Shown here piece after piece: positions 1 through 64,000 of a stretch of 64,000 nucleotides of DNA (its first letter is position 1; the number at the start of each line of letters is the position of its first letter). The position numbers were made by a program, and so were the translations under genes. Location: assembly GCA_031269775.1 (NCBI GenBank), contig JAISYQ010000004.1, positions 4,102 to 68,101 of the forward strand. The letters run 5' to 3'. The notes under the pieces are model-generated. The model was given only the letters and a program-made list of their open reading frames with translations, searched no databases and was not told the origin of the DNA. The DNA is from Streptococcaceae bacterium (GTDB lineage Bacteria > Bacillota > Bacilli > Lactobacillales > Streptococcaceae).

Positions 1-86
1 TTACCTTTTTAGGTGATAAACATAATTATGTTCAAAAGGCTTATTGGATTTTATTAGGAGCAATTGTTTTAATCGTTATATTTAGA

Positions 87-1952
87 GTGATTTATGGATT
101 TTTAGAGCGCCTTTTAGAAAAAAAGTTGACGTGGTTATTAGTTGGGATATTTTTTTTATATTTACTTTTTGAAATTTATTTGCTTTTTGCCTTTACTCCT
201 TCAGTAATTCGTGATGCCTTTAGAATGCAGATTGATGCGTTGGCTTTTGCTAAACATCAAATGCCCGAGTGGCCAATTTATTATAAAATGTTTGCACAAA
301 ATGTTTTACCAACAGCTCTATATGCTTTGGCTTTTCGTTTTTTAGGATCTTTTTTATCTTCACCGTTATTAATTATAAAAGTAGTAAGTTTTTTTCTAAA
401 TGCAGCACTTTTTGCTAGTTTAATTTATACAATTACCATTGTTGCAAAAAAAAAATCTGTTACGGTTTTAATGAGTTTAATGTTATTTTGCTTTCCATAT
501 CTTTGGACATATAATTTATGGATATTATATACAGATACACCAGTAATGATTGCATGGACGATTTTAGCCTGCTTTTTTTGGCGTTTATCTTTAAAATGCC
601 CTCAAAAAGGTATGTCACTTAAAACATTTGCTTGGTGGTTTTTAATAAGCATGCCTTTTTTCTTCTTTGCTCAAATGATAAAAACAAGTTTTTTAGTTAG
701 TGTTGCTTTTGCTGTTGTTTACTTATTTGTTTATCTTATCAATTTTCGAAAAATCTCTTGGAAAATAGTTTTGGTAACGATTGGCTTATGCATCGTTTTT
801 ATTATCTTTTTTCGTGCAGAAAAATTTTTACAGCAAAAAGTTCATTTTTATCCAGATAAACAATATGCTTATCCGATAGAACATTGGATGTCTATGGGGT
901 GGCATCAGATTTCTAAAGGCCGATTTCAACCAGAAGATGTAAAAGAGTTAAAATTATATGAGACAATAGAAGAAAAAAAAATCGTAGCTCAAGATCGTTT
1001 AAAAAAAAGAATCTTAGAAGAAAAACCACGACGTATTTTTTGGCAATTGATTAATAAAATTGGTATTTTGCTAGATGGGCAAGAAATTTATGGACGTTAT
1101 TATAAGGGCTTTCAAAAAGCGCCACTTTGGTTTTGCAAACATGCTGTTTTGGCTGAAATATTTGTTAGTGGCTTATCTAAAATTGCTCTTTTAGTCATTT
1201 ATTTATTAGCTTTTGGTAAAGTTTGGCGTGCTTTTTGCTGTAATAGCCCGCAACTATTAGTACCAGTATTAATTATTTTAAGTATTGTTTCTTTTTATAG
1301 CCTGTTATGGGAAGTTGGTCCTAGATATGGTGAGGTTATTTTAGGGCCGTTGTTTTTAATTGTAGCATCTCCTTTTGTTGGTAAAGTTCAATTAAAATGG
1401 AAAAAAAAATTAAGTAGTGTTTTATTTTTTTCTTTCGGAATATTTTTTATTTCCAAAATTTTAGAATCAGAAGCAAAACCTGTTGTTATCCCAAATCAAA
1501 AGGTGCAAAAATCATCGATAAGATCAATGCTTCCTGTTTTAGGCAACTCGTCAAATTATGTAGCAAGTTATGGCCGAGAAAATTTAGAAATTCCAGTAGG
1601 TGGAATAATTTCACAAAAAGTTGTTTTAGAAGTAGAAGCTTATCAACAGTTACAGATTTTAAGAAAACAAAAACAACACGGAAGATTTACTTTGAAGTGT
1701 AATGAAGAAGTTATTTTTACAACTAAAGAATTTGATAAAGAGGAAATTTTAATAAAGATAAATAGGAAGTCATTTAAAAAAGGAATTTATGAATTGATTT
1801 GGGAAAATAATAAAAAATACCCGATTCATATCGTGGCGCAAAAATCTCCTTTTTATCCTTTATCAGAGTATCCAATATTAGGGGTAAAAACAAAAAAAGA
1901 TTGGTATTTAATTTATAGTTTTAATGAAAAAATAGATAAAATGAGCAAGTGA
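87..1952 (+). CDS. Large polytopic membrane protein, possibly a GT-C (ArnT/PMT_2-like) glycosyltransferase; 5' end uncertain
   Basis: 621-codon ORF with many hydrophobic segments in the first ~470 aa and a soluble Lys-rich C-terminal ~150 aa. The frame stays open upstream to base 3, so the gene may start outside the window. The family call rests on architecture only. Confidence 0.4.
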   Translation: MIYGFLERLLEKKLTWLLVGIFFLYLLFEIYLLFAFTPSVIRDAFRMQIDALAFAKHQMPEWPIYYKMFAQNVLPTALYALAFRFLGSFLSSPLLIIKVVSFFLNAALFASLIYTITIVAKKKSVTVLMSLMLFCFPYLWTYNLWILYTDTPVMIAWTILACFFWRLSLKCPQKGMSLKTFAWWFLISMPFFFFAQMIKTSFLVSVAFAVVYLFVYLINFRKISWKIVLVTIGLCIVFIIFFRAEKFLQQKVHFYPDKQYAYPIEHWMSMGWHQISKGRFQPEDVKELKLYETIEEKKIVAQDRLKKRILEEKPRRIFWQLINKIGILLDGQEIYGRYYKGFQKAPLWFCKHAVLAEIFVSGLSKIALLVIYLLAFGKVWRAFCCNSPQLLVPVLIILSIVSFYSLLWEVGPRYGEVILGPLFLIVASPFVGKVQLKWKKKLSSVLFFSFGIFFISKILESEAKPVVIPNQKVQKSSIRSMLPVLGNSSNYVASYGRENLEIPVGGIISQKVVLEVEAYQQLQILRKQKQHGRFTLKCNEEVIFTTKEFDKEEILIKINRKSFKKGIYELIWENNKKYPIHIVAQKSPFYPLSEYPILGVKTKKDWYLIYSFNEKIDKMSK

Positions 1953-2924
1953 ATGAAAGAACAAAATTTTAAAATTGGTACAGTTGAAATTCCTAATAGA
2001 GTAATAGTAGCACCAATGGCAGGTATTTCAAATTTAGTTTTTCGTGTGATTGCTAAAGAATTTGGTGCAGGCCTTGTCGTTATGGAGATGATTAGTGATA
2101 AAGGAATTTATTATCGTAATCAAAAGACACTTAATATGCTTAAAATTGACCCAAGAGAACATCCTATCAGTTTACAGATTTTTGGTAATGATAAGGAAAG
2201 TTTAGTTCAAGCAGCAACGTTTGTCCAAGAACATACCAGTACAGATATTATTGATATTAATATGGGATGTCCAGTTAATAAGGTGATTAAGGCAGAGGCT
2301 GGGGCACGATTATTGCTTGATCCTAAGAAAGTATATGAAATGGTGCATGCAGTGGTAAATGCGGTAAGTATTCCTGTTACGGTAAAAATGCGCACAGGAT
2401 GGGATGATCATTTATTTGCGGTAGAAAATGCATTAGCAGCAGAATCAGCAGGAGCAAAAGCTTTAGCAATGCATGGCAGAACACGTATGCAGATGTATCA
2501 AGGAAAAGCAGACTGGAAGGTTTTGCAAGAGGTTGCAGCAAAGCTTACAATTCCATTTATTGGCAATGGCGATGTTAAAACACCAAAAGATGCTAAAAAA
2601 ATGTTAGAAGAAGTAGGAGCTGATGCTGTGATGATTGGTCGCGCAGCTCTTGGGAATCCTTGGATGCTTTTAAGGACAGAATTTTTTTTACGTACAGGAG
2701 AACTTTTATCTGAGCCTTCTGTTGATGAAAAAGTAAAAATGGCAAAGTTGCATTTAGAAAAATTGGTACAATTTAAAGGTGAAAAACAAGGAATTTATCA
2801 ATTTAGACAACTTGCTTCATATTACTTAAAAGGTATTCCACGTGCGGTAAAAATAAAAGTGGCAATTAATCAAGCAGAATCAGAAAAAGATGTAATTTGT
2901 TTGTTGGATAAATTGTCATATTAA
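1953..2924 (+). CDS. dusB: tRNA-dihydrouridine synthase
   Basis: N-terminus IPNRVIVAPMAGISNLVFRVIAKEFGAGLVVMEMIS, then ...DINMGCP... and ...MHGRTR...: the typical Dus TIM-barrel flavoenzyme pattern. Confidence 0.85.
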   Translation: MKEQNFKIGTVEIPNRVIVAPMAGISNLVFRVIAKEFGAGLVVMEMISDKGIYYRNQKTLNMLKIDPREHPISLQIFGNDKESLVQAATFVQEHTSTDIIDINMGCPVNKVIKAEAGARLLLDPKKVYEMVHAVVNAVSIPVTVKMRTGWDDHLFAVENALAAESAGAKALAMHGRTRMQMYQGKADWKVLQEVAAKLTIPFIGNGDVKTPKDAKKMLEEVGADAVMIGRAALGNPWMLLRTEFFLRTGELLSEPSVDEKVKMAKLHLEKLVQFKGEKQGIYQFRQLASYYLKGIPRAVKIKVAINQAESEKDVICLLDKLSY

Positions 2925-3100
2925 TTTTAAAGCTGTTTACGAAAAGAATTTAAGGTAAATCTTTTTAAAATTTTTCGTGAAAATGTTAATTTTTCGGAAA
3001 AAAATAAAATTCCTGCTTTTTTAATTGAAAAAATTGCGTTATATCTCAATAAAATTGCCTGTTTATAAACTGTTGAAAATGAGGAATGAACTGCTTATTA

Positions 3101-3904
3101 TTAATAATACACAAACGGATTGGTGTTTTCTTTTGATGCCATTACATTAACATCCCAATGATTTTCTTCTTTCCATTGATTAAACATTTTGACCAAACGT
3201 GAAATAAAAACTACTTCGATATAGTGGCCAGGGTCGATGGCATGAAGGTTGCTAACAATCATATCATGAGCGGTATGATAATAAATATCTCCTGTAATAT
3301 AAACATCAGCATTTTGTTTTAAGGCTTCTTTATAAAATTTTTCTCCACTACCTCCACAGATGGCAATTTTTTTAACTAAGGCACCCTCTTTTTTGGTAAT
3401 CAAGCGCAGATAATCTAAAGAAAATATCTTTTTTACTTTTTGGGCAAACTTAACTAAAGAAGTTGCTTCAGATAGCTCCCCTACTCGTCCAATCCCGTAA
3501 GAGATGCCATTAATTTCATGCGTTTGCTTTAAAAAGCTCTCGTTTGTTAAATTCAACATTTCCATAAACCAATCGTTCAGTCCAGGTTTAACGATATCAA
3601 TATTGGTATGTGCCACATAAACAGCAATATCACTTTTAAGTAAATCTGCATACATTTTATGCTGTGGATCATCCGTATCTAAGCGTTTTGCTGCATGAAA
3701 AATTAATGGATGCTTAGCAATCAATAAATCAATTTTTTTATTAATTGCTTCTTCTACTACTTCAGAACGAACATCAAGTGTCACCATCACACGTTTAATA
3801 TCTTTTTGTAAAGTCCCCAAATGCAGTCCTACCGGATCATTTTCTTCAGCTAAAAATAAAGGACAATATTCTTCAAATTTATCAATCAAAGTTTGAGCCT
3901 TCAT
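3101..3904 (-). CDS. Nif3-like dinuclear metal centre protein (YqfO family)
   Basis: N-terminal ...FLAEENDPVGLHLG... and C-terminal ...ITGDIYYHTAHD... motifs. Start/stop overlap with the upstream trmK, as in the yqfN-yqfO pair. Confidence 0.8.
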   Translation of the reverse strand: MKAQTLIDKFEEYCPLFLAEENDPVGLHLGTLQKDIKRVMVTLDVRSEVVEEAINKKIDLLIAKHPLIFHAAKRLDTDDPQHKMYADLLKSDIAVYVAHTNIDIVKPGLNDWFMEMLNLTNESFLKQTHEINGISYGIGRVGELSEATSLVKFAQKVKKIFSLDYLRLITKKEGALVKKIAICGGSGEKFYKEALKQNADVYITGDIYYHTAHDMIVSNLHAIDPGHYIEVVFISRLVKMFNQWKEENHWDVNVMASKENTNPFVYY

Positions 3905-4599
3905 TTTTTAAGAACCTTCTTAATCCAGTTAATTTCTTTTTGTAAAACTTCTTCTTTTTTTTGATTAGGAATTGTTGCTTTTTCCAGTGAATTTAAAATC
4001 TTTCTACGATTTATTAACTCGCACTCCCATTTTTTATAAAAGACTTCTTTCTTCTCCTCTATTAAAAAAGGACCAAAAAACAACTCTTGCTCTGAATAAT
4101 ACGCGATTCCTTTTTGGGCAACAATAATTTCATAAATTTTTTGCTTTTCTTCAAAAATATCTTCAACAAAGATTTGATAATCATTATTCATTAACCAATA
4201 TCGAACATAACTTTCGCCAATATTTGGCTGCAGAATCAATCTTTCTTTCCCATTTAAACGCTTTTTTTGCAAACCCATCTCAAGAATTTCTGCAATTAAA
4301 ATTCCACCCATACCGGCAATTGTAATCACATCAATCTCATCATCTAAAAAAATAGCTTCTAAGCCGTTGCCCAAGCGAACTTCAATATAGCTTTTCAAAT
4401 CATTCTTATCAACTTGTGCCAAAGTTTTTTCAAAGGGCCCTTCTATTACTTCACTAGCAATAGCGTATGAAATTTTTCCCGTAAGCATACAAAAAATAGG
4501 CAAGTATGCATGATCACTGCCTATATCTGCTAAGCGAGTTTTTTTAGGAATATAAGAAGCAATTTTTTCTAAGCGTTTAGATAATTGTATTTCATTCAT
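3901..4599 (-). CDS. trmK: tRNA (adenine22-N1)-methyltransferase TrmK
   Basis: LSKRLEKIASYIP...LADIGSDHAYLPIF...VRLGNGL motifs. The ATG at 4599 has an AAGGAAAAG SD. The ORF track start at 4638 lies further upstream. Confidence 0.8.
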   Translation of the reverse strand: MNEIQLSKRLEKIASYIPKKTRLADIGSDHAYLPIFCMLTGKISYAIASEVIEGPFEKTLAQVDKNDLKSYIEVRLGNGLEAIFLDDEIDVITIAGMGGILIAEILEMGLQKKRLNGKERLILQPNIGESYVRYWLMNNDYQIFVEDIFEEKQKIYEIIVAQKGIAYYSEQELFFGPFLIEEKKEVFYKKWECELINRRKILNSLEKATIPNQKKEEVLQKEINWIKKVLKK

Positions 4600-4676
4600 A
4601 GACTTTTCCTTACTCTTCTTACTTAGATCCTTTAACACGGTTTCTAGCGAATTGCTTGAAGATCATAAACAGGCTC

Positions 4677-5627
4677 TTACACTGGATTTCTTGCATTATC
4701 CCCCCCATATAAAACTTCCTCAGATAAATATTTAATACGCTCCATTACACGTCTTCCTTGCATCAGTTCATCATTTCCTTTGTTATCAAAGCGCAAATGT
4801 TCTTCTAAGCCTTTAAAATCACGATTTGATGTAAACATTGTTGGTAATTGTTCTTGCATGCGATACTGAAGAATCCCTAATAAAATATCATCTCTTGACC
4901 ATGATGTCACCGACTCTGCACCAATATCATCCAAAATTAAAATTTCACAAACTTTCACTGCCTTAATCTTGCTTCCAATTTCTTTTTTTTCAAAATTCAT
5001 AGCATCACGTAACTCGGCTAAAAATGACGGAAAATGAAGCAAAGTTGTCACAAAGCCTTTAATGGCTAATTCATTGGCAATAGCCCCCATTAGAAAACTC
5101 TTACCAATACCAAAATTGCCATATAAATATAAACCTTTATGGGGCGTAAAAGGATCTGCAATAAAAGATTTTACAAAATTTTTAGCTTTTTTTATAGCCA
5201 AAACACGATGAGAATCTCGTGTTAAAGTAATAGTTTTAAAAGAAGCATTGCGCACATCTTTTGGCATATTCATTGCATGAATTCGCGCTTTAATCTCTTC
5301 TTCTCTTTGTTCAGCAAGCAAAACTTCAGTAGGCTCATAAGCAACATCAATAGAATGATTATGAAAAATTAATTTAGGCTCATATCCAGGCGCTACGTAT
5401 GTTTTATCTTGCGTTAAAAATTTATCCTTTTGTGAAACATACTCATATAATTTGGTAAAGCTACGATTAACCTCTTTTTCTGTCAATTCATCCTTATGCT
5501 TTTTTAAAAAAGCTTTAATCTCTTTGTCTGATAAAATACCTTTATGAATTTTTGCTAGTTTTTTTTCTTCAATTGTTTTGTTAAACAATGGATTTAAACC
5601 ACGACTACTTCCAATATATTCGATCAT
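4677..5627 (-). CDS. dnaI: Primosomal helicase loader DnaI
   Basis: 316 aa with AAA+ Walker A (GNFGIGKS) and Walker B (LILDDIG). It lies directly downstream of dnaB (Firmicute type). Confidence 0.85.
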   Translation of the reverse strand: MIEYIGSSRGLNPLFNKTIEEKKLAKIHKGILSDKEIKAFLKKHKDELTEKEVNRSFTKLYEYVSQKDKFLTQDKTYVAPGYEPKLIFHNHSIDVAYEPTEVLLAEQREEEIKARIHAMNMPKDVRNASFKTITLTRDSHRVLAIKKAKNFVKSFIADPFTPHKGLYLYGNFGIGKSFLMGAIANELAIKGFVTTLLHFPSFLAELRDAMNFEKKEIGSKIKAVKVCEILILDDIGAESVTSWSRDDILLGILQYRMQEQLPTMFTSNRDFKGLEEHLRFDNKGNDELMQGRRVMERIKYLSEEVLYGGDNARNPV

Positions 5628-5643
5628 AAGGACTCACTTCCTT

Positions 5644-6948
5644 TTAATCATCAAACGATGAGATATCTGCTAATTCTTTTTCCAATTTTTTAAGCTCTTC
5701 TTTACTAACCTTTTGTGTCGTTTTCTTTTTAATAAAATCAGGAATTTTCTCTACTTTTTGATTTTTCCCCCGCTTATTTTTTCCTTTGGGTTTGGCCGCT
5801 TTGCTATTAGCAACAATCGTTTTTATATAAAGAACAGCTGAAGCTGCATCCACTACCTTTTTTTGCGCCCAATCATTAGCGATTTTCATAATATAATTAT
5901 AAGAAAGTGTTGAATTATCTTGAATAATTAAGGCATAATTAATCAAAATATTAATTACACCATTGCTTAGACCATTATTTCTTAATTCACTTAATAAACG
6001 ACGTTCACTAGGATCTACAAAACCGCCTTTTTGCAAGCGAATATTTTCTAAATAATCATTTGGGGCTAACTTTTCTGCCTCTTCAATAATTTTAGCCTCT
6101 GCTTTTGAAAAGTTCATATTTTGCAAAGTAGTTGAAAGTTCTTGCTCACCTGGCAAATTTACCAGTTTACTAGCACGATTTTCCAGCATTTGTTTAAGTT
6201 TAGTAATATTTAAGATATTATCTGCACATGCTAAACTTACCGCTTTATTAAAAATTTCTAATTCATTTAAACCAAATAATGCATGAATAGCTAATAATTG
6301 TAAAGGATCTTGCTTTTCTGAGTGAAAAAATAAACCTTGTTTTTTCATCATCTCTTTAAAAAATTTTAAATCAAAGCTATCTTTAAGTTTATTTTCTATT
6401 CTTTTTTTTGCTTGATTTAAACGCTCGTCTTCTTCATTTAAAATATTTAAATCAAAAGTGTAAACTTCGGTAAATTTTTTCGAAATATTATTCATATCTT
6501 TAATTTTAGTAGCAGTTTTTTCATAATCTTTGACTAATTCATCAAAAGCCAATTGTCCAATTTTTGATAGTAATAATCCTGAAAATAGTGGCTCTGTGAA
6601 AAACAATGGTGGCAGAAATGGTGCGTTTAATCGATATAAATACTCCACTCCAAACTCAAAAGAATCTTGTACAAAGGTTTGCAATAAAGTCATGCCTTCA
6701 AGATGATTTTTTGCTTTACAAAAACGTGCACCGCTCATGCCGACCATATCAAACAAGATACTATGAGCAGTTGCTTTAGAATTTTTTTTTGAAGTACTTT
6801 GTCCAAAAAGGGCCATATAAAGAGTAAAAGCCTCACTACCAATAATAGGTAAGTAAAGTCTTGATAAGGATACTAGCGAATCAAAAGCAATCATCCCCAT
6901 AATTTTTACCGTATAAAATTCACGCGGATTTGGTATTACTTGACGCAT
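5644..6948 (-). CDS. dnaB: Replication initiation and membrane attachment protein DnaB (Firmicute DnaB/DnaD-domain family)
   Basis: 434 aa. N-terminus ...LSRLYLPIIGSEAFTLYMAL..., a DnaD-like C-terminal region and a basic tail. Conserved dnaB-dnaI pairing. Confidence 0.75.
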   Translation of the reverse strand: MRQVIPNPREFYTVKIMGMIAFDSLVSLSRLYLPIIGSEAFTLYMALFGQSTSKKNSKATAHSILFDMVGMSGARFCKAKNHLEGMTLLQTFVQDSFEFGVEYLYRLNAPFLPPLFFTEPLFSGLLLSKIGQLAFDELVKDYEKTATKIKDMNNISKKFTEVYTFDLNILNEEDERLNQAKKRIENKLKDSFDLKFFKEMMKKQGLFFHSEKQDPLQLLAIHALFGLNELEIFNKAVSLACADNILNITKLKQMLENRASKLVNLPGEQELSTTLQNMNFSKAEAKIIEEAEKLAPNDYLENIRLQKGGFVDPSERRLLSELRNNGLSNGVINILINYALIIQDNSTLSYNYIMKIANDWAQKKVVDAASAVLYIKTIVANSKAAKPKGKNKRGKNQKVEKIPDFIKKKTTQKVSKEELKKLEKELADISSFDD

Positions 6949-6977
6949 TTTATCTCCTTTTAAATAACCAGGTAAGT

Positions 6978-7445
6978 TTAATCGCCCTTTTTTACTCGTT
7001 TGACAATATCTTCTAATTCAGATAAAAAGACCGTCATATCTTTAAATTGTCGATATACGCTAGCAAAACGAATATAAGCAATTTCATCTAAATTTACTAA
7101 CTCTTCCATCATAAATTCTCCGATTTGCGCGCTAGTTATTTCTGTTTCGCCTAATTCGTGCACACGACGTTCCACGATATCTACCATATTTTCCATTTGT
7201 TCACTTGTCACCGGCCTTTTCTCCGCTGAGCGAATTAATCCTCGCAATAATTTTTCTCGACTAAATTCTTCACGAGAATTATCCTTTTTAATAACCAATA
7301 ATGGTATCTTTTCCACTTTTTCAAAAGTTGTAAAACGATAACGACAACTTTCACACTCGCGTCGTCTACGAATGGCATGTGCATCTTCACTTTGACGGCT
7401 ATCGATAACGCGTGAGTGATTATGATTGCACTTTGGACATTTCAT
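6978..7445 (-). CDS. nrdR: Transcriptional repressor NrdR
   Basis: [17 protein letters not shown]...[17 protein letters not shown] zinc ribbon followed by an ATP-cone. Confidence 0.95.
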
Positions 7446-8494
7446 CTTTTTCCTCCGCTAAAAGCCTGCTTTGCACGTAATTGGCCGCAAGCTGCATCAA
7501 TATCTCTTCCAAATTTTTGACGGATAACGCAATTGATCTTATTTTTTTTTAAAAGATCATAAAAACGCAGAACATCTTCTTTATTTGAGCGCACATATTG
7601 ATCATGTTCATTAATAGGATTATAAAGAATTAAGTTAACATAGGCTAATTTTTTCTTATTCTTTAATAAATTAGCTAGCCTTTTTGCATGATGCACTTGA
7701 TCATTTACTTTACTAAGCAAAAGATACTCAAAGCTTACCCTTCGATTGGTTGTTTTCGTATAAAAATCAATTGCTTTCATTAACTTTTCAATAGGAATTA
7801 AACGATTAATGCGCATTAAACAAGAGCGAATTTCATTATTTGGCGCATGAAGAGAAATTGCTAAATTTACTTGCAAATCATCAGTTGCAAAATCATAAAT
7901 TTTAGCAGCTAAACCAGAGGTTGAAACGGTAATGTGCCTTGCACCAATTGCTAATCCTCTATCATCATTAATAATATGTAAAAAATTTAAAACATTTTCG
8001 TAATTATCAAATGGCTCACCAATGCCCATAACGACCACATGAGATACTCGCTCATTCACTAAAGAATGCTGAATTTGCATAACTTGTGCAACGATTTCTC
8101 CTGTACTTAAATCTCTTTTTTTATTTAACAAACCACTAGCGCAAAATGAACAACCCATTTTGCAGCCAACTTGCGTTGTTACACAAACAGATAATCCATA
8201 TTTTTGTCGCATTAACACTGTTTCAATCAGTTGATGATCTAAAAGCTTAAAAAGATATTTTTTCGTTCCATCAAATGACTCTTGGATGATTAACTTTTTT
8301 AACGGATTGATTACAAAATGGGCATTTAAACAGTTAACAAAATCATTTGAAAGATTTGTCATTTCATTAAAATCCGTAACACGTTTTCGGTAAAGCCATT
8401 CCCAAATTTGAAGAGCACGAAATTTTTTCTCCTTTTGGGCAACCACCCACTTTATTAGTGCTTTTTTTGTTAAATTATAGATAGATGGTTTCAT
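7442..8494 (-). CDS. rlmN: 23S rRNA/tRNA (adenine-C2)-methyltransferase RlmN (radical SAM)
   Basis: [13 protein letters not shown] radical-SAM cluster motif, ...MGIGEP..., C-terminal ...DIDAACGQL. Confidence 0.9.
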
Positions 8495-8507
8495 TAATAA
8501 ACAGCTC

Positions 8508-9794
8508 TTAACTTTTTACTATTGCCGAAGCTACTATTAGATCAAAGGCTTTTTTTGTTTTAATATCATGTTCTACGGTTTCTTTAGGTAAAACATTTTT
8601 TAATTTTTCAACAGACATTTTATATTGCTGTGCTAGCTCTTTCATTTCTTTTTTGACATCTTCATCTATTACTCCAATTTTTTCAACAGCAATAATTGCC
8701 TCAAGAACTAAATTCATGCGCACATTTTTATTTGCTTCTACTTCATATTTTTTATACAAATCATCTTTTGTAGTATTTGTTATTTTTAAGTAAGTTTTTT
8801 GATCAATTCCGTTTTGTTTTAGCTCATTAAAGAAATGATTCATTAAACGATGCGCTTCTTCATGAATCATTTCTTCTGGCAGTTTGATAATTTCTGCATT
8901 TTTAACAGCTTTGCAAACTATATCTTTTTCGAATTGTGTTTTGGCATTTTCTACCTTTGTTTTTTTTAATTGTTTACGATATTTTGCTTTTAATTCATCC
9001 AAAGTTTCTACTTCATCATCGACATCTTTAGCAAAATCATCATCTAAATCAGGTAATCTTTTGCTTTTAATTTCATGAATCTTTGTTACAAATAATGCTT
9101 CTTTACCTGCTAAATCTTTAGCATGATAATTTTCAGGGAAGCTTACGCGCACATTTACTTTTTCACCAGCTTTATGTCCTACTAATTGATCTTCAAACCC
9201 AGGAATAAATTGTCCTAAACCAAGTTCTAATTGACGATTTTCTCCCTTACTGCCTTTAAAAGAAACACCATTAATTGACCCATCAAAATCAATCACAATA
9301 AGATCCCCTATTGCTGCAGCTTCATCTTCTTTAAGAGATAATTCTAATAAATCATTGCGATCCTTTTCAATTTTTTGATTAATATCTTCATCTGTTACTT
9401 CAGCAGCCTTTTTTCTAACTTTAAGACCTTTATATTCGCCAAGTTTAACCTTAGGTTTTAACACCAAATCTGCTTTAATAATCCAATCTTCTCCTTTTTT
9501 GATACTTTCAACATCAACTTTAGGCTGAGTTACTGGTTCTAATTTTGCCTCTTTTATAGCTTTATCATAAGCTGCTGGCAAAATAATATCTAAAGCTTTT
9601 TCATATAAAGCCTCTTCGCCATATAATCTGTTAAAGATCTTACGAGGTAGGTGTCCTTTACGAAATCCCGGAGCATTCAATTGTTTCTTTATGCGGTTAA
9701 AAGCTTGATCTAAGCCTTTTGCAATGGTTTCTTGATCGATTGAAAATGTTAAAACACCATGGTTTGTGCTTGTCTTTTCGAAAATAACGGTCAT
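8508..9794 (-). CDS. tig: Trigger factor
   Basis: 428 aa. ...[12 protein letters not shown]... ribosome-binding signature, an FKBP-type middle domain and an acidic C-terminal domain. Confidence 0.95.
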
Positions 9795-10010
9795 AAATTA
9801 TTCCTCCGAATTTTTCAATTTATGCTTAAATCATCATAACGTAATGAGAGATAAATGTAAAATAAACGAATTTGAGAATAATTCTCTCAAATATCTGCTA
9901 AAAATTTTTAGCAAATGTAGCTAAACTTATAATGATGAGGCTATAGTTTTTTTAAGCTTTTGGAAGATACGAGATATTTATCCAATTGTAATAAAAATTA
10001 GCAAAAAAGA

Positions 10011-10039
10011 TTGCACATTTAGCGAAATCATATTACAAT
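10011..10039 (+). promoter_or_regulatory. Candidate sigma-A promoter upstream of the decayed peptidase-like gene
   Basis: TTGCAC (10011-10016), 17 nt spacer, TACAAT (10034-10039). A GGGAGA SD follows at 10079-10085. Confidence 0.35.
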
Positions 10040-10078
10040 GCAACTGAAAGTTAGGTAAGGGGATAAATATAAAGATAG

Positions 10079-11150
10079 AGGGAGAAAAATTTAATAAATT
10101 GGCTTAAAAGTAAAAGTTGCATTTTACTTTTAAGTGTCAGTTGGATATTTATCTTTTTTAGTAATTCAACATTTGCTGTTCCTGTAACAACAAGTTATGA
10201 TCCGTGGGATGATCATGTAATAAATGGAAATGCTTGGTTTGTCGAGCAAGACGGTACTCCGTGGTGTAGGATCACATGTTCTAAAATAGTGTTGTGGGAC
10301 ATCCTTCAAAAAGCTGTGCATAGAGGAGGTGTTCCCGCGCATATTATTGTGCCTAATTTAATGAATTTTTTTGAAATAGGAGGTGGTGCACCTGCACTAC
10401 CTGTTGCAGGTCCACCAAATAATTTTGATGAAATGCTTATGGAAAATGTGTTTATAAATGGCCAAGGTAAAGTTTATAAAAAAAATTTAAATAGCTTGCC
10501 TGTAGGAAAATAGGAATGCATTCATTGCTGAGATTAGATCTTTTTTAAATACTAATAATGGACATTTGAATCCTGTTTGCCCAGCGCTAGGTGGTGGCGT
10601 TTGTAATTGTATGATGCCTCCTTAAATGTTGAATATAATTACTGCTGCAGGAAATGAGGAAAATTTGGTTGGTTTTTTCGATGCAATGATTAGTGTAAAC
10701 CCTCAGGTGGTGCCAGCTGGGACTTTAGCAACTACATGGAATGCTTTCAGTGCGATCGCACGTAATTGTCAAGGCATGTTTTTTGGCAGTTCTGAACCAG
10801 CTGTTGATCAAGAGATGAGTAATATTTGTACTGTAGGAGTGGTAAACCGGGTACTGGTTAACGCAGCAAATTCGCAAGCTTCATGGGATGCCATCCGAGA
10901 TGAGATTGTGAGACATCAGCGGATGGTCATTGTCACATTTATAAATCCAGCTAATCCTGAAGACGCTCACTGTTGTGTTGCTTTTGCTGCAGATAACGAT
11001 GTAGGAGCTGAAGCTTTATATTTATATAATCCATGGGGGAATTGGTTTAATGTTATGGGAGATAATCCTGGAATGACTCATAATATGGCCGCCATGGGAT
11101 CCCCAGCAAAGCATTGGGATATTTATCAATATATAACTTTTAATTACTAA
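10079..11150 (+). pseudogene. Disrupted secreted papain-fold cysteine-peptidase-like gene (paralogue of 19432..20082)
   Basis: An SD is followed by in-frame ATA at 10094 where a start codon is expected; there is no ATG/GTG/TTG before the signal-peptide-like KSKSCILLLSVSWIFIFFSNSTFA. Frameshift at the A-run near 10506-10513. In-frame TAA at 10623-10625. Motifs GTPWCRITC and AHCCVAF...LYLYNPWG parallel GSKWCVRAC and DHACITYG...IEVYDPMPG of the intact copy. Confidence 0.6.
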
Positions 11151-11211
11151 TCGTTACAAAACAAAAAAGAAGTAATTAAAAATCAGAAAGAAAAGAAAGG
11201 AAGTTTTAATT

Positions 11212-12016
11212 ATGAAAAAATTTTTTACGGGGTTAATATTAAGTTGTGTAGCAGTGTTTAGTTTTAGTGTCGTAGGTCATTGTATGACTCAACAAACAAT
11301 GGATAGTATATATATATCTACGTATAAAGGAAGATAGTTGGTTTAAATCAGAAGTGGAGAAGCAAGCTCGCAGTAATAATTACATAAACTTACTAGGAAA
11401 TTGGTATCAAAAAGTAAGGGTACCTTTTAAAGCAATTGTTGTTGATAAAAAGCCAATTATAGATTCTTTTATTCCTGTCAATGCAATATTACAGAAATCA
11501 GCAAGTTTCGATTTATCCATTCCTATAGAAGATAGATTTTTTGGATCACAACAAGTAGCGTCATTTAATGTAAAGTTAAGTAAGAAAGTAGAATCAATTG
11601 AAAAAATATTAAATAAACCAAAAAAATCAAAAAAAATTTTTAAAGCAAAATTCCTGAATAGTTTTGGCGCAGAAGGAACAACATATGAAAAAGAAATAAC
11701 TATGATGGAAACAGAAGCACCGGATGTTCAACTAAATGACAAATGGGAAAGGGAGCCAAGTTTAACGATATCTGAGTTGCCGTTTAATTTGATGGAAGAT
11801 AATTTAAAAATAATCCCTATTAGTCTTAATTTTGGAGACTTTACTTGGGGTTATATATTAACACCTAGTCTTGATGCACCAGTGGAGAATGCAGTTATTT
11901 GGTTTGTTCGTGTACATCCAAGGTATGAAAATCGACGGTTTTATAACTTAAAAAGCGTTTTAGATACCCATTGGGGCATGAATGAAGCACGATATAAATC
12001 ACTTTGCCCTGCTTAA
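11212..12016 (+). pseudogene. Exported (possibly lipoprotein) partner gene, split by a frameshift in a (TA)5 repeat
   Basis: ATG 11212 encodes the signal peptide MKKFFTGLILSCVAVFSFSVV... and stops at 11335. The 220-codon body (11354..12016) is open in the next frame from 11288. The two frames overlap across (TA)5T at 11307-11317. Confidence 0.5.
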
Positions 12017-12072
12017 TTTTTTACCTTAAATATATAAAAAAATACATAACTCGCTAATGCGGATCATCAGAG

Positions 12073-12106
12073 AAAAGACGACCTTAAAAAAGGTGGTCTT
12101 TTTTAT
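12073..12106 (+). terminator. Rho-independent terminator candidate
   Basis: AAAAGACGACC / loop TTAAAAAA / GGTGGTCTTTT (one mismatch in the stem), followed by a T-run. Confidence 0.45.
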
Positions 12107-12414
12107 TGATAAGCAAAAGCATGACACAAATACAAATAAATAAAAAGTAGTCATATTTTAAACGTATGTATTGCCTGTTTTGGTACATCATAATTCTGAA
12201 TTACCTCCTTAAACGAAAAAATGTTAAACTTAAAAATATCTATTTAGATGAATGCGAATGATTGTAATATCTACGTCAAAAGTAAACTTGCAGAGTACCG
12301 AGTAATGAAAGGAGTTAGTCAATTTTTGAAAGTTAAAAACTAGAAATTTTTTTAATTAATAAAAATGTGATAAGATAATATCTAATTAATAGTGAAAGCA
12401 GGAGGGCATGAAAA

Positions 12415-13659
12415 GTGCATAATGAAACAAATAAAGACAACGAAGAGATTCAATGTTCATTTTGTGGAAAATCACAAAATAAAGTCAAAAAAGTAATTGC
12501 TGGCCCTTCTGTTTACATATGCAATGAATGTGTCGATTTATGTAAACAAATTATGGATGAAGACTTACATGAGCAAATTATTAAGGAATTTTCTGAAATA
12601 CCTAAACCAGCGGAATTATTAATAATTTTAAATGAATATGTTATTGGTCAAAATCAAGCAAAAAAAGCATTATCAGTAGCTGTTTACAATCATTATAAAC
12701 GGGTTAATCAGCTTAAAGATGATTCAGATATTGAATTGCAAAAATCAAATATTTGCTTAATTGGACCAACTGGTTCTGGAAAAACATTTTTAGCTCAGAC
12801 ATTAGCACGTAGTTTAAATGTTCCCTTTACGATTGCTGATGCAACTAGTTTAACGGAAGCTGGATATGTTGGAGAAGATGTGGAAAATATTTTATTAAAA
12901 TTAATCCAAGCAGCTGATTATAATGTCAAACGAGCTGAGCGTGGAATTATTTATATTGATGAAATTGATAAAATTTCACGTAAATCAGAAAATGTTTCGA
13001 TAACTCGGGATGTTTCTGGTGAAGGGGTTCAACAGGCTTTACTTAAGATTTTAGAAGGAACTGTTGCTAATGTCCCACCTCAAGGTGGTCGTAAACATCC
13101 TCAACAAGAAATGATTCAAATTGATACGAAAAATGTTTTATTTATTGTTGGTGGAGCGTTTGACGGAATTGAGCAAATCGTTCGCAATAGAATGGGTGAG
13201 AAGATTATTGGTTTTGGTGCATCTAATAAAAAATTAGCCGAGGAAGAAAGCGTTGTCCAACATATTATTTCTGAGGATTTATTAAAATTTGGTTTAATTC
13301 CAGAATTTATTGGACGCTTGCCAATTATATCAGCTCTTGAAAAATTAACAGTTTCTGATTTAGTTAAAATTTTAACAGAACCTAAAAATGCTTTAGTAAA
13401 GCAGTATAAGAAATTATTATCATTTGATAATGTAGAATTAGAATTTACACAAGAAGCTTTGGAAGAAATTGCTAAAAAGGCGATTAAAAGAAAAACGGGT
13501 GCTCGTGGATTGCGTTCTATTATCGAAGAAACGATGCTTGATGTGATGTTTGAAGTGCCAAGTAACGAAAAAATTGTTAAAATTTTAATTACCAAAAAAG
13601 CCATTAATGGTGAAGAAAAGCCGAAATTAATTTATCGTGATGATCTTGCTGTAAGTTAA
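12415..13659 (+). CDS. clpX: ATP-dependent Clp protease ATP-binding subunit ClpX
   Basis: GTG start. Zinc finger CSFCGK...[10 protein letters not shown]. Walker A GPTGSGKT. Walker [10 protein letters not shown]. Confidence 0.95.
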
Positions 13660-13673
13660 TTAGGAGTGAGCGT

Positions 13674-14255
13674 TTGAAGGTTAATCATGCAGAATTTATT
13701 ATTAGTGCGGTAAAATCAGAACAATACCCTAAAGAAGGATTGCCCGAGATTGCTCTAGCAGGTCGATCAAATGTTGGCAAATCTTCTTTTATTAATGCTT
13801 TATTAGGACATAAAAATTTAGCTCGAACTTCTAATAAGCCAGGAAAAACGCAAACATTAAATTTTTATTTTATTGAGAATAAATTTTATTTTGTTGATCT
13901 TCCTGGTTATGGTTATGCAAAAGTTTCAAAAACTAAACGTGCTAAATGGGGGAAGATGATTGAGTACTATTTAACAACAAGAAAGCAGCTAAAAGCTGTA
14001 ATCTCCTTAATTGATTTGCGTCATCTGCCAACAGTAGAAGATCGGCAAATGTATGAATTCTTGAAATATTACGAAATACCCATAATTTTGGTGGCAACAA
14101 AGGCTGATAAAATTCCACATAGTAAATGGCTGAAATATGAAAAAAATATTAAGAATGAGTTGTTTTTTGATAAGAAAAACAACTTTATTCTTTTTTCAGC
14201 TGAAACAAAGTTTGGCAAAAGTGAAGCTTGGCGTGTAATTAAAGAAAAATTATAA
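13674..14255 (+). CDS. engB: Ribosome biogenesis GTPase EngB/YsxC
   Basis: [15 protein letters not shown] (G1), DLPGYGYA (G3), TKADK (G4). Conserved position after clpX. Confidence 0.9.
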
Positions 14256-14297
14256 AAGCATAAAAATTAATTTTTGATATTAAATTATAAATAATTT

Positions 14298-14696
14298 ATG
14301 TTGCTTAAATTAGAAATAAAAAACAACTTCAAGAAGAGTTAGAAGGAGTAAAAAAACGGAAAAAAGCACGAGCAGTTGATTTGTATTATGAGGTATTCTG
14401 TGCAGTTTTGTATGTTTTGACGACAGGCTGCCAATGGAGGAACCTCTAATAGTAGATTTTCTCAACTGAAAAAATGTCTATTCAAGGGAAAAAATCAAAA
14501 CAATTTTTAGCTTTTCGGTCAAAGTAATCAAACGCTCAAAGCTTCATATGTTCAAAATAATTTCGAAGCGTTGGGTAGTGGGGCGAACATCTGCTGGGCT
14601 TGAAAACTATCACAGATTTTGGAAAAATTGCAAACGAACGCTGGAAAATAACAGACAATTGTGCTTCTTTGCTGGAATTGCCTTGCCATTCTTTTA
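14298..14696 (+). mobile_element. IS5-family (DUF4096 + DDE) transposase remnant, internally deleted with stops
   Basis: Translated fragments ...DLYYEVFCAVLYVLTTGCQWRNL* and ...FKIISKRWVVGRTSAGLENYHRFWKNCKRTLENNRQL... match the N- and C-terminal signatures of IS5/IS4-type transposases. Only about 0.4 kb remains. Confidence 0.65.
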
Positions 14697-14770
14697 AAAA
14701 AATTCTAGACACATTTTATGAAATCTATTGATATTTTGGTTCTTACTTTAATTTATTTTGTGTTGAAAAA

Positions 14771-14825
14771 ATGCGCAAATCTTTTTTATTTTTCTATTGA
14801 CAAACAAGAAAAGGAAGAGTATTAC
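14771..14825 (+). promoter_or_regulatory. Candidate promoter with an upstream ATGCGCAAAT motif
   Basis: ATGCGCAAAT (14771-14780), N16, TTGACA (14797-14802), N17, TATTAC (14820-14825). The same motif and spacing occur at 40281-40335 on the minus strand. Confidence 0.35.
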
Positions 14826-15047
14826 ACCCTTCAAGCGCGCTTATCTGTTGTTTTTAAAAGTTTTTGTGTAAAAAAAAATTGACAGATATTTGAAAAAAAT
14901 GCAAATTTGCACTTATTTTGTTAATTTTAAAATTATGTTGTTATTAAAAATTTTTTAGGAGATTTGGAGGTTTTGTGTTATGAAATGAATTTAAACTTTA
15001 AAAAATTCTGTTTTTATAAATAGTTTTTAAAGAAAGGGTTGATTTAT

Positions 15048-15455
15048 ATGAAAAAGGAAAAAGTTTTAAAAATAGCATTTGCTGTAGGTAGTTTAGTTAT
15101 AATGTCATTTGTAGTAAACATTGTAATTGCTCGAGGGATTCAAGAGTATCACATCATCATGCCAAGAATTGGATCTACGACCACTGGTCGTATCCACAAA
15201 GGAAATGCGACAGGTGCTGTTAATAACAATACTTCCGTTGGGAATAATTATGATATGTATACAGCCATTCGTATCGCAGATACTGGACAAGACGTAACTC
15301 CAAATACTGTCGTAGGAGCAGGGCAACGAATAGGAATTCCATACTATAATGTTCATCAAGTTGTGAATCAAGATACAACTCTAGCCGCATCAACAGCTCC
15401 GCGTGTTCTTGTTCGCGTGGAAGCCCATGGTTCTTGGAGTCCTGATTCAAATTAA
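15048..15455 (+). CDS. Small exported protein of unknown family (signal/anchor helix plus a Cys-free domain of about 105 aa)
   Basis: GAAAGGG SD 9 nt before ATG 15048. N-terminal KVLKIAFAVGSLVIMSFVVNIVIA helix. Gly/Asn/Thr/Val-rich exported part. First gene of a five-gene operon. Confidence 0.6.
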   Translation: MKKEKVLKIAFAVGSLVIMSFVVNIVIARGIQEYHIIMPRIGSTTTGRIHKGNATGAVNNNTSVGNNYDMYTAIRIADTGQDVTPNTVVGAGQRIGIPYYNVHQVVNQDTTLAASTAPRVLVRVEAHGSWSPDSN

Positions 15456-15528
15456 AACTTTATTATTTGGGGGTTTAGTTAATAACTAAATTCCCAAATA
15501 AATTGAATTGAATTGAGAGGATGTTCTA

Positions 15529-16302
15529 ATGAAAAATAATTTAATATTAGAATTTAAAAGAGGTCTCTTATCTAAAAAATTTTTTATAGCTATCTTTTTA
15601 AACTGTTTATGCCTTACTATTGGTATTTATAGCAATCGTTTGGCTTTACTAGTAGATAAGGGTCTTATACTATATTACATAGGTTATCTTCTTACACCAG
15701 GAGGAATTTTAAGTATTTTTGTTCCCATTATTGTAACTTTTCCTTTTGCTGCTTCTTTTATTGAAGATAGGGAGAAATTTTTTTTAAGAAATTTATTGAT
15801 TAGAGAATCACGTCTAAATTATTTGGTGAAAAAGTATTTGGTTACGGGTTTTTTAGGTAGTTTAGCAATTTCTTTACCACTTTTAACGTTATTGTTAGTA
15901 AATATCATCTTTTTACCAAAAGGAAATATTCAACATATAACTTCTGGCATGTCAGGAGCATTTAGTGAGGTTTATAACCATAGTCAATTAGCGTATGCAT
16001 TGCTTACGATTGCAAATGCGGCTATTTTTGGTTTTATTTATGCCAATATCGGTCTGATGATAAGTTTTTTTATTAAAAACAAAGTAGCTGCCATCATTAG
16101 TCCTTTTTTGCTCTATATATTGCCAAGTTTCTTTTTTATTTATCTTAATTTAACACCATTTGAACCTAGTTTCACTTTTCAATTTAACGGTCAGAGAGAT
16201 ATTAGATTTTTTATTATTGTTTTAGAATTTTTATTTTTACTTATCTTCTCTATTATCGCAGGTTATATCAAATTTATAAAACTAGATAAGGATGAAGTAT
16301 GA
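15529..16302 (+). CDS. Polytopic membrane protein (ABC-2-type permease-like), subunit 1
   Basis: 257 aa with about 6 hydrophobic helices. ATGA start/stop overlap with the next gene. Confidence 0.55.
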   Translation: MKNNLILEFKRGLLSKKFFIAIFLNCLCLTIGIYSNRLALLVDKGLILYYIGYLLTPGGILSIFVPIIVTFPFAASFIEDREKFFLRNLLIRESRLNYLVKKYLVTGFLGSLAISLPLLTLLLVNIIFLPKGNIQHITSGMSGAFSEVYNHSQLAYALLTIANAAIFGFIYANIGLMISFFIKNKVAAIISPFLLYILPSFFFIYLNLTPFEPSFTFQFNGQRDIRFFIIVLEFLFLLIFSIIAGYIKFIKLDKDEV

Positions 16303-17099
16303 ACTTGTTTAATAAGTACCAGTATCAATGGCAAACAGTCTCATATCTTAAAAAATATCTTTTGCTTTTAAGCATCGCTTTTTTGCAAACAACTTACCTA
16401 TATTCCGCAACTTTTTATGCAAAGGGAATTTCGCTTTCAAAAGTTTCTTTTTTAGTTTGGATATTATCTAGTTTTCAAGATATATCTACAGCAGTGCATG
16501 GTTTTCCTTTTATCTATTGTTTACTGTTAGTGATTTTATTTAAAGATCATCAGATAAATGAGCTAATTATCCAAAGATTTAACAGCTCAAAAGATATAAA
16601 ATTAAACAAATTAATGGTAATTATCTCAAATTCATTATTTTTTGTTTTAGGTATTGATTTTATATCCATTATCTTTTCATACTTTCCTTTTGGAAAATTT
16701 TTTTCCTTAACAAAAGAAGGAGATGCTTTTTTCTTTCGCAATTTCAATCAGCATTTATTATCAAATTATTCATTGGCTATACAAGTAGCGCATTCTTCTG
16801 CGCTTGCATTTTTTTATTTTGTCCTGCTGGGCCTTATATTTTGGGGAACAACAATTTTAGTAAAAAAGAAAAGTGTTGGTTTTATTGTTAATATTATTTT
16901 TATTATTATGCAAGCTGCTATTTTTAGAAAGCAAACGAAATCTTCTTTTATCTCGCCAATCAATCATTATATTTTATATCTCAACAAGAATAGAGCTGCT
17001 GCTGCTTTGTTTATGTATGATTTATTTTATTGGCTTCTTTTAATAACTGTACTAACAGTCATCATTTGGCATCTTGATAATAGAAAAGGAGTTATTTAA
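16299..17099 (+). CDS. Polytopic membrane protein, subunit 2
   Basis: 266 aa with about 6 helices. Translationally coupled on both sides (ATGA and TAATG overlaps). Confidence 0.5.
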   Translation: MNLFNKYQYQWQTVSYLKKYLLLLSIAFLQTTYLYSATFYAKGISLSKVSFLVWILSSFQDISTAVHGFPFIYCLLLVILFKDHQINELIIQRFNSSKDIKLNKLMVIISNSLFFVLGIDFISIIFSYFPFGKFFSLTKEGDAFFFRNFNQHLLSNYSLAIQVAHSSALAFFYFVLLGLIFWGTTILVKKKSVGFIVNIIFIIMQAAIFRKQTKSSFISPINHYILYLNKNRAAAALFMYDLFYWLLLITVLTVIIWHLDNRKGVI

Positions 17100-17860
17100 T
17101 GAAGAATTTTTATAACTTCTTTTGGGTTCAAATAAAAGAATTTGATCTAAAACAAATTTTTCTGGTAATTTTTCTGGCTTTTTTTAGTATTTTAGCCTCC
17201 CCAATCTTTATGCGACCAAAGCAACCATTGTCAGCCCTTTTCTTAGGATCAATTAGTGGCCCTGATTTTAAAGAAATCAGACTTGTTGAAATTTTTCAAA
17301 TTCTCCTTTTATGGACAGTGATTATTATTAATATAATGAAAAAATTTGAATTTTATGAGCAAATGAAAGAATTAATCGTTTTGCGTTTTACAAGTATCTA
17401 TAAGTGGATAATGGTTGAAACAATCAGTTTTATGATTTACGAAATTTTATTTTTATTTCTATATGTTTTATCCATTTTGCTTTTAAATTTGCTTTTTTGT
17501 CAAGGAGATTTAAATTTACTAACTACTGGTATCATTGCTTTAAAAGCATTTTCAGTATATTTTTGGGGAAGCTTATTATTGATTGTCACACTCTTCACAA
17601 GCCTTTTACTATCTCACTCAACTCAGCAAACTACGGCCATTATTTTTTTGATCATCTGCTTAAATGCATTTTCATTTCAAATTTTTGGCAAACTTTATTA
17701 TCTTTTGCCTGGGCAAATATTTTATATCGGCCGGATATTCAAGCTTACCTTTGAACAGTTGAATTTATTAATCGTTTTTACATTAAGCGAAATTAGTTTA
17801 CTTTTATTATTTTTTTGGCGAATTTTAAAAAAGCATGATCTATATTTAATTGAAGAATAA
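17099..17860 (+). CDS. Polytopic membrane protein, subunit 3
   Basis: 253 aa with about 6 helices. The ATPase gene starts 9 nt downstream. Confidence 0.5.
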   Translation: MKNFYNFFWVQIKEFDLKQIFLVIFLAFFSILASPIFMRPKQPLSALFLGSISGPDFKEIRLVEIFQILLLWTVIIINIMKKFEFYEQMKELIVLRFTSIYKWIMVETISFMIYEILFLFLYVLSILLLNLLFCQGDLNLLTTGIIALKAFSVYFWGSLLLIVTLFTSLLLSHSTQQTTAIIFLIICLNAFSFQIFGKLYYLLPGQIFYIGRIFKLTFEQLNLLIVFTLSEISLLLLFFWRILKKHDLYLIEE

Positions 17861-17869
17861 GGAGATAAG

Positions 17870-18523
17870 ATGAGAAAGACTATCGAATTAAAAAATGTTG
17901 CGAAGTCATTTAAAAAACAAGAAATTTTGAAAAATATAAATTTTTCCTGTTTTAGAGGAGAGATTATTGGTATCGTTGGGGTTAATGGCTCTGGGAAAAG
18001 CGTTTTATTTAAGGTGATTTCCGGATTACTATTCCCAGATAAGGGTTCTGTTACCATCATGCAAGAAGAAATTACAAAGTCCCAAAAAATTCCTCAAGCT
18101 CTTTCTGCCTTAATTGAAGAACCTGGATTTTTACCTAATCTTACCGGTTATCAAAATTTAGAACTGTTAGCTAGTATTCGCAGGAAAATTACCAAAGAAG
18201 ATATTTTAGATACTTTGCGTACAGTTAGGCTTTTTGAAGATCGAAATAAAAAAACCAAGCACTATTCTCTTGGAATGAAGAAAAAGCTTGGAATAGCTCA
18301 GGCGATTATGGAGAAACCTAAAATTATTCTTTTAGATGAGCCGATGAATGCCTTAGATAAGAAAAGTGTTGAGGATATGAGAAATTTGTTTTTAAATTTG
18401 GCTAAAGATGAAAAAGTGACCATCGTGATTGCTAGTCATAATTTAGATGATATTAATCTACTTTGTGATAAGGTTTATCAGCTTAAAATTGGTCAGTTGG
18501 CTGAAAAAGAGAATAGTTATTAA
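17870..18523 (+). CDS. ABC transporter ATP-binding protein (short, ABC-2/immunity type)
   Basis: Walker A GVNGSGKS, signature SLGMKKKLG, Walker B ILLDEP, H-loop ASHN. Confidence 0.9.
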   Translation: MRKTIELKNVAKSFKKQEILKNINFSCFRGEIIGIVGVNGSGKSVLFKVISGLLFPDKGSVTIMQEEITKSQKIPQALSALIEEPGFLPNLTGYQNLELLASIRRKITKEDILDTLRTVRLFEDRNKKTKHYSLGMKKKLGIAQAIMEKPKIILLDEPMNALDKKSVEDMRNLFLNLAKDEKVTIVIASHNLDDINLLCDKVYQLKIGQLAEKENSY

Positions 18524-18712
18524 AATTTTTTTATGATGGATGGCGTGAAGTTAAAAAACAAGGTTTGTATATAGCAAACTTTATAATTTTAAATTGCTCA
18601 AATTTTGATTTCTTCATTTAGCTAGAACGTTCTAAGAGCCTATCTACTTATTTTTGAGCAACGAAATTTTTTGATAATTTTGTTGCAAGAAATAGCAAAC
18701 AGACTCTTAAAA
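18085..18712. repeat. Direct repeat copy 1 (3' half of the ABC ATPase gene plus a downstream MITE-like unit)
   Basis: Near-identical by eye to 20224..20741. This copy carries about 105 extra bp between the stop codon and the MITE-like unit. That unit (18632-18710) has imperfect terminal inverted repeats TAAGAGCCTATCT / AAACAGACTCTTA. Confidence 0.8.
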
Positions 18713-18747
18713 ATTTTTTATTTATGAGTAATATACTTTTGATAAAG

Positions 18748-19407
18748 TCAAGCAACTTCACACTGGCAATCTCTATTAATAACATTCATTATACTTAATT
18801 TATTGCTAGTGTATACACCTTTTCCTACGTCTTGTCCTTTTAGGAGTAAAATTAAAATATTACTTTCTTGCTCTGAAACTACTTGATTTAACATATTTAA
18901 ATCTTCTATAAAAGATAATGATTCAGAAGGTTCATGCAAAAAATATTGAGTATCAACCTTCTCTGAAAAAATCAGAAAATTATTAACATTAACACCTCCA
19001 AAAACTAACAATTGAGCAACATCAATTAGATAAAGAGAACAATGATTAGGTTGAGCTGATAATGAAGCTTCGCATACTACCTTATGAGTAGTTGTATCGA
19101 TTATCGGAACGCAAATAAAAATTTCGTCTACTTCCTTCTTATAATTTAGGCAAACCGTATATAACATATGGGTACTATCTACTACTAGTCCCTCACGTGA
19201 TATGCCGGGATTAGCTATTTCCCACAATGATGTAAAATCATTTTCTTCAAAGCTTATCTTACTTTTAAGAAGATCTTGTACAATTGGATTTTTAACAAAT
19301 CTTAAATCCGTTACAGAAATAAAACCTGCGCTAACTAGCAATGTATTACTATTAATACACAGAAACAAAAAACATAAACAAACAAAAAATTTTTTTATAA
19401 CTTTCAT
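18748..19407 (-). CDS. Exported protein of unknown function (partner of the peptidase-like gene)
   Basis: AAGGAGGAG SD. Signal peptide MKVIKKFFVCLCFLFLCINSNTLLVSA. Starts 24 nt after the upstream gene's stop. Confidence 0.6.
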   Translation of the reverse strand: MKVIKKFFVCLCFLFLCINSNTLLVSAGFISVTDLRFVKNPIVQDLLKSKISFEENDFTSLWEIANPGISREGLVVDSTHMLYTVCLNYKKEVDEIFICVPIIDTTTHKVVCEASLSAQPNHCSLYLIDVAQLLVFGGVNVNNFLIFSEKVDTQYFLHEPSESLSFIEDLNMLNQVVSEQESNILILLLKGQDVGKGVYTSNKLSIMNVINRDCQCEVA

Positions 19408-19431
19408 GAATATTCTCCTCCTTTTATATAA

Positions 19432-20082
19432 TCACCATTGAATTAAACAGTATTCTGAAAGATTTCTGGGAACTCCACTAACCACCAAATAACGAAAAGC
19501 GTTACGAGTACAATTAAACACTTTCCTGCCAGGCATAGGATCATACACTTCTATGCTATTTGCATTAACTCCGTACGTTATGCAAGCATGATCAACATGT
19601 GGCGGCGCTTCAAAATGCAATATAGCAATGCCTGGCCTTACACCACCACCTCCTGTAAGAACATTATGAATTTCATTATAAGCTTGTTGAATAGATTTTG
19701 TAGGAGTAATGGCATGACGTGTACAGATAATTTGTGAATGATTACAAGAAAAGTGGCTAATCTCAGCCTTAATTTGATGAAATGCCATAGTAATTTCCAA
19801 ATTAGTCCCTGTTGCAATTAATCCAGGGCGAATTTGTCCATGACCAGGACCAATTGTACCATTATTTTGAAGAACTTGTAAGTAACTCAATGCAACGTCT
19901 GTACATGCACGTACACACCATTTAGAGCCTGCTGGCTGCTTTATTGCACCGGGACCCGTAACGAATTGCTCAATCCCAGGTAATGGATTAGCATTAATAG
20001 AAATACCATTTACAAAAAAAACAATAAATAAAAATGAACTTAAAACCCATTTGTGAATATTGAATAACTTTATTATAACCAT
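19432..20082 (-). CDS. Secreted papain-fold cysteine-peptidase-like protein (C39_2/C70-like pattern)
   Basis: AAGGAG SD and a signal peptide (...FLFIVFFVNGISINA). Candidate nucleophile in GSKWCVRAC. Candidate His/Asp in PHVDHACITYGVNANSIEVYDPMPG. Family is inferred from motif pattern only. Confidence 0.55.
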   Translation of the reverse strand: MVIIKLFNIHKWVLSSFLFIVFFVNGISINANPLPGIEQFVTGPGAIKQPAGSKWCVRACTDVALSYLQVLQNNGTIGPGHGQIRPGLIATGTNLEITMAFHQIKAEISHFSCNHSQIICTRHAITPTKSIQQAYNEIHNVLTGGGGVRPGIAILHFEAPPHVDHACITYGVNANSIEVYDPMPGRKVFNCTRNAFRYLVVSGVPRNLSEYCLIQW

Positions 20083-20159
20083 TTCCCATCTCCTTATAAC
20101 TTTATTACAATTAAATAGCTTATAATCTCAGTTTATTTATTACTTATAAAACTAAATTC

Positions 20160-20187
20160 AGTATAGCACTTTGTAAAAAATTATCAA
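20160..20187 (-). promoter_or_regulatory. Candidate sigma-A promoter for the peptidase/partner operon
   Basis: Read on the minus strand: TTGATA (20187-20182), 16 nt spacer ending in TGc (extended -10), TATACT (20165-20160). Confidence 0.4.
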
Positions 20188-20223
20188 TGCCTAACTTTTC
20201 GCAAATAATTGTTATACAAAATC

Positions 20224-20741
20224 AAGAAAAATCTCTCAAGAATTGTCAGCTTTAATTGAAGAACCGGGCTTTTTACCTAATCTTACCGGTTATCAAAATT
20301 TAGAACTGTTAGCTAGTATTCGCAGGAAAATTACCAAAGAAGATATTTTAGATACTTTGCGTACAGTTAGGCTTTTTGAGGATCGGAATAAAAAAACCAA
20401 GCACTATTCTCTTGGAATGAAAAAAAAGCTTGGAATAGCTCAGGCGATTATGGAGAAACCTGAAATTATTCTTTTAGATGAGCCGATGAATGCCTTAGAT
20501 AAGAAAAGTGTTGAGGATATGAGAAATTTGTTTTTAAATTTGGCTAAAGATGAAAAAGTTACCATCGTGATTGCTAGTCATAATTTAGAAGATATTAATT
20601 TGCTCTGTGATAGAGTCTATCAGCTAAACAATGGACAATTGAGTAAAGCTAATTGAAAATTTTTTAGAGTTTGTCTACTTATCTTTGAGCAGTGAAATTT
20701 TTTGATAACTTTGTTGCAAGAAGTAACAAACAGGTTCTAAA
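20224..20741. repeat. Direct repeat copy 2 (truncated ABC ATPase 3' half plus MITE-like unit)
   Basis: Aligns with 18085..18712. The MITE-like unit lies at 20668-20741 (TTAGAGTTTGTCT ... AAACAGGTTCTAA). Confidence 0.8.
20243..20656 (+). pseudogene. 5'-truncated ABC ATPase (no Walker A), paralogue of 17870..18523
   Basis: The 137-codon ORF is almost identical to residues ~79-214 of the intact ATPase and retains only the signature, Walker B and H-loop. No N-terminal half is present upstream. Confidence 0.85.
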
Positions 20742-20887
20742 CTCAACATGCTAAAAGTGGACGATTATTGAAAATCATTTCAGGAGAATTATTTAAAATT
20801 TTGAACATTCCCTTTTTATCTAAACTGTAAATTGTGTTTGCTAAATTAGAACATGTGCTTATTTTCCCAATTAGAACCTGTTAACAT

Positions 20888-21721
20888 TTACAACACATCT
20901 GAAAAATGAGGACGCAATTGTTTAAAAATACTTACCCCAATAAACAATAACAAAAGTGTCACTCCCCAAAAGTAAATAGTTTCCTTTGGATGTTGCCAAA
21001 ACCAGCCATCACTAAAAACTGCTTCCCGATATCCTGTCACTACATAATATAGCGGGTTTGATTTTAATAAAAAAACAATCTTGGGATGATCAGAAAAACT
21101 TGAGATACTATATAAAATTGGCGTTGCCCATATTAAAATCTGCATAATAACAGCAATAAATTGATTAATATCTGGTAAAAATGGCTGAATAGAACTGGTA
21201 ATCCAAATTACGCCTATTAAAAAAGCCATCAGGCAAAAGCAATAATAAAAAATCTGTAAAATATGAAATGTTGGCAAAAATCCATAAATGGCACAAATAA
21301 TCACACCTACGAAAAAAAAGAACCCGTGCATAAATAAATTGGAAATCATTTTCATCGTAGGTAAAAGTTTTACATTAAAGACAACTTTTTTTACAAGATA
21401 GCTATACTCGCGAAATACTCCAGTACCTGAAATCAAAACATCTGAAAAATAAAACCACGGAATTAAGCCCATTACCAAAAAAGCCACAAATGGATATTTG
21501 CCATCAGTTAATTTCGTTTTAAAGCCAACCGAAAAAACAAACCAGTATGTTAAAACTGTTACAATCGGTTGAATAAAGGCCCAAAAAATTCCTAACATAT
21601 TCCCCGCAAAGCGTGCACGAAAATCATTTAATGAAAAGCGAAACAAAAGTTGTCTATTTTCGCCAATTTCCTTAAACAAAGAAATTAGTTCTTTGACTGC
21701 TTTCATTACTTTGTTAATCAT
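20888..21721 (-). CDS. ABC-2 type polysaccharide/teichoic-acid export permease (TagG/RgpC-like)
   Basis: 277 aa. ...FRFSLNDFRARFAGNMLGIFWAFIQP... ABC-2 N-terminal signature and 6 TM helices. Last gene of the glycan cluster. Confidence 0.8.
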   Translation of the reverse strand: MINKVMKAVKELISLFKEIGENRQLLFRFSLNDFRARFAGNMLGIFWAFIQPIVTVLTYWFVFSVGFKTKLTDGKYPFVAFLVMGLIPWFYFSDVLISGTGVFREYSYLVKKVVFNVKLLPTMKMISNLFMHGFFFFVGVIICAIYGFLPTFHILQIFYYCFCLMAFLIGVIWITSSIQPFLPDINQFIAVIMQILIWATPILYSISSFSDHPKIVFLLKSNPLYYVVTGYREAVFSDGWFWQHPKETIYFWGVTLLLLFIGVSIFKQLRPHFSDVL

Positions 21722-22626
21722 TTATTTCCTCCATAAATACGTTTTCCGTCACGAAGGCCTTTAAATGTTGCACGAAGCTTTGCTTGTTTTTGATCTTCAA
21801 AAAAAATAATGCCAACTAAATCATGGATAAATTTCTTATAAAAAATTCTAGCAAAACCAGGGAATTTCCTGCCATATTCTTTTACTAATTGAATGCCATT
21901 TCGAGCAACGTAGTATTTCCTCTGAGCAGAGTTAAACGTCGGCTTAAACGACATTCCTAAAATTTTATACTCTTTTCTACTTCCAACCGTATGTGAAAGA
22001 TAAGGCTTTTTTGTTACGATAATTGAAAGGTTCGCTTTTAAAATCCGCAAACAATACTCTGTATCAATATGATCAATAAAAAAAGAACTACGAAACAAAC
22101 CTAACTTTAAAAAAGTTTTTGCAGGAATTAACATCCCACTAGAAACTACAAATGACACTTTTAAGTACTTTTCATTATTTTGCCAAAAAGTCTTTGTTTG
22201 ATAACTATTTTTTGTTAAAACGCCAAAATTGGTTTCTCGTCCTAAATTAACATCATAAAAATTAGAAGCAAATATGCCAATTTTTTCTTTTGGATGAGAA
22301 TCTTTATAATTTTTAAAAGAATTTATCAAATCTAAAACATAACCATCATCAACCATAGAATCGTCATCAAAAAAAAGGAAAAAATCAAAATTTTCTTTTA
22401 ATCCAAGCCTAATTCCTATGTTTTGCGCAGGAGCTAAACCGATATTTTTTTTATTCTCAACAATCGTTATCCTACTTTTAAAATCACGTTTTATCTTCCT
22501 AATCACATCAAGTACTTCTTCGCTGTTATTTATTAAAAATACATGTGTATTTTTTTGCAAAAGAAAAACCAACTTAACAATCTCTTCTGTTGGATAAAAA
22601 GTCACAATGATTGATGCAATTTTCAT
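21718..22626 (-). CDS. Glycosyltransferase family 2 (rhamnosyltransferase-like)
   Basis: MKIASIIVTFYP... N-terminus with DDD motif (FFDDDSMV). Overlapping stop/start with neighbouring genes. Confidence 0.75.
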   Translation of the reverse strand: MKIASIIVTFYPTEEIVKLVFLLQKNTHVFLINNSEEVLDVIRKIKRDFKSRITIVENKKNIGLAPAQNIGIRLGLKENFDFFLFFDDDSMVDDGYVLDLINSFKNYKDSHPKEKIGIFASNFYDVNLGRETNFGVLTKNSYQTKTFWQNNEKYLKVSFVVSSGMLIPAKTFLKLGLFRSSFFIDHIDTEYCLRILKANLSIIVTKKPYLSHTVGSRKEYKILGMSFKPTFNSAQRKYYVARNGIQLVKEYGRKFPGFARIFYKKFIHDLVGIIFFEDQKQAKLRATFKGLRDGKRIYGGNK

Positions 22627-23348
22627 ATTTTTTGCTCACTTTTATTTTTTGTCAAAATAAACCATCGTCTTAGTAGCTGAATAAATAATAAAATTCGCGA
22701 TTTAACTATCAACTTCATCAAACGAGACTCACCGGACAAAGTTTTCTTATGACGCCTGTAATAGACTAACTTTTGGTTAAGATGAACAACTCTCTTCTTT
22801 CTTATGTAACCTAATAAAGCAATCCAGGAGTCATGATAGTCAACACTTTTAGGAAACGGCAAAAATTCCTTAACCAACTCACGACGAAAAGCCATACATG
22901 CACCAATAAAGGAATTTTTCCAAAAATTAGCCCAAAAACCAGATCGCCAATGATAATTGTATCGCTCTTTTGGTAGAATCTGCAAATTTTCATCAACAAA
23001 ACAAGGGGCAACCATTAAGATATCTGCCCCTTCATTAAATTTTTTTTTAGTCTCTTTTAATCGATCTTTATGCCATACATCATCTTGATCAGATAGAATA
23101 ATAATTTCGTTTTTTGCTTTTTGTATTCCTCTAGCAAAATTCTCCTTAAAACCAAGAGAATGATTCTCAAATAAAAAAATACGCAAATCTTGCAAAAAAG
23201 GTTTAATGATTAATAGTGTTTTATCTAGAGAACCATCATCAGTAATAATTAGCTCATCATTTTGTCCTAACTGCAGTAAAATACTATCAATTTGCTCTTT
23301 GATATATTTTTCTCCATTAAAACTTGCTAAGACAACAGAAAAATTCAC
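22623..23348 (-). CDS. Glycosyltransferase family 2
   Basis: FSVVLASFNGEKYIKEQIDSILLQ...ITDDGS...LSDQDDVW motifs. Confidence 0.75.
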   Translation of the reverse strand: MNFSVVLASFNGEKYIKEQIDSILLQLGQNDELIITDDGSLDKTLLIIKPFLQDLRIFLFENHSLGFKENFARGIQKAKNEIIILSDQDDVWHKDRLKETKKKFNEGADILMVAPCFVDENLQILPKERYNYHWRSGFWANFWKNSFIGACMAFRRELVKEFLPFPKSVDYHDSWIALLGYIRKKRVVHLNQKLVYYRRHKKTLSGESRLMKLIVKSRILLFIQLLRRWFILTKNKSEQKI

Positions 23349-23363
23349 GTGAATACACCTTTT

Positions 23364-24464
23364 TCAACGAACCCAGCCTGCAGTCCCTTCATCATGCCAA
23401 CCAGCTTCAGTTGCTTTTTCCAATTCAACTTTACTTAAAGTTAAAAAATGCTCTCCATTGCCAGGATTAAATCCACGACAAACAGGTTCTCCTTCTCCTA
23501 CTTCTGCCATGTAACCAGCAATTCCTTCATATTTCCATCCTTGTGTAATCAACTGATCTTTTTCATTTGAATTAATCGTTAAAAGATGGTGTCCTGTTTT
23601 TCGATTATATAAACGATATAAAGGCATTCCTTTATTTTCTTTACAACAACGAAAAGCTTTTCCTTCATAAATCCAACCGCATTGTTTTAAATGCTCAATC
23701 TCATTTTCATCATTCGTATAATGATGAAAGCCATTATTAGGATTATATAGCCGATGGAAATAAACAGCCGGCTCATAATCTTCAAAATCAAATCTGTCTA
23801 ACTTATACTGCTCAATAAGATTAATCAAACTACTTGCATATATTGGCGAAGTAGCATATCGTCCTTGTAAAGCAAAAGCTGCCTCACGGAAAGTTAGAGC
23901 ATTTTCTCTTAATGCGCCAGAATAAAAATCCCATCCGCGCAAAAGTTTTGCATAATCCTTAAATGATTCTACATAATCTGGATATACACGAAAATGAGCA
24001 TTTACTGTAGTATAATGATCACCTTCCCACTCTTGGGTTGAAAAACTAACCGATTGGCCATTAAAATTTCCTTTAATGCCAAATAAATTATGATATGGCG
24101 GACTAGCTAATTGGCTTAGACCATTTCCATATCGACTTTCTAACAACGCCTGAGCAAGCATTATTGATGGATATAAACCATTATCTTTAGCAATAGGAAT
24201 TACAATTTTGGCCCATTCTTCAATCAAATCAGAAGTATAATCATACCCTCTTGCTCCTTTAGATACTGATGATTCAGATAAATCGTACGCTTTAACCTTT
24301 GTTAATGACGATGCTGTACTCAACAAAGATGTTAAAGTTAAAATAATGCTTGCTTTTTTACTGCCATTTTTAAATTTAGCAATCCTCTGCCGCCTCTTTC
24401 GCATTTTTCTTAATTCTTTTCGTTTTCTTCTTGAAACAACCATTATAAATTCCCTACCTTTCAC
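23364..24464 (-). CDS. Secreted GH73-type N-acetylglucosaminidase with three C-terminal YRLYNP..GW..EG repeats
   Basis: Very basic N-terminus plus TM/signal segment. ...PSIMLAQALLESRYG...YHNLFGIKG... glucosaminidase motifs. The repeats are HRLYNPNNGFHHYT..GWIYEG, YRLYNRKTGHHLLT..GWKYEG and RGFNPGNGEHFLT..GWHDEG. Confidence 0.7.
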   Translation of the reverse strand: MKGREFIMVVSRRKRKELRKMRKRRQRIAKFKNGSKKASIILTLTSLLSTASSLTKVKAYDLSESSVSKGARGYDYTSDLIEEWAKIVIPIAKDNGLYPSIMLAQALLESRYGNGLSQLASPPYHNLFGIKGNFNGQSVSFSTQEWEGDHYTTVNAHFRVYPDYVESFKDYAKLLRGWDFYSGALRENALTFREAAFALQGRYATSPIYASSLINLIEQYKLDRFDFEDYEPAVYFHRLYNPNNGFHHYTNDENEIEHLKQCGWIYEGKAFRCCKENKGMPLYRLYNRKTGHHLLTINSNEKDQLITQGWKYEGIAGYMAEVGEGEPVCRGFNPGNGEHFLTLSKVELEKATEAGWHDEGTAGWVR

Positions 24465-24470
24465 AAAAAT

Positions 24471-25316
24471 CTATTGCATGGATTCTCGCATTTTTTCCAA
24501 CGCTTCTTGCCAAGTTGGAATGAGAAAACCTGTTGCTTTTGCTTTTTTTAAACTCATTACTGAATATTGCGGGCGTTTTGCATTTTGTGGAAAATCGTTA
24601 CTACTTACTGGCATAACTTTCACATTTGTACCTTTTAAAATTTCTTTAGCAAACTCATACCAAGTTGCCGTATTATCATTTGATAAATGATAAATTCCAT
24701 AAGAAACTCTTTTTTTGTGTTCTGCAATATACATTATAAACTTTGCTAACGTTCTTGTCCAAGTTGGACGTCCCAATTGATCATTAACAACAAAAATCTC
24801 AGAAACTTCTTTTGCTAATTTTTGCATAGTAAAGACAAAATTGTGCCCATATTTACCAAACACCCAGGACGTGCGAATAATATAATATCTGGATAGAAAC
24901 TTCATCACAGATTCTTCTCCTAAATACTTTGTCCGACCATATTCATTTTGAGGATTTGGCAGATCATCCGGGTAATATTCTCGATTTTTAAGTGTTCCAT
25001 CAAAAACATAATCAGTTGAAATATAAAAAAGTTTTGCGCCAAACTCTTTACTAGCTTTAGCAATATTTCTTGTTCCTTCAACATTAACTTTATAGGCTAA
25101 TTCTTTTCCCTCATCTTCTGCCTTATCGACTGCTGTATATGCAGCCAAATGAAAAACTACATCTGGTTTTACTTTAGCAAACCTTGCTCTAACCTCTACT
25201 TCATCTGTAATATTCATATCAAAAATATCCGTTACAACGTACCCAATTTTACGCTCATTTAATAGAAAACGCAATTCAGTCCCTAATTGACCATTTCCAC
25301 CTGTCAGTAAAATCAT
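24471..25316 (-). CDS. rfbD: dTDP-4-dehydrorhamnose reductase
   Basis: MILLTGGNGQLGTEL Rossmann N-terminus. ...HLAAYTAVDKAE... and ...YISTDYVFDG... motifs. Confidence 0.9.
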   Translation of the reverse strand: MILLTGGNGQLGTELRFLLNERKIGYVVTDIFDMNITDEVEVRARFAKVKPDVVFHLAAYTAVDKAEDEGKELAYKVNVEGTRNIAKASKEFGAKLFYISTDYVFDGTLKNREYYPDDLPNPQNEYGRTKYLGEESVMKFLSRYYIIRTSWVFGKYGHNFVFTMQKLAKEVSEIFVVNDQLGRPTWTRTLAKFIMYIAEHKKRVSYGIYHLSNDNTATWYEFAKEILKGTNVKVMPVSSNDFPQNAKRPQYSVMSLKKAKATGFLIPTWQEALEKMRESMQ

Positions 25317-25419
25317 TTATAAATCCTTTCAAATCCCAATAACATGACACATAATGAAAACGTATAAAAGTAGTATACCAAAAAATGACCTTTATGCTTT
25401 ACGTGCAGATAAAAAATTA

Positions 25420-25958
25420 TTATTTAGTTTCACTTTGATATAATTGTTGATATTGTTGACAGGATTTCAATAATTTTTCATGTTTATCAACCGCAATAAT
25501 TTTTCCTTGATCCATTAAAACAATTTGATCAAATTGAGAAATACTTGATAAACGGTGAGCAACCACAATCAGCGTAGCATTTAAAGAAAATAAACTGTTC
25601 ATAATGTTTTTTTCGGAAATGTTATCTAGGGCACTTGTTGGCTCGTCCAATAAAATGATTTTTGGATTTCCAAGAATTGAACGACAAATCGAAAAACGCT
25701 GTCTTTGACCTCCAGAAATATTTTTTCCTTCTTCAGAAAGAATGGTATGCATCTTTAACGGAAAGCGATGAATAAATTCGTTTAAATCTGAAATTTCAAT
25801 TGCTTTTAACAGATCCTCTTCAGCAACTTCACGTCCCATCAATAAATTTTCTTCAATTGTTCGCCTCCTTAATTATTCATACGAATCAACCATACACTGA
25901 CTGCCAACCTCCACCTCTTTTCCTTGGCGGATTCAACTTTTAAGATAAATTTCAAAAG
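25420..25958 (-). pseudogene. 3' remnant of an ABC exporter (LanT/bacteriocin-exporter-type nucleotide-binding domain)
   Basis: Only ...TIEENLLMGREV...LSEEGKNISGGQRQRFSICRSIL...IILLDEPTSALD...VAHRLS... survives. The Walker A region and the whole membrane and peptidase part are missing. Upstream frames are broken. Confidence 0.7.
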
Positions 25959-26579
25959 CTAACATAATCTATATCGTTTTTTGATATAGAGAATATTCAT
26001 AACAAAAAATAAAATTGTTAGAAGTCCAACAAGCAACAGGCTTTTATAAAAATGATTTACAGGAGAAGCATACTTTATAAAGAAAAAAGCTAGCGCTAAT
26101 CCAATAATAGAGGAAAGATATTGAACAATCGTTCGTGACTCCAACATAAAATTTAAAAATAGAATGAGCAAAGAAAAAGTAAAAGTTTCAATGATCATAA
26201 AAGTACTTAATTTAAAGAAAACAATCTGATTGACATCAGGGGTCATCATTTTAAAAACAACACTTATAATTAAATTTAAAAAGATGCTGAGAACTGAGAA
26301 GAAGATATTTTTTTGCAATAAAAATGGAATAATTTGACGATTTTTTAAAATAGATAAGTCAATCATCCCACTCTTAAAATCCTCTTCATATACAGAAAGG
26401 CTGAATTGTGTATAAGCAATCGGCAACATTAAAAATAAATACTCTAAAGCAAAAGAGCTTGGATATTTAAAATATATAAATGCAAAAAAGATTAAAACAA
26501 ACACTACTGATACTGGATTCTTTTTTTGATTTTTATAAAAACAAAGACACTGATATACGTAAGGAGTCATACAATTCAC
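25959..26579 (-). CDS. Lantibiotic-immunity-type ABC permease (LanE/G-like)
   Basis: 206 aa with 6 TM helices. N-terminus MTPYVYQCLCFYKNQKK parallels its neighbour's MQAYIYQNICFFKKQKK. Lies downstream of the LanF-like ATPase. Confidence 0.6.
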   Translation of the reverse strand: MNCMTPYVYQCLCFYKNQKKNPVSVVFVLIFFAFIYFKYPSSFALEYLFLMLPIAYTQFSLSVYEEDFKSGMIDLSILKNRQIIPFLLQKNIFFSVLSIFLNLIISVVFKMMTPDVNQIVFFKLSTFMIIETFTFSLLILFLNFMLESRTIVQYLSSIIGLALAFFFIKYASPVNHFYKSLLLVGLLTILFFVMNILYIKKRYRLC

Positions 26580-26596
26580 CTCGATGATATTTTTTA

Positions 26597-27208
26597 TTAC
26601 TTCAAGCGATATTTCTTTTTTATGTAATTTGTAAGAACTATTAACATTAAAATCAAGACTCCATTTAACACTAAAAAACTGAGAAGAAAATGAGAGAAAG
26701 GGCTTATATGTTTAAAAACGCTAAAAGCCAATATGATTATAAAAATTCCTAAAATATACTGCAGTGTTATTTTGGATTCAATGATAAAATTTAAGAAAAA
26801 AGTTAAAATAGCAAGCATAAAACTTTCTACGATTGTGATTATAGAGAACTTTATAACATCGATAAGCATCAAATCCTTTGTAATCGCCCATGAAAAGGCT
26901 CCTATCAAAAATAGAAGAAGAAGCTCGATAAGCAATAAAAAGCCGTTTTTTTGTAAAAAGAACAATCTTTTTTTATATTCTTTTAAGATCTGCAGATCAA
27001 TCATCCCAGTATTAAAATCTTCCTCATAAATCGGAGACATTAATTGACAAACAGAAAGTAGAACTTCTACACATAAAAATTCTAACTGATGTATATCCTT
27101 TATCTTCCAAGAAAGATATAAAGAAGGAATCAACAGTAATAACATTACAATCAATAATTTTTTTTGCTTTTTAAAAAAGCAGATATTTTGATAAATATAC
27201 GCTTGCAT
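26597..27208 (-). CDS. Lantibiotic-immunity-type ABC permease (LanE/G-like)
   Basis: 203 aa with 6 TM helices. Paralogue of 25959..26579; shared ...YEEDF.(S/T)GMIDL.ILK... loop. Confidence 0.6.
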   Translation of the reverse strand: MQAYIYQNICFFKKQKKLLIVMLLLLIPSLYLSWKIKDIHQLEFLCVEVLLSVCQLMSPIYEEDFNTGMIDLQILKEYKKRLFFLQKNGFLLLIELLLLFLIGAFSWAITKDLMLIDVIKFSIITIVESFMLAILTFFLNFIIESKITLQYILGIFIIILAFSVFKHISPFSHFLLSFLVLNGVLILMLIVLTNYIKKKYRLK

Positions 27209-27218
27209 ACACTCACTC

Positions 27219-27920
27219 CTAAGCTAGATTCTTTTTAACTTTTAACATTCGACTAGCATAATTTTTCTCAAATTCATCCAAATTTGAATAGTGAGAAGCT
27301 TTCTCATCAATCATTACTTTTCCATCTTCCATAAAAAGAATACGATCAGCCATTTCATAACAGAATTTTAAATCGTGTGTAATCACCAAAATAGGAACCT
27401 TTTTATTACTCAACTGATTTATTTCTTTTTTTAGCAGTTGAAGAGTTTCATAATCAATTCCATTCGTCGGTTCATCTAATAAAATCAATGAAGGATTCCT
27501 GCTTAAGCCAGTGACGAATTGCGCACGTTTCTTTAAACCCGTTGATAAATTTTTTACCAATTGATTCAAATATTTTTCCATCTTAAAGCGCTCTACCCAA
27601 AGATTCTCACCCGCTGTTAACTGACGCCATCCTTTTCCACCTTCAAGCTTCCTTAAAAAAATAATATTCTCCTTTACCGTTAAATTTTGATAAATACCTT
27701 CTTCATTAAGACAAGAGAACGCTTTTGATAAATCGATTTTTGTTTTTATTGTTCCTTTTGTTTGCTTTAAAGCACCGACGATTAGCTTAAACAATGTTGT
27801 TTTCCCAACACCATTTTCCCCCATAATTACCGTAATCTCTGAATAAAGATCTAAATTAAACGAATGAAAAATGGATGTCTTTTTGTAAGAAAAATCTAAT
27901 TCTTTGATTTGAATCATCAC
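27219..27920 (-). CDS. ABC ATPase of LanF type
   Basis: Walker A GENGVGKTT, signature LSTGLKKR, Walker B ILLDEP. Sits between lanM and the two permeases. Confidence 0.8.
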   Translation of the reverse strand: MMIQIKELDFSYKKTSIFHSFNLDLYSEITVIMGENGVGKTTLFKLIVGALKQTKGTIKTKIDLSKAFSCLNEEGIYQNLTVKENIIFLRKLEGGKGWRQLTAGENLWVERFKMEKYLNQLVKNLSTGLKKRAQFVTGLSRNPSLILLDEPTNGIDYETLQLLKKEINQLSNKKVPILVITHDLKFCYEMADRILFMEDGKVMIDEKASHYSNLDEFEKNYASRMLKVKKNLA

Positions 27921-27933
27921 TTTAATTTCCTTT

Positions 27934-30899
27934 CTATACGGTTAACGTCAAAATATTTGAACTATCTTTTTCATTATTGAAATGAAGACAAGCAAGTCCT
28001 ACTCCGGCAACTCCCGTAAATAAGCCAACCGTTTCTATTTTTCGCAAACGCAAAATATGAAAATTTCCATTTAACCATCGATTCATGATCATAGTGCTTA
28101 GATATTGATTTCTATACTCTTTAATTTTTTTCAAATCTTGACTCCAATCACTGATCAAATAATTAAACAGCTCAATCATGCCTGCATTGCCATGACAAAG
28201 ACAATCATCATTCACAAAAAATTGAGATATCCTTTCCATCAATTGATGTACTAATTTTTCAGTTTGTTGCTGAATTTTTTCATTAGGCAACATTTTTATT
28301 ACCGTTAATCGTGCCAGAATTAAACCAGGTAATCCCCAACATAAACGATAATCCTCCTGAGAAGACAAATGATCAAATTCATAAATGAGAAGATTTTCAA
28401 TCAATATACTCAGTGTTTGACTAGGCATTAACTCGTATAGGCTTGCTAAACCTCTAACGATTCCTGATATACCATGTGCAAATTCGATCTTAAGGTCATT
28501 AACGTCTTGTTTACGCCATTTTTCTATAAATAAATTGCCTTGTTCATTTAAAATCTTTCGTAACTTTTCTGAATGAGTCATTTTATATGTTTCGACCAAT
28601 AAAGTCAGAATGCTTACCTTCCCGTTTATCCAATCATTAGAATCAACTTCGAAAAATTTTTCAGCAATGATTTCTTGAACTGTATCATCAATATAAGAAA
28701 TAGATTCAGATTTTCCTGTGTTTTTTGACTCTGACAAAATAGGAAAAAAAGGAGCTAAACGCCCTTGATAAGCAGAAACAAATTTTTGCTGATTTTTAGA
28801 AATATTGATTGCTGATTGGATAAGTATTTTATAAAAATCGATATACTTTTCTTCTTTCGTCTGAACAAAAAGTTCATAAAAAAAGAAAGCAAGCCCTGAT
28901 AAACTATCATATAAACCTTCATTCGTCGGACGAATTCCTAATTGCTCACTTTTAGCTAAAAAATCTAGTGTCGCAAAGGAAACTTCGTTATGAGCTTCAT
29001 TCCAAACTGCCTTTTTCATTAGGTCATCAGCAATTTCTTTTGCTAATGCAATACCATTTACTTTCACCTCTTTCTTTAGTAATGGAAAAACAACTTTTCG
29101 ATTTATGAGCGAAACATCCTCAAAACAATCTAGTGTCACCAACAAATAATCGATTTGACGCTCAATTTCATCTTTATTAAGACTTGCTATCCGATTTTTA
29201 GCTCGCTGTATTCCAGGATGAGAATAAAAATTTTTAATTACCTGACCACAACTATCTTCCAAATTTGTTGAATCCACACAAGAATAAAAAATAGGGATAT
29301 CTCCGACTAACAAGTCCCGAATCTCACTCATAACTATTCGTTTATCTGAATGAGGATACGCCCAAATATTTTCAAACAATTTCTCACGATAAAACATTTC
29401 TTGTGTGTAATTAGGATGATTCGAAAAACCTAAAATCGATGCATATCTTTGTGTTCCTTTTAACAGACAACGAACTTTCTTACCTTTAAAACAAGTTAGT
29501 GGTCCATTTTCATCAAGCAATGTTTTCTTTTCTTGCTCTAAAAAACAAATGGCTTCTTTAAATCCTTGAATGATATCTAAACGATAATGCAAATAATTTA
29601 CTTCTTTATCTTTAATTTTTGGAATATTTTCTCCCTTGGAGCGAATGATCTCTTTCTCTTCAAAACGAAAATTTGCTTGATTTAAATTAACCGCTTGTAA
29701 AGCTTAAAGCTTTACCTCTTTCATTCCACCTGAAATTCCACTTAAATCTATTTGATTCCCAAAATCATCGGAAATTTCCACTGACCTTGGAAGTAATCCA
29801 GATTCCATCACTGTCGTTTCAACTTGGGCAACTTTCAATTTTGCAAACGCAGTTCCCTCAAAATCAACCTTCGATAAAAATTAGCCACTTCCTCTTCAGT
29901 TTGACAACTATCATAAGAAATAAATTCACAAAAAGAATACTGCTTATAATAAATTCCTCTTGGGACTTTCATCTCCAACAATGAAGAGCGTTGATTAAAC
30001 CAAGAAACCAATTTTTCAAACGATTGGGTAACTTCTAAATTTTTTGGTTTATAAACAACCTTTTTATTACTAATTTCAACAATAGAAACATTTTTCCCTT
30101 GTTCATGAGAATCTCCTGCAGAAAGATGAACTTTTTGAATACATAGTTTCGAAATAGAAAGCAAACCCTTTAATTCTGCTTGACTTTCTTCTATCGCAGC
30201 AATAAATTTAAGATAATTATCTAAAGCAAACTTTGTACGAGTTGCAATTTGACGAGTACATACTGCATATTTAGAAAAAAATTGATAGTAACTTTTCTTA
30301 TCTGAAAATATTGTTTTCAAAAAATGGTTAAAACACTGATCAGAATCTTTTAATACTTCCGGATGACTTTTTTTGTATAATTCCAGCTCAATAACTAGCA
30401 CTTTGCTAACAATTTGTAAAATATCAACAACATAACTATGAATAAAACTTTCTTGCACTTCTGAATGCAAATCAATGGCGGAATCAATAAAAGTCGTTGC
30501 TTGAATTTTTTGTTCCACATAATTGATAAACGGTAATACAGAAACACCAATATCATCTATTTCATTTTCTTTGAATATGTATTCACTGAAAACTTCATTT
30601 ACAAGTAACAACCAGTCAGGAATATTTTTTGGAAATTCTTCTTTAAAATCTGAAACACCAAAAGCAAATTCTTCTTTTGTTATTTTTCGATAAAACAAAA
30701 TTTCCTCAAAAGTCTCTTCTTTAATCAGTCCTTTAATGTTTTTCCATTCATTTAACTTATTATTGCTGACCTGAGAAAAATTTGGACGACAATAATCAAG
30801 CTTTTCCTCAATTGTTAGCGCTTTTCTCCAAATTTGTTCAATGGCTTCTCTTTGATATTCTTTGTAATTGTTAGTTAATTTCTTCTCTTTAACGACCAC
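27934..30899 (-). pseudogene. lanM: Class II lanthipeptide synthetase LanM, disrupted
   Basis: N-terminal dehydratase-domain ORF (29835..30899) and C-terminal LanC-like cyclase ORF (27934..29592; CWGLPG, CLCHGNAG, GVAGVGLA motifs). A frameshift near 29855-29880 and an in-frame TAA at 29704-29706 interrupt one ~988-codon gene. Confidence 0.85.
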
Positions 30900-31258
30900 T
30901 GAATCTTCCCTCTTACCTTTCTATCGATATTTCATTTGAACACCTAAAATATACGTTTTAATGATTTCAATAATTTAATTCGTAATCATTCAGTTACATT
31001 CAAAATTTCATCAAAATTCGTCTTTTCCTTTGCTATGAATATACTAGCCAGAATTTGAAAGACTTTTTTCCTTTGTTTCACAGCAGTTTCAATAATAGGG
31101 CTAATTTTAAAAATTCTCTCCACCAGTAATGGTCATAAAACCTACAGAAATTTTTGCTTAACTTTAACGTTTTTAATCGCCCTTTTCGCTCTTTCAACAC
31201 TAAGGTGATTGTTTTTTCATATTAGTCACAAAATTTACCGCTGCAATTTTTTGAAAGA

Positions 31259-31384
31259 TTAGTTTGTCCCATACTTTTTTTCTTCAATTGTCATTACTTT
31301 ACGCCAAATATCATCTAATGCTTGTTTTTTGTTTTCCGTTGTATTTAAATCAATAGAATTTTCATTCCTATATGTCATAATCAT
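31259..31384 (-). pseudogene. 5' stub of a second lanM-like gene
   Basis: The 41-codon ORF contains ...KKQALDDIWRKVMTIEEKKYG, which parallels the LanM N-terminus ...QREAIEQIWRKALTIEEKLDY (10 of 21 identical). AGGAG SD upstream. Nothing LanM-like follows it. Confidence 0.45.
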
Positions 31385-31493
31385 TATTTTAGCTCCTAAA
31401 AATTTTTGAATAGAAGTGTAAATTTCAATATTTACAAATCCATAAAATTATTAAAAATACACAAAATTTCTTAAAATATAACCGAAAAAAATT

Positions 31494-31521
31494 TTTCCGC
31501 TACATTATAACAGTCTTCCAA
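31494..31521 (-). promoter_or_regulatory. Near-consensus sigma-A promoter facing the lanthipeptide locus
   Basis: On the minus strand: TTGACA (31521-31516), 16 nt spacer, TATAAT (31499-31494). The palindrome TTTGCGCAAA lies further upstream (about 31560-31569). Confidence 0.5.
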
Positions 31522-31625
31522 TTTTTGTCAATAAATAATTGCCTTAAAAATAGAAAAATTTTGCGCAAATGATATAAAAATAATCAAATCTTTTTAAAAA
31601 TGTGCTTATTATAAAAACAGGTAGA

Positions 31626-32279
31626 CTAATAATCATAGGATATGTGTTTTTCAATAAAACGAGCAAACAAGGACAAAGCATAACAAATAATAAAATAACC
31701 TACTGCTAGTGCTATAAACATTGGCAAAACATAATTAGAATTCTGTCCATAAATAATTTGTGCTTGATGTGTAAATTCTGGCAGAGTAATAATCACTGCT
31801 AAAGAAGTATCTTTAATAAGTGAAATAAACTGACTAAGAATTGCTGGAATCATCATTTTATATGCTTGTGGAATAATAATAATACGCATAGTTTCAATAA
31901 CACTTAATCCTGTTGAAAGAGCTGCTTCCATTTGACCTTTAGGCACTGCATTTAAACCTGCGCGAATAATTTCTGAGAGCATTGCTGATTCAAAAATTGT
32001 TAAAGCAAGCACTGCTGAGTAAAAAAGATTAAGTCTAACCCCCGAAATTTGCGGCAGGGCAAAATAGGTAAAGAAAATAATCAAAAGTAGTGGTAGATTG
32101 CGAACGATATCAATCAATACGCCCAAAATTTTACTAAAAATAGGAATCTTCCAAAAACGCAATACGCCCAAAACAGAACCAATTAAAAAACTAAGCAAAA
32201 TAGATGCAATTGCCACTTCAACGGTTACTTTTAAACCCATTAGTAAAAAACGAATATTTAACCAACTAAAAGCTTCCAC
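31626..32279 (-). CDS. Amino acid ABC transporter permease (His/Glu/Gln/Arg family)
   Basis: 217 aa with 5 TM helices and an EAA-loop-like ...GQMEAALSTGLS... Confidence 0.85.
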   Translation of the reverse strand: MEAFSWLNIRFLLMGLKVTVEVAIASILLSFLIGSVLGVLRFWKIPIFSKILGVLIDIVRNLPLLLIIFFTYFALPQISGVRLNLFYSAVLALTIFESAMLSEIIRAGLNAVPKGQMEAALSTGLSVIETMRIIIIPQAYKMMIPAILSQFISLIKDTSLAVIITLPEFTHQAQIIYGQNSNYVLPMFIALAVGYFIICYALSLFARFIEKHISYDY

Positions 32280-32302
32280 CCAAAATCCCTCCTTGATACA
32301 CT

Positions 32303-32935
32303 TTAGCGATGTTCAAGATAAGTCATCAAATAATTTAATGGCAAAGTAATAATTAAATAAAAGAAACCAACTAGTATATAACTAGGAATTGTCTGAAAAG
32401 TTGTTGTAGCTACAAAATCACCTTGATACATCAAATCAAATCCTGCAACCATGGCCAAAATAGCAGAATTTTTGACTAAACTAATAAATTGATTGCCAAG
32501 TGGTGGGATCACAATTTTAAACGCCTGCGGTAACACAATATAGCGCATACTTTCCCAGTAAGAAAAACCTTGCGAAAGGCCAGCTTCCATCTGACCTATG
32601 GGAACTGATTGAATTCCTGCTCGCAGTGTTTCGGCAATAAAAGAAGAAGTATAGATAGTTAGACCAATCACTCCTGCTTGAAAGCCAGTTAAGAGAATTC
32701 CTTGCATTGGCAAAACAATAAAGAAAAACATCACAATTACAAGCAAGGGAATATTGCGAAAAAGCTCGACATAAATATGAGCAATTGCCTTGATTATTCG
32801 ATACCCAGAAAGCTGAAAAATAGCCATAAATGTTCCAATGATAAAACTAAATAAAAGAGCAATAATACTTGCACTGATTGTATTTTTGAATCCCAATAAA
32901 AATTCAGACCAATAATGTTGAATTAAAGCAATCAT
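32303..32935 (-). CDS. Amino acid ABC transporter permease
   Basis: ...GQMEAGLSQGFS... loop. ATG at 32935 is preceded by GGAGGG. The longer ORF-track start (33001) would overlap the binding-protein gene. Confidence 0.85.
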   Translation of the reverse strand: MIALIQHYWSEFLLGFKNTISASIIALLFSFIIGTFMAIFQLSGYRIIKAIAHIYVELFRNIPLLVIVMFFFIVLPMQGILLTGFQAGVIGLTIYTSSFIAETLRAGIQSVPIGQMEAGLSQGFSYWESMRYIVLPQAFKIVIPPLGNQFISLVKNSAILAMVAGFDLMYQGDFVATTTFQTIPSYILVGFFYLIITLPLNYLMTYLEHR

Positions 32936-32979
32936 CTTATCCCTCCAAGTTATATTGCTGAACTTGAAAATTCTTAACT

Positions 32980-33771
32980 TTATGCAATTTTTGTAAACCA
33001 CTTACGGTAAATATGGTTATATTGACCATTTTTACGGATCTTTTGTAATGCTTGATTAATTTTTTTGACAAAAGCGACTTCTCCCTTATTAACAGCAATT
33101 CCATAAGGTTCTGTGGTAAATTTTCCACCTGTTAAAACATAATCGAAATTTTGTGCAGCAATCCCCATTAAAACGGCATCATCTGCTGTCATCGCTTCTC
33201 CTTGTCCTGACTTTAATGCTGTGAAACATTCTGAATAATTTTCAAGTTCTAGCACTTTTGCCTTGGGAGCTACTTTAAAAATATTAACTGCAGATGTCGA
33301 GCCTTTTACTGCCAAGATTTTTACTCCATTCTTTAAATCATTAACCGAATGAATCTTAGAGTTCTTTTTTACTAAAAGTGACTGACCAGCGTCAAAATAA
33401 ATATCAGAAAAAGCAATTTGTTTTTGGCGTTCAAAAGTAATCGTCATGGTTGCAATAATTGCATCAATATTGCCATTTTTTAATAAAGGAATACGCGTTT
33501 TTGGTGTTAGTTCAACAAAAACAGCTTTACCTGATTTACCTAAAATTTCCTTAGTTAAAGCTTTTGCAATATCAATATCAAATCCTTCTGCTTTACCAGT
33601 TTTAATATTCATCAAGCCAAATAAACGAGTGTCATTTCTTACCCCCCAAACGATCTTTTCAGATTGTGTAATTCGATATGCGACATCTTCTTTGGAGAAA
33701 TTCTCCCTATTACAAGCAGTGAGAATAAAAATAAGGCCTAAAAAAAGTATCTTGCGCATTTTCCTCACCAA
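32980..33771 (-). CDS. Amino acid ABC transporter substrate-binding lipoprotein
   Basis: Lipobox ...LIFILTAC and a family-3 SBP pattern (...IDAIIATMTITFERQK...). Confidence 0.85.
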   Translation of the reverse strand: MVRKMRKILFLGLIFILTACNRENFSKEDVAYRITQSEKIVWGVRNDTRLFGLMNIKTGKAEGFDIDIAKALTKEILGKSGKAVFVELTPKTRIPLLKNGNIDAIIATMTITFERQKQIAFSDIYFDAGQSLLVKKNSKIHSVNDLKNGVKILAVKGSTSAVNIFKVAPKAKVLELENYSECFTALKSGQGEAMTADDAVLMGIAAQNFDYVLTGGKFTTEPYGIAVNKGEVAFVKKINQALQKIRKNGQYNHIYRKWFTKIA

Positions 33772-33783
33772 GCAACTGACCTC

Positions 33784-34524
33784 CTAATGATTAATGACCT
33801 TACTTAAAAAATCTTTTGCTCGTTTATTTTGCGGCTCAACAAAAAATTTTTGAACATCTAAAGTATCTTCCAAAACTTTACCATCTGCCATAAAAATCAA
33901 ACGATCTGCCATTGCTTTTGCAAACCCCATCTCATGAGTAACTACAATCATACTCATCCCTTCTTTAGCTAGCTTTCTCATAACATTTAAAACATCCCCA
34001 ATAGTCTCAGGATCAAGAGAAGAAGTTGGCTCATCAAATAACATCATCTTAGGCTTCATCGCAAGTCCTCTAGCAATTGCTACTCGTTGTTTTTGTCCAC
34101 CAGAGAGCATCTCTGGATATGAGTCTTTCTTATCCCACATGTTAACATATTTTAAATATTTCTCTGCCACCTTATTTGCAGCGCTTTGCGTTTCTCTTAA
34201 AACTTTTACCGGAGCTAAAGTAATATTTTCCATCACCGTTTTATGAGGATATAAATTAAAATGTTGAAAAACCATCCCTACATTTTTGCGAATTTTTTGC
34301 ATATTTGTTTTTTTATCAGCCAAATTATAACCATTAACAAGCAAACACCCTGATGAAATAATCTCAAGAGCGTTAATAGTTCGAAGCAATGTAGATTTGC
34401 CACTACCGGATGGACCGATAATTACGACCACTTGCCCTTCTTCAATTTCTAAATTAATCTCTTCTAAAGCGTGGAAGGATCCATAATATTTATTGACCTG
34501 CTTAAATTCAACCATAGACATCAT
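33784..34524 (-). CDS. glnQ: Amino acid ABC transporter ATP-binding protein
   Basis: GPSGSGKST, LSGGQKQRVAIARGL and MLFDEPTSSLD motifs. Confidence 0.9.
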   Translation of the reverse strand: MMSMVEFKQVNKYYGSFHALEEINLEIEEGQVVVIIGPSGSGKSTLLRTINALEIISSGCLLVNGYNLADKKTNMQKIRKNVGMVFQHFNLYPHKTVMENITLAPVKVLRETQSAANKVAEKYLKYVNMWDKKDSYPEMLSGGQKQRVAIARGLAMKPKMMLFDEPTSSLDPETIGDVLNVMRKLAKEGMSMIVVTHEMGFAKAMADRLIFMADGKVLEDTLDVQKFFVEPQNKRAKDFLSKVINH

Positions 34525-34581
34525 TCATACCTCCTTAAAGAGTTTGTTTACTTGTCCTGCAAAAAATTTTTTATCAGACTC

Positions 34582-35235
34582 TTAAACTCTTTTACTAATT
34601 TGTTTACTTTTAAGCCAACGTTTTATGCCCATAATCATTGCTGGCAATAAAGAAATAAAAATAATTGCTAGCATAATTACTTCAAAATGTTTTTTCACAA
34701 ATGAAATTTGTCCAAATAAAGCCCCTGCTCCCACAGATAAAATAATCCAAGTAACGCCGCCTAAAAAATTAAAAATCATAAATTTTTTATAAGGCATAAA
34801 ACTACTCCCAGCTGTAAACGGAACAATCGTCCGAATAATCGGCATAAATCGTCCTAAAAAAATGGCAAACGTTCCATACTTTTCAAAAAATTCATGTGTT
34901 TCTTCAATATGCTTAGGTTTTAAAAATTTACTAAACTTTGAATGTTTTAGCAAAGATTTACCAAAACGTTTACCTAACTCAAAATTAAGCATATTGGCAA
35001 TAAATGCTGTAATGGATAAACTTATCATTAAAAACCATACAGATATTTCTGAATCTTTTAAAGCTGTTAAACTTCCAGCGAAAAATAAAATAGAATCTCC
35101 CGGTAAAAACGGAAAAATCACAATTCCCGTTTCAACAAAGATAATAGCAATTAAAACCAAATAAAAATATAAAACTTGCTGATTTAATAAATTTTGCAAT
35201 ATTTCATTAAAATTTAAAAATAACAGTGGCATCAT
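34582..35235 (-). CDS. DedA family membrane protein
   Basis: ...FPFLPGDSILFFAG... and ...GRFMPIIRT..PF.AG... DedA signatures. Confidence 0.8.
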   Translation of the reverse strand: MMPLLFLNFNEILQNLLNQQVLYFYLVLIAIIFVETGIVIFPFLPGDSILFFAGSLTALKDSEISVWFLMISLSITAFIANMLNFELGKRFGKSLLKHSKFSKFLKPKHIEETHEFFEKYGTFAIFLGRFMPIIRTIVPFTAGSSFMPYKKFMIFNFLGGVTWIILSVGAGALFGQISFVKKHFEVIMLAIIFISLLPAMIMGIKRWLKSKQISKRV

Positions 35236-36182
35236 TAACTTCCTTTTTTATTTTTACCCTTAGAGATTATTTTTTCTAAATTATTTAAAACAAGCTTCAT
35301 TTCTTTTCCAGCTTCAAGCTCTTTTCCTAATTTGATAATAAATTTTCTAAGATCATTCTTTACTTGTCCATGTGTTAGCCCATACTCAATTGAAGTTTTT
35401 AAAAAACCAAACTTATCCCCAACATCATAGCGTTTTCCTTTGAATTCATGAGCAAATACTCTTTGTATTTTATTTAATGCATCAATTGCATCTGTTAGCT
35501 GAATCTCACCTCCTGCACCAGGTTTTTGATGTCTTAAAACATTAAAAATTTCAGGAGTTAACAAATAACGACCGATGATTGCTAAATCAGATGGAGCCTC
35601 TTTTGGCTTTGGCTTTTCAACAAAGGAAGCGACATTGTATAGATCGTTTTTCACCTCACCATGCGGTTCAATGACCCCATAAGAAGAAACCTCTTCATGA
35701 GGCACTTTCATAACAGCAATGGTTGAAGCATGCGTTTTTTCATAATCATTTATTAATTGCTTAGTCAAAGGAATTTTATCCATCATCAAATCATCCCCAA
35801 GCATGACCACAAATGCTTCTCCACCTACAAATGCTTCAGCTTGAAGCACTGCATCTCCTAAACCTTTAGGATGAGGTTGCCTGATAAAATGAAGACTAAT
35901 ATTTGTTGTTTCCTCTACCATCTTAAGCAACTCATTTTTACCCTTACTACGAAGAGTCTCTTCTAATTCAAAATTAGCATCAAAATGATCTTCAATTGGA
36001 CGTTTACCTTTTCCTGTAATAATTAAAATATCATCAATGCCTGAAGCCAATGCTTCCTCCACAATAAATTGAATTGTCGGCTTATCTACAATAGGTAGCA
36101 TCTCTTTGGCCATAGCCTTTGTTACCGGCAAAAAACGTGTACCCAAACCAGCTGCGGGAATGACTGCTTTTCTGACTTTCAT
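35235..36182 (-). CDS. galU: UTP-glucose-1-phosphate uridylyltransferase
   Basis: [34 protein letters not shown]... with VGDKFGF near the C-terminus. Confidence 0.9.
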
Positions 36183-36195
36183 ATTTATCTCCTTT

Positions 36196-37134
36196 TTATT
36201 TTTTTGTCGAATTTTCTTGTATCAGTCGGGTAAGGTTTTGTTCAAATTTTTCTGTAGCATCAAATCCCATGGTATTTGCGCAAAAATTCATGGCAGCCAC
36301 TTCAATGATCGTAGATAAATTGCGCCCTGTTTTAACAGGAATACGAATTTGCGCGACATTAACATTTGCGATTGAAATCATCACCGTATCACTGCCCAAG
36401 CGATCATAATTTTTATCTTTAGCCCATTGTTCTAGATGAATTACTAACTGTATTTGCATGGATTTGCGTACAGAACTTGTGCCAAATAAATTCATAACAT
36501 CAATAATTCCGATGCCACGAATTTCAAGAAAATGTTTAAGAATCTCTGGTGCCTCACCAATAAGAGTTAATTCATCTTTTTGATAAACATCTACACGATC
36601 ATCAGCAATTAATCGATGCCCCTTTTTAATTAATTCTAAGGCTGTTTCTGATTTTCCAATACCTGAGTTTCCTTTAAGTAATATACCAAGTCCATAAACA
36701 TCCATTAAAACGCCATGAATACTAATTCGTTTGGCTAAACGCTCATCTAAAAAATTGGTGATAATTCCAACTAAACGCGATGTTGCAAGAGGTGAGCGTA
36801 AAATAGCAATATCAGCTTTTTTTGCAGCTATAACAAGTTCTTTTGGATAAGCTAATCCACGTGAAATAATGATTGCAGGCAAACCTTTAACAAACATTTC
36901 TTTTAAAATTTTAAATTTTTTATCAGTAGTCATATGATTCATAAAAGAAATTTCTTTTCTTCCAAACATTTGCAAGCAATTAGGAGTATAGTAGTTAAAA
37001 TAGCCTGTTAATTCTAGTCCAGGACGCGAAATATCACTGGCCATAATTTTTTGCTCAAGAGCTTTTTTAGTGTTAATAATTACTTCGAATTTTAATTTTT
37101 CAATAAGTTCTAAAACGCGCACAAAACCATTCAA
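36196..37134 (-). CDS. hprK: HPr kinase/phosphorylase
   Basis: ...[15 protein letters not shown]... P-loop and ...[11 protein letters not shown]... signature. Confidence 0.95.
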
Positions 37135-37271
37135 AATAATCAGCTCCTTAGCTGTATAATAACATTTTTGAAAATCTTTTTTTAAAATCGTATTTTATTT
37201 CATTTCCGATTGAGCATTTCATATTTTCATTAACGATCATATTTTCTTAATTTTTTCGCAAAGCAAATTGT

Positions 37272-37319
37272 TATTTAACTAAAAAACGAAGGAATTTTCC
37301 TTCGTTTTTTAGTTAAATA
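37272..37319. terminator. Long perfect palindrome; bidirectional terminator candidate
   Basis: TATTTAACTAAAAAACGAAGGAA / TTCCTTCGTTTTTTAGTTAAATA. A GC-containing core stem (CGAAGG/CCTTCG) is flanked by A- and T-runs. Lies downstream of the gene ending at 37406. Confidence 0.55.
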
Positions 37320-37405
37320 GTAAACATCTCAGAGCTTGTTAACGATCTTTATATAAGACAAAAAATTACCTCAAATTCGCAATTATGGAAAAAATTTAGC
37401 AGGCT

Positions 37406-38563
37406 CTAACACCACCACGCCACACCTTCATCTATCATACCGGCTGCTGTTGCAGCTTTAACTTCTTCGTAGTTTAAGGTATAGATGTGCTCGCCACTGC
37501 CCGGGTTATAGATGCGATATACGGGTTTGCCGGACATTGAAACGCGCCAGCCAACACCTTCATCTCGCCAGCCTAAAGAAAGCAACTCATCTTTTTCATG
37601 CGAATTCATTGTAAAAAGATGGTTTCCATCATTTGGATTATACACACGGTACAGCCACCTCTCACCCTTATCCAGAAAAGCCACCTGTTCATAGTCCCAG
37701 CCATTATTAACCATCTGATCAACTTCATAGACGTTGCTTGTGTAGTTATGCAAACCAATGTAGTTATCAACACGACGTCCCGGATCGATCGGATCGGGAT
37801 AAGTGTAATTTGTAAAAATTGCTCGTGGCTGATAAAGGCGGTAGACAGCGCTTATCATTGGTCTTCCCGAAATACCGTAAAAAGCAGCATTTGTTAAATG
37901 AGAACCTGGAAAGTCATTTTCAAAAGACTTTCCATGACGAATATTAAAAATATTTAAAATATCCCAATATCCTGTTCGATAATTGGAATCAGGGTCGATT
38001 ACAAAAGTTTTTCCATTTTGAAAACCTTGTAATATAAACCCATGCAAATATTTACTATTAGGATTAAATTTACCAGAAGCTAGCACGGGATTGGAAGTTT
38101 TTAAAAAGTTCTCCAATTCTTCTTGGGTCCAAAGTGGAATTGCTTTCAAATCCATTAAAGAAGCGGCATACACTACTGATGAAGTCGGAGTACTATCAGC
38201 AGTAGCTGCTTCTTTTGATTTGCCTGCAATACCCTCATCATAGTAACCAGCATCATACAATTTCTTTGCCCATTCCAGAGGAGACATAAGATTACCAAAA
38301 CTACTAAAAACCATTGCATAGCTAGTTGGTCCACAGCCATTGGGACCAAAGGGAGCATCTCCTACATATTGATCATGCCAAGCTGGATCTCCTTGGGAAA
38401 AATACACCACGTTACATTCAGGGAAAGGGCGATCATAGAAATTGTGATAGCGTTGTTCCTCACTTGTCGGATAAAAAGAATCCGCTTGCAATTGATCATG
38501 AGCAAAAAATAAAAGCGAAAATGCAAATGCAATTATTAATTTTTTTTTTAATCTCAGCTGCAA
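37406..38563 (-). CDS. Secreted C39_2-like cysteine peptidase domain protein with C-terminal YR(V/I)YNP..G(W/M)..EG repeats
   Basis: Signal peptide present. ...FSQGDPAWHDQY...GPNGCGPTSYAMVF... and ...LHGFILQGFQNGKTFVIDPDSN (Cys/His/Asp pattern). C-terminal repeats YRVYNPNDGNHLFT..GWRDEG and YRIYNPGSGEHIYT..GMIDEG. Confidence 0.6.
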   Translation of the reverse strand: MQLRLKKKLIIAFAFSLLFFAHDQLQADSFYPTSEEQRYHNFYDRPFPECNVVYFSQGDPAWHDQYVGDAPFGPNGCGPTSYAMVFSSFGNLMSPLEWAKKLYDAGYYDEGIAGKSKEAATADSTPTSSVVYAASLMDLKAIPLWTQEELENFLKTSNPVLASGKFNPNSKYLHGFILQGFQNGKTFVIDPDSNYRTGYWDILNIFNIRHGKSFENDFPGSHLTNAAFYGISGRPMISAVYRLYQPRAIFTNYTYPDPIDPGRRVDNYIGLHNYTSNVYEVDQMVNNGWDYEQVAFLDKGERWLYRVYNPNDGNHLFTMNSHEKDELLSLGWRDEGVGWRVSMSGKPVYRIYNPGSGEHIYTLNYEEVKAATAAGMIDEGVAWWC

Positions 38564-38573
38564 AGCTTACCTC

Positions 38574-40154
38574 CTACAATCTATAAACACGAAAAGCCAC
38601 ACCCCAGTCATGCCAGCCATGTGCGCGTAAATGATCCCGCTCACCACTATTGGACGTTAAAATAAAATCATAATTATGAGGGTTATAAAGACGATATATT
38701 TCGGCGCCGTCGATAGAAGCATTGAAACCTACACCTTCATGAATCCAACCACCACCCCAATTGCCAACTTCAGCCGTATTTACAACAAAACGATGAGCGT
38801 ATGCAGAATGGCGAAACCTATGAACTTCCTGCAGATGCCAGCCACCAGCAAAGAAGGCGCGGTGCTCGATATGGTAGCCAAAGCGTGCTTCATTGGCGTT
38901 AGTTGTAAATAGATGCCAACGGCCATTAAACATGCGATGGACTTCCCATAATTGGGGTTCTGATGGTCGCGATGGTATTACAATTTTTGGACGGTTAGCT
39001 TCAGCTTCATTTATTTCTCTTTGTATTTGTGCTTGTCGTTCAGCTTCTTTTTGTTTTTCGATTCGCTCGTTTTCTAATCTCTGACGTTCGGCTTCTTCTC
39101 TTTGCTGTCTGATTCGCTCGTCTTCTAATTTTTTACGTTCCATCTCTTCTCTTAGTTGCCTGATTCGTTCTTCTTCTAATCTTTGTGCCATTGTTGGAGG
39201 AGAAACTACTATCTGTGTTGGATTAGAGTAAGCAATCGATACTGCCCCATCAGACGTAGCAGTAATGGTGACACTGGGATTCATGCTAAAAGCGACGTTC
39301 CCTGCACTTGTATCTCCTAGCACTCTACTAAATTGATATAAAGCATCGTTTTGCATCTTAGTTATGATATTAAAGCTCGCATGAGCAGTGGCTAAAGTTG
39401 CATGCAAGGTGCGTGGATCAACCATCTGCATCTGTGGTATGCTAAAAGTTGAAGCTGGCACTACTTCTCTTCCCGTATTTGAAGAAGTGAAAATTCCGCG
39501 CTTATCCAAATTTACACTCAGTAAAGTAGAAAAGCCTGAGAATGGACTATCAGCTAACTTTACAGCCGCAACATCAGGATAGGGACTTGGATCGCCCTCA
39601 AGCCAAAAAGTACCCCCTCCGCCCAGTTCATCAGGACGAATCCAACCTCTTTGCAGCAAATCGGCATGACAATGCTGAAAAACATTTGTAAAGCCGCTGG
39701 CCAAAAGCTGATTACGAAAAGCCGCGACGTTTGGCGTAGGATCAATCCGATCGACAACAAGAGCAGGATCACTTAAAACATTCACCACTGGTGTATCAGG
39801 GGCAAGGTTCAAAGAGCGAATCTGAGCAACTAACTCAGTAGCTTCAGCAATTGCTTCATCAGGTGATTGAGCAGTGCTTACGAAAGATACTGCAAGTTTT
39901 AAGCAGGCTGCTCTTACCCCAGCGACTTGTTGCGGAGCAAAAGGATTAACTCCTGCATCAATTGCTTTTTTTCCTTTAGCTAACTGCACTACCATACCAT
40001 CTATCCCATGATTTTGCAAGATTTTAAAATTCTCCTGCGTAAGAGCACCGTGATCCTTAGTAACCTCGACAAAAGCTCCGTTACCTAAAGCTTTATCAGG
40101 AAAAATAAAGATGGTTAAAACGGTTAAAAATAATAAATAAAACTTTCTTTTCAT
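38574..40154 (-). CDS. Secreted multidomain protein: glycoside-hydrolase-like (GH25-like?) N-domain, Arg/Glu coiled-coil repeats, C-terminal wall-binding-type repeats
   Basis: Signal peptide MKRKFYLLFLTVLTIFIFPDKALG. N-domain ...FKILQNHGIDGMVVQLAKGK... Repeats LE(E/D)ERIRQ(L/Q)REE... C-terminal ...IYRLYNPHNYDFILT..GWHDWG. Visibly more G+C-rich than flanking DNA. Confidence 0.55.
   Translation of the reverse strand: MKRKFYLLFLTVLTIFIFPDKALGNGAFVEVTKDHGALTQENFKILQNHGIDGMVVQLAKGKKAIDAGVNPFAPQQVAGVRAACLKLAVSFVSTAQSPDEAIAEATELVAQIRSLNLAPDTPVVNVLSDPALVVDRIDPTPNVAAFRNQLLASGFTNVFQHCHADLLQRGWIRPDELGGGGTFWLEGDPSPYPDVAAVKLADSPFSGFSTLLSVNLDKRGIFTSSNTGREVVPASTFSIPQMQMVDPRTLHATLATAHASFNIITKMQNDALYQFSRVLGDTSAGNVAFSMNPSVTITATSDGAVSIAYSNPTQIVVSPPTMAQRLEEERIRQLREEMERKKLEDERIRQQREEAERQRLENERIEKQKEAERQAQIQREINEAEANRPKIVIPSRPSEPQLWEVHRMFNGRWHLFTTNANEARFGYHIEHRAFFAGGWHLQEVHRFRHSAYAHRFVVNTAEVGNWGGGWIHEGVGFNASIDGAEIYRLYNPHNYDFILTSNSGERDHLRAHGWHDWGVAFRVYRL
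39060..39190. repeat. 51-bp tandem repeat (about 2.5 units) inside the CDS
   Basis: Units start at 39060, 39111 and 39162 (GATTCGCTCGT(T/C)TTCTAAT...). They encode 17-aa Arg/Glu-rich heptad-like units. Confidence 0.7.
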
Positions 40155-40280
40155 TGCATATTACCTCCTTTTAAAAACTTTAAATATAACCAATTATGTG
40201 CGTTTCTTTCGCATTGGGCAATTGCACTCTAATCTACAAAATCCTCTTCAAAACGATAAGAAAACACTTTTATAAATTAT

Positions 40281-40335
40281 ATGGTACTTTAGAATCTTTT
40301 CTCTGTCAACAAAAAAAAAGTTAAAATTTGCGCAT
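40281..40335 (-). promoter_or_regulatory. Candidate promoter with upstream ATGCGCAAAT motif (twin of 14771..14825)
   Basis: On the minus strand: ATGCGCAAAT (40335-40326), N16, TTGACA (40309-40304), N17, TACCAT (40286-40281). Lies about 125 nt upstream of ATG 40154. Confidence 0.35.
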
Positions 40336-40498
40336 TTTATCGTTGCAGACAAAAAAGAATTACAACTAGAGAAAATTTTGGCTAATACAAAAATGAGTTA
40401 ATTTTACAATAACTTTTGAGAAAATTATGAAATGCTCAAAATGTTGATGTTATCAAAATTATGGAAATTTTTAAAAAAATTTACTGTCAAAGTCAAAT

Positions 40499-41371
40499 TT
40501 AATCACTTCTTTCACCTATTTTGTATCCCAAATACTTCATTACATTTATTGCAAGAAATTTTGGAATTTTTAGGATATTTCCTGATTTAAGATAGTATTT
40601 TATTTCATTAATAACATATTTGATCCCTTCACTTTCATTGGTCCCAAAAGGAGCTAATAATTCTTTATATTCTTTATTAAAGCGACCTGCTGCTTTAAAA
40701 CGTCGGTACTCTTCGAAAAGAGAAAAGCTGTGTTGATGGTAGACAATAGCTTTGGACGTGTAACCTACAGTATAATCGTTTAAAATAGCTTTTGCTGCCA
40801 TATATTGATCTTCTGCAAAACAAATTGTCTTTGGAAAACTTCCCAATTTTTGGACAATTTTGACATTGTACACGACAAAAGCATCTGATTGAAAAATAGT
40901 TTTAATTCCAAGCTTGTTAATCGAATTCTTTGATTTCACCATATCTTGATCAGGGTAGTTAAACTTACGCGAACGTGCTTCATAAAGTGTGCCGATCTTT
41001 TCTTCTACCAGTTGCCTACCATATGCCGAGGCCATTTTTTTATGAGTATCAATAAATTCAACCAATTTTAAAAATGCATTATCAAAAGGTTTAATATCTT
41101 GTGTTACCATAACTATATAATCACAAATACTAAGTTCTTCTAAAGCATGCCTTCGCACACGGCCATGAGTAAAATTTTCTCGTTTAATGGTTTGCACTCT
41201 AAAATTTGCATCATACAGAAGATGAACAGTATTATCAGTGGAATTACTATCAATGGCAAGTTTTTGATCAAATAAATCTGCTGAATTTTTTATCTGCTCA
41301 AGCAAATATTTTATTTCTTTTTCACCATTAAATGTTGGGATAAATAAACCAATTTTTTTTCCGCTATACAT
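40499..41371 (-). CDS. Glycosyltransferase family 2
   Basis: KIGLFIPTFNGEKEIKYLLEQI N-terminus, ...IDSNSTD... and ...VTQDIKP... Confidence 0.75.
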   Translation of the reverse strand: MYSGKKIGLFIPTFNGEKEIKYLLEQIKNSADLFDQKLAIDSNSTDNTVHLLYDANFRVQTIKRENFTHGRVRRHALEELSICDYIVMVTQDIKPFDNAFLKLVEFIDTHKKMASAYGRQLVEEKIGTLYEARSRKFNYPDQDMVKSKNSINKLGIKTIFQSDAFVVYNVKIVQKLGSFPKTICFAEDQYMAAKAILNDYTVGYTSKAIVYHQHSFSLFEEYRRFKAAGRFNKEYKELLAPFGTNESEGIKYVINEIKYYLKSGNILKIPKFLAINVMKYLGYKIGERSD

Positions 41372-41394
41372 AATCTTATCCTTTTAGAACCTGT

Positions 41395-42627
41395 TTAATA
41401 CGCCCCATCTTTTTCTAAAATTTTTAAAAAAGCATGATAAATAATTACGATATCAAATTTCAATGATCGTTTTGCCAAATAACTTAGTTCCATATCAACT
41501 CGCTTAGGATAAGTAATATTGCTTCTGCCGCTAACACCCCATATGCCAGCAATTCCAGGTTTCATCGAAAAAAAAATTTCAGACTTATCTCCATATTCTT
41601 TAATTTCTTCTGTAATAATTGGTCTTGGTCCCACCATACTCATATCTCCTCTTATTATATTAATAAACTGAGGAAATTCATCGATACTTGTTCTGCGTAA
41701 AAAAAGTCCTAATCTAGTGATACGTGGATCTTCAATTGGTGATAATTTGTAGTTATTATTTATATATTTTTGATAAAGTTTAGGATTTGCTTTTAAAATT
41801 TCTTCAGCATTTATTCTCATCGAACGAAATTTATAAATGGAAAAAAACGTTCCGTCTATTCCAAAACGGCGTTGCTTAAATAAAAGCGGTCCTTTGTTCT
41901 CTCCAAAAGAATACGGAATAATTAATAATAGATAAATAATAAAAAAAACAATTAAGCCAATACTTCCTAAAATTAAATCAACAGCACGTTTCCCTAAAAA
42001 ATATAAAGGTGTAACATGCTTAACAAATACTTGTTGCTGCTGAAAAAGTTTTTTCGTTTTTTCAGGATTAAAACGAAGATTATAAACTTCAAGCACAGCA
42101 GCAACAAAATAACCTAAAAGTGCCCCAAAAAACATGCTCAGTGCGGTAATTCTTTTCCAAGCAGAAGGAATAATTCTTATTTCATTAGCTTCTTTTACTT
42201 GAACATCACCAATTTTACTTTGTACAACTTTTGCAATAGCTCGTGTTAATTTGCTTGTTTCTCTGCGACTTTGTGTTTGCAATAAAATATTTGCATAATC
42301 TTCTTTTGGAACTTTTTCCACCACTAAGCGATGTTTAACATTATCAATTGCTTTAGAGGTTACTTTTTTTTTCATATTTTTAAGCACTTTGGCAATCCAT
42401 TCATTTTTTTCTAATAAATTATAACGAATTTCATTAATTTGGCGGATTATTTCTTCTGTAGATTTGCTCTGAAAAATAATTGGCGAATACGAACGGTACT
42501 CTTCACTAACAAGTACTTTAGAATAAAGAAGACTTGAGCCACTCATCATAATCATAACTAAAAAAATGAGAAAAAAATGTTTTTTAATAAGCTTTAAAAG
42601 TTCACTTAAACAAAAAGTAATAATCAT
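41395..42627 (-). CDS. Fusion protein: Wzz/CpsC-like co-polymerase N-domain plus undecaprenyl-phosphate sugar phosphotransferase (small PGT) C-domain
   Basis: Residues 1 to ~185 have TM1 (FFLIFLVMIMMSG), an extracytoplasmic segment and TM2 (ITALSMFFGALLGYFVAAVL). Residues ~210-410 carry KRAVDLILGSIGLIVF...PLLFKQRRFG..G..F.IYKFRSM...DEFPQFINIIRGDMSMVGPRP, the bacterial sugar transferase signature. Confidence 0.7.
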   Translation of the reverse strand: MIITFCLSELLKLIKKHFFLIFLVMIMMSGSSLLYSKVLVSEEYRSYSPIIFQSKSTEEIIRQINEIRYNLLEKNEWIAKVLKNMKKKVTSKAIDNVKHRLVVEKVPKEDYANILLQTQSRRETSKLTRAIAKVVQSKIGDVQVKEANEIRIIPSAWKRITALSMFFGALLGYFVAAVLEVYNLRFNPEKTKKLFQQQQVFVKHVTPLYFLGKRAVDLILGSIGLIVFFIIYLLLIIPYSFGENKGPLLFKQRRFGIDGTFFSIYKFRSMRINAEEILKANPKLYQKYINNNYKLSPIEDPRITRLGLFLRRTSIDEFPQFINIIRGDMSMVGPRPIITEEIKEYGDKSEIFFSMKPGIAGIWGVSGRSNITYPKRVDMELSYLAKRSLKFDIVIIYHAFLKILEKDGAY

Positions 42628-42723
42628 AACTATAAGAAGTTAAGACAATTTCTTAAATCAAAGTCATTTGTTTTATTTAAGGCTTAAATAATTGTCTTGT
42701 TTTCTTTATTCATCTCCTTAATT

Positions 42724-44145
42724 TTATTCTTTTAATGGAGCAAGAATATCCAATTGTTGTTTTAACAGATCCTTTGTTACAAGTACAAAAAAAGCAACCA
42801 TAACATAACTTAATCCGCGCCAATCAAACAATAAAAAGCTTGCAGGAATTAAAAAGATTAAGCCAAAAAAGAATAAATCGTCTACTGTTTGATAAAGAGT
42901 AATTTTTTCCTGATTTAACTTTGCTTCTTGCATACGATCAATTAAGATCGTAAAATCAAGCTTTGCCCGTATAATATAAAATAATATAGGAAGTATCACA
43001 ATTAAACCAAATTGTGAAAACCAAGCTAAAACTGTATTTAATGCTGGCATTTGATTATTTGCTAAATAAATTTGAATATTTGTGATGGAATTACTATATT
43101 TTTCTGGTGCTAAAACAATTGCATAAGGACTAGAAAAATCATAGCCAACACCAATTAAAGGATGATGTAAAAATACACGAAATAAAGCAATCGCTGATGC
43201 TGTACGATTAGCTTCTCCTAAGTCAATTGTTGCATTGGGGAAAACATAAATTAAAGCAACACCTAAGCCGATCAAACTTGTAACAATAGCCCCTTCCTTA
43301 TAAAAAAAATGTGGTCTGTTTTTTTTTTTGATAATGATAATGGGAATTGCAAAAATAATACTTAAGCCGCCAAAAACTAAGCTAGCTAAGGTTTGAATAG
43401 CGAACATTAATAAAATAACTAACCCCAATAAAGTAAGATACATTATTCTACTTTTATTTTTGTTTTTCACTAAAAGAAAATCATTTTTTAAAGCTGCTAG
43501 TAAAAAAGATACGACAATAATTGCTAAGCGAATTGCTACGTCTCGTCCTTCAGGATCCAGTCCATTCGGACGAGCAAACTGTTTAAGATAGTCTACAGTG
43601 GAAGTTAAATAATTGGGATTAATCGACTCACTATAACTACCTTGTGCAAAATTACAGCCAATAAATTCAATTACAGATTTAAGCCATCCCGTTTGAATAA
43701 AAATAAACTGAATTACTAATAAAATTGACAAAATAGCTCCATAAAAAAAGAAGCCTTTTAAAAATTTATTAATCTTAACATCTTGATCTAAACTGTTTTT
43801 CAATACTAAATAAACAATTAAAAAGTAAAAAATTAAAAAAATAAATTGAAAATATTTCTCAAAAACACCTATCCCAGTTAAAGGAAATGTTAAAATAGTT
43901 CTTATGGTTGCAAATCCTTGTGAAATTAACACAATTAATAAAAAAAGCAAAATGCCACTAGTAATAGATAAATTAAAATTGCGTTTTTGTTTTATTAGTA
44001 AATAAATAAAGTAAATGCTAAGAATTACAGTGGGGATTGTTTGAAAATAATCAGGTAAAAATTTTATTACATGTTTACCAAATAATGAAATCGGTAGTAG
44101 TAATATCTCCATAACTTTGACCTGCTCTCTAAAAATCTTTTTCAA
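42724..44145 (-). CDS. O-antigen ligase/polymerase-like (Wzy family) membrane protein
   Basis: 473 aa with at least 10 TM helices and a large loop. Located at the head of the PGT/GT2 cluster. Confidence 0.55.
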   Translation of the reverse strand: MKKIFREQVKVMEILLLPISLFGKHVIKFLPDYFQTIPTVILSIYFIYLLIKQKRNFNLSITSGILLFLLIVLISQGFATIRTILTFPLTGIGVFEKYFQFIFLIFYFLIVYLVLKNSLDQDVKINKFLKGFFFYGAILSILLVIQFIFIQTGWLKSVIEFIGCNFAQGSYSESINPNYLTSTVDYLKQFARPNGLDPEGRDVAIRLAIIVVSFLLAALKNDFLLVKNKNKSRIMYLTLLGLVILLMFAIQTLASLVFGGLSIIFAIPIIIIKKKNRPHFFYKEGAIVTSLIGLGVALIYVFPNATIDLGEANRTASAIALFRVFLHHPLIGVGYDFSSPYAIVLAPEKYSNSITNIQIYLANNQMPALNTVLAWFSQFGLIVILPILFYIIRAKLDFTILIDRMQEAKLNQEKITLYQTVDDLFFFGLIFLIPASFLLFDWRGLSYVMVAFFVLVTKDLLKQQLDILAPLKE

Positions 44146-44302
44146 ATGATATATTTATAAATATTTTACAAAAAAATAACATATTGAGAAGAAAGTGCGT
44201 TAATACTATACGTCAATATGCTATACTTTCATAAATAATACGAATAATGAACCGTGTAACTAAAATTTAAGGAGGAGAATATCATCAATAGGATCACACA
44301 TC

Positions 44303-44941
44303 TTAATTTTTAGTTTGCCCGAATTTACACATTTTTAGTAAAGAACATTTTATGCATTTGGGCTTTTTTGCTGTGCAGTGGTAGCGTCCAAAGAAAATCA
44401 TTGTATGATGTGCTTTAATCCAAAGATTTTTTGGGATATTTTTCATAAGCATCTCTTCTACTTCTAACGCACTAGCGCTTTGCTTTACAATTTGTAAGCG
44501 CTTAGCAATTCTTTCAACATGTGTATCAACAGCAATTCTGAAAATACCAAATGCATCTGCTAAAACTACGTTTGCTGTTTTTCTTCCAACACCTGGTAAT
44601 TTCATAAGATCTGAATGAGAATGTGGCACTTCTTCATTAAATTCATTTACTAACATCTGCGAAGAGGCAACAATATTTTTTGCTTTATTACGATATAAGC
44701 CAATTGCTCTGATTTTTTCCATGATATCTGAAATATTAGCATTTGCCAAAGCATCTGGTGTAGGATAATCAGCAAAAAGTAAAGGAGTCACTTTGTTAAC
44801 AGCTACATCAGTTGTTTGTGCACTTAAAATAACAGCAATTAATAATTCAAAAGGATTATTAGCATTTAGCTCTTTTTTGGCATTTGGAAATAAATTGGCC
44901 ATTTCACTTAAAGCTTGTATGGTTCTTTTTTTTGATAACAT
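44303..44941 (-). CDS. nth: Endonuclease III
   Basis: HhH-GPD motif ...LMKLPGVGRKTANVVL... C-terminal 4Fe-4S cluster C..KKPKC..C...C. ATG 44941 has an AAGGA SD. Confidence 0.9.
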   Translation of the reverse strand: MLSKKRTIQALSEMANLFPNAKKELNANNPFELLIAVILSAQTTDVAVNKVTPLLFADYPTPDALANANISDIMEKIRAIGLYRNKAKNIVASSQMLVNEFNEEVPHSHSDLMKLPGVGRKTANVVLADAFGIFRIAVDTHVERIAKRLQIVKQSASALEVEEMLMKNIPKNLWIKAHHTMIFFGRYHCTAKKPKCIKCSLLKMCKFGQTKN

Positions 44942-44952
44942 TTTTATTCCTT

Positions 44953-45660
44953 CTATAACCATTTTTCAATTGTTACTTTCGGCTGATTTTTAGCACGTTT
45001 ATGTGCTTCTTTTTGATCAATTTCTTTTTGCAAAAGTTGTTTTTTTCGATGTTCTTGTTCTTTGATTACATCGGTTTTCGTGCGAATATTTTTCCCTTCC
45101 CATGTTAAAAGAATGCGATCGATATAATTAAAGCTATAGGCATTTGCTAGCACTGCTTCGGTTAGTGCTAGTTGAATAATTTCTGGGTTATATTTATCTT
45201 GATCTAACCACATACAAAGTCTCTCGATCTCAATAGGTGTTAGAACTCTACCAAACTCTTGTTGAAATTGTAGATTTAATTCGGCAATACCAATCTTTTT
45301 GACTGATTTTGCAGAATGCTCTTTTTTTTCAATAATGCAAACTTTTTCTAAATGATCAAATAAAAGATATGGATCGTAAAAATCAATTAGTTTACCGTTT
45401 TGCTTTTTTTTTGATTTTAAAGCTAGTAATTCTTTTTGAATTAAACAAGTAATAATTTTTGATATTTGCGTTGTTGATTGATTAGTTAGTTTTGCTAAAC
45501 ATTGCATGCTTGGAAATAAATTACCTGTTTTGTGAAAGCGATAAATTTGCAGCCATAATAAAAATTCACCGGCCTTTATTTCTAATTTTCCTAGATATTC
45601 AAAAAGGTAAACAGGAAGGACTATAAATGTTTCTTCCATTTGTGCTCGTAAAGATTTCAT
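44953..45660 (-). CDS. dnaD: DNA replication protein DnaD
   Basis: DnaD-domain pattern (...FQQEFGRVLTPIEIERLCMWLD...IIQLALTEAV...). Conserved dnaD-nth adjacency. ATG 45660 has a GAAAGG SD. Confidence 0.8.
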   Translation of the reverse strand: MKSLRAQMEETFIVLPVYLFEYLGKLEIKAGEFLLWLQIYRFHKTGNLFPSMQCLAKLTNQSTTQISKIITCLIQKELLALKSKKKQNGKLIDFYDPYLLFDHLEKVCIIEKKEHSAKSVKKIGIAELNLQFQQEFGRVLTPIEIERLCMWLDQDKYNPEIIQLALTEAVLANAYSFNYIDRILLTWEGKNIRTKTDVIKEQEHRKKQLLQKEIDQKEAHKRAKNQPKVTIEKWL

Positions 45661-45779
45661 TCTAACACCTTTCTTAAAGATCATAAACAATTTATTACAT
45701 AATTAATCTGTGTTTTTAATTTTAGCACAAGATTTATCATAAGTTTCATGAGATTTTATTTTCAAATTTTTTACAAATT

Positions 45780-45805
45780 AAAAAAGAGATTGGTTTCCCA
45801 ATCTC
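45780..45805 (-). terminator. Rho-independent terminator after the Fur-family gene
   Basis: GAGATTGG / TTTC / CCAATCTC hairpin, followed on the minus strand by T6. Confidence 0.55.
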
Positions 45806-45824
45806 AGTAAACTGATTTATATTA

Positions 45825-46247
45825 TTATTTACAATCTTCACATAAACCATAAACTTCTAAGCGATGATCTTTTACTTGAAACCCTGTTAAATTTTCTGCT
45901 TTTTGTTCAACATCTGCTAAATCTGAATATTCAAAATTGACGATTTTACTACATTTTTTACAAATAGCATGATAATGCAAAACATCTGTAAAATCAAAAC
46001 GACTTGATGAATCTCCATAATTTAACTCTTGAACAAAACCAATTTCAGTAAATAAGCGTAGATTATTATAAACTGTTGCTACACTCATATTAGGAAACTT
46101 TGTTTCCAATGATTTATAAATATCATCTGCTGTTGGATGAGTTTGATTTTCGATTAAATATTCTAATACTGCATAACGTTGCGGCGTGATTCGAATATTT
46201 GCATCTTTTAACTCTTCAATTGCGTCTTTTACCATTATATGCCCCAT
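45825..46247 (-). CDS. perR: Fur-family metalloregulator (PerR-like)
   Basis: ...TPQRYAVLEYL...HPTADDIY...VATVYNNL..., HYHAICKKC and C-terminal CEDC zinc site. PerR versus Fur/Zur cannot be decided by eye. Confidence 0.7.
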   Translation of the reverse strand: MGHIMVKDAIEELKDANIRITPQRYAVLEYLIENQTHPTADDIYKSLETKFPNMSVATVYNNLRLFTEIGFVQELNYGDSSSRFDFTDVLHYHAICKKCSKIVNFEYSDLADVEQKAENLTGFQVKDHRLEVYGLCEDCK

Positions 46248-46603
46248 AATTAATCCCCTTTATCTCGCCTTAAATTTACTTTTCAAAAAAATTTATTATT
46301 TGTTCATTTTGTAAAAATTAATGAAACATTGTGTTTAGTTAACTTTTTTGAAAAAAATTTTAAGCTATTTTTATATAAATGCTTTTTTAATAAATATAAA
46401 AGCATCTTTAAGTTATATTATATGATAATATCTATAGGCGATTAAATTTACGTAAAAAAATACACATATTTTTTATAACAAATATTTATAAAGGTTAATA
46501 TTATCATAATTTATAAAAATTAAGATAAATTGAAATTTGGAACTTTTAGTAAAAAATTCCCAATTAATTCATTTTATAAAAAAGATTTTTGAAATTTTTT
46601 CAC

Positions 46604-46770
46604 CTAGAGCCTGTTTATGATCTTCTAGCAATGAAGTGACTTTAGCTATTTTTTCACACTTTTTCATTAAAAAGTCTTGATTTAGCACCACTAGGCCTAC
46701 GTTTTTTGCCCTCAAATTGTGAAAAAATAGCTCAAAAATTCATTTCACTAAAAATCAAACAGACTCTATA
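46604..46770. repeat. MITE-like unit with terminal inverted repeats and an internal 15-bp inverted repeat
   Basis: TAGAGCCTGTTT (left) versus AAACAGACTCTA (right): 11 of 12 are complementary. Inner arms are AGCTATTTTTTCACA (46644-46658) and TGTGAAAAAATAGCT (46717-46731). The right end overlaps the brnQ stop codon. Confidence 0.45.
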
Positions 46771-48112
46771 CCTTTTTTTCTTTGCGAAAAGAAAGTAAAA
46801 AGCCAATAGCAAAGCCCACTAAAGAAGGTACAACCCACCCCAACTGTTCAGCAAATAATGGTAAATTTCTTCCTAAATTTAATAATGGGCTCACAAATGA
46901 TGATTTTTTAAGCCCTTCTGGCATGGCATTTAATGCATCAAAAACAGCTGCAATCCCTGCAAATAATGTTGTCCAGACATAAACTGGTTTACGATACCCC
47001 ATAACAGACTCTAATAAAGCAAGTAAGACAAGCGTAATAGCTAATGGATATAAAAACATTAAAACAGGTAAGCTAAGTTTAATAATTTGATCAAGACCCG
47101 CATTGGCAAAAATCATTGGTAGTACGCTAATAACGATAATTGCCCATTTATAAGATACCTTTTTATTAAAATTTATGCTTGCCTCTCCAATAGCAGCTAT
47201 TATACCAACTGCTGTTTTCAATGTCGCAAGAATCACAATTACCGCTAATAACACTAAACCATATACCCCTAGATAGTATTTAGATAACTGTGCTAAAGCA
47301 ATACCACCATTTTTAGAAATTTTAAAATGACCAATCGACATCGCTCCTACAAATGACATAGCCGTATAAATCACAGCCATTAATATCACAGCGATTAAAC
47401 CTGACTTTAAAGTACCCTTTGCAATGTCTTTTGGCTGCTTTAAACCTAAATTTTTAAAAGCTGAAATTACCAAAACCCCAAAAGCTAAACTTCCCAAAAC
47501 ATCTAAAGTATTATATCCGTTAATTAAGCCTTGAGTAAACGCGGCATTCACATAAGTTCCAGAAACATCCCCTTCACTAATAACGCCCAAAGGTTTAACA
47601 AATGCCAAAATTAACAAAAGACTTAAAAAAATTAAGAAGCCCGGATTCAACCATTTTCCAACATATTCCATTAAACGTGAAGGTTTTCTTGCAAATAAAT
47701 AGGCAACGCAAAAAAATAAAATAGAATACAGCGCTAAAAATAAAGTTGATTGCCCCTTTGAAATAAAAGGCGTAATCCCAATTGTAAAAGATGTTGTTGC
47801 GAGCCTTGGTAAAACAAAAAACGGGCCAATCGTTGCATATAATAAAATCGTAAAAATATCCGCATAACGCTTACCAACTCTTGCTGCTAAATCACGAACA
47901 CCGCTAGAATTTGTAACACCCATTGCTAAAGTTCCTAAAAAGGGCAACCCAACGGCTGTAAGCAAAAAACCAGCATTGGCAATTGACGTATTAGCCCCTG
48001 CGTTTTGTCCCATATTTACTGGAAAAATTAAATTGCCAGCTCCAAAGAATAAACCAAATAACATCGAGCCAACAAAAACATAATTTCCAAATGAAAGTTT
48101 TTTTTGATTCAT
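46766..48112 (-). CDS. brnQ: Branched-chain amino acid transport system II carrier
   Basis: ...GSMLFGLFFGAGNLIFP... LIVCS family signature, 12 TM helices. Confidence 0.9.
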   Translation of the reverse strand: MNQKKLSFGNYVFVGSMLFGLFFGAGNLIFPVNMGQNAGANTSIANAGFLLTAVGLPFLGTLAMGVTNSSGVRDLAARVGKRYADIFTILLYATIGPFFVLPRLATTSFTIGITPFISKGQSTLFLALYSILFFCVAYLFARKPSRLMEYVGKWLNPGFLIFLSLLLILAFVKPLGVISEGDVSGTYVNAAFTQGLINGYNTLDVLGSLAFGVLVISAFKNLGLKQPKDIAKGTLKSGLIAVILMAVIYTAMSFVGAMSIGHFKISKNGGIALAQLSKYYLGVYGLVLLAVIVILATLKTAVGIIAAIGEASINFNKKVSYKWAIIVISVLPMIFANAGLDQIIKLSLPVLMFLYPLAITLVLLALLESVMGYRKPVYVWTTLFAGIAAVFDALNAMPEGLKKSSFVSPLLNLGRNLPLFAEQLGWVVPSLVGFAIGFLLSFRKEKKV

Positions 48113-48146
48113 TTTTTCAACTCCTTAAAAAATTGTCTCTTTTTGA

Positions 48147-49847
48147 TTAAAAAGGTAACCAACGCCTAAGCACATTCACACGCTCACCTAACAGGTGATC
48201 TGCAATCGTTGTTTTTAAAGCTAAAATAAGATAAAGCAAACTACTTACAATTGTGACAATAAACACAATTATAAATGCAGAAATTCTTTGCTCAGGATCT
48301 AAAAATAAATATAAAACATTACGTATTACTAATGTTCCAATGGACATTATAAAGGTTAACAAACATAATAATAAAGCTCGTCTTTTTATTTTTTTTATAT
48401 TAACATGTGTTTTATGATAAATTTTTCGAAAATTTAAATATACCATCAAAATAGTAGCAATCGTTGTTGAAACAAGCGGCCCATATACTTTAAATAAAGC
48501 AATCATCGGAAATTGCATTATTAATTTTAAAATCATCCCAAAAGCCAAATAAACAGTAGCCATCTTACTTAAGCCTAAACCTTGTAATACACCAATTGTT
48601 AACATAAAAGCAGCTAATAGCAACGATTGCAATGATGAGTAAACTAAAAGTGATACTCCTAAAACATCTTTGCCACCATAAAAAATGGTATTTAATGGAT
48701 GTGCTAAAATGACCATACCTAAAGTAGACGGTAGCATTACAAATAAAAATAATTGAAAAATGTTGTTTATTAACGTAGCTAATTTACGAAACTTTTTTAA
48801 AGTATGATTTTCCGTAATTAAAGGTAAGCTTGTTAAAGAAATCGCAATTGCTATCCCAATTGTAATCATCGTTAGTTTATCTGGATTAGTACTTAATAAG
48901 CTAAATAATGCTTGCAAATGTTTTAAAGAATCATGAGTTAAGATCTTCATTATATGAATAAACGTCCAGCTATCAATTAATTTTAAAATTTGAATCCCTG
49001 ATCCTGAAACGACAAAAGGGATGGCTTCTTTAATAATTTCCATAATCAGACTGTAATTTTTTACTTTTTCAAATGATTGATCATATTTACCTTTAGAATC
49101 TATCTGAAATTTTACTTGAGGAAAATTACTTTTATTTTTTTTCATAAACCACAACAAAACCACCATGCTGCTAAGCATGCCAATAAAAGCTGCAAATGTT
49201 GATTGAATCACTGCTTGGATATAACCTGCGTGCTGCACTTTCATGATAATAAAAACCGTAAATAACATCCAAAACACACGAGTAATTTGTTCAACTATTT
49301 GCGATAAAGCATAGGGCATCATGTTATTATTCCCCTGAAAATAGCCACGTATCACACTCATAACCGGAAAAAGTAAGACTGCTACAGCTAATGATTTCAT
49401 CACAGGAATTAATTCACGACCTCCACCTGCTAAATCAGCTAAAAAAGAAGCTCCAAAAAACATAAAACTAGCGCAAATTATCCCAAATATTAACATTATT
49501 TTCACAGCACTTTGAAATATTTTCTCACTCATTTTAAATTTACCTAACGAATTATAATGAGCAATGTATTTAGCAATGACTGCTGGAATACCTGAAGTAG
49601 AAATTAATAAAAATAAAGCATAAATGTTATATCCCATACCAAATAAGCCATTAGCTATTTGTGCACTCTCTCCCATCCATGCATACCAAGGGATCACATA
49701 AACAGCACCTAATAAGCGCGAGAAAACATTACCTAAAGACAACCAAAAAACACCTTGAGTCATTTTAGCTTTCTGAACATCTTTATTTTTAAAAATTCTG
49801 CTATTTTTTTTTTGTTTTATCATCTTTATTAAGAGTTTAAATCCCAA
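48147..49847 (-). CDS. MOP-superfamily flippase (MurJ/YtgP/SpoVB-like polysaccharide biosynthesis protein)
   Basis: About 14 TM helices. ...GNVFSRLLGAVYVIPW... N-terminus. The true start is probably the internal Met near 49763. Confidence 0.7.
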   Translation of the reverse strand: MGFKLLIKMIKQKKNSRIFKNKDVQKAKMTQGVFWLSLGNVFSRLLGAVYVIPWYAWMGESAQIANGLFGMGYNIYALFLLISTSGIPAVIAKYIAHYNSLGKFKMSEKIFQSAVKIMLIFGIICASFMFFGASFLADLAGGGRELIPVMKSLAVAVLLFPVMSVIRGYFQGNNNMMPYALSQIVEQITRVFWMLFTVFIIMKVQHAGYIQAVIQSTFAAFIGMLSSMVVLLWFMKKNKSNFPQVKFQIDSKGKYDQSFEKVKNYSLIMEIIKEAIPFVVSGSGIQILKLIDSWTFIHIMKILTHDSLKHLQALFSLLSTNPDKLTMITIGIAIAISLTSLPLITENHTLKKFRKLATLINNIFQLFLFVMLPSTLGMVILAHPLNTIFYGGKDVLGVSLLVYSSLQSLLLAAFMLTIGVLQGLGLSKMATVYLAFGMILKLIMQFPMIALFKVYGPLVSTTIATILMVYLNFRKIYHKTHVNIKKIKRRALLLCLLTFIMSIGTLVIRNVLYLFLDPEQRISAFIIVFIVTIVSSLLYLILALKTTIADHLLGERVNVLRRWLPF

Positions 49848-49899
49848 AAAATTTTGAATTATTAATCATATTCAGCATAATTAGGCAAGATTCTTATTT

Positions 49900-50830
49900 C
49901 AAGTTTCAAGAACTTCCTCAAAAAGTTTTAGCGATTGATCTTTCTTTCACTACCACAGGTTTTATATTGGGATTTGTTTTTTGCAATTTTTTTAATTTTT
50001 TCTCTGCTCGTTTTTTTCTTCTCAGCAACAAGCATATAGTCATAATAACCCCACATGCTAGACTTCCAATTTGAAAAGATTTAATAATTTTTGGCTACTC
50101 ATCTCAGTAAACCAAGTTTCTTTGCTAGTAGCAATAATATCATTTGAGAGTTTTTGTTTTTCTTCTTTTCAACTGCTGGATTTTACCATCGATCAAGATG
50201 TAAGATTTAAACTAACCCCGCTTTCTTTGCGTTAAATGCTGCTACTAATTTTGTCCTCTTTTTTTATTGGAGTACTTCCATATAGTAGTATAAATCTATC
50301 TCTTTTAAAAATTTTACTTAAAAATGCTGCAATGGCTTTATTGTCTCTTTAAATTGAGTAAATATCAATACCATTTCTCGTTTATCACGATTTGTTACTT
50401 CGACATCTTTATTTGCTTCTTCATCAATATCATCAGCTAAATCAAGTCGTAAGTGCAATCGCATCTGCCAATGCCATTTGCCACCTTTTTGCATTTTACC
50501 AAAAATTTTTTGATAACATTAAGCTTTTGCTGATTTACCTCAACCCACTTTCCCTTAATAAAAGAAAAGCCCTAGTTTGATTAAGTACATTTTGAACCTT
50601 TTTTACCGTTAGCGCAACATCCCCTAAATGAATTTTCGGGCGATAAGGAAATTAAAGCATCAAATTCTACCTTAGTAGGTGAAGTTTTTTCAACAGTCAA
50701 AAATAATTTTGTTCGATTTTTTTGTTTCCACCAAAAACAATGCCATTTTTTTCATAAATTGATAATCCTTGCAAAAAGATATAAACTTCCTTTATATTTT
50801 GCTCTTTCAGCTGATAATTCATCATTTCCT
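49900..50830 (-). pseudogene. Heavily degraded SNF2-family helicase gene
   Basis: Minus-strand translations across several frames give ...LLYGSTPIKKRTKLVAAFN... and ...HLDRW*NPAVE..., the helicase C-terminal motifs of SNF2/RapA-like ATPases. These are interspersed with many stops and deletions. Confidence 0.6.
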
Positions 50831-50847
50831 CCTCTCATACTTATTTT

Positions 50848-51183
50848 TTACTGATACAAATCTCGCATGGGGGCTTGTACTAATTTTATGACATCTTCAA
50901 CAATCATGCCAAAAGCGCGTTCTTTTTGGAACATTGCAGAGAGTATTTCATTTTTATTGATTTTTTTAGCTATTTTTTCTATTTTTATTTGTTCTTCAGA
51001 ATTAGGAACTTCTCCTTTTGTGACTTTTTGCTCCAAATTTTTTTGCATATTTTTAAATTCTTCAAATAATTCAAAAGCTTTACAATCTTTTTTAATTTTT
51101 GTAAAAACTTCTTTTAAGGTAATGTATTCAGGTAAAAAACGTAATTTACGCTCTAATTGATTAGCTGTATCATAAACATTCAT
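50848..51183 (-). CDS. YlbF/YheA (UPF0342) family protein
   Basis: ...NVYDTANQLERKLRFLPEY..LKEVF.KIKKD..AFELFEEF...Q... helical pattern. GGAGG SD before ATG 51183. Confidence 0.65.
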   Translation of the reverse strand: MNVYDTANQLERKLRFLPEYITLKEVFTKIKKDCKAFELFEEFKNMQKNLEQKVTKGEVPNSEEQIKIEKIAKKINKNEILSAMFQKERAFGMIVEDVIKLVQAPMRDLYQ

Positions 51184-51184
51184 A

Positions 51185-53371
51185 TTAATTTCCTCCAAAA
51201 AAATTTTTTATTTTGCTGAATTCTTTTTTTGCTTTATTTATAATTCTATCAAATTTCCCAGCATTTTCTTTTGCTTTTTTTAGAATATTTTTTGCTTTTT
51301 TCTTTAAATTTTTGACTTTATTATCTACTGGTTTAGTATCCTGATCTAACTCTTCTATATCTTCGCCTGCAATATTATAAGCATCTTGAATTCCCGGATA
51401 TAAATGATCAAAAGTTTTTTTTGAAGTAATCGGCAATATTCCACTAGCTACTAAACGAAAGATAGTAGCGCCTTGCCTAGCTGAAGAAGCTTCAAGATAA
51501 TGCATTTCATCAGTAGATTCAAAGCCTATCCAAGTGGTAAGAACAACATCTGGATTATAGCCAATAAGCCATTGATCTTTTGATTTATTAGCATCAAAAT
51601 TTGTTTCTGTCGTACCTGTCTTCCCTGCCAATTTATATCCTAAAGGCGCAGCACTAGCTCCTGTTCCATGACTAAAAGTACCAAGCATCATGCTGGTCAT
51701 TTTCTTAGCTACTCCTTTTGAGACAATTACCTTGGTTTCTGGATTCACCTCATAAACGACATTTCCTGTTGCATCTACAATTTTGTTAATTAAATGTGCT
51801 TCAATCATCTCCCCGTCATTGCCAAATGTCCCATAAGCTTGAGTTATTGTCCATGGCGAAACACCACAAGCAAGGCCACCTAAAGCTAAACCATAATATT
51901 TATCTTTCTTTTGCAAAGGTAGTCCAAATTTCCTTCCCATATTAAATGCTTTATCAAGTCCAATCTTACTTTCTAAATAAATAGCCGGTATATTTAAGCT
52001 ATTAGCTAAAGCTTGATACATAGGTATATTATCGCTATAGATATTACCGTAATTTGTTGCAATATCTGCTTGATCAAAGCCTGGTACTTTAGCAATTTCT
52101 TGCAATATTTCTTTGTTATTAGGCAACATCTCATTTATTTTATAGCCTTGTTGAATAGCCGGCGCATAGACGACAAGCGGCTTGATTGCTGAGCCAGGGG
52201 AGCGCATGCTTTGTGTTGCATAATTAAACTTTCGAAATATATGTTTTTCTGGATTTCCAACTTCACCAACTAATGCCTGCACTTCTCCTGTTTTCGGATC
52301 TAGCGCAATTGATGCTGATTGCGTTACTTGAGAATCTATTGCTTTTGGAAAATTACTAGTATCTGCGTAAATCTCTTGTATCGCATTTTGATATTTTTGA
52401 TTTAGAGTTGTATATATTTTATAGCCTTTGGTTAAAAGATCTTGCTCTGAAATCTTCGCCTTTTCCTCTGCTTCGGAAATCACTGCATCAAAAAACGAAG
52501 GATATTTATAATTATCTTTTTTTAACGCTACATAATGGCTTTGTGAAATAATTTCAATATTTGCCTCGTCATCTGCTTTTTTTTGATTTAATTTTTTATT
52601 ATTAACCATCAGCTGCAAAACAGTATCGCGACGATTTTTGGCGTTTTTCGGATAATTAATTGGATTATAAATCTCAGGGGCCTTTAAAAGTCCTGCCAAA
52701 ATTGCTGCCTCACCAATATTTACATCCTTTGCACCTTTCCCAAAATACTTATAAGAGGCATCTTCCACCCCCCAAATACCATTACCAAAGTATGAGTTAT
52801 TTAAATACATTGCTAAAATATCTTGTTTGCTATATTTTTTATTAATTTCAAATGCTAAAAATAATTCCCGTGCTTTACGATCCCATCTCTGTTTTTGCGT
52901 TAAGTAAGCATTTTTTGCTAGCTGCTGGGTAATGGTTGAACCGCCACCAACAATCTTTCCATGCAAAATTCCGCGAACGGCTGCACGAAAAATTCCAAAA
53001 ATATCAATTCCGCGATTTTGATAAAAAGTCCTATCTTCTGTTGAAATCACTGCATCTTGAATATGTTGTGAAATATCATCCAATTTTACATATGTCCCTT
53101 TTTGTCCAAAAAGATACCCAGCTTCAGCACCTTCATCATCATAAATCTGCGTTTTTGCTGACAAAGATGCTTTCAATGTTTTAACATTTGCCGTTTTGGC
53201 TAGATAAAATAAATATGCTGAAGAAATAAGAATAAAAATTAATGTTAATAAAATAATTATTTTGTTAATTTGATACTTACGCCAAATTTGCTTACACCAT
53301 GCATGAAACTTAATAAGATGTGGTTTTAACAAATTCCAGATATTAGCTAAAATAAACTTAAATCGCTTCAT
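51185..53371 (-). CDS. ponA: Class A penicillin-binding protein 1A (glycosyltransferase + transpeptidase)
   Basis: GT51 motifs ...EDRTFYQNRGID..., ...GGSTITQQLAKN... and ...RKARE... Transpeptidase motifs SPGSAIKP, SDN-like and KTGTT. Confidence 0.9.
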   Translation of the reverse strand: MKRFKFILANIWNLLKPHLIKFHAWCKQIWRKYQINKIIILLTLIFILISSAYLFYLAKTANVKTLKASLSAKTQIYDDEGAEAGYLFGQKGTYVKLDDISQHIQDAVISTEDRTFYQNRGIDIFGIFRAAVRGILHGKIVGGGSTITQQLAKNAYLTQKQRWDRKARELFLAFEINKKYSKQDILAMYLNNSYFGNGIWGVEDASYKYFGKGAKDVNIGEAAILAGLLKAPEIYNPINYPKNAKNRRDTVLQLMVNNKKLNQKKADDEANIEIISQSHYVALKKDNYKYPSFFDAVISEAEEKAKISEQDLLTKGYKIYTTLNQKYQNAIQEIYADTSNFPKAIDSQVTQSASIALDPKTGEVQALVGEVGNPEKHIFRKFNYATQSMRSPGSAIKPLVVYAPAIQQGYKINEMLPNNKEILQEIAKVPGFDQADIATNYGNIYSDNIPMYQALANSLNIPAIYLESKIGLDKAFNMGRKFGLPLQKKDKYYGLALGGLACGVSPWTITQAYGTFGNDGEMIEAHLINKIVDATGNVVYEVNPETKVIVSKGVAKKMTSMMLGTFSHGTGASAAPLGYKLAGKTGTTETNFDANKSKDQWLIGYNPDVVLTTWIGFESTDEMHYLEASSARQGATIFRLVASGILPITSKKTFDHLYPGIQDAYNIAGEDIEELDQDTKPVDNKVKNLKKKAKNILKKAKENAGKFDRIINKAKKEFSKIKNFFGGN

Positions 53372-53522
53372 CGCTGCCCCCGATTAGATTGTTTAAAAAT
53401 AATTGCAATTTTTTGATCAGAGTTAATTTTAATATATTTTACCTTAAAAATCACTTTGCCGAAAATTTATTTTCGGATAAACTATTATTAAGCCCTAATC
53501 TTAATATAAGGATGCGAAAATT

Positions 53523-53870
53523 TTGCGAAAATCATATAGAGTGAAAAAAGCAAAAGACTTTCAAGCCGTATTTAATACAGGAAAATCATACGCCAATAAA
53601 TGTTTTATCATTTATAAGTTATCTTCACACAAACAGCTCCATTTTCGTGTTGGCATCTCTGTTAGTAAAAAACTTGGAAATGCCGTTACAAGAAATAAGA
53701 TCAAACGTAAAATTCGTCAAAGCGTTTTTGATTTATCTATAGAAATTTGCCCTGATGTTGATTTTATTGTAATCGCTAGATTAGCTGCCAAAGACTTAAC
53801 TGTTTTTGAAACGCTGAAAAATCTTCGACATGTATTAATGATCGCTAAAATAATTCAAAAATTTGATTAG
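53523..53870 (+). CDS. rnpA: RNase P protein component
   Basis: TTG start after an AAGGA SD. ...RVKKAKDFQAVF...VGISVSKKLGNAVTRNKIKRKIRQ... RNR motif. Confidence 0.85.
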   Translation: MRKSYRVKKAKDFQAVFNTGKSYANKCFIIYKLSSHKQLHFRVGISVSKKLGNAVTRNKIKRKIRQSVFDLSIEICPDVDFIVIARLAAKDLTVFETLKNLRHVLMIAKIIQKFD

Positions 53871-53901
53871 TAAATTAGTAAAAAGGAGATTTTCTTTATA
53901 G

Positions 53902-54831
53902 ATGGATAATAAACGCTATTATACTTTTAATAAATGTCTTAAGCAGCACTTTGGCTTCAAAGTTTTTAAAGTTCCTATTAATGCAGGTTTCTCCTGCCCC
54001 AATCGTGACGGAAAAGTAGCCTTTGGTGGCTGTACTTTTTGTAATAACAACGGATCAGGGGGAAACATCGCTGCAGCTCTTGATTCATTACCGCTACAAT
54101 TTCAAAAAGCTGTTTTTGCTATGCATAAAAAATGGCCCAATGTTAAGCAATACATTGTCTATTTTCAAAATTTTACCAATACATATGCTTGTGTTAAAAC
54201 TTTACGAAAACGTTATGAGCAAGTGATCTCACTTCCTGGTGTTGTAGGTTTATCTATCGGTACGCGACCAGATTGTTTGCCTTTTGAGGTCATTGATTAT
54301 CTAGCAGAATTAAATCAACGACTATACTTATGGGTAGAACTTGGCTTACAGAGTACTTTTGATCTCACTAACAAGTTAATTAACCGCGCTCACTCCTATC
54401 AAACTTATCTTAGAGCCGTTAAAAGTCTGCGTAAACACAATATTCGTATCTGCACACACTTAATCAACGGATTACCTAAAGAAACAAAAACGATGATGCT
54501 AGAAAATGTTCGTCGCACTCTCCTTGACTCAGACATCCAAGGCATTAAGCTTCATCTTCTTCAGCTAATGAAAAATACAGCTATCTTGCGTGATTATAAT
54601 GCAGGGCAATTGAGATTAATGGATAAAAAAGATTATATTGATATTATCGTACGCCAATTAGAAATCATTCCAGAAAACATCGTTATTCATCGCTTAACTG
54701 GCGATGCACTTAAAAATTCGTTAATCGCTCCGATGTGGAGTCTTAAAAAATGGGAAGTGCTTAATGCTATTGATAATGAAATGATTAAACGAGGCACTTG
54801 GCAGGGAAAGTATGCTCTTAAAATAAGATAA
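53902..54831 (+). CDS. Radical SAM protein, TIGR01212 (YtqA) family
   Basis: ...KVFKVPINAGFSCPNRDG.....GCTFCNN... cluster motif typical of this family. Confidence 0.8.
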   Translation: MDNKRYYTFNKCLKQHFGFKVFKVPINAGFSCPNRDGKVAFGGCTFCNNNGSGGNIAAALDSLPLQFQKAVFAMHKKWPNVKQYIVYFQNFTNTYACVKTLRKRYEQVISLPGVVGLSIGTRPDCLPFEVIDYLAELNQRLYLWVELGLQSTFDLTNKLINRAHSYQTYLRAVKSLRKHNIRICTHLINGLPKETKTMMLENVRRTLLDSDIQGIKLHLLQLMKNTAILRDYNAGQLRLMDKKDYIDIIVRQLEIIPENIVIHRLTGDALKNSLIAPMWSLKKWEVLNAIDNEMIKRGTWQGKYALKIR

Positions 54832-54999
54832 ATTTGATTACGTTATTTGAAATATTATGCCTACTATTATATTTTGATAAATAAGCTCTTTTTTCTTTTT
54901 TTGCGAAACAATCATCTTTAAAGTATACTACTCAAACTGAATTGGGCAATTGAATTAGATTGGAAGAGAAAGAATAAATTAAGCTCTTTCTTAAAATTC

Positions 55000-55938
55000 T
55001 CACTCATAACTTTCCTGATATCTGGCCATCTCATCTCTATTTGCCCAAACTAAATGTTCCGGTTTAACCTTTTGAAAGCTTGGCTGATTTATTGAATAAT
55101 CATGCATATTAGGATCGTATACAATCAATTTTTTTTCACGCTCTAATTTAGGATCAGGAATTGGTACTGCTGATAGGAGCGATTTTGTGTATGGATGAAC
55201 TGGATGGTTAAATAACTCTTCTGTTTTAGCTAACTCCACAATATTCCCATGATAAATAACTGCAATTCGATCAGAAATAAAACGCACAACAGAAAGATCA
55301 TGAGCCACAAATAAATACGTAAGACCCTCTTCTTTTTGAAACTTTTTTAATAAATTTAAAATTTGTGCACGAATTGAAACATCCAAAGCTGAAATTACCT
55401 CATCAGCAATAATTAAATCAGGGCGCATAATTAAGCTTCTAGCAATGCCAATTCTTTGTTTTTGACCGCCGGAGAACTCATGTGGATAACGATTTAAATG
55501 CTCTGGTAATAAGCCAACTTCTTTAATAATATTAGCAACCTTATGCTTGCGATCAGCTTCATCTTTAAAAAGATGATTATTATAAAGACCTTCTGAAATA
55601 ATATAATCTACTGTTGCTCGTTTATTTAAAGAAGCTGATGGATTTTGGAAAATCATTTGAATTCGTAAAGTAAGTTTTGCTCTTTCTTTTTTTAAAAGTT
55701 TGCCATTAATCTTTTTGCCATCAAAAATAATATCTCCCTTAGATGTAGGATTAATTCCAATCACCGCACGTCCAATCGTTGTTTTCCCAGAACCAGATTC
55801 GCCTACTAATGAAAAAATTTCTCCTTTATAAATATCAAAATTTACATTTTCTACTGCTATAAAACGTTTTTTTCCTTCACCAAAAGCAATTTCAACATCG
55901 TGAATAGAAAGTAAAACTTTTTGCTTAAGCTCGTTCAT
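55000..55938 (-). CDS. oppF: Oligopeptide/dipeptide ABC transporter ATP-binding protein (OppF type), orphan
   Basis: [35 protein letters not shown] and the C-terminal ...[12 protein letters not shown]... oligopeptide-type extension. No oppABCD genes adjacent. Confidence 0.8.
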
Positions 55939-55997
55939 TAAATTTTTCTCCTTTGCTAAAAAGAGGGTGGAACAAAAGTCATTTACTTCATTTTTTA

Positions 55998-57029
55998 CTA
56001 TTTATTCAATTTTACTTGACTCATCACTTCTTCAGCAAAATTATCTTCTTTTTTATCAATACCTTCACCCACTTCAAAGCGAAAAAAGGACTTGATCAAA
56101 GCACCTTTGCTTTTTAAAAATTTAGCAACTGTTTTACTATCATCAAGCACGTAACTTTGAGACAATAGTGTATATTGTTGATCAATTTCAGTATTTTCTT
56201 TAACAAATTTGTCCATTTGACCAGGAATAATTCTATTCCAAATTTTTTCAAGTTTACCTTGCTTAGCTAAATCGGACTCTAATTTAGCTTTCGTTTTTGC
56301 TAGCACTTTATCAGTTAATTGCAGTTGACTTCCATAAGTTGGAATACGCAAAGCAGATTTTCCTGTACGTTTACGATCTTTATTTTCGATTTCAAGACGT
56401 GCAACAAGCGCCACCATTTCTTGCTCGATGAATTTTGGATTAAGATCTTTGTACGATAATACTTGTGGTCTCATGGCGGCAATGTGCATTGCAAGGTCTT
56501 TAGCTAGTTTTTCATTGCCACCTTCTACAACCGTGATTACACCAATGCGCCCTCCCATATGAGAATACACGCCAAAATTTTCTAAATTGGATTTTTCAAT
56601 AGTTTTAAAACGACGAAAACTTAATTTTTCTCCAATAATTTGTGTTCCTTGAATTAATTCTGCGTCAATCGTTACTCCTTTATCATTAGTTAATGCCATA
56701 GCTTGTGTTAAATTTTGAGGTCTATTTTTAGCTACAATTTTCGCAATATCAGCAACGATTAATTTAAATTGCTCATTTTTAGCAACAAAATCAGTTTCTG
56801 AATTAATTTCTACCAAAGCAGCTGTATTACCATCAGTGTAAATTCCTGTTAAACCTTCAGCTGTAATCCGATCTATTTTTTTTGCAGCTTTGCTCATCCC
56901 TTTCCTGCGCAAAAGATCAATTGCTTTATCCATATCTCCATCTACTTCTACCAGTGCTTTTTTAGCATCCATTATACCAACACCAGTGCGTTTTCGTAAT
57001 TCTTTTACTTGAGATGCAGTAATCACCAT
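55998..57029 (-). CDS. tsf: Elongation factor Ts
   Basis: ...[37 protein letters not shown]... UBA-like N-terminus, then ...[12 protein letters not shown]... Confidence 0.95.
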
Positions 57030-57334
57030 TCTCTTATTCCTCCTAAAATTTTTAAATTAAAAGCCTTTTTATAATGTAGGGAAAATCTTATTATTATCAG
57101 CTAAATTTCTTTATTTTTGCAATTAGCATTTTACCTTCAAACCGTTTTAGTGTCTATAAAATTGTCAAAATTTATCGTTTATATCGGATTTCATTTATTC
57201 AAGCTATTTGGTATTATGAATCATTCACTTTATAATCAAATTTGAAAAATATAAAATTTAAGAAATAAGCAGTAAATCTTAACACAGCTAAATTTTTTAT
57301 CACTTGAAAATCTAAAGCTTTATAAGGAGGAAAT

Positions 57335-57988
57335 ATGTCTGATGGAAGAAATTTACCAATGTTTTATTTCACTCTTTCTCAAGATGGAGCTTACGAGTTA
57401 GAGATAAAAAAATCACGTTTTCTTTGTCAACTAAAACGAGTCCCTACCAAGAAGATGGCAAGAAATTTTATTGCTGAAGTAAAAAGAGAGCACTTTAAAT
57501 CAAGGCACAATTGTTCAGCTTTTATTGTTGGTAATAATGGTGAAATAAAACAAAGTAGTGATGATGGTGAGCCTAGTGGAACAGCCGGGGTACCAATGCT
57601 TGAAGTATTAAAGAATAAACAATTGATTAATGTTTGTGCGGTTGTAACACGTTATTTTGGTGGGATAAAATTAGGAGTTGGTGGACTTATCAGAGCATAT
57701 ACTCAAAGTGTTGCAAAAGCTTTGCAAAAAGTTAAACTTGTCAAAATAATGCTACAACAAGAAATTCATTTAAAAATTGATTATACACTGAATAGAAAGT
57801 TGCAATATTTTTTTACTTTGCATCCAGAGTATATGGTCAAGAAAAGTTTATTTATGGGGCATATTGAAATCATTGTTTTTGTGTCAAAAAAATCAGTCAC
57901 TTCTTTTCAAAAAGAAGTTAAAAATTTATTAAATGGTAAGGTAAATTTTAAATTTGGAAAATTTACGTATAATGAAGTGTTGATTTGA
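57335..57988 (+). CDS. yigZ: YigZ/IMPACT (UPF0029) family protein
   Basis: ...IKKSRFLC......A..FI..VK.EH..SRHNCSAF.........SDDGEPSGTAG.PML... signature. Confidence 0.8.
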   Translation: MSDGRNLPMFYFTLSQDGAYELEIKKSRFLCQLKRVPTKKMARNFIAEVKREHFKSRHNCSAFIVGNNGEIKQSSDDGEPSGTAGVPMLEVLKNKQLINVCAVVTRYFGGIKLGVGGLIRAYTQSVAKALQKVKLVKIMLQQEIHLKIDYTLNRKLQYFFTLHPEYMVKKSLFMGHIEIIVFVSKKSVTSFQKEVKNLLNGKVNFKFGKFTYNEVLI

Positions 57989-58002
57989 TTTAAGACTTTT
58001 TA

Positions 58003-58076
58003 TGTCCATGGCCGGATTTGAACCGGCGATCTACCGCTTAGGAGGCGGTTGCTCTATCCAGCTGAGCTACACGAAC
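58003..58076 (-). tRNA. tRNA-Arg (anticodon CCU)
   Basis: The minus strand reads GTTCGTGTAGCTCAGCTGGATAGAGCA ACCGC CTCCTAA GCGGT ... GGTTCAAATCC ... CATGGACA. The 7-bp acceptor stem pairs with two G-U pairs. The anticodon loop CTCCTAA gives CCT. CCA is not encoded. Confidence 0.9.
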
Positions 58077-58193
58077 GAATATGAATTCTATGCTTTTATT
58101 ATATCAAAATTTTGGTTTATATTGATTGTAACTTAAAAAAGCTAGAGGAAATTGTTTAATTGATTATTTTAGTTTATGTAACTATGTTTTTTT

Positions 58194-58520
58194 ATGACAG
58201 TAATTCTTTTAAGTATTATTAATCACTTCTTTCCTCGCATTCCTTATGCCGTTAATTCAGTTAATTTTTGCCTTTTTTTAGGATATTTTGATTCAAAACA
58301 TGCACTGTGTTTAAATTCTGAAATATTCTTAAACATCGTTATTGCGCCTCTTTCATTTCGAGAAGGGCAATATAATTTGAAATTGATTAATTATCTGAAA
58401 GCTAATCATATTCGTGAAAAAAAAATTTTACATGATCACTCATTTATCGAGCAAACTATTATCAAATTAAAGCTAAATAATGTCGAAGAGATGATGCGCG
58501 GGGTATTATTTGGAGCGTAA
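58194..58520 (+). other. 108-codon ORF of doubtful significance; possibly a gene fragment
   Basis: No convincing SD. The hydrophobic N-terminal part with ...VIAPLSFREGQ... faintly recalls cation/proton antiporter N-termini. The rest is unrecognisable. Confidence 0.2.
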
Positions 58521-58678
58521 AATAATTTTTGAGTGTAAAAAAAAACGATTAACTGGGAAAAAAACGTTAGAATTACAAAAAAATGTAAATATATTAAAAT
58601 CTTATTTCGTTAAAAGAAAAAGATCCTAATTTATTTTTGCTTATTTGATTTTTTAAGATTATATTAATTAAGGTCTTT

Positions 58679-58975
58679 TTAGAGTTTCATTTTTAATGAT
58701 TGCTTTACATTTAATTTATTGATATTAAGATATTTTCTTTTTTGTTCACGTGTAAGATTTTTAAATGCAGCCTCAGCAGCTGTTGCTTCACTACGTGTAG
58801 CAAACTTTTCAAGATGGATCATTTTTACAGGACGGCGTTTTTTTAAACGTGTATATTTGGCACCCACTCCATCATTATGATCTTTTAACCTACGTGCGGG
58901 GTTAATAGTATAACCGGCATAATAAGTATTATCGTTAGTAAGTAAAACATAAAAATAGTGTTTATTACTTTTCAT
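58679..58975 (-). CDS. GIY-YIG nuclease family protein (UPF0213)
   Basis: ...YFYVLLTNDNTYYAGYT.NPARRLKDHN.G.GAKYT... GIY-YIG signature. Confidence 0.85.
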   Translation of the reverse strand: MKSNKHYFYVLLTNDNTYYAGYTINPARRLKDHNDGVGAKYTRLKKRRPVKMIHLEKFATRSEATAAEAAFKNLTREQKRKYLNINKLNVKQSLKMKL

Positions 58976-59042
58976 AATAGATTTCCTTAATTTTTTAGAT
59001 CAGTTTTATCGTCGATTTTATAATTAGAAAGAAGAATTTTGT

Positions 59043-59645
59043 ATGTTTTATGCAGTTTTGCGTGATATTGTAGCAGCTTTGTTGTGGATTTTTAATGGCA
59101 ATATTCACTTTGCTAATAGGGAAAAAATCCCCAATGATGAAAATTATATTTTAGTTGCTCCTCATCGTTCTTTATTTGACCCAGTGTTTATGGCTATTGG
59201 TGCTAGACCTAAGCGTTTTATTTTTATGGCAAAAAAGGAATTGTTTATCCCTGTTTTTAGCTTTATAGTTCGTCGTTGTGGAGCGTTTCCGATTGATCGC
59301 ACAAATCCGGGATCTGATGTCTTAAAAATCCCAATTAAAGAACTAAAGTCTTCAAATAAAAGCTTAGTTATGTTTCCTACTGGAACACGTTATTCTAATA
59401 CGTTAAAAGGCGGTGTAGCAGTGATTGCCAAGATGGCAAAAGTGCGGATTGTCCCCGTTGTTTATCAAGGTCCGTTAACATTCGGGCAACTTTTTTTACG
59501 AAGACGCATTGATGTCCGGTATGGAGATCCAATTAATATTTCTGATATTAAAAAAATGAATAGTGAAGGAATTGCAGAAGTTGCTAAAAGAATTCAAACT
59601 GCTTTTGATCAATTGAATAATGAGATTAATTTGAGTAGGAACTAA
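59043..59645 (+). CDS. plsC: 1-acyl-sn-glycerol-3-phosphate acyltransferase-like
   Basis: HX4D motif (APHRSLFDP), ...FMAKKEL... and ...FPTGTR... Confidence 0.75.
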   Translation: MFYAVLRDIVAALLWIFNGNIHFANREKIPNDENYILVAPHRSLFDPVFMAIGARPKRFIFMAKKELFIPVFSFIVRRCGAFPIDRTNPGSDVLKIPIKELKSSNKSLVMFPTGTRYSNTLKGGVAVIAKMAKVRIVPVVYQGPLTFGQLFLRRRIDVRYGDPINISDIKKMNSEGIAEVAKRIQTAFDQLNNEINLSRN

Positions 59646-59653
59646 TTTTTTTA

Positions 59654-59872
59654 TTATTTCAAAATTTTTTGTTTTTTTCGTTCTTCTTCCAGCAACTGTT
59701 GATCAATTATCCTTTTTTTATTTATTTCAGGTAAGTCAATTTTCGAAGCTTCTTTACGTTCACCTTTTTCATTATGTTTTTTTGTATTTGGATCATCTAA
59801 TTTATTAGGATCAGCAGCAAATTTTTTAAAAAGTTTATCTAAAGTATCTTTACGTCCATGTATCAATCCCAT
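59654..59872 (-). CDS. Small Lys/Glu-rich hypothetical protein
   Basis: 72-codon ORF with no hydrophobic segment and low-complexity charged composition. Confidence 0.3.
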   Translation of the reverse strand: MGLIHGRKDTLDKLFKKFAADPNKLDDPNTKKHNEKGERKEASKIDLPEINKKRIIDQQLLEEERKKQKILK

Positions 59873-59983
59873 AATTTATTCACCTCTTTTTTGTATTGTT
59901 AGTATATCATCGATAAAAAGATTTTTCATTTTACTTTTGGGAGGATAAATCATCTCAAACAAAATTCCATAAAATAATAAAAC

Positions 59984-60559
59984 ATGTTTATAATCTATAA
60001 ACATGTTATACTCCAATCAAAAAAAGATGAAGTAATAAGTTGTAAAGGAGGCGCCTTTGTGGAAGCTGCATTAATTGATTTAGTCGTGAATCGTGTGATT
60101 GAAGAGTATGTAGATGAATCAAAATTTTATAAAAATCAGTTGAATTTGACGAAAGAAGAATGGGAAGCTTGGAAAAATAATGAGTTTGTTTTATCGGAAT
60201 TTGCAAATCAACAGTTGATTTTTCTTTTTTCTGATTATGAATGGATGCTAGTGCAAAGAGTAATTCGTCTAACCAAAATGATTCCTGAAAAAGAGCAACA
60301 AGCAGTTTTAGAATACCGGAAAATGAGTGCTGCTATTGCAAAAAAATGGATAAATTCTGATTTAGCTAATATTGAAATTGTTGAGAAGATGTATAATAAA
60401 AAGGACTTAGAAAAGTATATACAGGTAAAAGTTGTTATGGATTATAATGTTTGGAGCTATAGTGATATTCTCTCCTTTACCTTTCCTGCGATTGATCGTA
60501 TGCGTGTAACTAGTTCTAAACAAGAGTTGATTCAGTTAATGACAGATACTTATGAATAG
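59984..60559 (+). CDS. Hypothetical protein
   Basis: 191-codon ORF; the start is uncertain (internal GTG near 60059 is possible). No recognisable motif. Confidence 0.4.
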   Translation: MFIIYKHVILQSKKDEVISCKGGAFVEAALIDLVVNRVIEEYVDESKFYKNQLNLTKEEWEAWKNNEFVLSEFANQQLIFLFSDYEWMLVQRVIRLTKMIPEKEQQAVLEYRKMSAAIAKKWINSDLANIEIVEKMYNKKDLEKYIQVKVVMDYNVWSYSDILSFTFPAIDRMRVTSSKQELIQLMTDTYE

Positions 60560-60573
60560 AGAGTAGGATTTTT

Positions 60574-61344
60574 TTGCGTAAAATATTGATCTATGTAGCT
60601 ATGATTTTTTTAGTGATTATGGTTGTGTACGGACTCTTTTTTTCTTTTGATAAAAAACAAACAGAGCAAAAAGTTGCTATCTTACCTAAGATTTCATCTA
60701 TTAAAAAGAAAGTTTCTGATCATTTAAAAAATTTTCCTAATGTTTATTCAACAGATTGGAATTTGCAATTGGTAAATAGTGAGCATGAAGTTTCAGATCA
60801 AGAAATTAATTTAGAGGTAATTCAGGGAAATTTTCAATTAGATGCTAGGATTATAGAAAAAACTGAGAAGCTTTTAGAGGCAGCGAAGAAGGCAGGTATA
60901 CCGCTTCAAATATTATCTGCTTATCGGACAATTTCTTATCAAGAGCAATTAGTAAAAAAAGATATTTATCAAAATATTGCTAAAGGGATGACAGAAGAAG
61001 AAGCTAAGCAACAAACTTATCGCTTGCTAAGTAAGCCAGGTCATTCAGAGCACCATTTAGGACTAGCTATTGATGTTGTAGATCAGGACTATTATCAACA
61101 GCATGGTGCTCAACTGTTGCCAGAGATTGTTTCTACATCAAAAGGAGCGTTATGGCTAAAGGAAAATGCTGCAGATTTTGGTTTTATTTTACGTTACCTT
61201 CAAGGTAAAGAGGAAATTACAAAAATTAATTACGAAGCTTGGCATTATCGTTATGTGGGAGAGGAAGTTGCAAAATATTTGATGCTTAATAGCTTGACAT
61301 TAGAAGAATTTCATAAAAAATTAGAACAATTGGGCAGGCAATAA
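60574..61344 (+). CDS. D-alanyl-D-alanine carboxypeptidase, VanY/M15B family
   Basis: N-terminal TM anchor. SAYRTISYQEQL, SEHHLGLAIDV and EAWHYRYVG zinc-peptidase motifs. Confidence 0.8.
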   Translation: MRKILIYVAMIFLVIMVVYGLFFSFDKKQTEQKVAILPKISSIKKKVSDHLKNFPNVYSTDWNLQLVNSEHEVSDQEINLEVIQGNFQLDARIIEKTEKLLEAAKKAGIPLQILSAYRTISYQEQLVKKDIYQNIAKGMTEEEAKQQTYRLLSKPGHSEHHLGLAIDVVDQDYYQQHGAQLLPEIVSTSKGALWLKENAADFGFILRYLQGKEEITKINYEAWHYRYVGEEVAKYLMLNSLTLEEFHKKLEQLGRQ

Positions 61345-61379
61345 ATAAGCTCTAAGAGTCTTTTAACGATCTTTTTATT

Positions 61380-61944
61380 GATAAGTTCCGTATTAAGATT
61401 GTTAACAGGGCATAACTTTTAGTTTTTTAGAGATTTACTGATAAGACTTTAACAAGTTCATTCCCAATTTCTTTGCAACGCTTCCAAAACTTTTAAATTG
61501 TTCTTTGTTATCAATAACTAGATCTACTTTTTAGCTCTCCTAATTGACCAATAATTTCCAAATGGCAAATTGAGCTCATTATGTTAAATCCTAGAGAAAT
61601 GAAATCTTTACTAAAAGTAATGGGAATTAGGTATGAGTTCTTCATTAACTATTAATTAAGGGAATGCTCCTGCTAAAAAATGTGAAAATTCTCCTGCGCA
61701 TAGTTCATCCTCGATGCTTTCTTTTTCTTCAAATAGGAAATTCAACGATGTCACATCTAATGACTTTTTCAAAAACTAGTAACTTAAAAACTTCTTCATA
61801 GATTTGCACTTTTGTTACACTAAAACCTGCACCCTGATAACACTCTTGAATTAATTCAGGACAAAAATAAAGAAAAGGATCCATACTGGAGTAATTTGCA
61901 AATAAAGTGCAAGCTTCATAATAGTTTTTTAAACCATTTTGCAC
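61380..61944 (-). pseudogene. Unidentified gene remnant where murD is expected
   Basis: A 71-codon ORF (61729..61944) is followed by several short out-of-frame ORF pieces. Too short to hold the ~450-codon murD that normally follows mraY. Confidence 0.25.
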
Positions 61945-61953
61945 TTTCCTTGT

Positions 61954-62937
61954 TTACAACAAATAACAAAGTGTGCTTACTGCGCCAAGCAAACCAACTA
62001 ACCAAAATAAAAAATCAACTTGCCATTCACTCCAAGCCTTACCGTAACCACTAAAACCTCCTAATTCAAAATGATGATGAATCGGTGTCATTCGAAAAAT
62101 CCGTTTCCCACCAGTTAATTTAAAGTATAATACTTGTAATATAACTGATGCTGTCTCAAATACATAAACAATTCCAATAACAAGCAAGGTCCACTCTTTA
62201 TGTAATTGAATCGAAATAGCAGCCAGTATTGCTCCTAATGCAAGAGAACCGGCATCTCCCATAAAAATTTTTGCAGGCTTTTTATTAAAGATAAAAAATC
62301 CTAACAATGCTCCAATAAGTGAAAAAATCAACATTAGCACATCTATCTGTTTCTGCCTCCAAGCAATTACGCCATATGAAGCTAACGAAATACTTACTAA
62401 AATCGAAACCAACCCATCAATTCCATCTGTTAAATTCACTGCATTGGAAAATCCAACTAACCAAAAAATAACAAAAGCTAGATAAAACCAACCCAAATTA
62501 ATATTGTCCAAATCAAATAAATTAAGCTTAAGCGGAAAATTTTCATATAATAAAATAAAGAAAAAAACAATGCTGCCAAAAATCTGACCTAAAAATTTCT
62601 GTTTTGGCTTTAAACCTTCATTTTGTTTGCAAAAAACCTTTAAAAAATCATCCAAAAAACCCAAAAAACCATATAAGAGCAAAATAAATAAAAGCGCAAT
62701 AAAATTTAAAGTAAATAAATTAAAGTAAACTGCGCTAAGTAAAGCAGAAAAAAACGCACTCACCAAAAAAACAAGCCCACCCATGGTTGGTGTCCCTAGT
62801 TTTTTAGCATGTTGCTTAACATCTTTTAGTGTGGTCTGCCCTAATTTTTTCATTTGAAAATATTTAATAAATTGCGGCATTATACCTACCACTAGCAAAA
62901 AACTTACCACAAAAGGCAAAATATATTTTTCTAACAT
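61954..62937 (-). CDS. mraY: Phospho-N-acetylmuramoyl-pentapeptide transferase
   Basis: ...GTPTMGG..F..., ...[12 protein letters not shown]..., ...[10 protein letters not shown]... and ...PIHHHFEL.G... motifs. Confidence 0.95.
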
Positions 62938-62950
62938 TATTTTTTCGCTC

Positions 62951-64000
62951 TCATTCTAATTTTCCAAGCCTAACTTCAACTTTATCTCCTTCTTGAATAT
63001 CCAAATAAGATCCCACACTTTGCGCAGTTGCTAAATTACCTTTTCCTGAATATTTAATATTAATTTTTATTACATGCGCTAGCGTATTTATATCTTTTTT
63101 CCTCCAACCAATAATATCTGGCATTTGCATTTTGCCACTAGCTCGAAGAATAATCTTTGTATTAGGCCAAATTTTGGTTTTCACTGCAATAGACTGATTT
63201 ATAATTTTTACACCGTCTCCAATTAAAACTGGTTGTAAAATATTATATCTAGCTTCATTTTCTGCATCTCGTGGACTTTTTCCTTTATAATCTGGAACTC
63301 TTATTTTTTCTGTAGCTGTTATTTTTTTATCTTTTCTAGACTTTTTGATTCCTACATCTAACGCTTGTTTTAATAAAGGATTAGTAATTTTAGATAACAT
63401 CTCAACATCATCAGGAGAACCTGGAAGTTTAATTGTTACATATAAAATAAATTGAGGATCTTTGCTTGGGGCAATAATAGCAACAGAATGCAAATATTTT
63501 CCATTGATATAGCCTTTACCATTAGAAAGAGCCACCTGAGCTGTTCCTGTTTTAGGAGAAATATCATATCCTGGAACAGCATATAATTCTTTTTGTAAAC
63601 TATGGCTATAGCCTACCCCCCATTCATGATCTTTTACCACTTGTGTTAAATACTCACAAGTCTTTTGCGCCGTCTCTTTTGTAATAGGATAACCTACTAT
63701 TTCTTTTTCGATTTTTTTTTTAGCCTTAGTATTAGGGTTTACAATTTTTGAGATAACATGTGGCTCAAGCATTGCTCCATTATTGCCAATTGCACTCATT
63801 GCTCGCATCATCTGCATACCAGTTACATTAATACTTTGGCCAAAGGAAGACATGCTCATATCAACAGGATTCTCTGCTTTAGGTAAATTTCCATAAGATT
63901 CATAACCAAGCCCACTATTTAAAAATTGTCCAAAGCCAAAACGTTCTTGATATAAATGAAATAATTCATCGCCAACACTATCTTCTAAATAAGTCATTGC
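62951..64000 (-). CDS. pbp2B: Penicillin-binding protein 2B (FtsI-type transpeptidase with C-terminal PASTA domains), 5' end outside the window
   Basis: ...PKTGTAQ... (KTG motif) followed by two PASTA-like repeats (...VPDYKGKS... and ...MPDIIGW...). The frame is open to the window edge. Lies upstream of mraY as in dcw clusters. Confidence 0.85.

Follow-up and report, generated by a model that had tools for sequence, protein, structure and literature searches.

Analysis of a 64,000-nucleotide stretch of Streptococcaceae DNA (the whole stretch is referred to as the window) revealed two adjacent genes, A and B, whose products are predicted to be an exported papain-fold cysteine peptidase and an exported partner protein. 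We tentatively propose that they form a mobile secreted peptidase (A) with its cognate exported inhibitor or immunity partner (B). The two genes and their putative expression signals are located in the window as follows.

19432..20082, minus strand: gene A, 216 aa, predicted exported papain-fold (clan CA) cysteine peptidase without a prodomain
18748..19407, minus strand: gene B, 219-aa partner, predicted to be exported
20090..20095, minus strand: Shine-Dalgarno (SD) sequence of gene A, AAGGAG, 7 nt before the ATG, read from the sequence
19415..19424, minus strand: SD sequence of gene B, AAAGGAGGAG, 7 nt before the ATG, inside the 24-nt A-B spacer
20160..20187, minus strand: promoter-like site of the A-B operon, with a TTGATA -35, a 16-nt spacer and an extended -10 (TG-n-TATACT), recognized by consensus match only

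Both open reading frames lie on the minus strand where a sequence-only reading had placed them, and B indeed begins 24 nt past the end of A; each of the two follows a strong SD. This spacer contains no terminator, and we infer from the arrangement that A and B are co-transcribed. An SD of the AAGGAG type is also kept in the A-B spacer at the other loci. The earlier proposal that the pair has its own extended -10 promoter was borne out in part. The site matches the consensus at 10 of 12 positions, carries the TG, is the top-scoring one in the region, and its -35 and TG/-10 elements are 100% conserved in the sister metagenome-assembled genome (MAG) L004, in which 67 nt between the -10 and the SD of A are deleted. 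However, this AT-rich region holds 11 promoter-like sites against 13.5 expected, which is no excess over chance, so the promoter is plausible but unproven. Homologues of both genes are under purifying selection at deep divergence (dN/dS of 0.22-0.39 for A and 0.26-0.62 for B), and therefore A and B are real genes.

The signal peptides of A and B are of the n-h-c type with an AXA cleavage motif and, by inspection only, are conserved across the homologues, which agrees with the Sec export previously suggested. In A the signal peptide covers approximately residues 1-31, with a predicted cleavage after Ala31. The motifs GSKWCVRAC and PHVDHACITYGVNANSIEVYDPMPG, quoted earlier as the catalytic regions, are both present in A. 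The AF2 model of A (pLDDT 77.7, pTM 0.77) places Cys56 as the first residue of helix 56-73 and His165 at the opening of strand 165-172, while Asp181 follows strand 177-180, sixteen residues past His165; the corresponding His-Asp spacing in ComA is also 16. Cys56 is invariant in 15/15 sequences of the A family, and Gln49, Cys56 and His165 are invariant across its short and long subfamilies. Asp181 is replaced by Asn in the long subfamily, a swap expected for the third catalytic residue of a papain-type enzyme. The putative oxyanion residue Gln49 sits 7 residues ahead of Cys56, the spacing being 6 in papain and ComA.

A Foldseek search with the model of A yielded papain-fold enzymes for almost all of the top 30 PDB matches. 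The best match is staphopain B (E 1e-4, probability 1.0, TM 0.43/0.49), and staphopain A was also found (E 9e-4, probability 1.0), the two staphopains together giving TM-scores of 0.43-0.54. Other matches include papain-like CdiA-CT and Cpe1-type toxins, the C39 domains of PCAT1 and ComA, and the C70 protease AvrRpt2. Among viral structures the best match is an uncharacterised Mimivirus protein (E 3.7e-5), followed by a Gordonia phage endolysin and mycobacteriophage Lysin A. The C39_2/C70-type papain fold proposed earlier is thus supported by the model, which matches clan CA structures including C39 and C70 and, in addition, the C47 staphopains. The TM-scores of the structural matches are modest (0.4-0.55) and do not separate a protease from a peptidoglycan amidase or other papain-fold chemistry. 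From the model, A is a predicted cysteine peptidase of the papain fold (clan CA) whose catalytic residues are all in place.

At the sequence level, A gave no match to Pfam or NCBIfam even at E = 10, and a PDB sequence search with the A profile returned chance matches only (designed helical proteins). The best family members reached 19.2 and 18.4 bits against Peptidase_C39_2 (PF13529), below the 24-bit gathering threshold, and these matches are co-linear, with the Cys region at model positions 11-44 and the His region at 85-142. A belongs to a new and very rare family whose relationship to the C39-like peptidases is distant. Its members number 10 in a word-indexed search of 5.8 billion cluster representatives and 14 in a profile search of 1.84 billion; the known sequences amount to fewer than 30. 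Wherever a source is named it is a Lactobacillales MAG, and the hosts are uncultured. Scans of JGI metagenome contigs and IMG/VR with profile-derived patterns found no relatives, tblastn against plasmids and phages gave no match, and PHROGs returned nothing meaningful for A or B. We found no paper in the literature describing an A-B system, and with no Pfam, NCBIfam, PHROG or PDB-sequence match the pair corresponds to no described system, as the sequence-only reading had suspected. A and B thus define two protein families so far without annotation. The signature of the A family is WCVxxC...HAC...[DN]P, and the B family is marked by D-x-R-F-V in an exported protein.

The pair recurs as a unit, as had been supposed: a B-like exported gene lies 9-66 nt 3' of A in 13/13 distinct loci, covering both subfamilies. 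Intact open reading frames are kept in the 13 loci across 25-80% identity (A about 216-363 aa, B about 171-280 aa), and the homology of B across loci was detected at E 2e-24 to 6e-6. The pairwise identities of A rise and fall with those of B (r about 0.8), B being the faster-evolving protein with a mean identity of 45% versus 60% for A. At the locus L001, B is broken by a 25-nt tandem duplication that leaves its N-terminal 132 residues, while A is intact; loss of full-length B thus does not make A obviously lethal. The A-like gene of the locus L018 has no signal peptide. In the closest comparison, the window versus the sister MAG, A shows 50 non-synonymous and 6 synonymous differences, giving a dN/dS of 2.4 (p = 0.025 versus neutrality) from this one sequence pair only. 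The dN/dS of B is 0.67, and the flanking genes have values of 0.09-0.29 at a similar nucleotide divergence.

The stretch from the signal cleavage site to Cys56 is only about 25 residues long, so A has no prodomain, and its latency would need a trans-acting factor. Papain-fold proteases usually require a prodomain for folding. Since A has none of its own, B might instead be an extracellular foldase, a trans-acting prodomain or a surface-retention factor needed for the maturation of A. The gene order, the tight translational coupling and the co-divergence fit such a role, as does the missing prodomain itself. We nevertheless consider it quite unlikely, as B evolves fast, with a dN/dS unusual for a chaperone, resembles neither A nor any known propeptide, and is truncated at L001 where A stays intact.

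Protein B has a signal peptide of about residues 1-27 and about 190 mature residues. A conserved D-x-R-F-V motif is located near the mature N-terminus, 5-12 residues past the signal cleavage site, and is followed by a beta-rich core and an acidic, poorly conserved C-terminal part. In line with the earlier statement that the partner has no recognizable motif, Pfam and NCBIfam give B no domain even at E = 10; a PDB sequence search with the B profile returned a chance match only, the SleC pro-region at E 0.12. The AF2 model of B, built from an input of 3 sequences, has a pLDDT of 37 and is unusable, and the Foldseek output from it is meaningless. No surface anchor was found in B, which has no lipobox, LPXTG motif or C-terminal transmembrane segment. 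B was also considered as a lipoprotein and rejected, because the Cys in its signal peptide is outside a lipobox context and the AXA site is conserved.

An alternative is that B is the substrate of A, an exported pro-protein matured by A into a toxin, an adhesin or a signal; in a variant of this scheme, A would trim the N-terminal D-x-R-F-V segment or the acidic tail of B. The strict linkage and co-divergence suit an enzyme-substrate pair equally well, the motif of B is near the cleavage site and its C-terminal half is poorly conserved and probably disordered. The C39 relatives of A are leader-peptide processing enzymes, and a precedent is found in fragipain, a secreted cysteine protease that activates co-resident toxins (PMC8406203). 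On the other hand, the alignment of B contains no conserved Gly-Gly or other recognizable cleavage motif, and B has no toxin, adhesin or pheromone domain. Retention of an intact A beside a truncated B at L001 would be odd for a payload, and the dN/dS excess falls on A, not on B. We therefore regard B as unlikely to be the substrate, and retain the inhibitor or immunity partner as the preferred role.

The pair is flanked by repeated sequence and embedded in a larger block:

18073..18710, plus strand: left direct repeat, comprising the 3' two-thirds of an intact ABC ATPase gene (17870-18523; ABC_tran) and downstream sequence
20215..20741, plus strand: right direct repeat, comprising an orphan 3' fragment of the same ABC ATPase gene (open reading frame 20243-20656) and downstream sequence
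15029..20741, strand not assigned: cassette-carrying block of about 5.7 kb, found in different genomic contexts in two MAGs

The direct repeats are of the recombination type and about 0.6 kb long, with 94% identity between 18073-18372 and 20215-20514 and 83% identity in a second stretch, 18630-18710 versus 20661-20741. Between them, the unique DNA (18711-20214) contains just the promoter-like site, A and B, confirming the earlier observation that the pair lies exactly between two direct repeats. An assembly artefact was considered as the source of the repeats and rejected, because the independent MAG L004 has the same arrangement. The whole block encodes an exported 138-aa protein, three polytopic membrane proteins, a LanF-like ABC ATPase, B, A and the ABC fragment. 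RelB/YoeB genes are directly upstream of the pair in three contexts, and prophage, IS200 transposase, ParA and SSB genes are found near the cassette in its various loci. The GC content of gene A is 40%, while the background lies at about 30%. Between 8 and 23 kb, neither the Rfam nor the tRNA scan gave a hit, so no tRNA-type integration site is present there. Judged from these sequence contexts, A-B is a putative small operon with horizontal mobility. The mobility, the frequent toxin-antitoxin linkage and the excess of amino-acid-changing substitutions together suggest that the pair takes part in conflict between microbes or in interaction with a host.

The neighbourhood also bears on a further possibility, that A acts outside the cell on bacteriocin-like or RiPP products encoded nearby, as their processing or leader peptidase. 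B would then be an accessory, and the functional unit a larger cluster that includes the adjacent ABC exporter or immunity transporter. The LanF-like ABC operon, which starts with the exported 138-aa protein, runs convergent to the cassette, and the block of cassette and operon moves together in the two MAGs. At L006-L008 the convergent neighbour of the cassette is a radical-SAM/SPASM, PqqD and ABC cluster with a Cys-containing peptide of 41-44 aa and no peptidase of its own, and C39 leader peptidases are among the relatives of A. However, no such cluster adjoins the pair at L001, L003, L009, L014, L016 or L018, the pair is on the opposite strand with its own putative promoter, and the neighbouring peptides show no double-glycine leader. 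This possibility appears improbable to us.

The sequence-only reading had further described a decayed second copy of the same architecture at 10-12 kb, for which two features were located:

10094..11150, plus strand: distant A-like pseudogene of the long subfamily, recognized with the long-subfamily HMM after rebuilding across frames
11212..12016, plus strand: frameshifted exported open reading frame 3' of the pseudogene in a B-like position (11212-11337 plus 11354-12016)

The N-terminal part of the pseudogene (10094-10513) has a signal peptide and the motif GTPWCRITC without a start codon, and the C-terminal part (10626-11150), in another frame, contains DAHCCVAF...LYLYNPW. The rebuilt sequence scores 16.6-18.7 bits against the HMM of the long A subfamily, compared with at most 5.0 bits for 2000 shuffles. 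Direct comparison of the open reading frame at 10.6 kb with A by BLASTP and hhalign gave no match, and that at 11212..12016 has no detectable homology to the B family. The A-like pseudogene and the architecture of the second copy thus stand, but since no homology between its partner and B was detected, only half of the copy is supported.

This pseudogene raises the question of whether the pair itself is debris, namely two unrelated hypothetical open reading frames, at present functionless, in a mobile element undergoing decay. The broken B of L001, the L018 gene without a signal peptide, the deletion between the -10 and the SD of A in L004 and the high dN/dS in the closest comparison could be read in the same way. 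Decay is nevertheless highly improbable in view of the intact frames in 13 loci with a dN/dS of 0.2-0.4 at depth, the invariant catalytic residues, and the conserved SD and spacing. Moreover, a dN/dS of 2.4 lies above neutrality and not at it.

We return to the peptidase with a cognate exported inhibitor or immunity partner as the preferred scheme. A would be exported by the Sec pathway as a prodomain-less papain-fold cysteine peptidase, and B, made from the same transcript and also exported, would bind A and block it outside the producer cell. The role of B would accordingly be that of an inhibitor or immunity factor, with antagonism as the presumed purpose. In this way B may keep the protease latent or shield the producer's own envelope, while free A may act on an external target such as the cell wall or proteins of a competitor, or host or phage proteins. 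Several points speak against this scheme. B has no obvious surface anchor, and once set free it would give its producer little private immunity; A stays intact at L001 beside a broken B; and B is large compared with the known inhibitors. Nuclease colicins are released as latent heterodimers. By analogy, a speculative extension, to which we give limited credence, is that A-B is the founding example of a contact-independent system of Gram-positive gut bacteria, in which a Sec-secreted protease or cell-wall peptidase toxin is released as a latent heterodimer with its co-secreted immunity protein, spreads on prophages and islands stabilised by RelB/YoeB and diversifies in an arms race with competitors in the gut community. 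The A-B pair points to conflict or host interaction in a poorly studied gut community, probably that of the termite gut as judged by the MAG names.

Secreted papain-fold proteases co-transcribed with specific inhibitors are known from staphopain/staphostatin, SpeB/Spi and the Bacteroides C10 proteases with Bfi/Bti (PMC3462683), and the potempins provide a further inhibitor precedent (PMC9890683). The Staphylococcus operons scpA-scpB and sspB-sspC (C47) share with A-B the order of a protease gene followed by a specific partner gene, the staphopains are the best structural matches to A, and staphostatins diverge rapidly like B. However, staphopains have a large N-terminal prodomain that A does not possess, and the two systems have no sequence similarity. 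Staphostatins are cytoplasmic beta-barrels of about 105-110 aa without a signal peptide (PMC3462683), whereas B has 219 aa and a conserved signal peptide with an AXA site. Among known inhibitors that are exported, Bfi/Bti come closest to B; they carry export signals as do the co-transcribed Bfp/Btp proteases (PMC3462683). Those C10 (SpeB-like) enzymes are lipoprotein zymogens with propeptides in the Gram-negative periplasm, in contrast to the prodomain-less, C39-like A of Gram-positive bacteria. Bfi/Bti (116-138 aa) are smaller than B and unrelated to it in sequence, B, at about 190 mature residues, being nearly twice the size of staphostatins, Bfi/Bti or potempins.

The C39/C39_2 peptidases (PCAT1, ComA, LahT and stand-alone C39-like proteins) share with A a Gln...Cys...His...Asp arrangement, in which Gln49 of A is the putative oxyanion residue. 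Classical C39 peptidases form the N-terminal part of ABC exporters, reside in the cytoplasm and cleave Gly-Gly leaders, whereas A is a stand-alone open reading frame with a signal peptide. The ABC ATPase beside the cassette is a separate 217-aa protein, and no Gly-Gly leader peptide was seen near A among the neighbouring open reading frames of the window and L006-L008. A was thus rejected as a classical C39 leader peptidase, having neither a transporter fusion nor a Gly-Gly substrate.

Among effector-immunity pairs, Cpe1-Cpi1 (PDB 9l5u), CdiA-CT/CdiI (PDB 8ssm) and Tae/Tai likewise consist of a toxin gene followed directly by the gene of a cognate partner. Papain-fold pairs of this kind are mobile, patchy and fast-evolving like A-B, and are among the structural matches to A; Tai-type immunity proteins are also exported. 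The gene order and co-divergence of A-B fit this comparison, and L001 has a truncated B beside an intact A. Toxins of the Cpe1, CdiA-CT and Tae types are delivered by T6SS or CDI in Gram-negatives, whereas A has only a Sec signal and is found in Gram-positives, and no T6SS, T7SS/LXG, CDI or Rhs genes adjoin the pair in the loci read. Many papain-fold interbacterial toxins act in the cytoplasm. Cpe1, for example, cleaves GyrB and ParE (PMC12136450).

Taken together, A is a predicted secreted papain-type protease whose exported partner B is most likely its inhibitor or immunity factor, which would make the pair a novel form of the familiar protease-plus-inhibitor theme. The known Gram-positive inhibitors, the staphostatins and Spi, act within the cytoplasm. 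If B neutralises A, a prodomain-less secreted papain-fold protease would be controlled by a partner that is exported with it and belongs to a new family, a solution different from that of the cytoplasmic staphostatins and Spi.

In this uncultured Streptococcaceae MAG, genes A and B are deposited as the hypothetical proteins LBS28_00370 and LBS28_00365, respectively. The two-gene module is intact, as the sequence-only reading had described, with 24 nt between the two ORFs and a Shine-Dalgarno sequence ahead of each:

20187-20160, minus strand: promoter-like site, TTGATA, 16-nt spacer, TG-n-TATACT, top-scoring in the region
19432-20082, minus strand: gene A, 216 aa, Shine-Dalgarno AAGGAG 7 nt upstream of its ATG
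18748-19407, minus strand: gene B, 219 aa, Shine-Dalgarno AAAGGAGGAG 7 nt upstream of its ATG

No terminator-like site was found between A and B. An own extended -10 promoter had also been claimed. The site exists, and its -35 and extended -10 are 100% the same in the sister MAG (L004). However, promoter-like sites as a class show no enrichment in the AT-rich region around A-B, so the promoter is only plausible. In the sister MAG, 67 nt have been deleted from the stretch that separates the -10 from the Shine-Dalgarno of A (L004 3286-3290 against window 20099-20165), at a TATA microhomology. There the -10 directly abuts the Shine-Dalgarno, which may alter expression.

Protein A has no match in Pfam or NCBIfam even at E = 10. 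By inspection, all family members possess a basic n-region, a hydrophobic h-region and an AXA-type cleavage site, in agreement with the predicted Sec signal peptide. The cleavage site of A lies only ~25 residues before Cys56, which together with these features indicates a putatively exported protein lacking a prodomain. The AF2 model of A (pLDDT 77.7, pTM 0.77) places the catalytic set in the expected elements of a papain fold: Cys56 begins helix 56-73, His165 begins strand 165-172, and Asp181 directly follows strand 177-180. Foldseek searches of the PDB with this model matched almost exclusively papain-fold enzymes, including staphopain B (1pxv_A, E 1e-4), staphopain A, papain-like CdiA-CT toxins, the papain-like toxin/immunity pair 9l5u, the C39 domains of PCAT1 and ComA, and C70 AvrRpt2. 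In the viral structure library, an uncharacterised Mimivirus protein ranked first (E 3.7e-5), ahead of a Gordonia phage endolysin and a mycobacteriophage Lysin A. Sub-threshold matches to Peptidase_C39_2 occur in 5 of 15 family members (top 19.2 bits against a 24-bit cut-off) and are co-linear, with model positions 11-44 covered by the Cys region and 85-142 by the His region. The proposed C39_2/C70-type papain fold is supported. Hints in the sequence make A C39-like, and its best structural matches are the staphopains. We conclude from sequence and model that A probably represents a new, distant clan-CA peptidase family. The modelled fold appears compatible with a protease and a cell-wall amidase alike and does not separate them.

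The family is extremely small: word-indexed searching of 5.8 billion cluster representatives retrieved 10 proteins, and a full HMM search covering 1.84 billion retrieved 14. Among 185,579 species genomes, one scan gave two loci, both in Lactobacillales MAGs, and no relatives were found in JGI metagenome contigs, IMG/VR, plasmids or phages. MAG names, and these alone, suggest that the hosts come from termite gut. Two subfamilies can be distinguished, a short one of ~216-260 aa and a long one of 316-363 aa with ~100-140 extra residues inserted between the Cys helix and the His strand; the N-terminally truncated P0019 (253 aa) was assigned to the latter by sequence. Residues Q49, S53, W55, C56, C60, D62, H165, A166, G171, P182 and P184 are invariant in both, and D181 is replaced by Asn in the long subfamily.

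Protein B has no domain match in any library searched (Pfam, NCBIfam, PHROGs, PDB sequences). The word-indexed search returned only three B-type proteins, and the AF2 model of B, built from three sequences (pLDDT 37), made the fold search uninformative. When the DNA was read past every A homologue, a B-like gene was found downstream in 13/13 distinct loci (window, L004, L003, L001, L006-8, L009, L019, L020, L011, L014, L016, L018 and L010), bearing out the claimed recurrence as a unit; the B-like gene is split in L001 and cut by the contig end in L010. The spacers span 9-66 nt overall; in the short subfamily they measure 24-30 nt and contain a conserved AAGGAG. The partners are clearly homologous within a subfamily (E 2e-24 to 1e-100), and between the two subfamilies homology can still be detected (E 6e-6). 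The partners share an SPase-I type signal peptide, consistent with the export claimed for B, and a D-x-R-[FLY]-[VI] motif that follows its cleavage site by 5-12 residues. They also have in common a Q-Y-x-L-N motif, a beta-rich core and a C-terminal part that is acidic, poorly conserved and in many cases terminated by C-E-E-E. Pairwise identities of A and B correlate with r ~0.8, a descriptive value only as the pairs are non-independent. B diverges faster, with a mean identity of 45% versus 60% for A in the short subfamily. Between the long-subfamily loci L014 and L016 this order is reversed (A 49%, B 70%), which could come from recombination inside the cassette or episodic selection on A. Long-subfamily P0014 has a signal peptide (MKRAIKAIIASIFITCLNISYVTA) nearly identical to the one in short-subfamily P0005/P0007, with far more diverged mature parts, which hints at mosaic evolution through recombination. 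In L001, a perfect 25-nt tandem duplication at 7077-7126 (attgaagttcgcttatctgatgtta, twice) frameshifts B after residue 132; the neighbouring A is intact.

A decayed, distant copy of the cassette is located between tig and clpX:

10094-10513: A-like 5' part with signal peptide and GTPWCRITC; no start codon before 10289
10626-11150: A-like 3' part, past a stop and in another frame, ...DAHCCVAF...LYLYNPW
11212-11337 and 11354-12016: exported ORF in the B position, split by a frameshift

Plain BLASTP and hhalign gave no match between this copy and A. The rebuilt A protein scored 16.6-18.7 bits against the long-subfamily HMM, compared with at most 5.0 bits for 2000 shuffles. No homology of the 11212-12016 ORF to B was detectable. 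The earlier claim of a second copy therefore holds for the architecture and the A-like pseudogene, but not for homology of the partner.

The cassette in the window does lie exactly between direct repeats, and the unique DNA between them (18711-20214) holds the promoter, A and B and nothing else:

18073-18372 and 20215-20514: direct repeat pair 1, 94% identity
18630-18710 and 20661-20741: direct repeat pair 2, 83% identity
15039-15455: exported 138-aa protein without family match
15529-17860: three polytopic membrane proteins
17870-18523: LanF-like ABC ATPase, top match to lantibiotic-protection ABC subunits, below cut-off

The left repeat comprises the 3' part of the intact ABC ATPase gene (17870-18523) and the sequence downstream of it, and the right repeat is an orphan 3' fragment of that gene. 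This footprint is the one expected if a circular DNA bearing the cassette and a homologous ABC fragment had integrated through a single crossover (Campbell-type), the mechanism that we infer. The same layout is present in the independently assembled MAG Cc175_bin59 (L004/L012), which rules out an assembly artefact as the source of the repeats. Synteny with L004 is limited to window 15029-20741 (L004 2801-8384) and the flanks differ, so the whole ~5.7 kb block looks like an island. Besides the last three features listed, it contains B, A and the ABC fragment, and may be a transporter cluster of the bacteriocin or immunity type. The GC content of gene A is 40% against a background of ~30%. In the ~0.8 kb between engB and the island (14256-15038), all ORFs are short and overlapping and neither Rfam nor tRNA matches were found; this stretch may be a decayed junction.

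A-B sits in contexts typical of mobile cargo. RelB/YoeB is found immediately upstream in L003 (124-692), L006-8 (L006 2458-2971) and L009 (3-706), and nearby in L001 (9663-10093) and L014 (5646-5888). It thus accompanies the pair in most of the unrelated contexts, which suggests that A-B is cargo stabilised by this addiction module or part of a travelling four-gene unit. A prophage structural module adjoins the pair in L001, and L018 is a phage-like region (Phage_Gp15, terminase). In its stretch 4890-6344, the A-like P0019 has no signal peptide, with a stop 20 codons before the conserved mature-part start YPEIAPFV; the B-like neighbour recovers a full signal peptide given an upstream ATG as start. 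Other mobile-element genes are an IS200-type transposase (L010), ParA (L003) and SSB (L016). In L006 (4972-7914), and also L007 and L008, a radical-SAM/SPASM, PqqD, ABC ATPase and ABC-2 permease cluster, probably a RiPP cluster, is convergent with A-B; its genes include one for a Cys-containing peptide of 41-44 aa (MFTVKKIYCSPVVETSMQGKYIAVSEEIVPALSVLKCDPPCQRV) and none for a peptidase. In the window, A-B is convergent with the LanF-like ABC operon. A could then be a processing enzyme for nearby bacteriocin-like products, but no ABC or radical-SAM cluster neighbours A-B in the other loci, and we regard this role as improbable.

Purifying selection acts on both genes at deep divergence, with dN/dS of 0.22-0.39 (A) and 0.26-0.62 (B), and it is very improbable that A-B is non-functional debris. 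Between the window and the sister MAG, A differs by 50 non-synonymous and 6 synonymous substitutions (dN/dS 2.4, p = 0.025 against neutrality), compared with dN/dS of 0.67 for B and 0.09-0.29 for flanking genes. Since nucleotide identity is overall similar along the block, the excess in A lies specifically in amino-acid-changing substitutions.

Staphopain/staphostatin and SpeB/Spi are precedents for a protease with a dedicated inhibitor. Our data describe a predicted exported, prodomain-less papain-fold enzyme with an intact catalytic set, a strictly linked and co-diverging exported partner, and a mobile pair with non-synonymous excess. A prodomain-less A would need a trans-acting latency factor. 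Based on this need, the gene order, the fast evolution of B and the precedents, our preferred, though tentative, reading is that B would inhibit A outside the cell, as its cognate inhibitor or as an immunity factor. Foremost among the precedents are the C10 proteases of Bacteroides, whose staphostatin-like inhibitors are exported (PMC3462683); further ones are potempins (PMC9890683) and effector-immunity pairs with a papain fold (PMC12136450). However, B carries no surface anchor, exceeds known inhibitors of this type about twofold in size, and is truncated by the tandem duplication in L001 beside an intact A. That B is instead a substrate or pro-protein seems unlikely, and a foldase or trans-prodomain, another role in trans for a prodomain-less enzyme, slightly more so.

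Apart from the function of B, the sequence-only reading is largely vindicated, including its failure to match a described system, as no description of either family was found in the domain libraries or literature searched. The A-B observation is solid, yet nothing in it overturns current understanding; the hosts are uncultured and the role of B is one that we infer. Systems of this kind, in which a secreted cysteine protease has a dedicated partner transcribed with it, are already known. What appears new is the combination of a prodomain-less C39-like enzyme with Sec export of both partners in a Gram-positive, as well as a partner family apparently without known relatives and carriage as putative mobile cargo linked to toxin-antitoxin modules.
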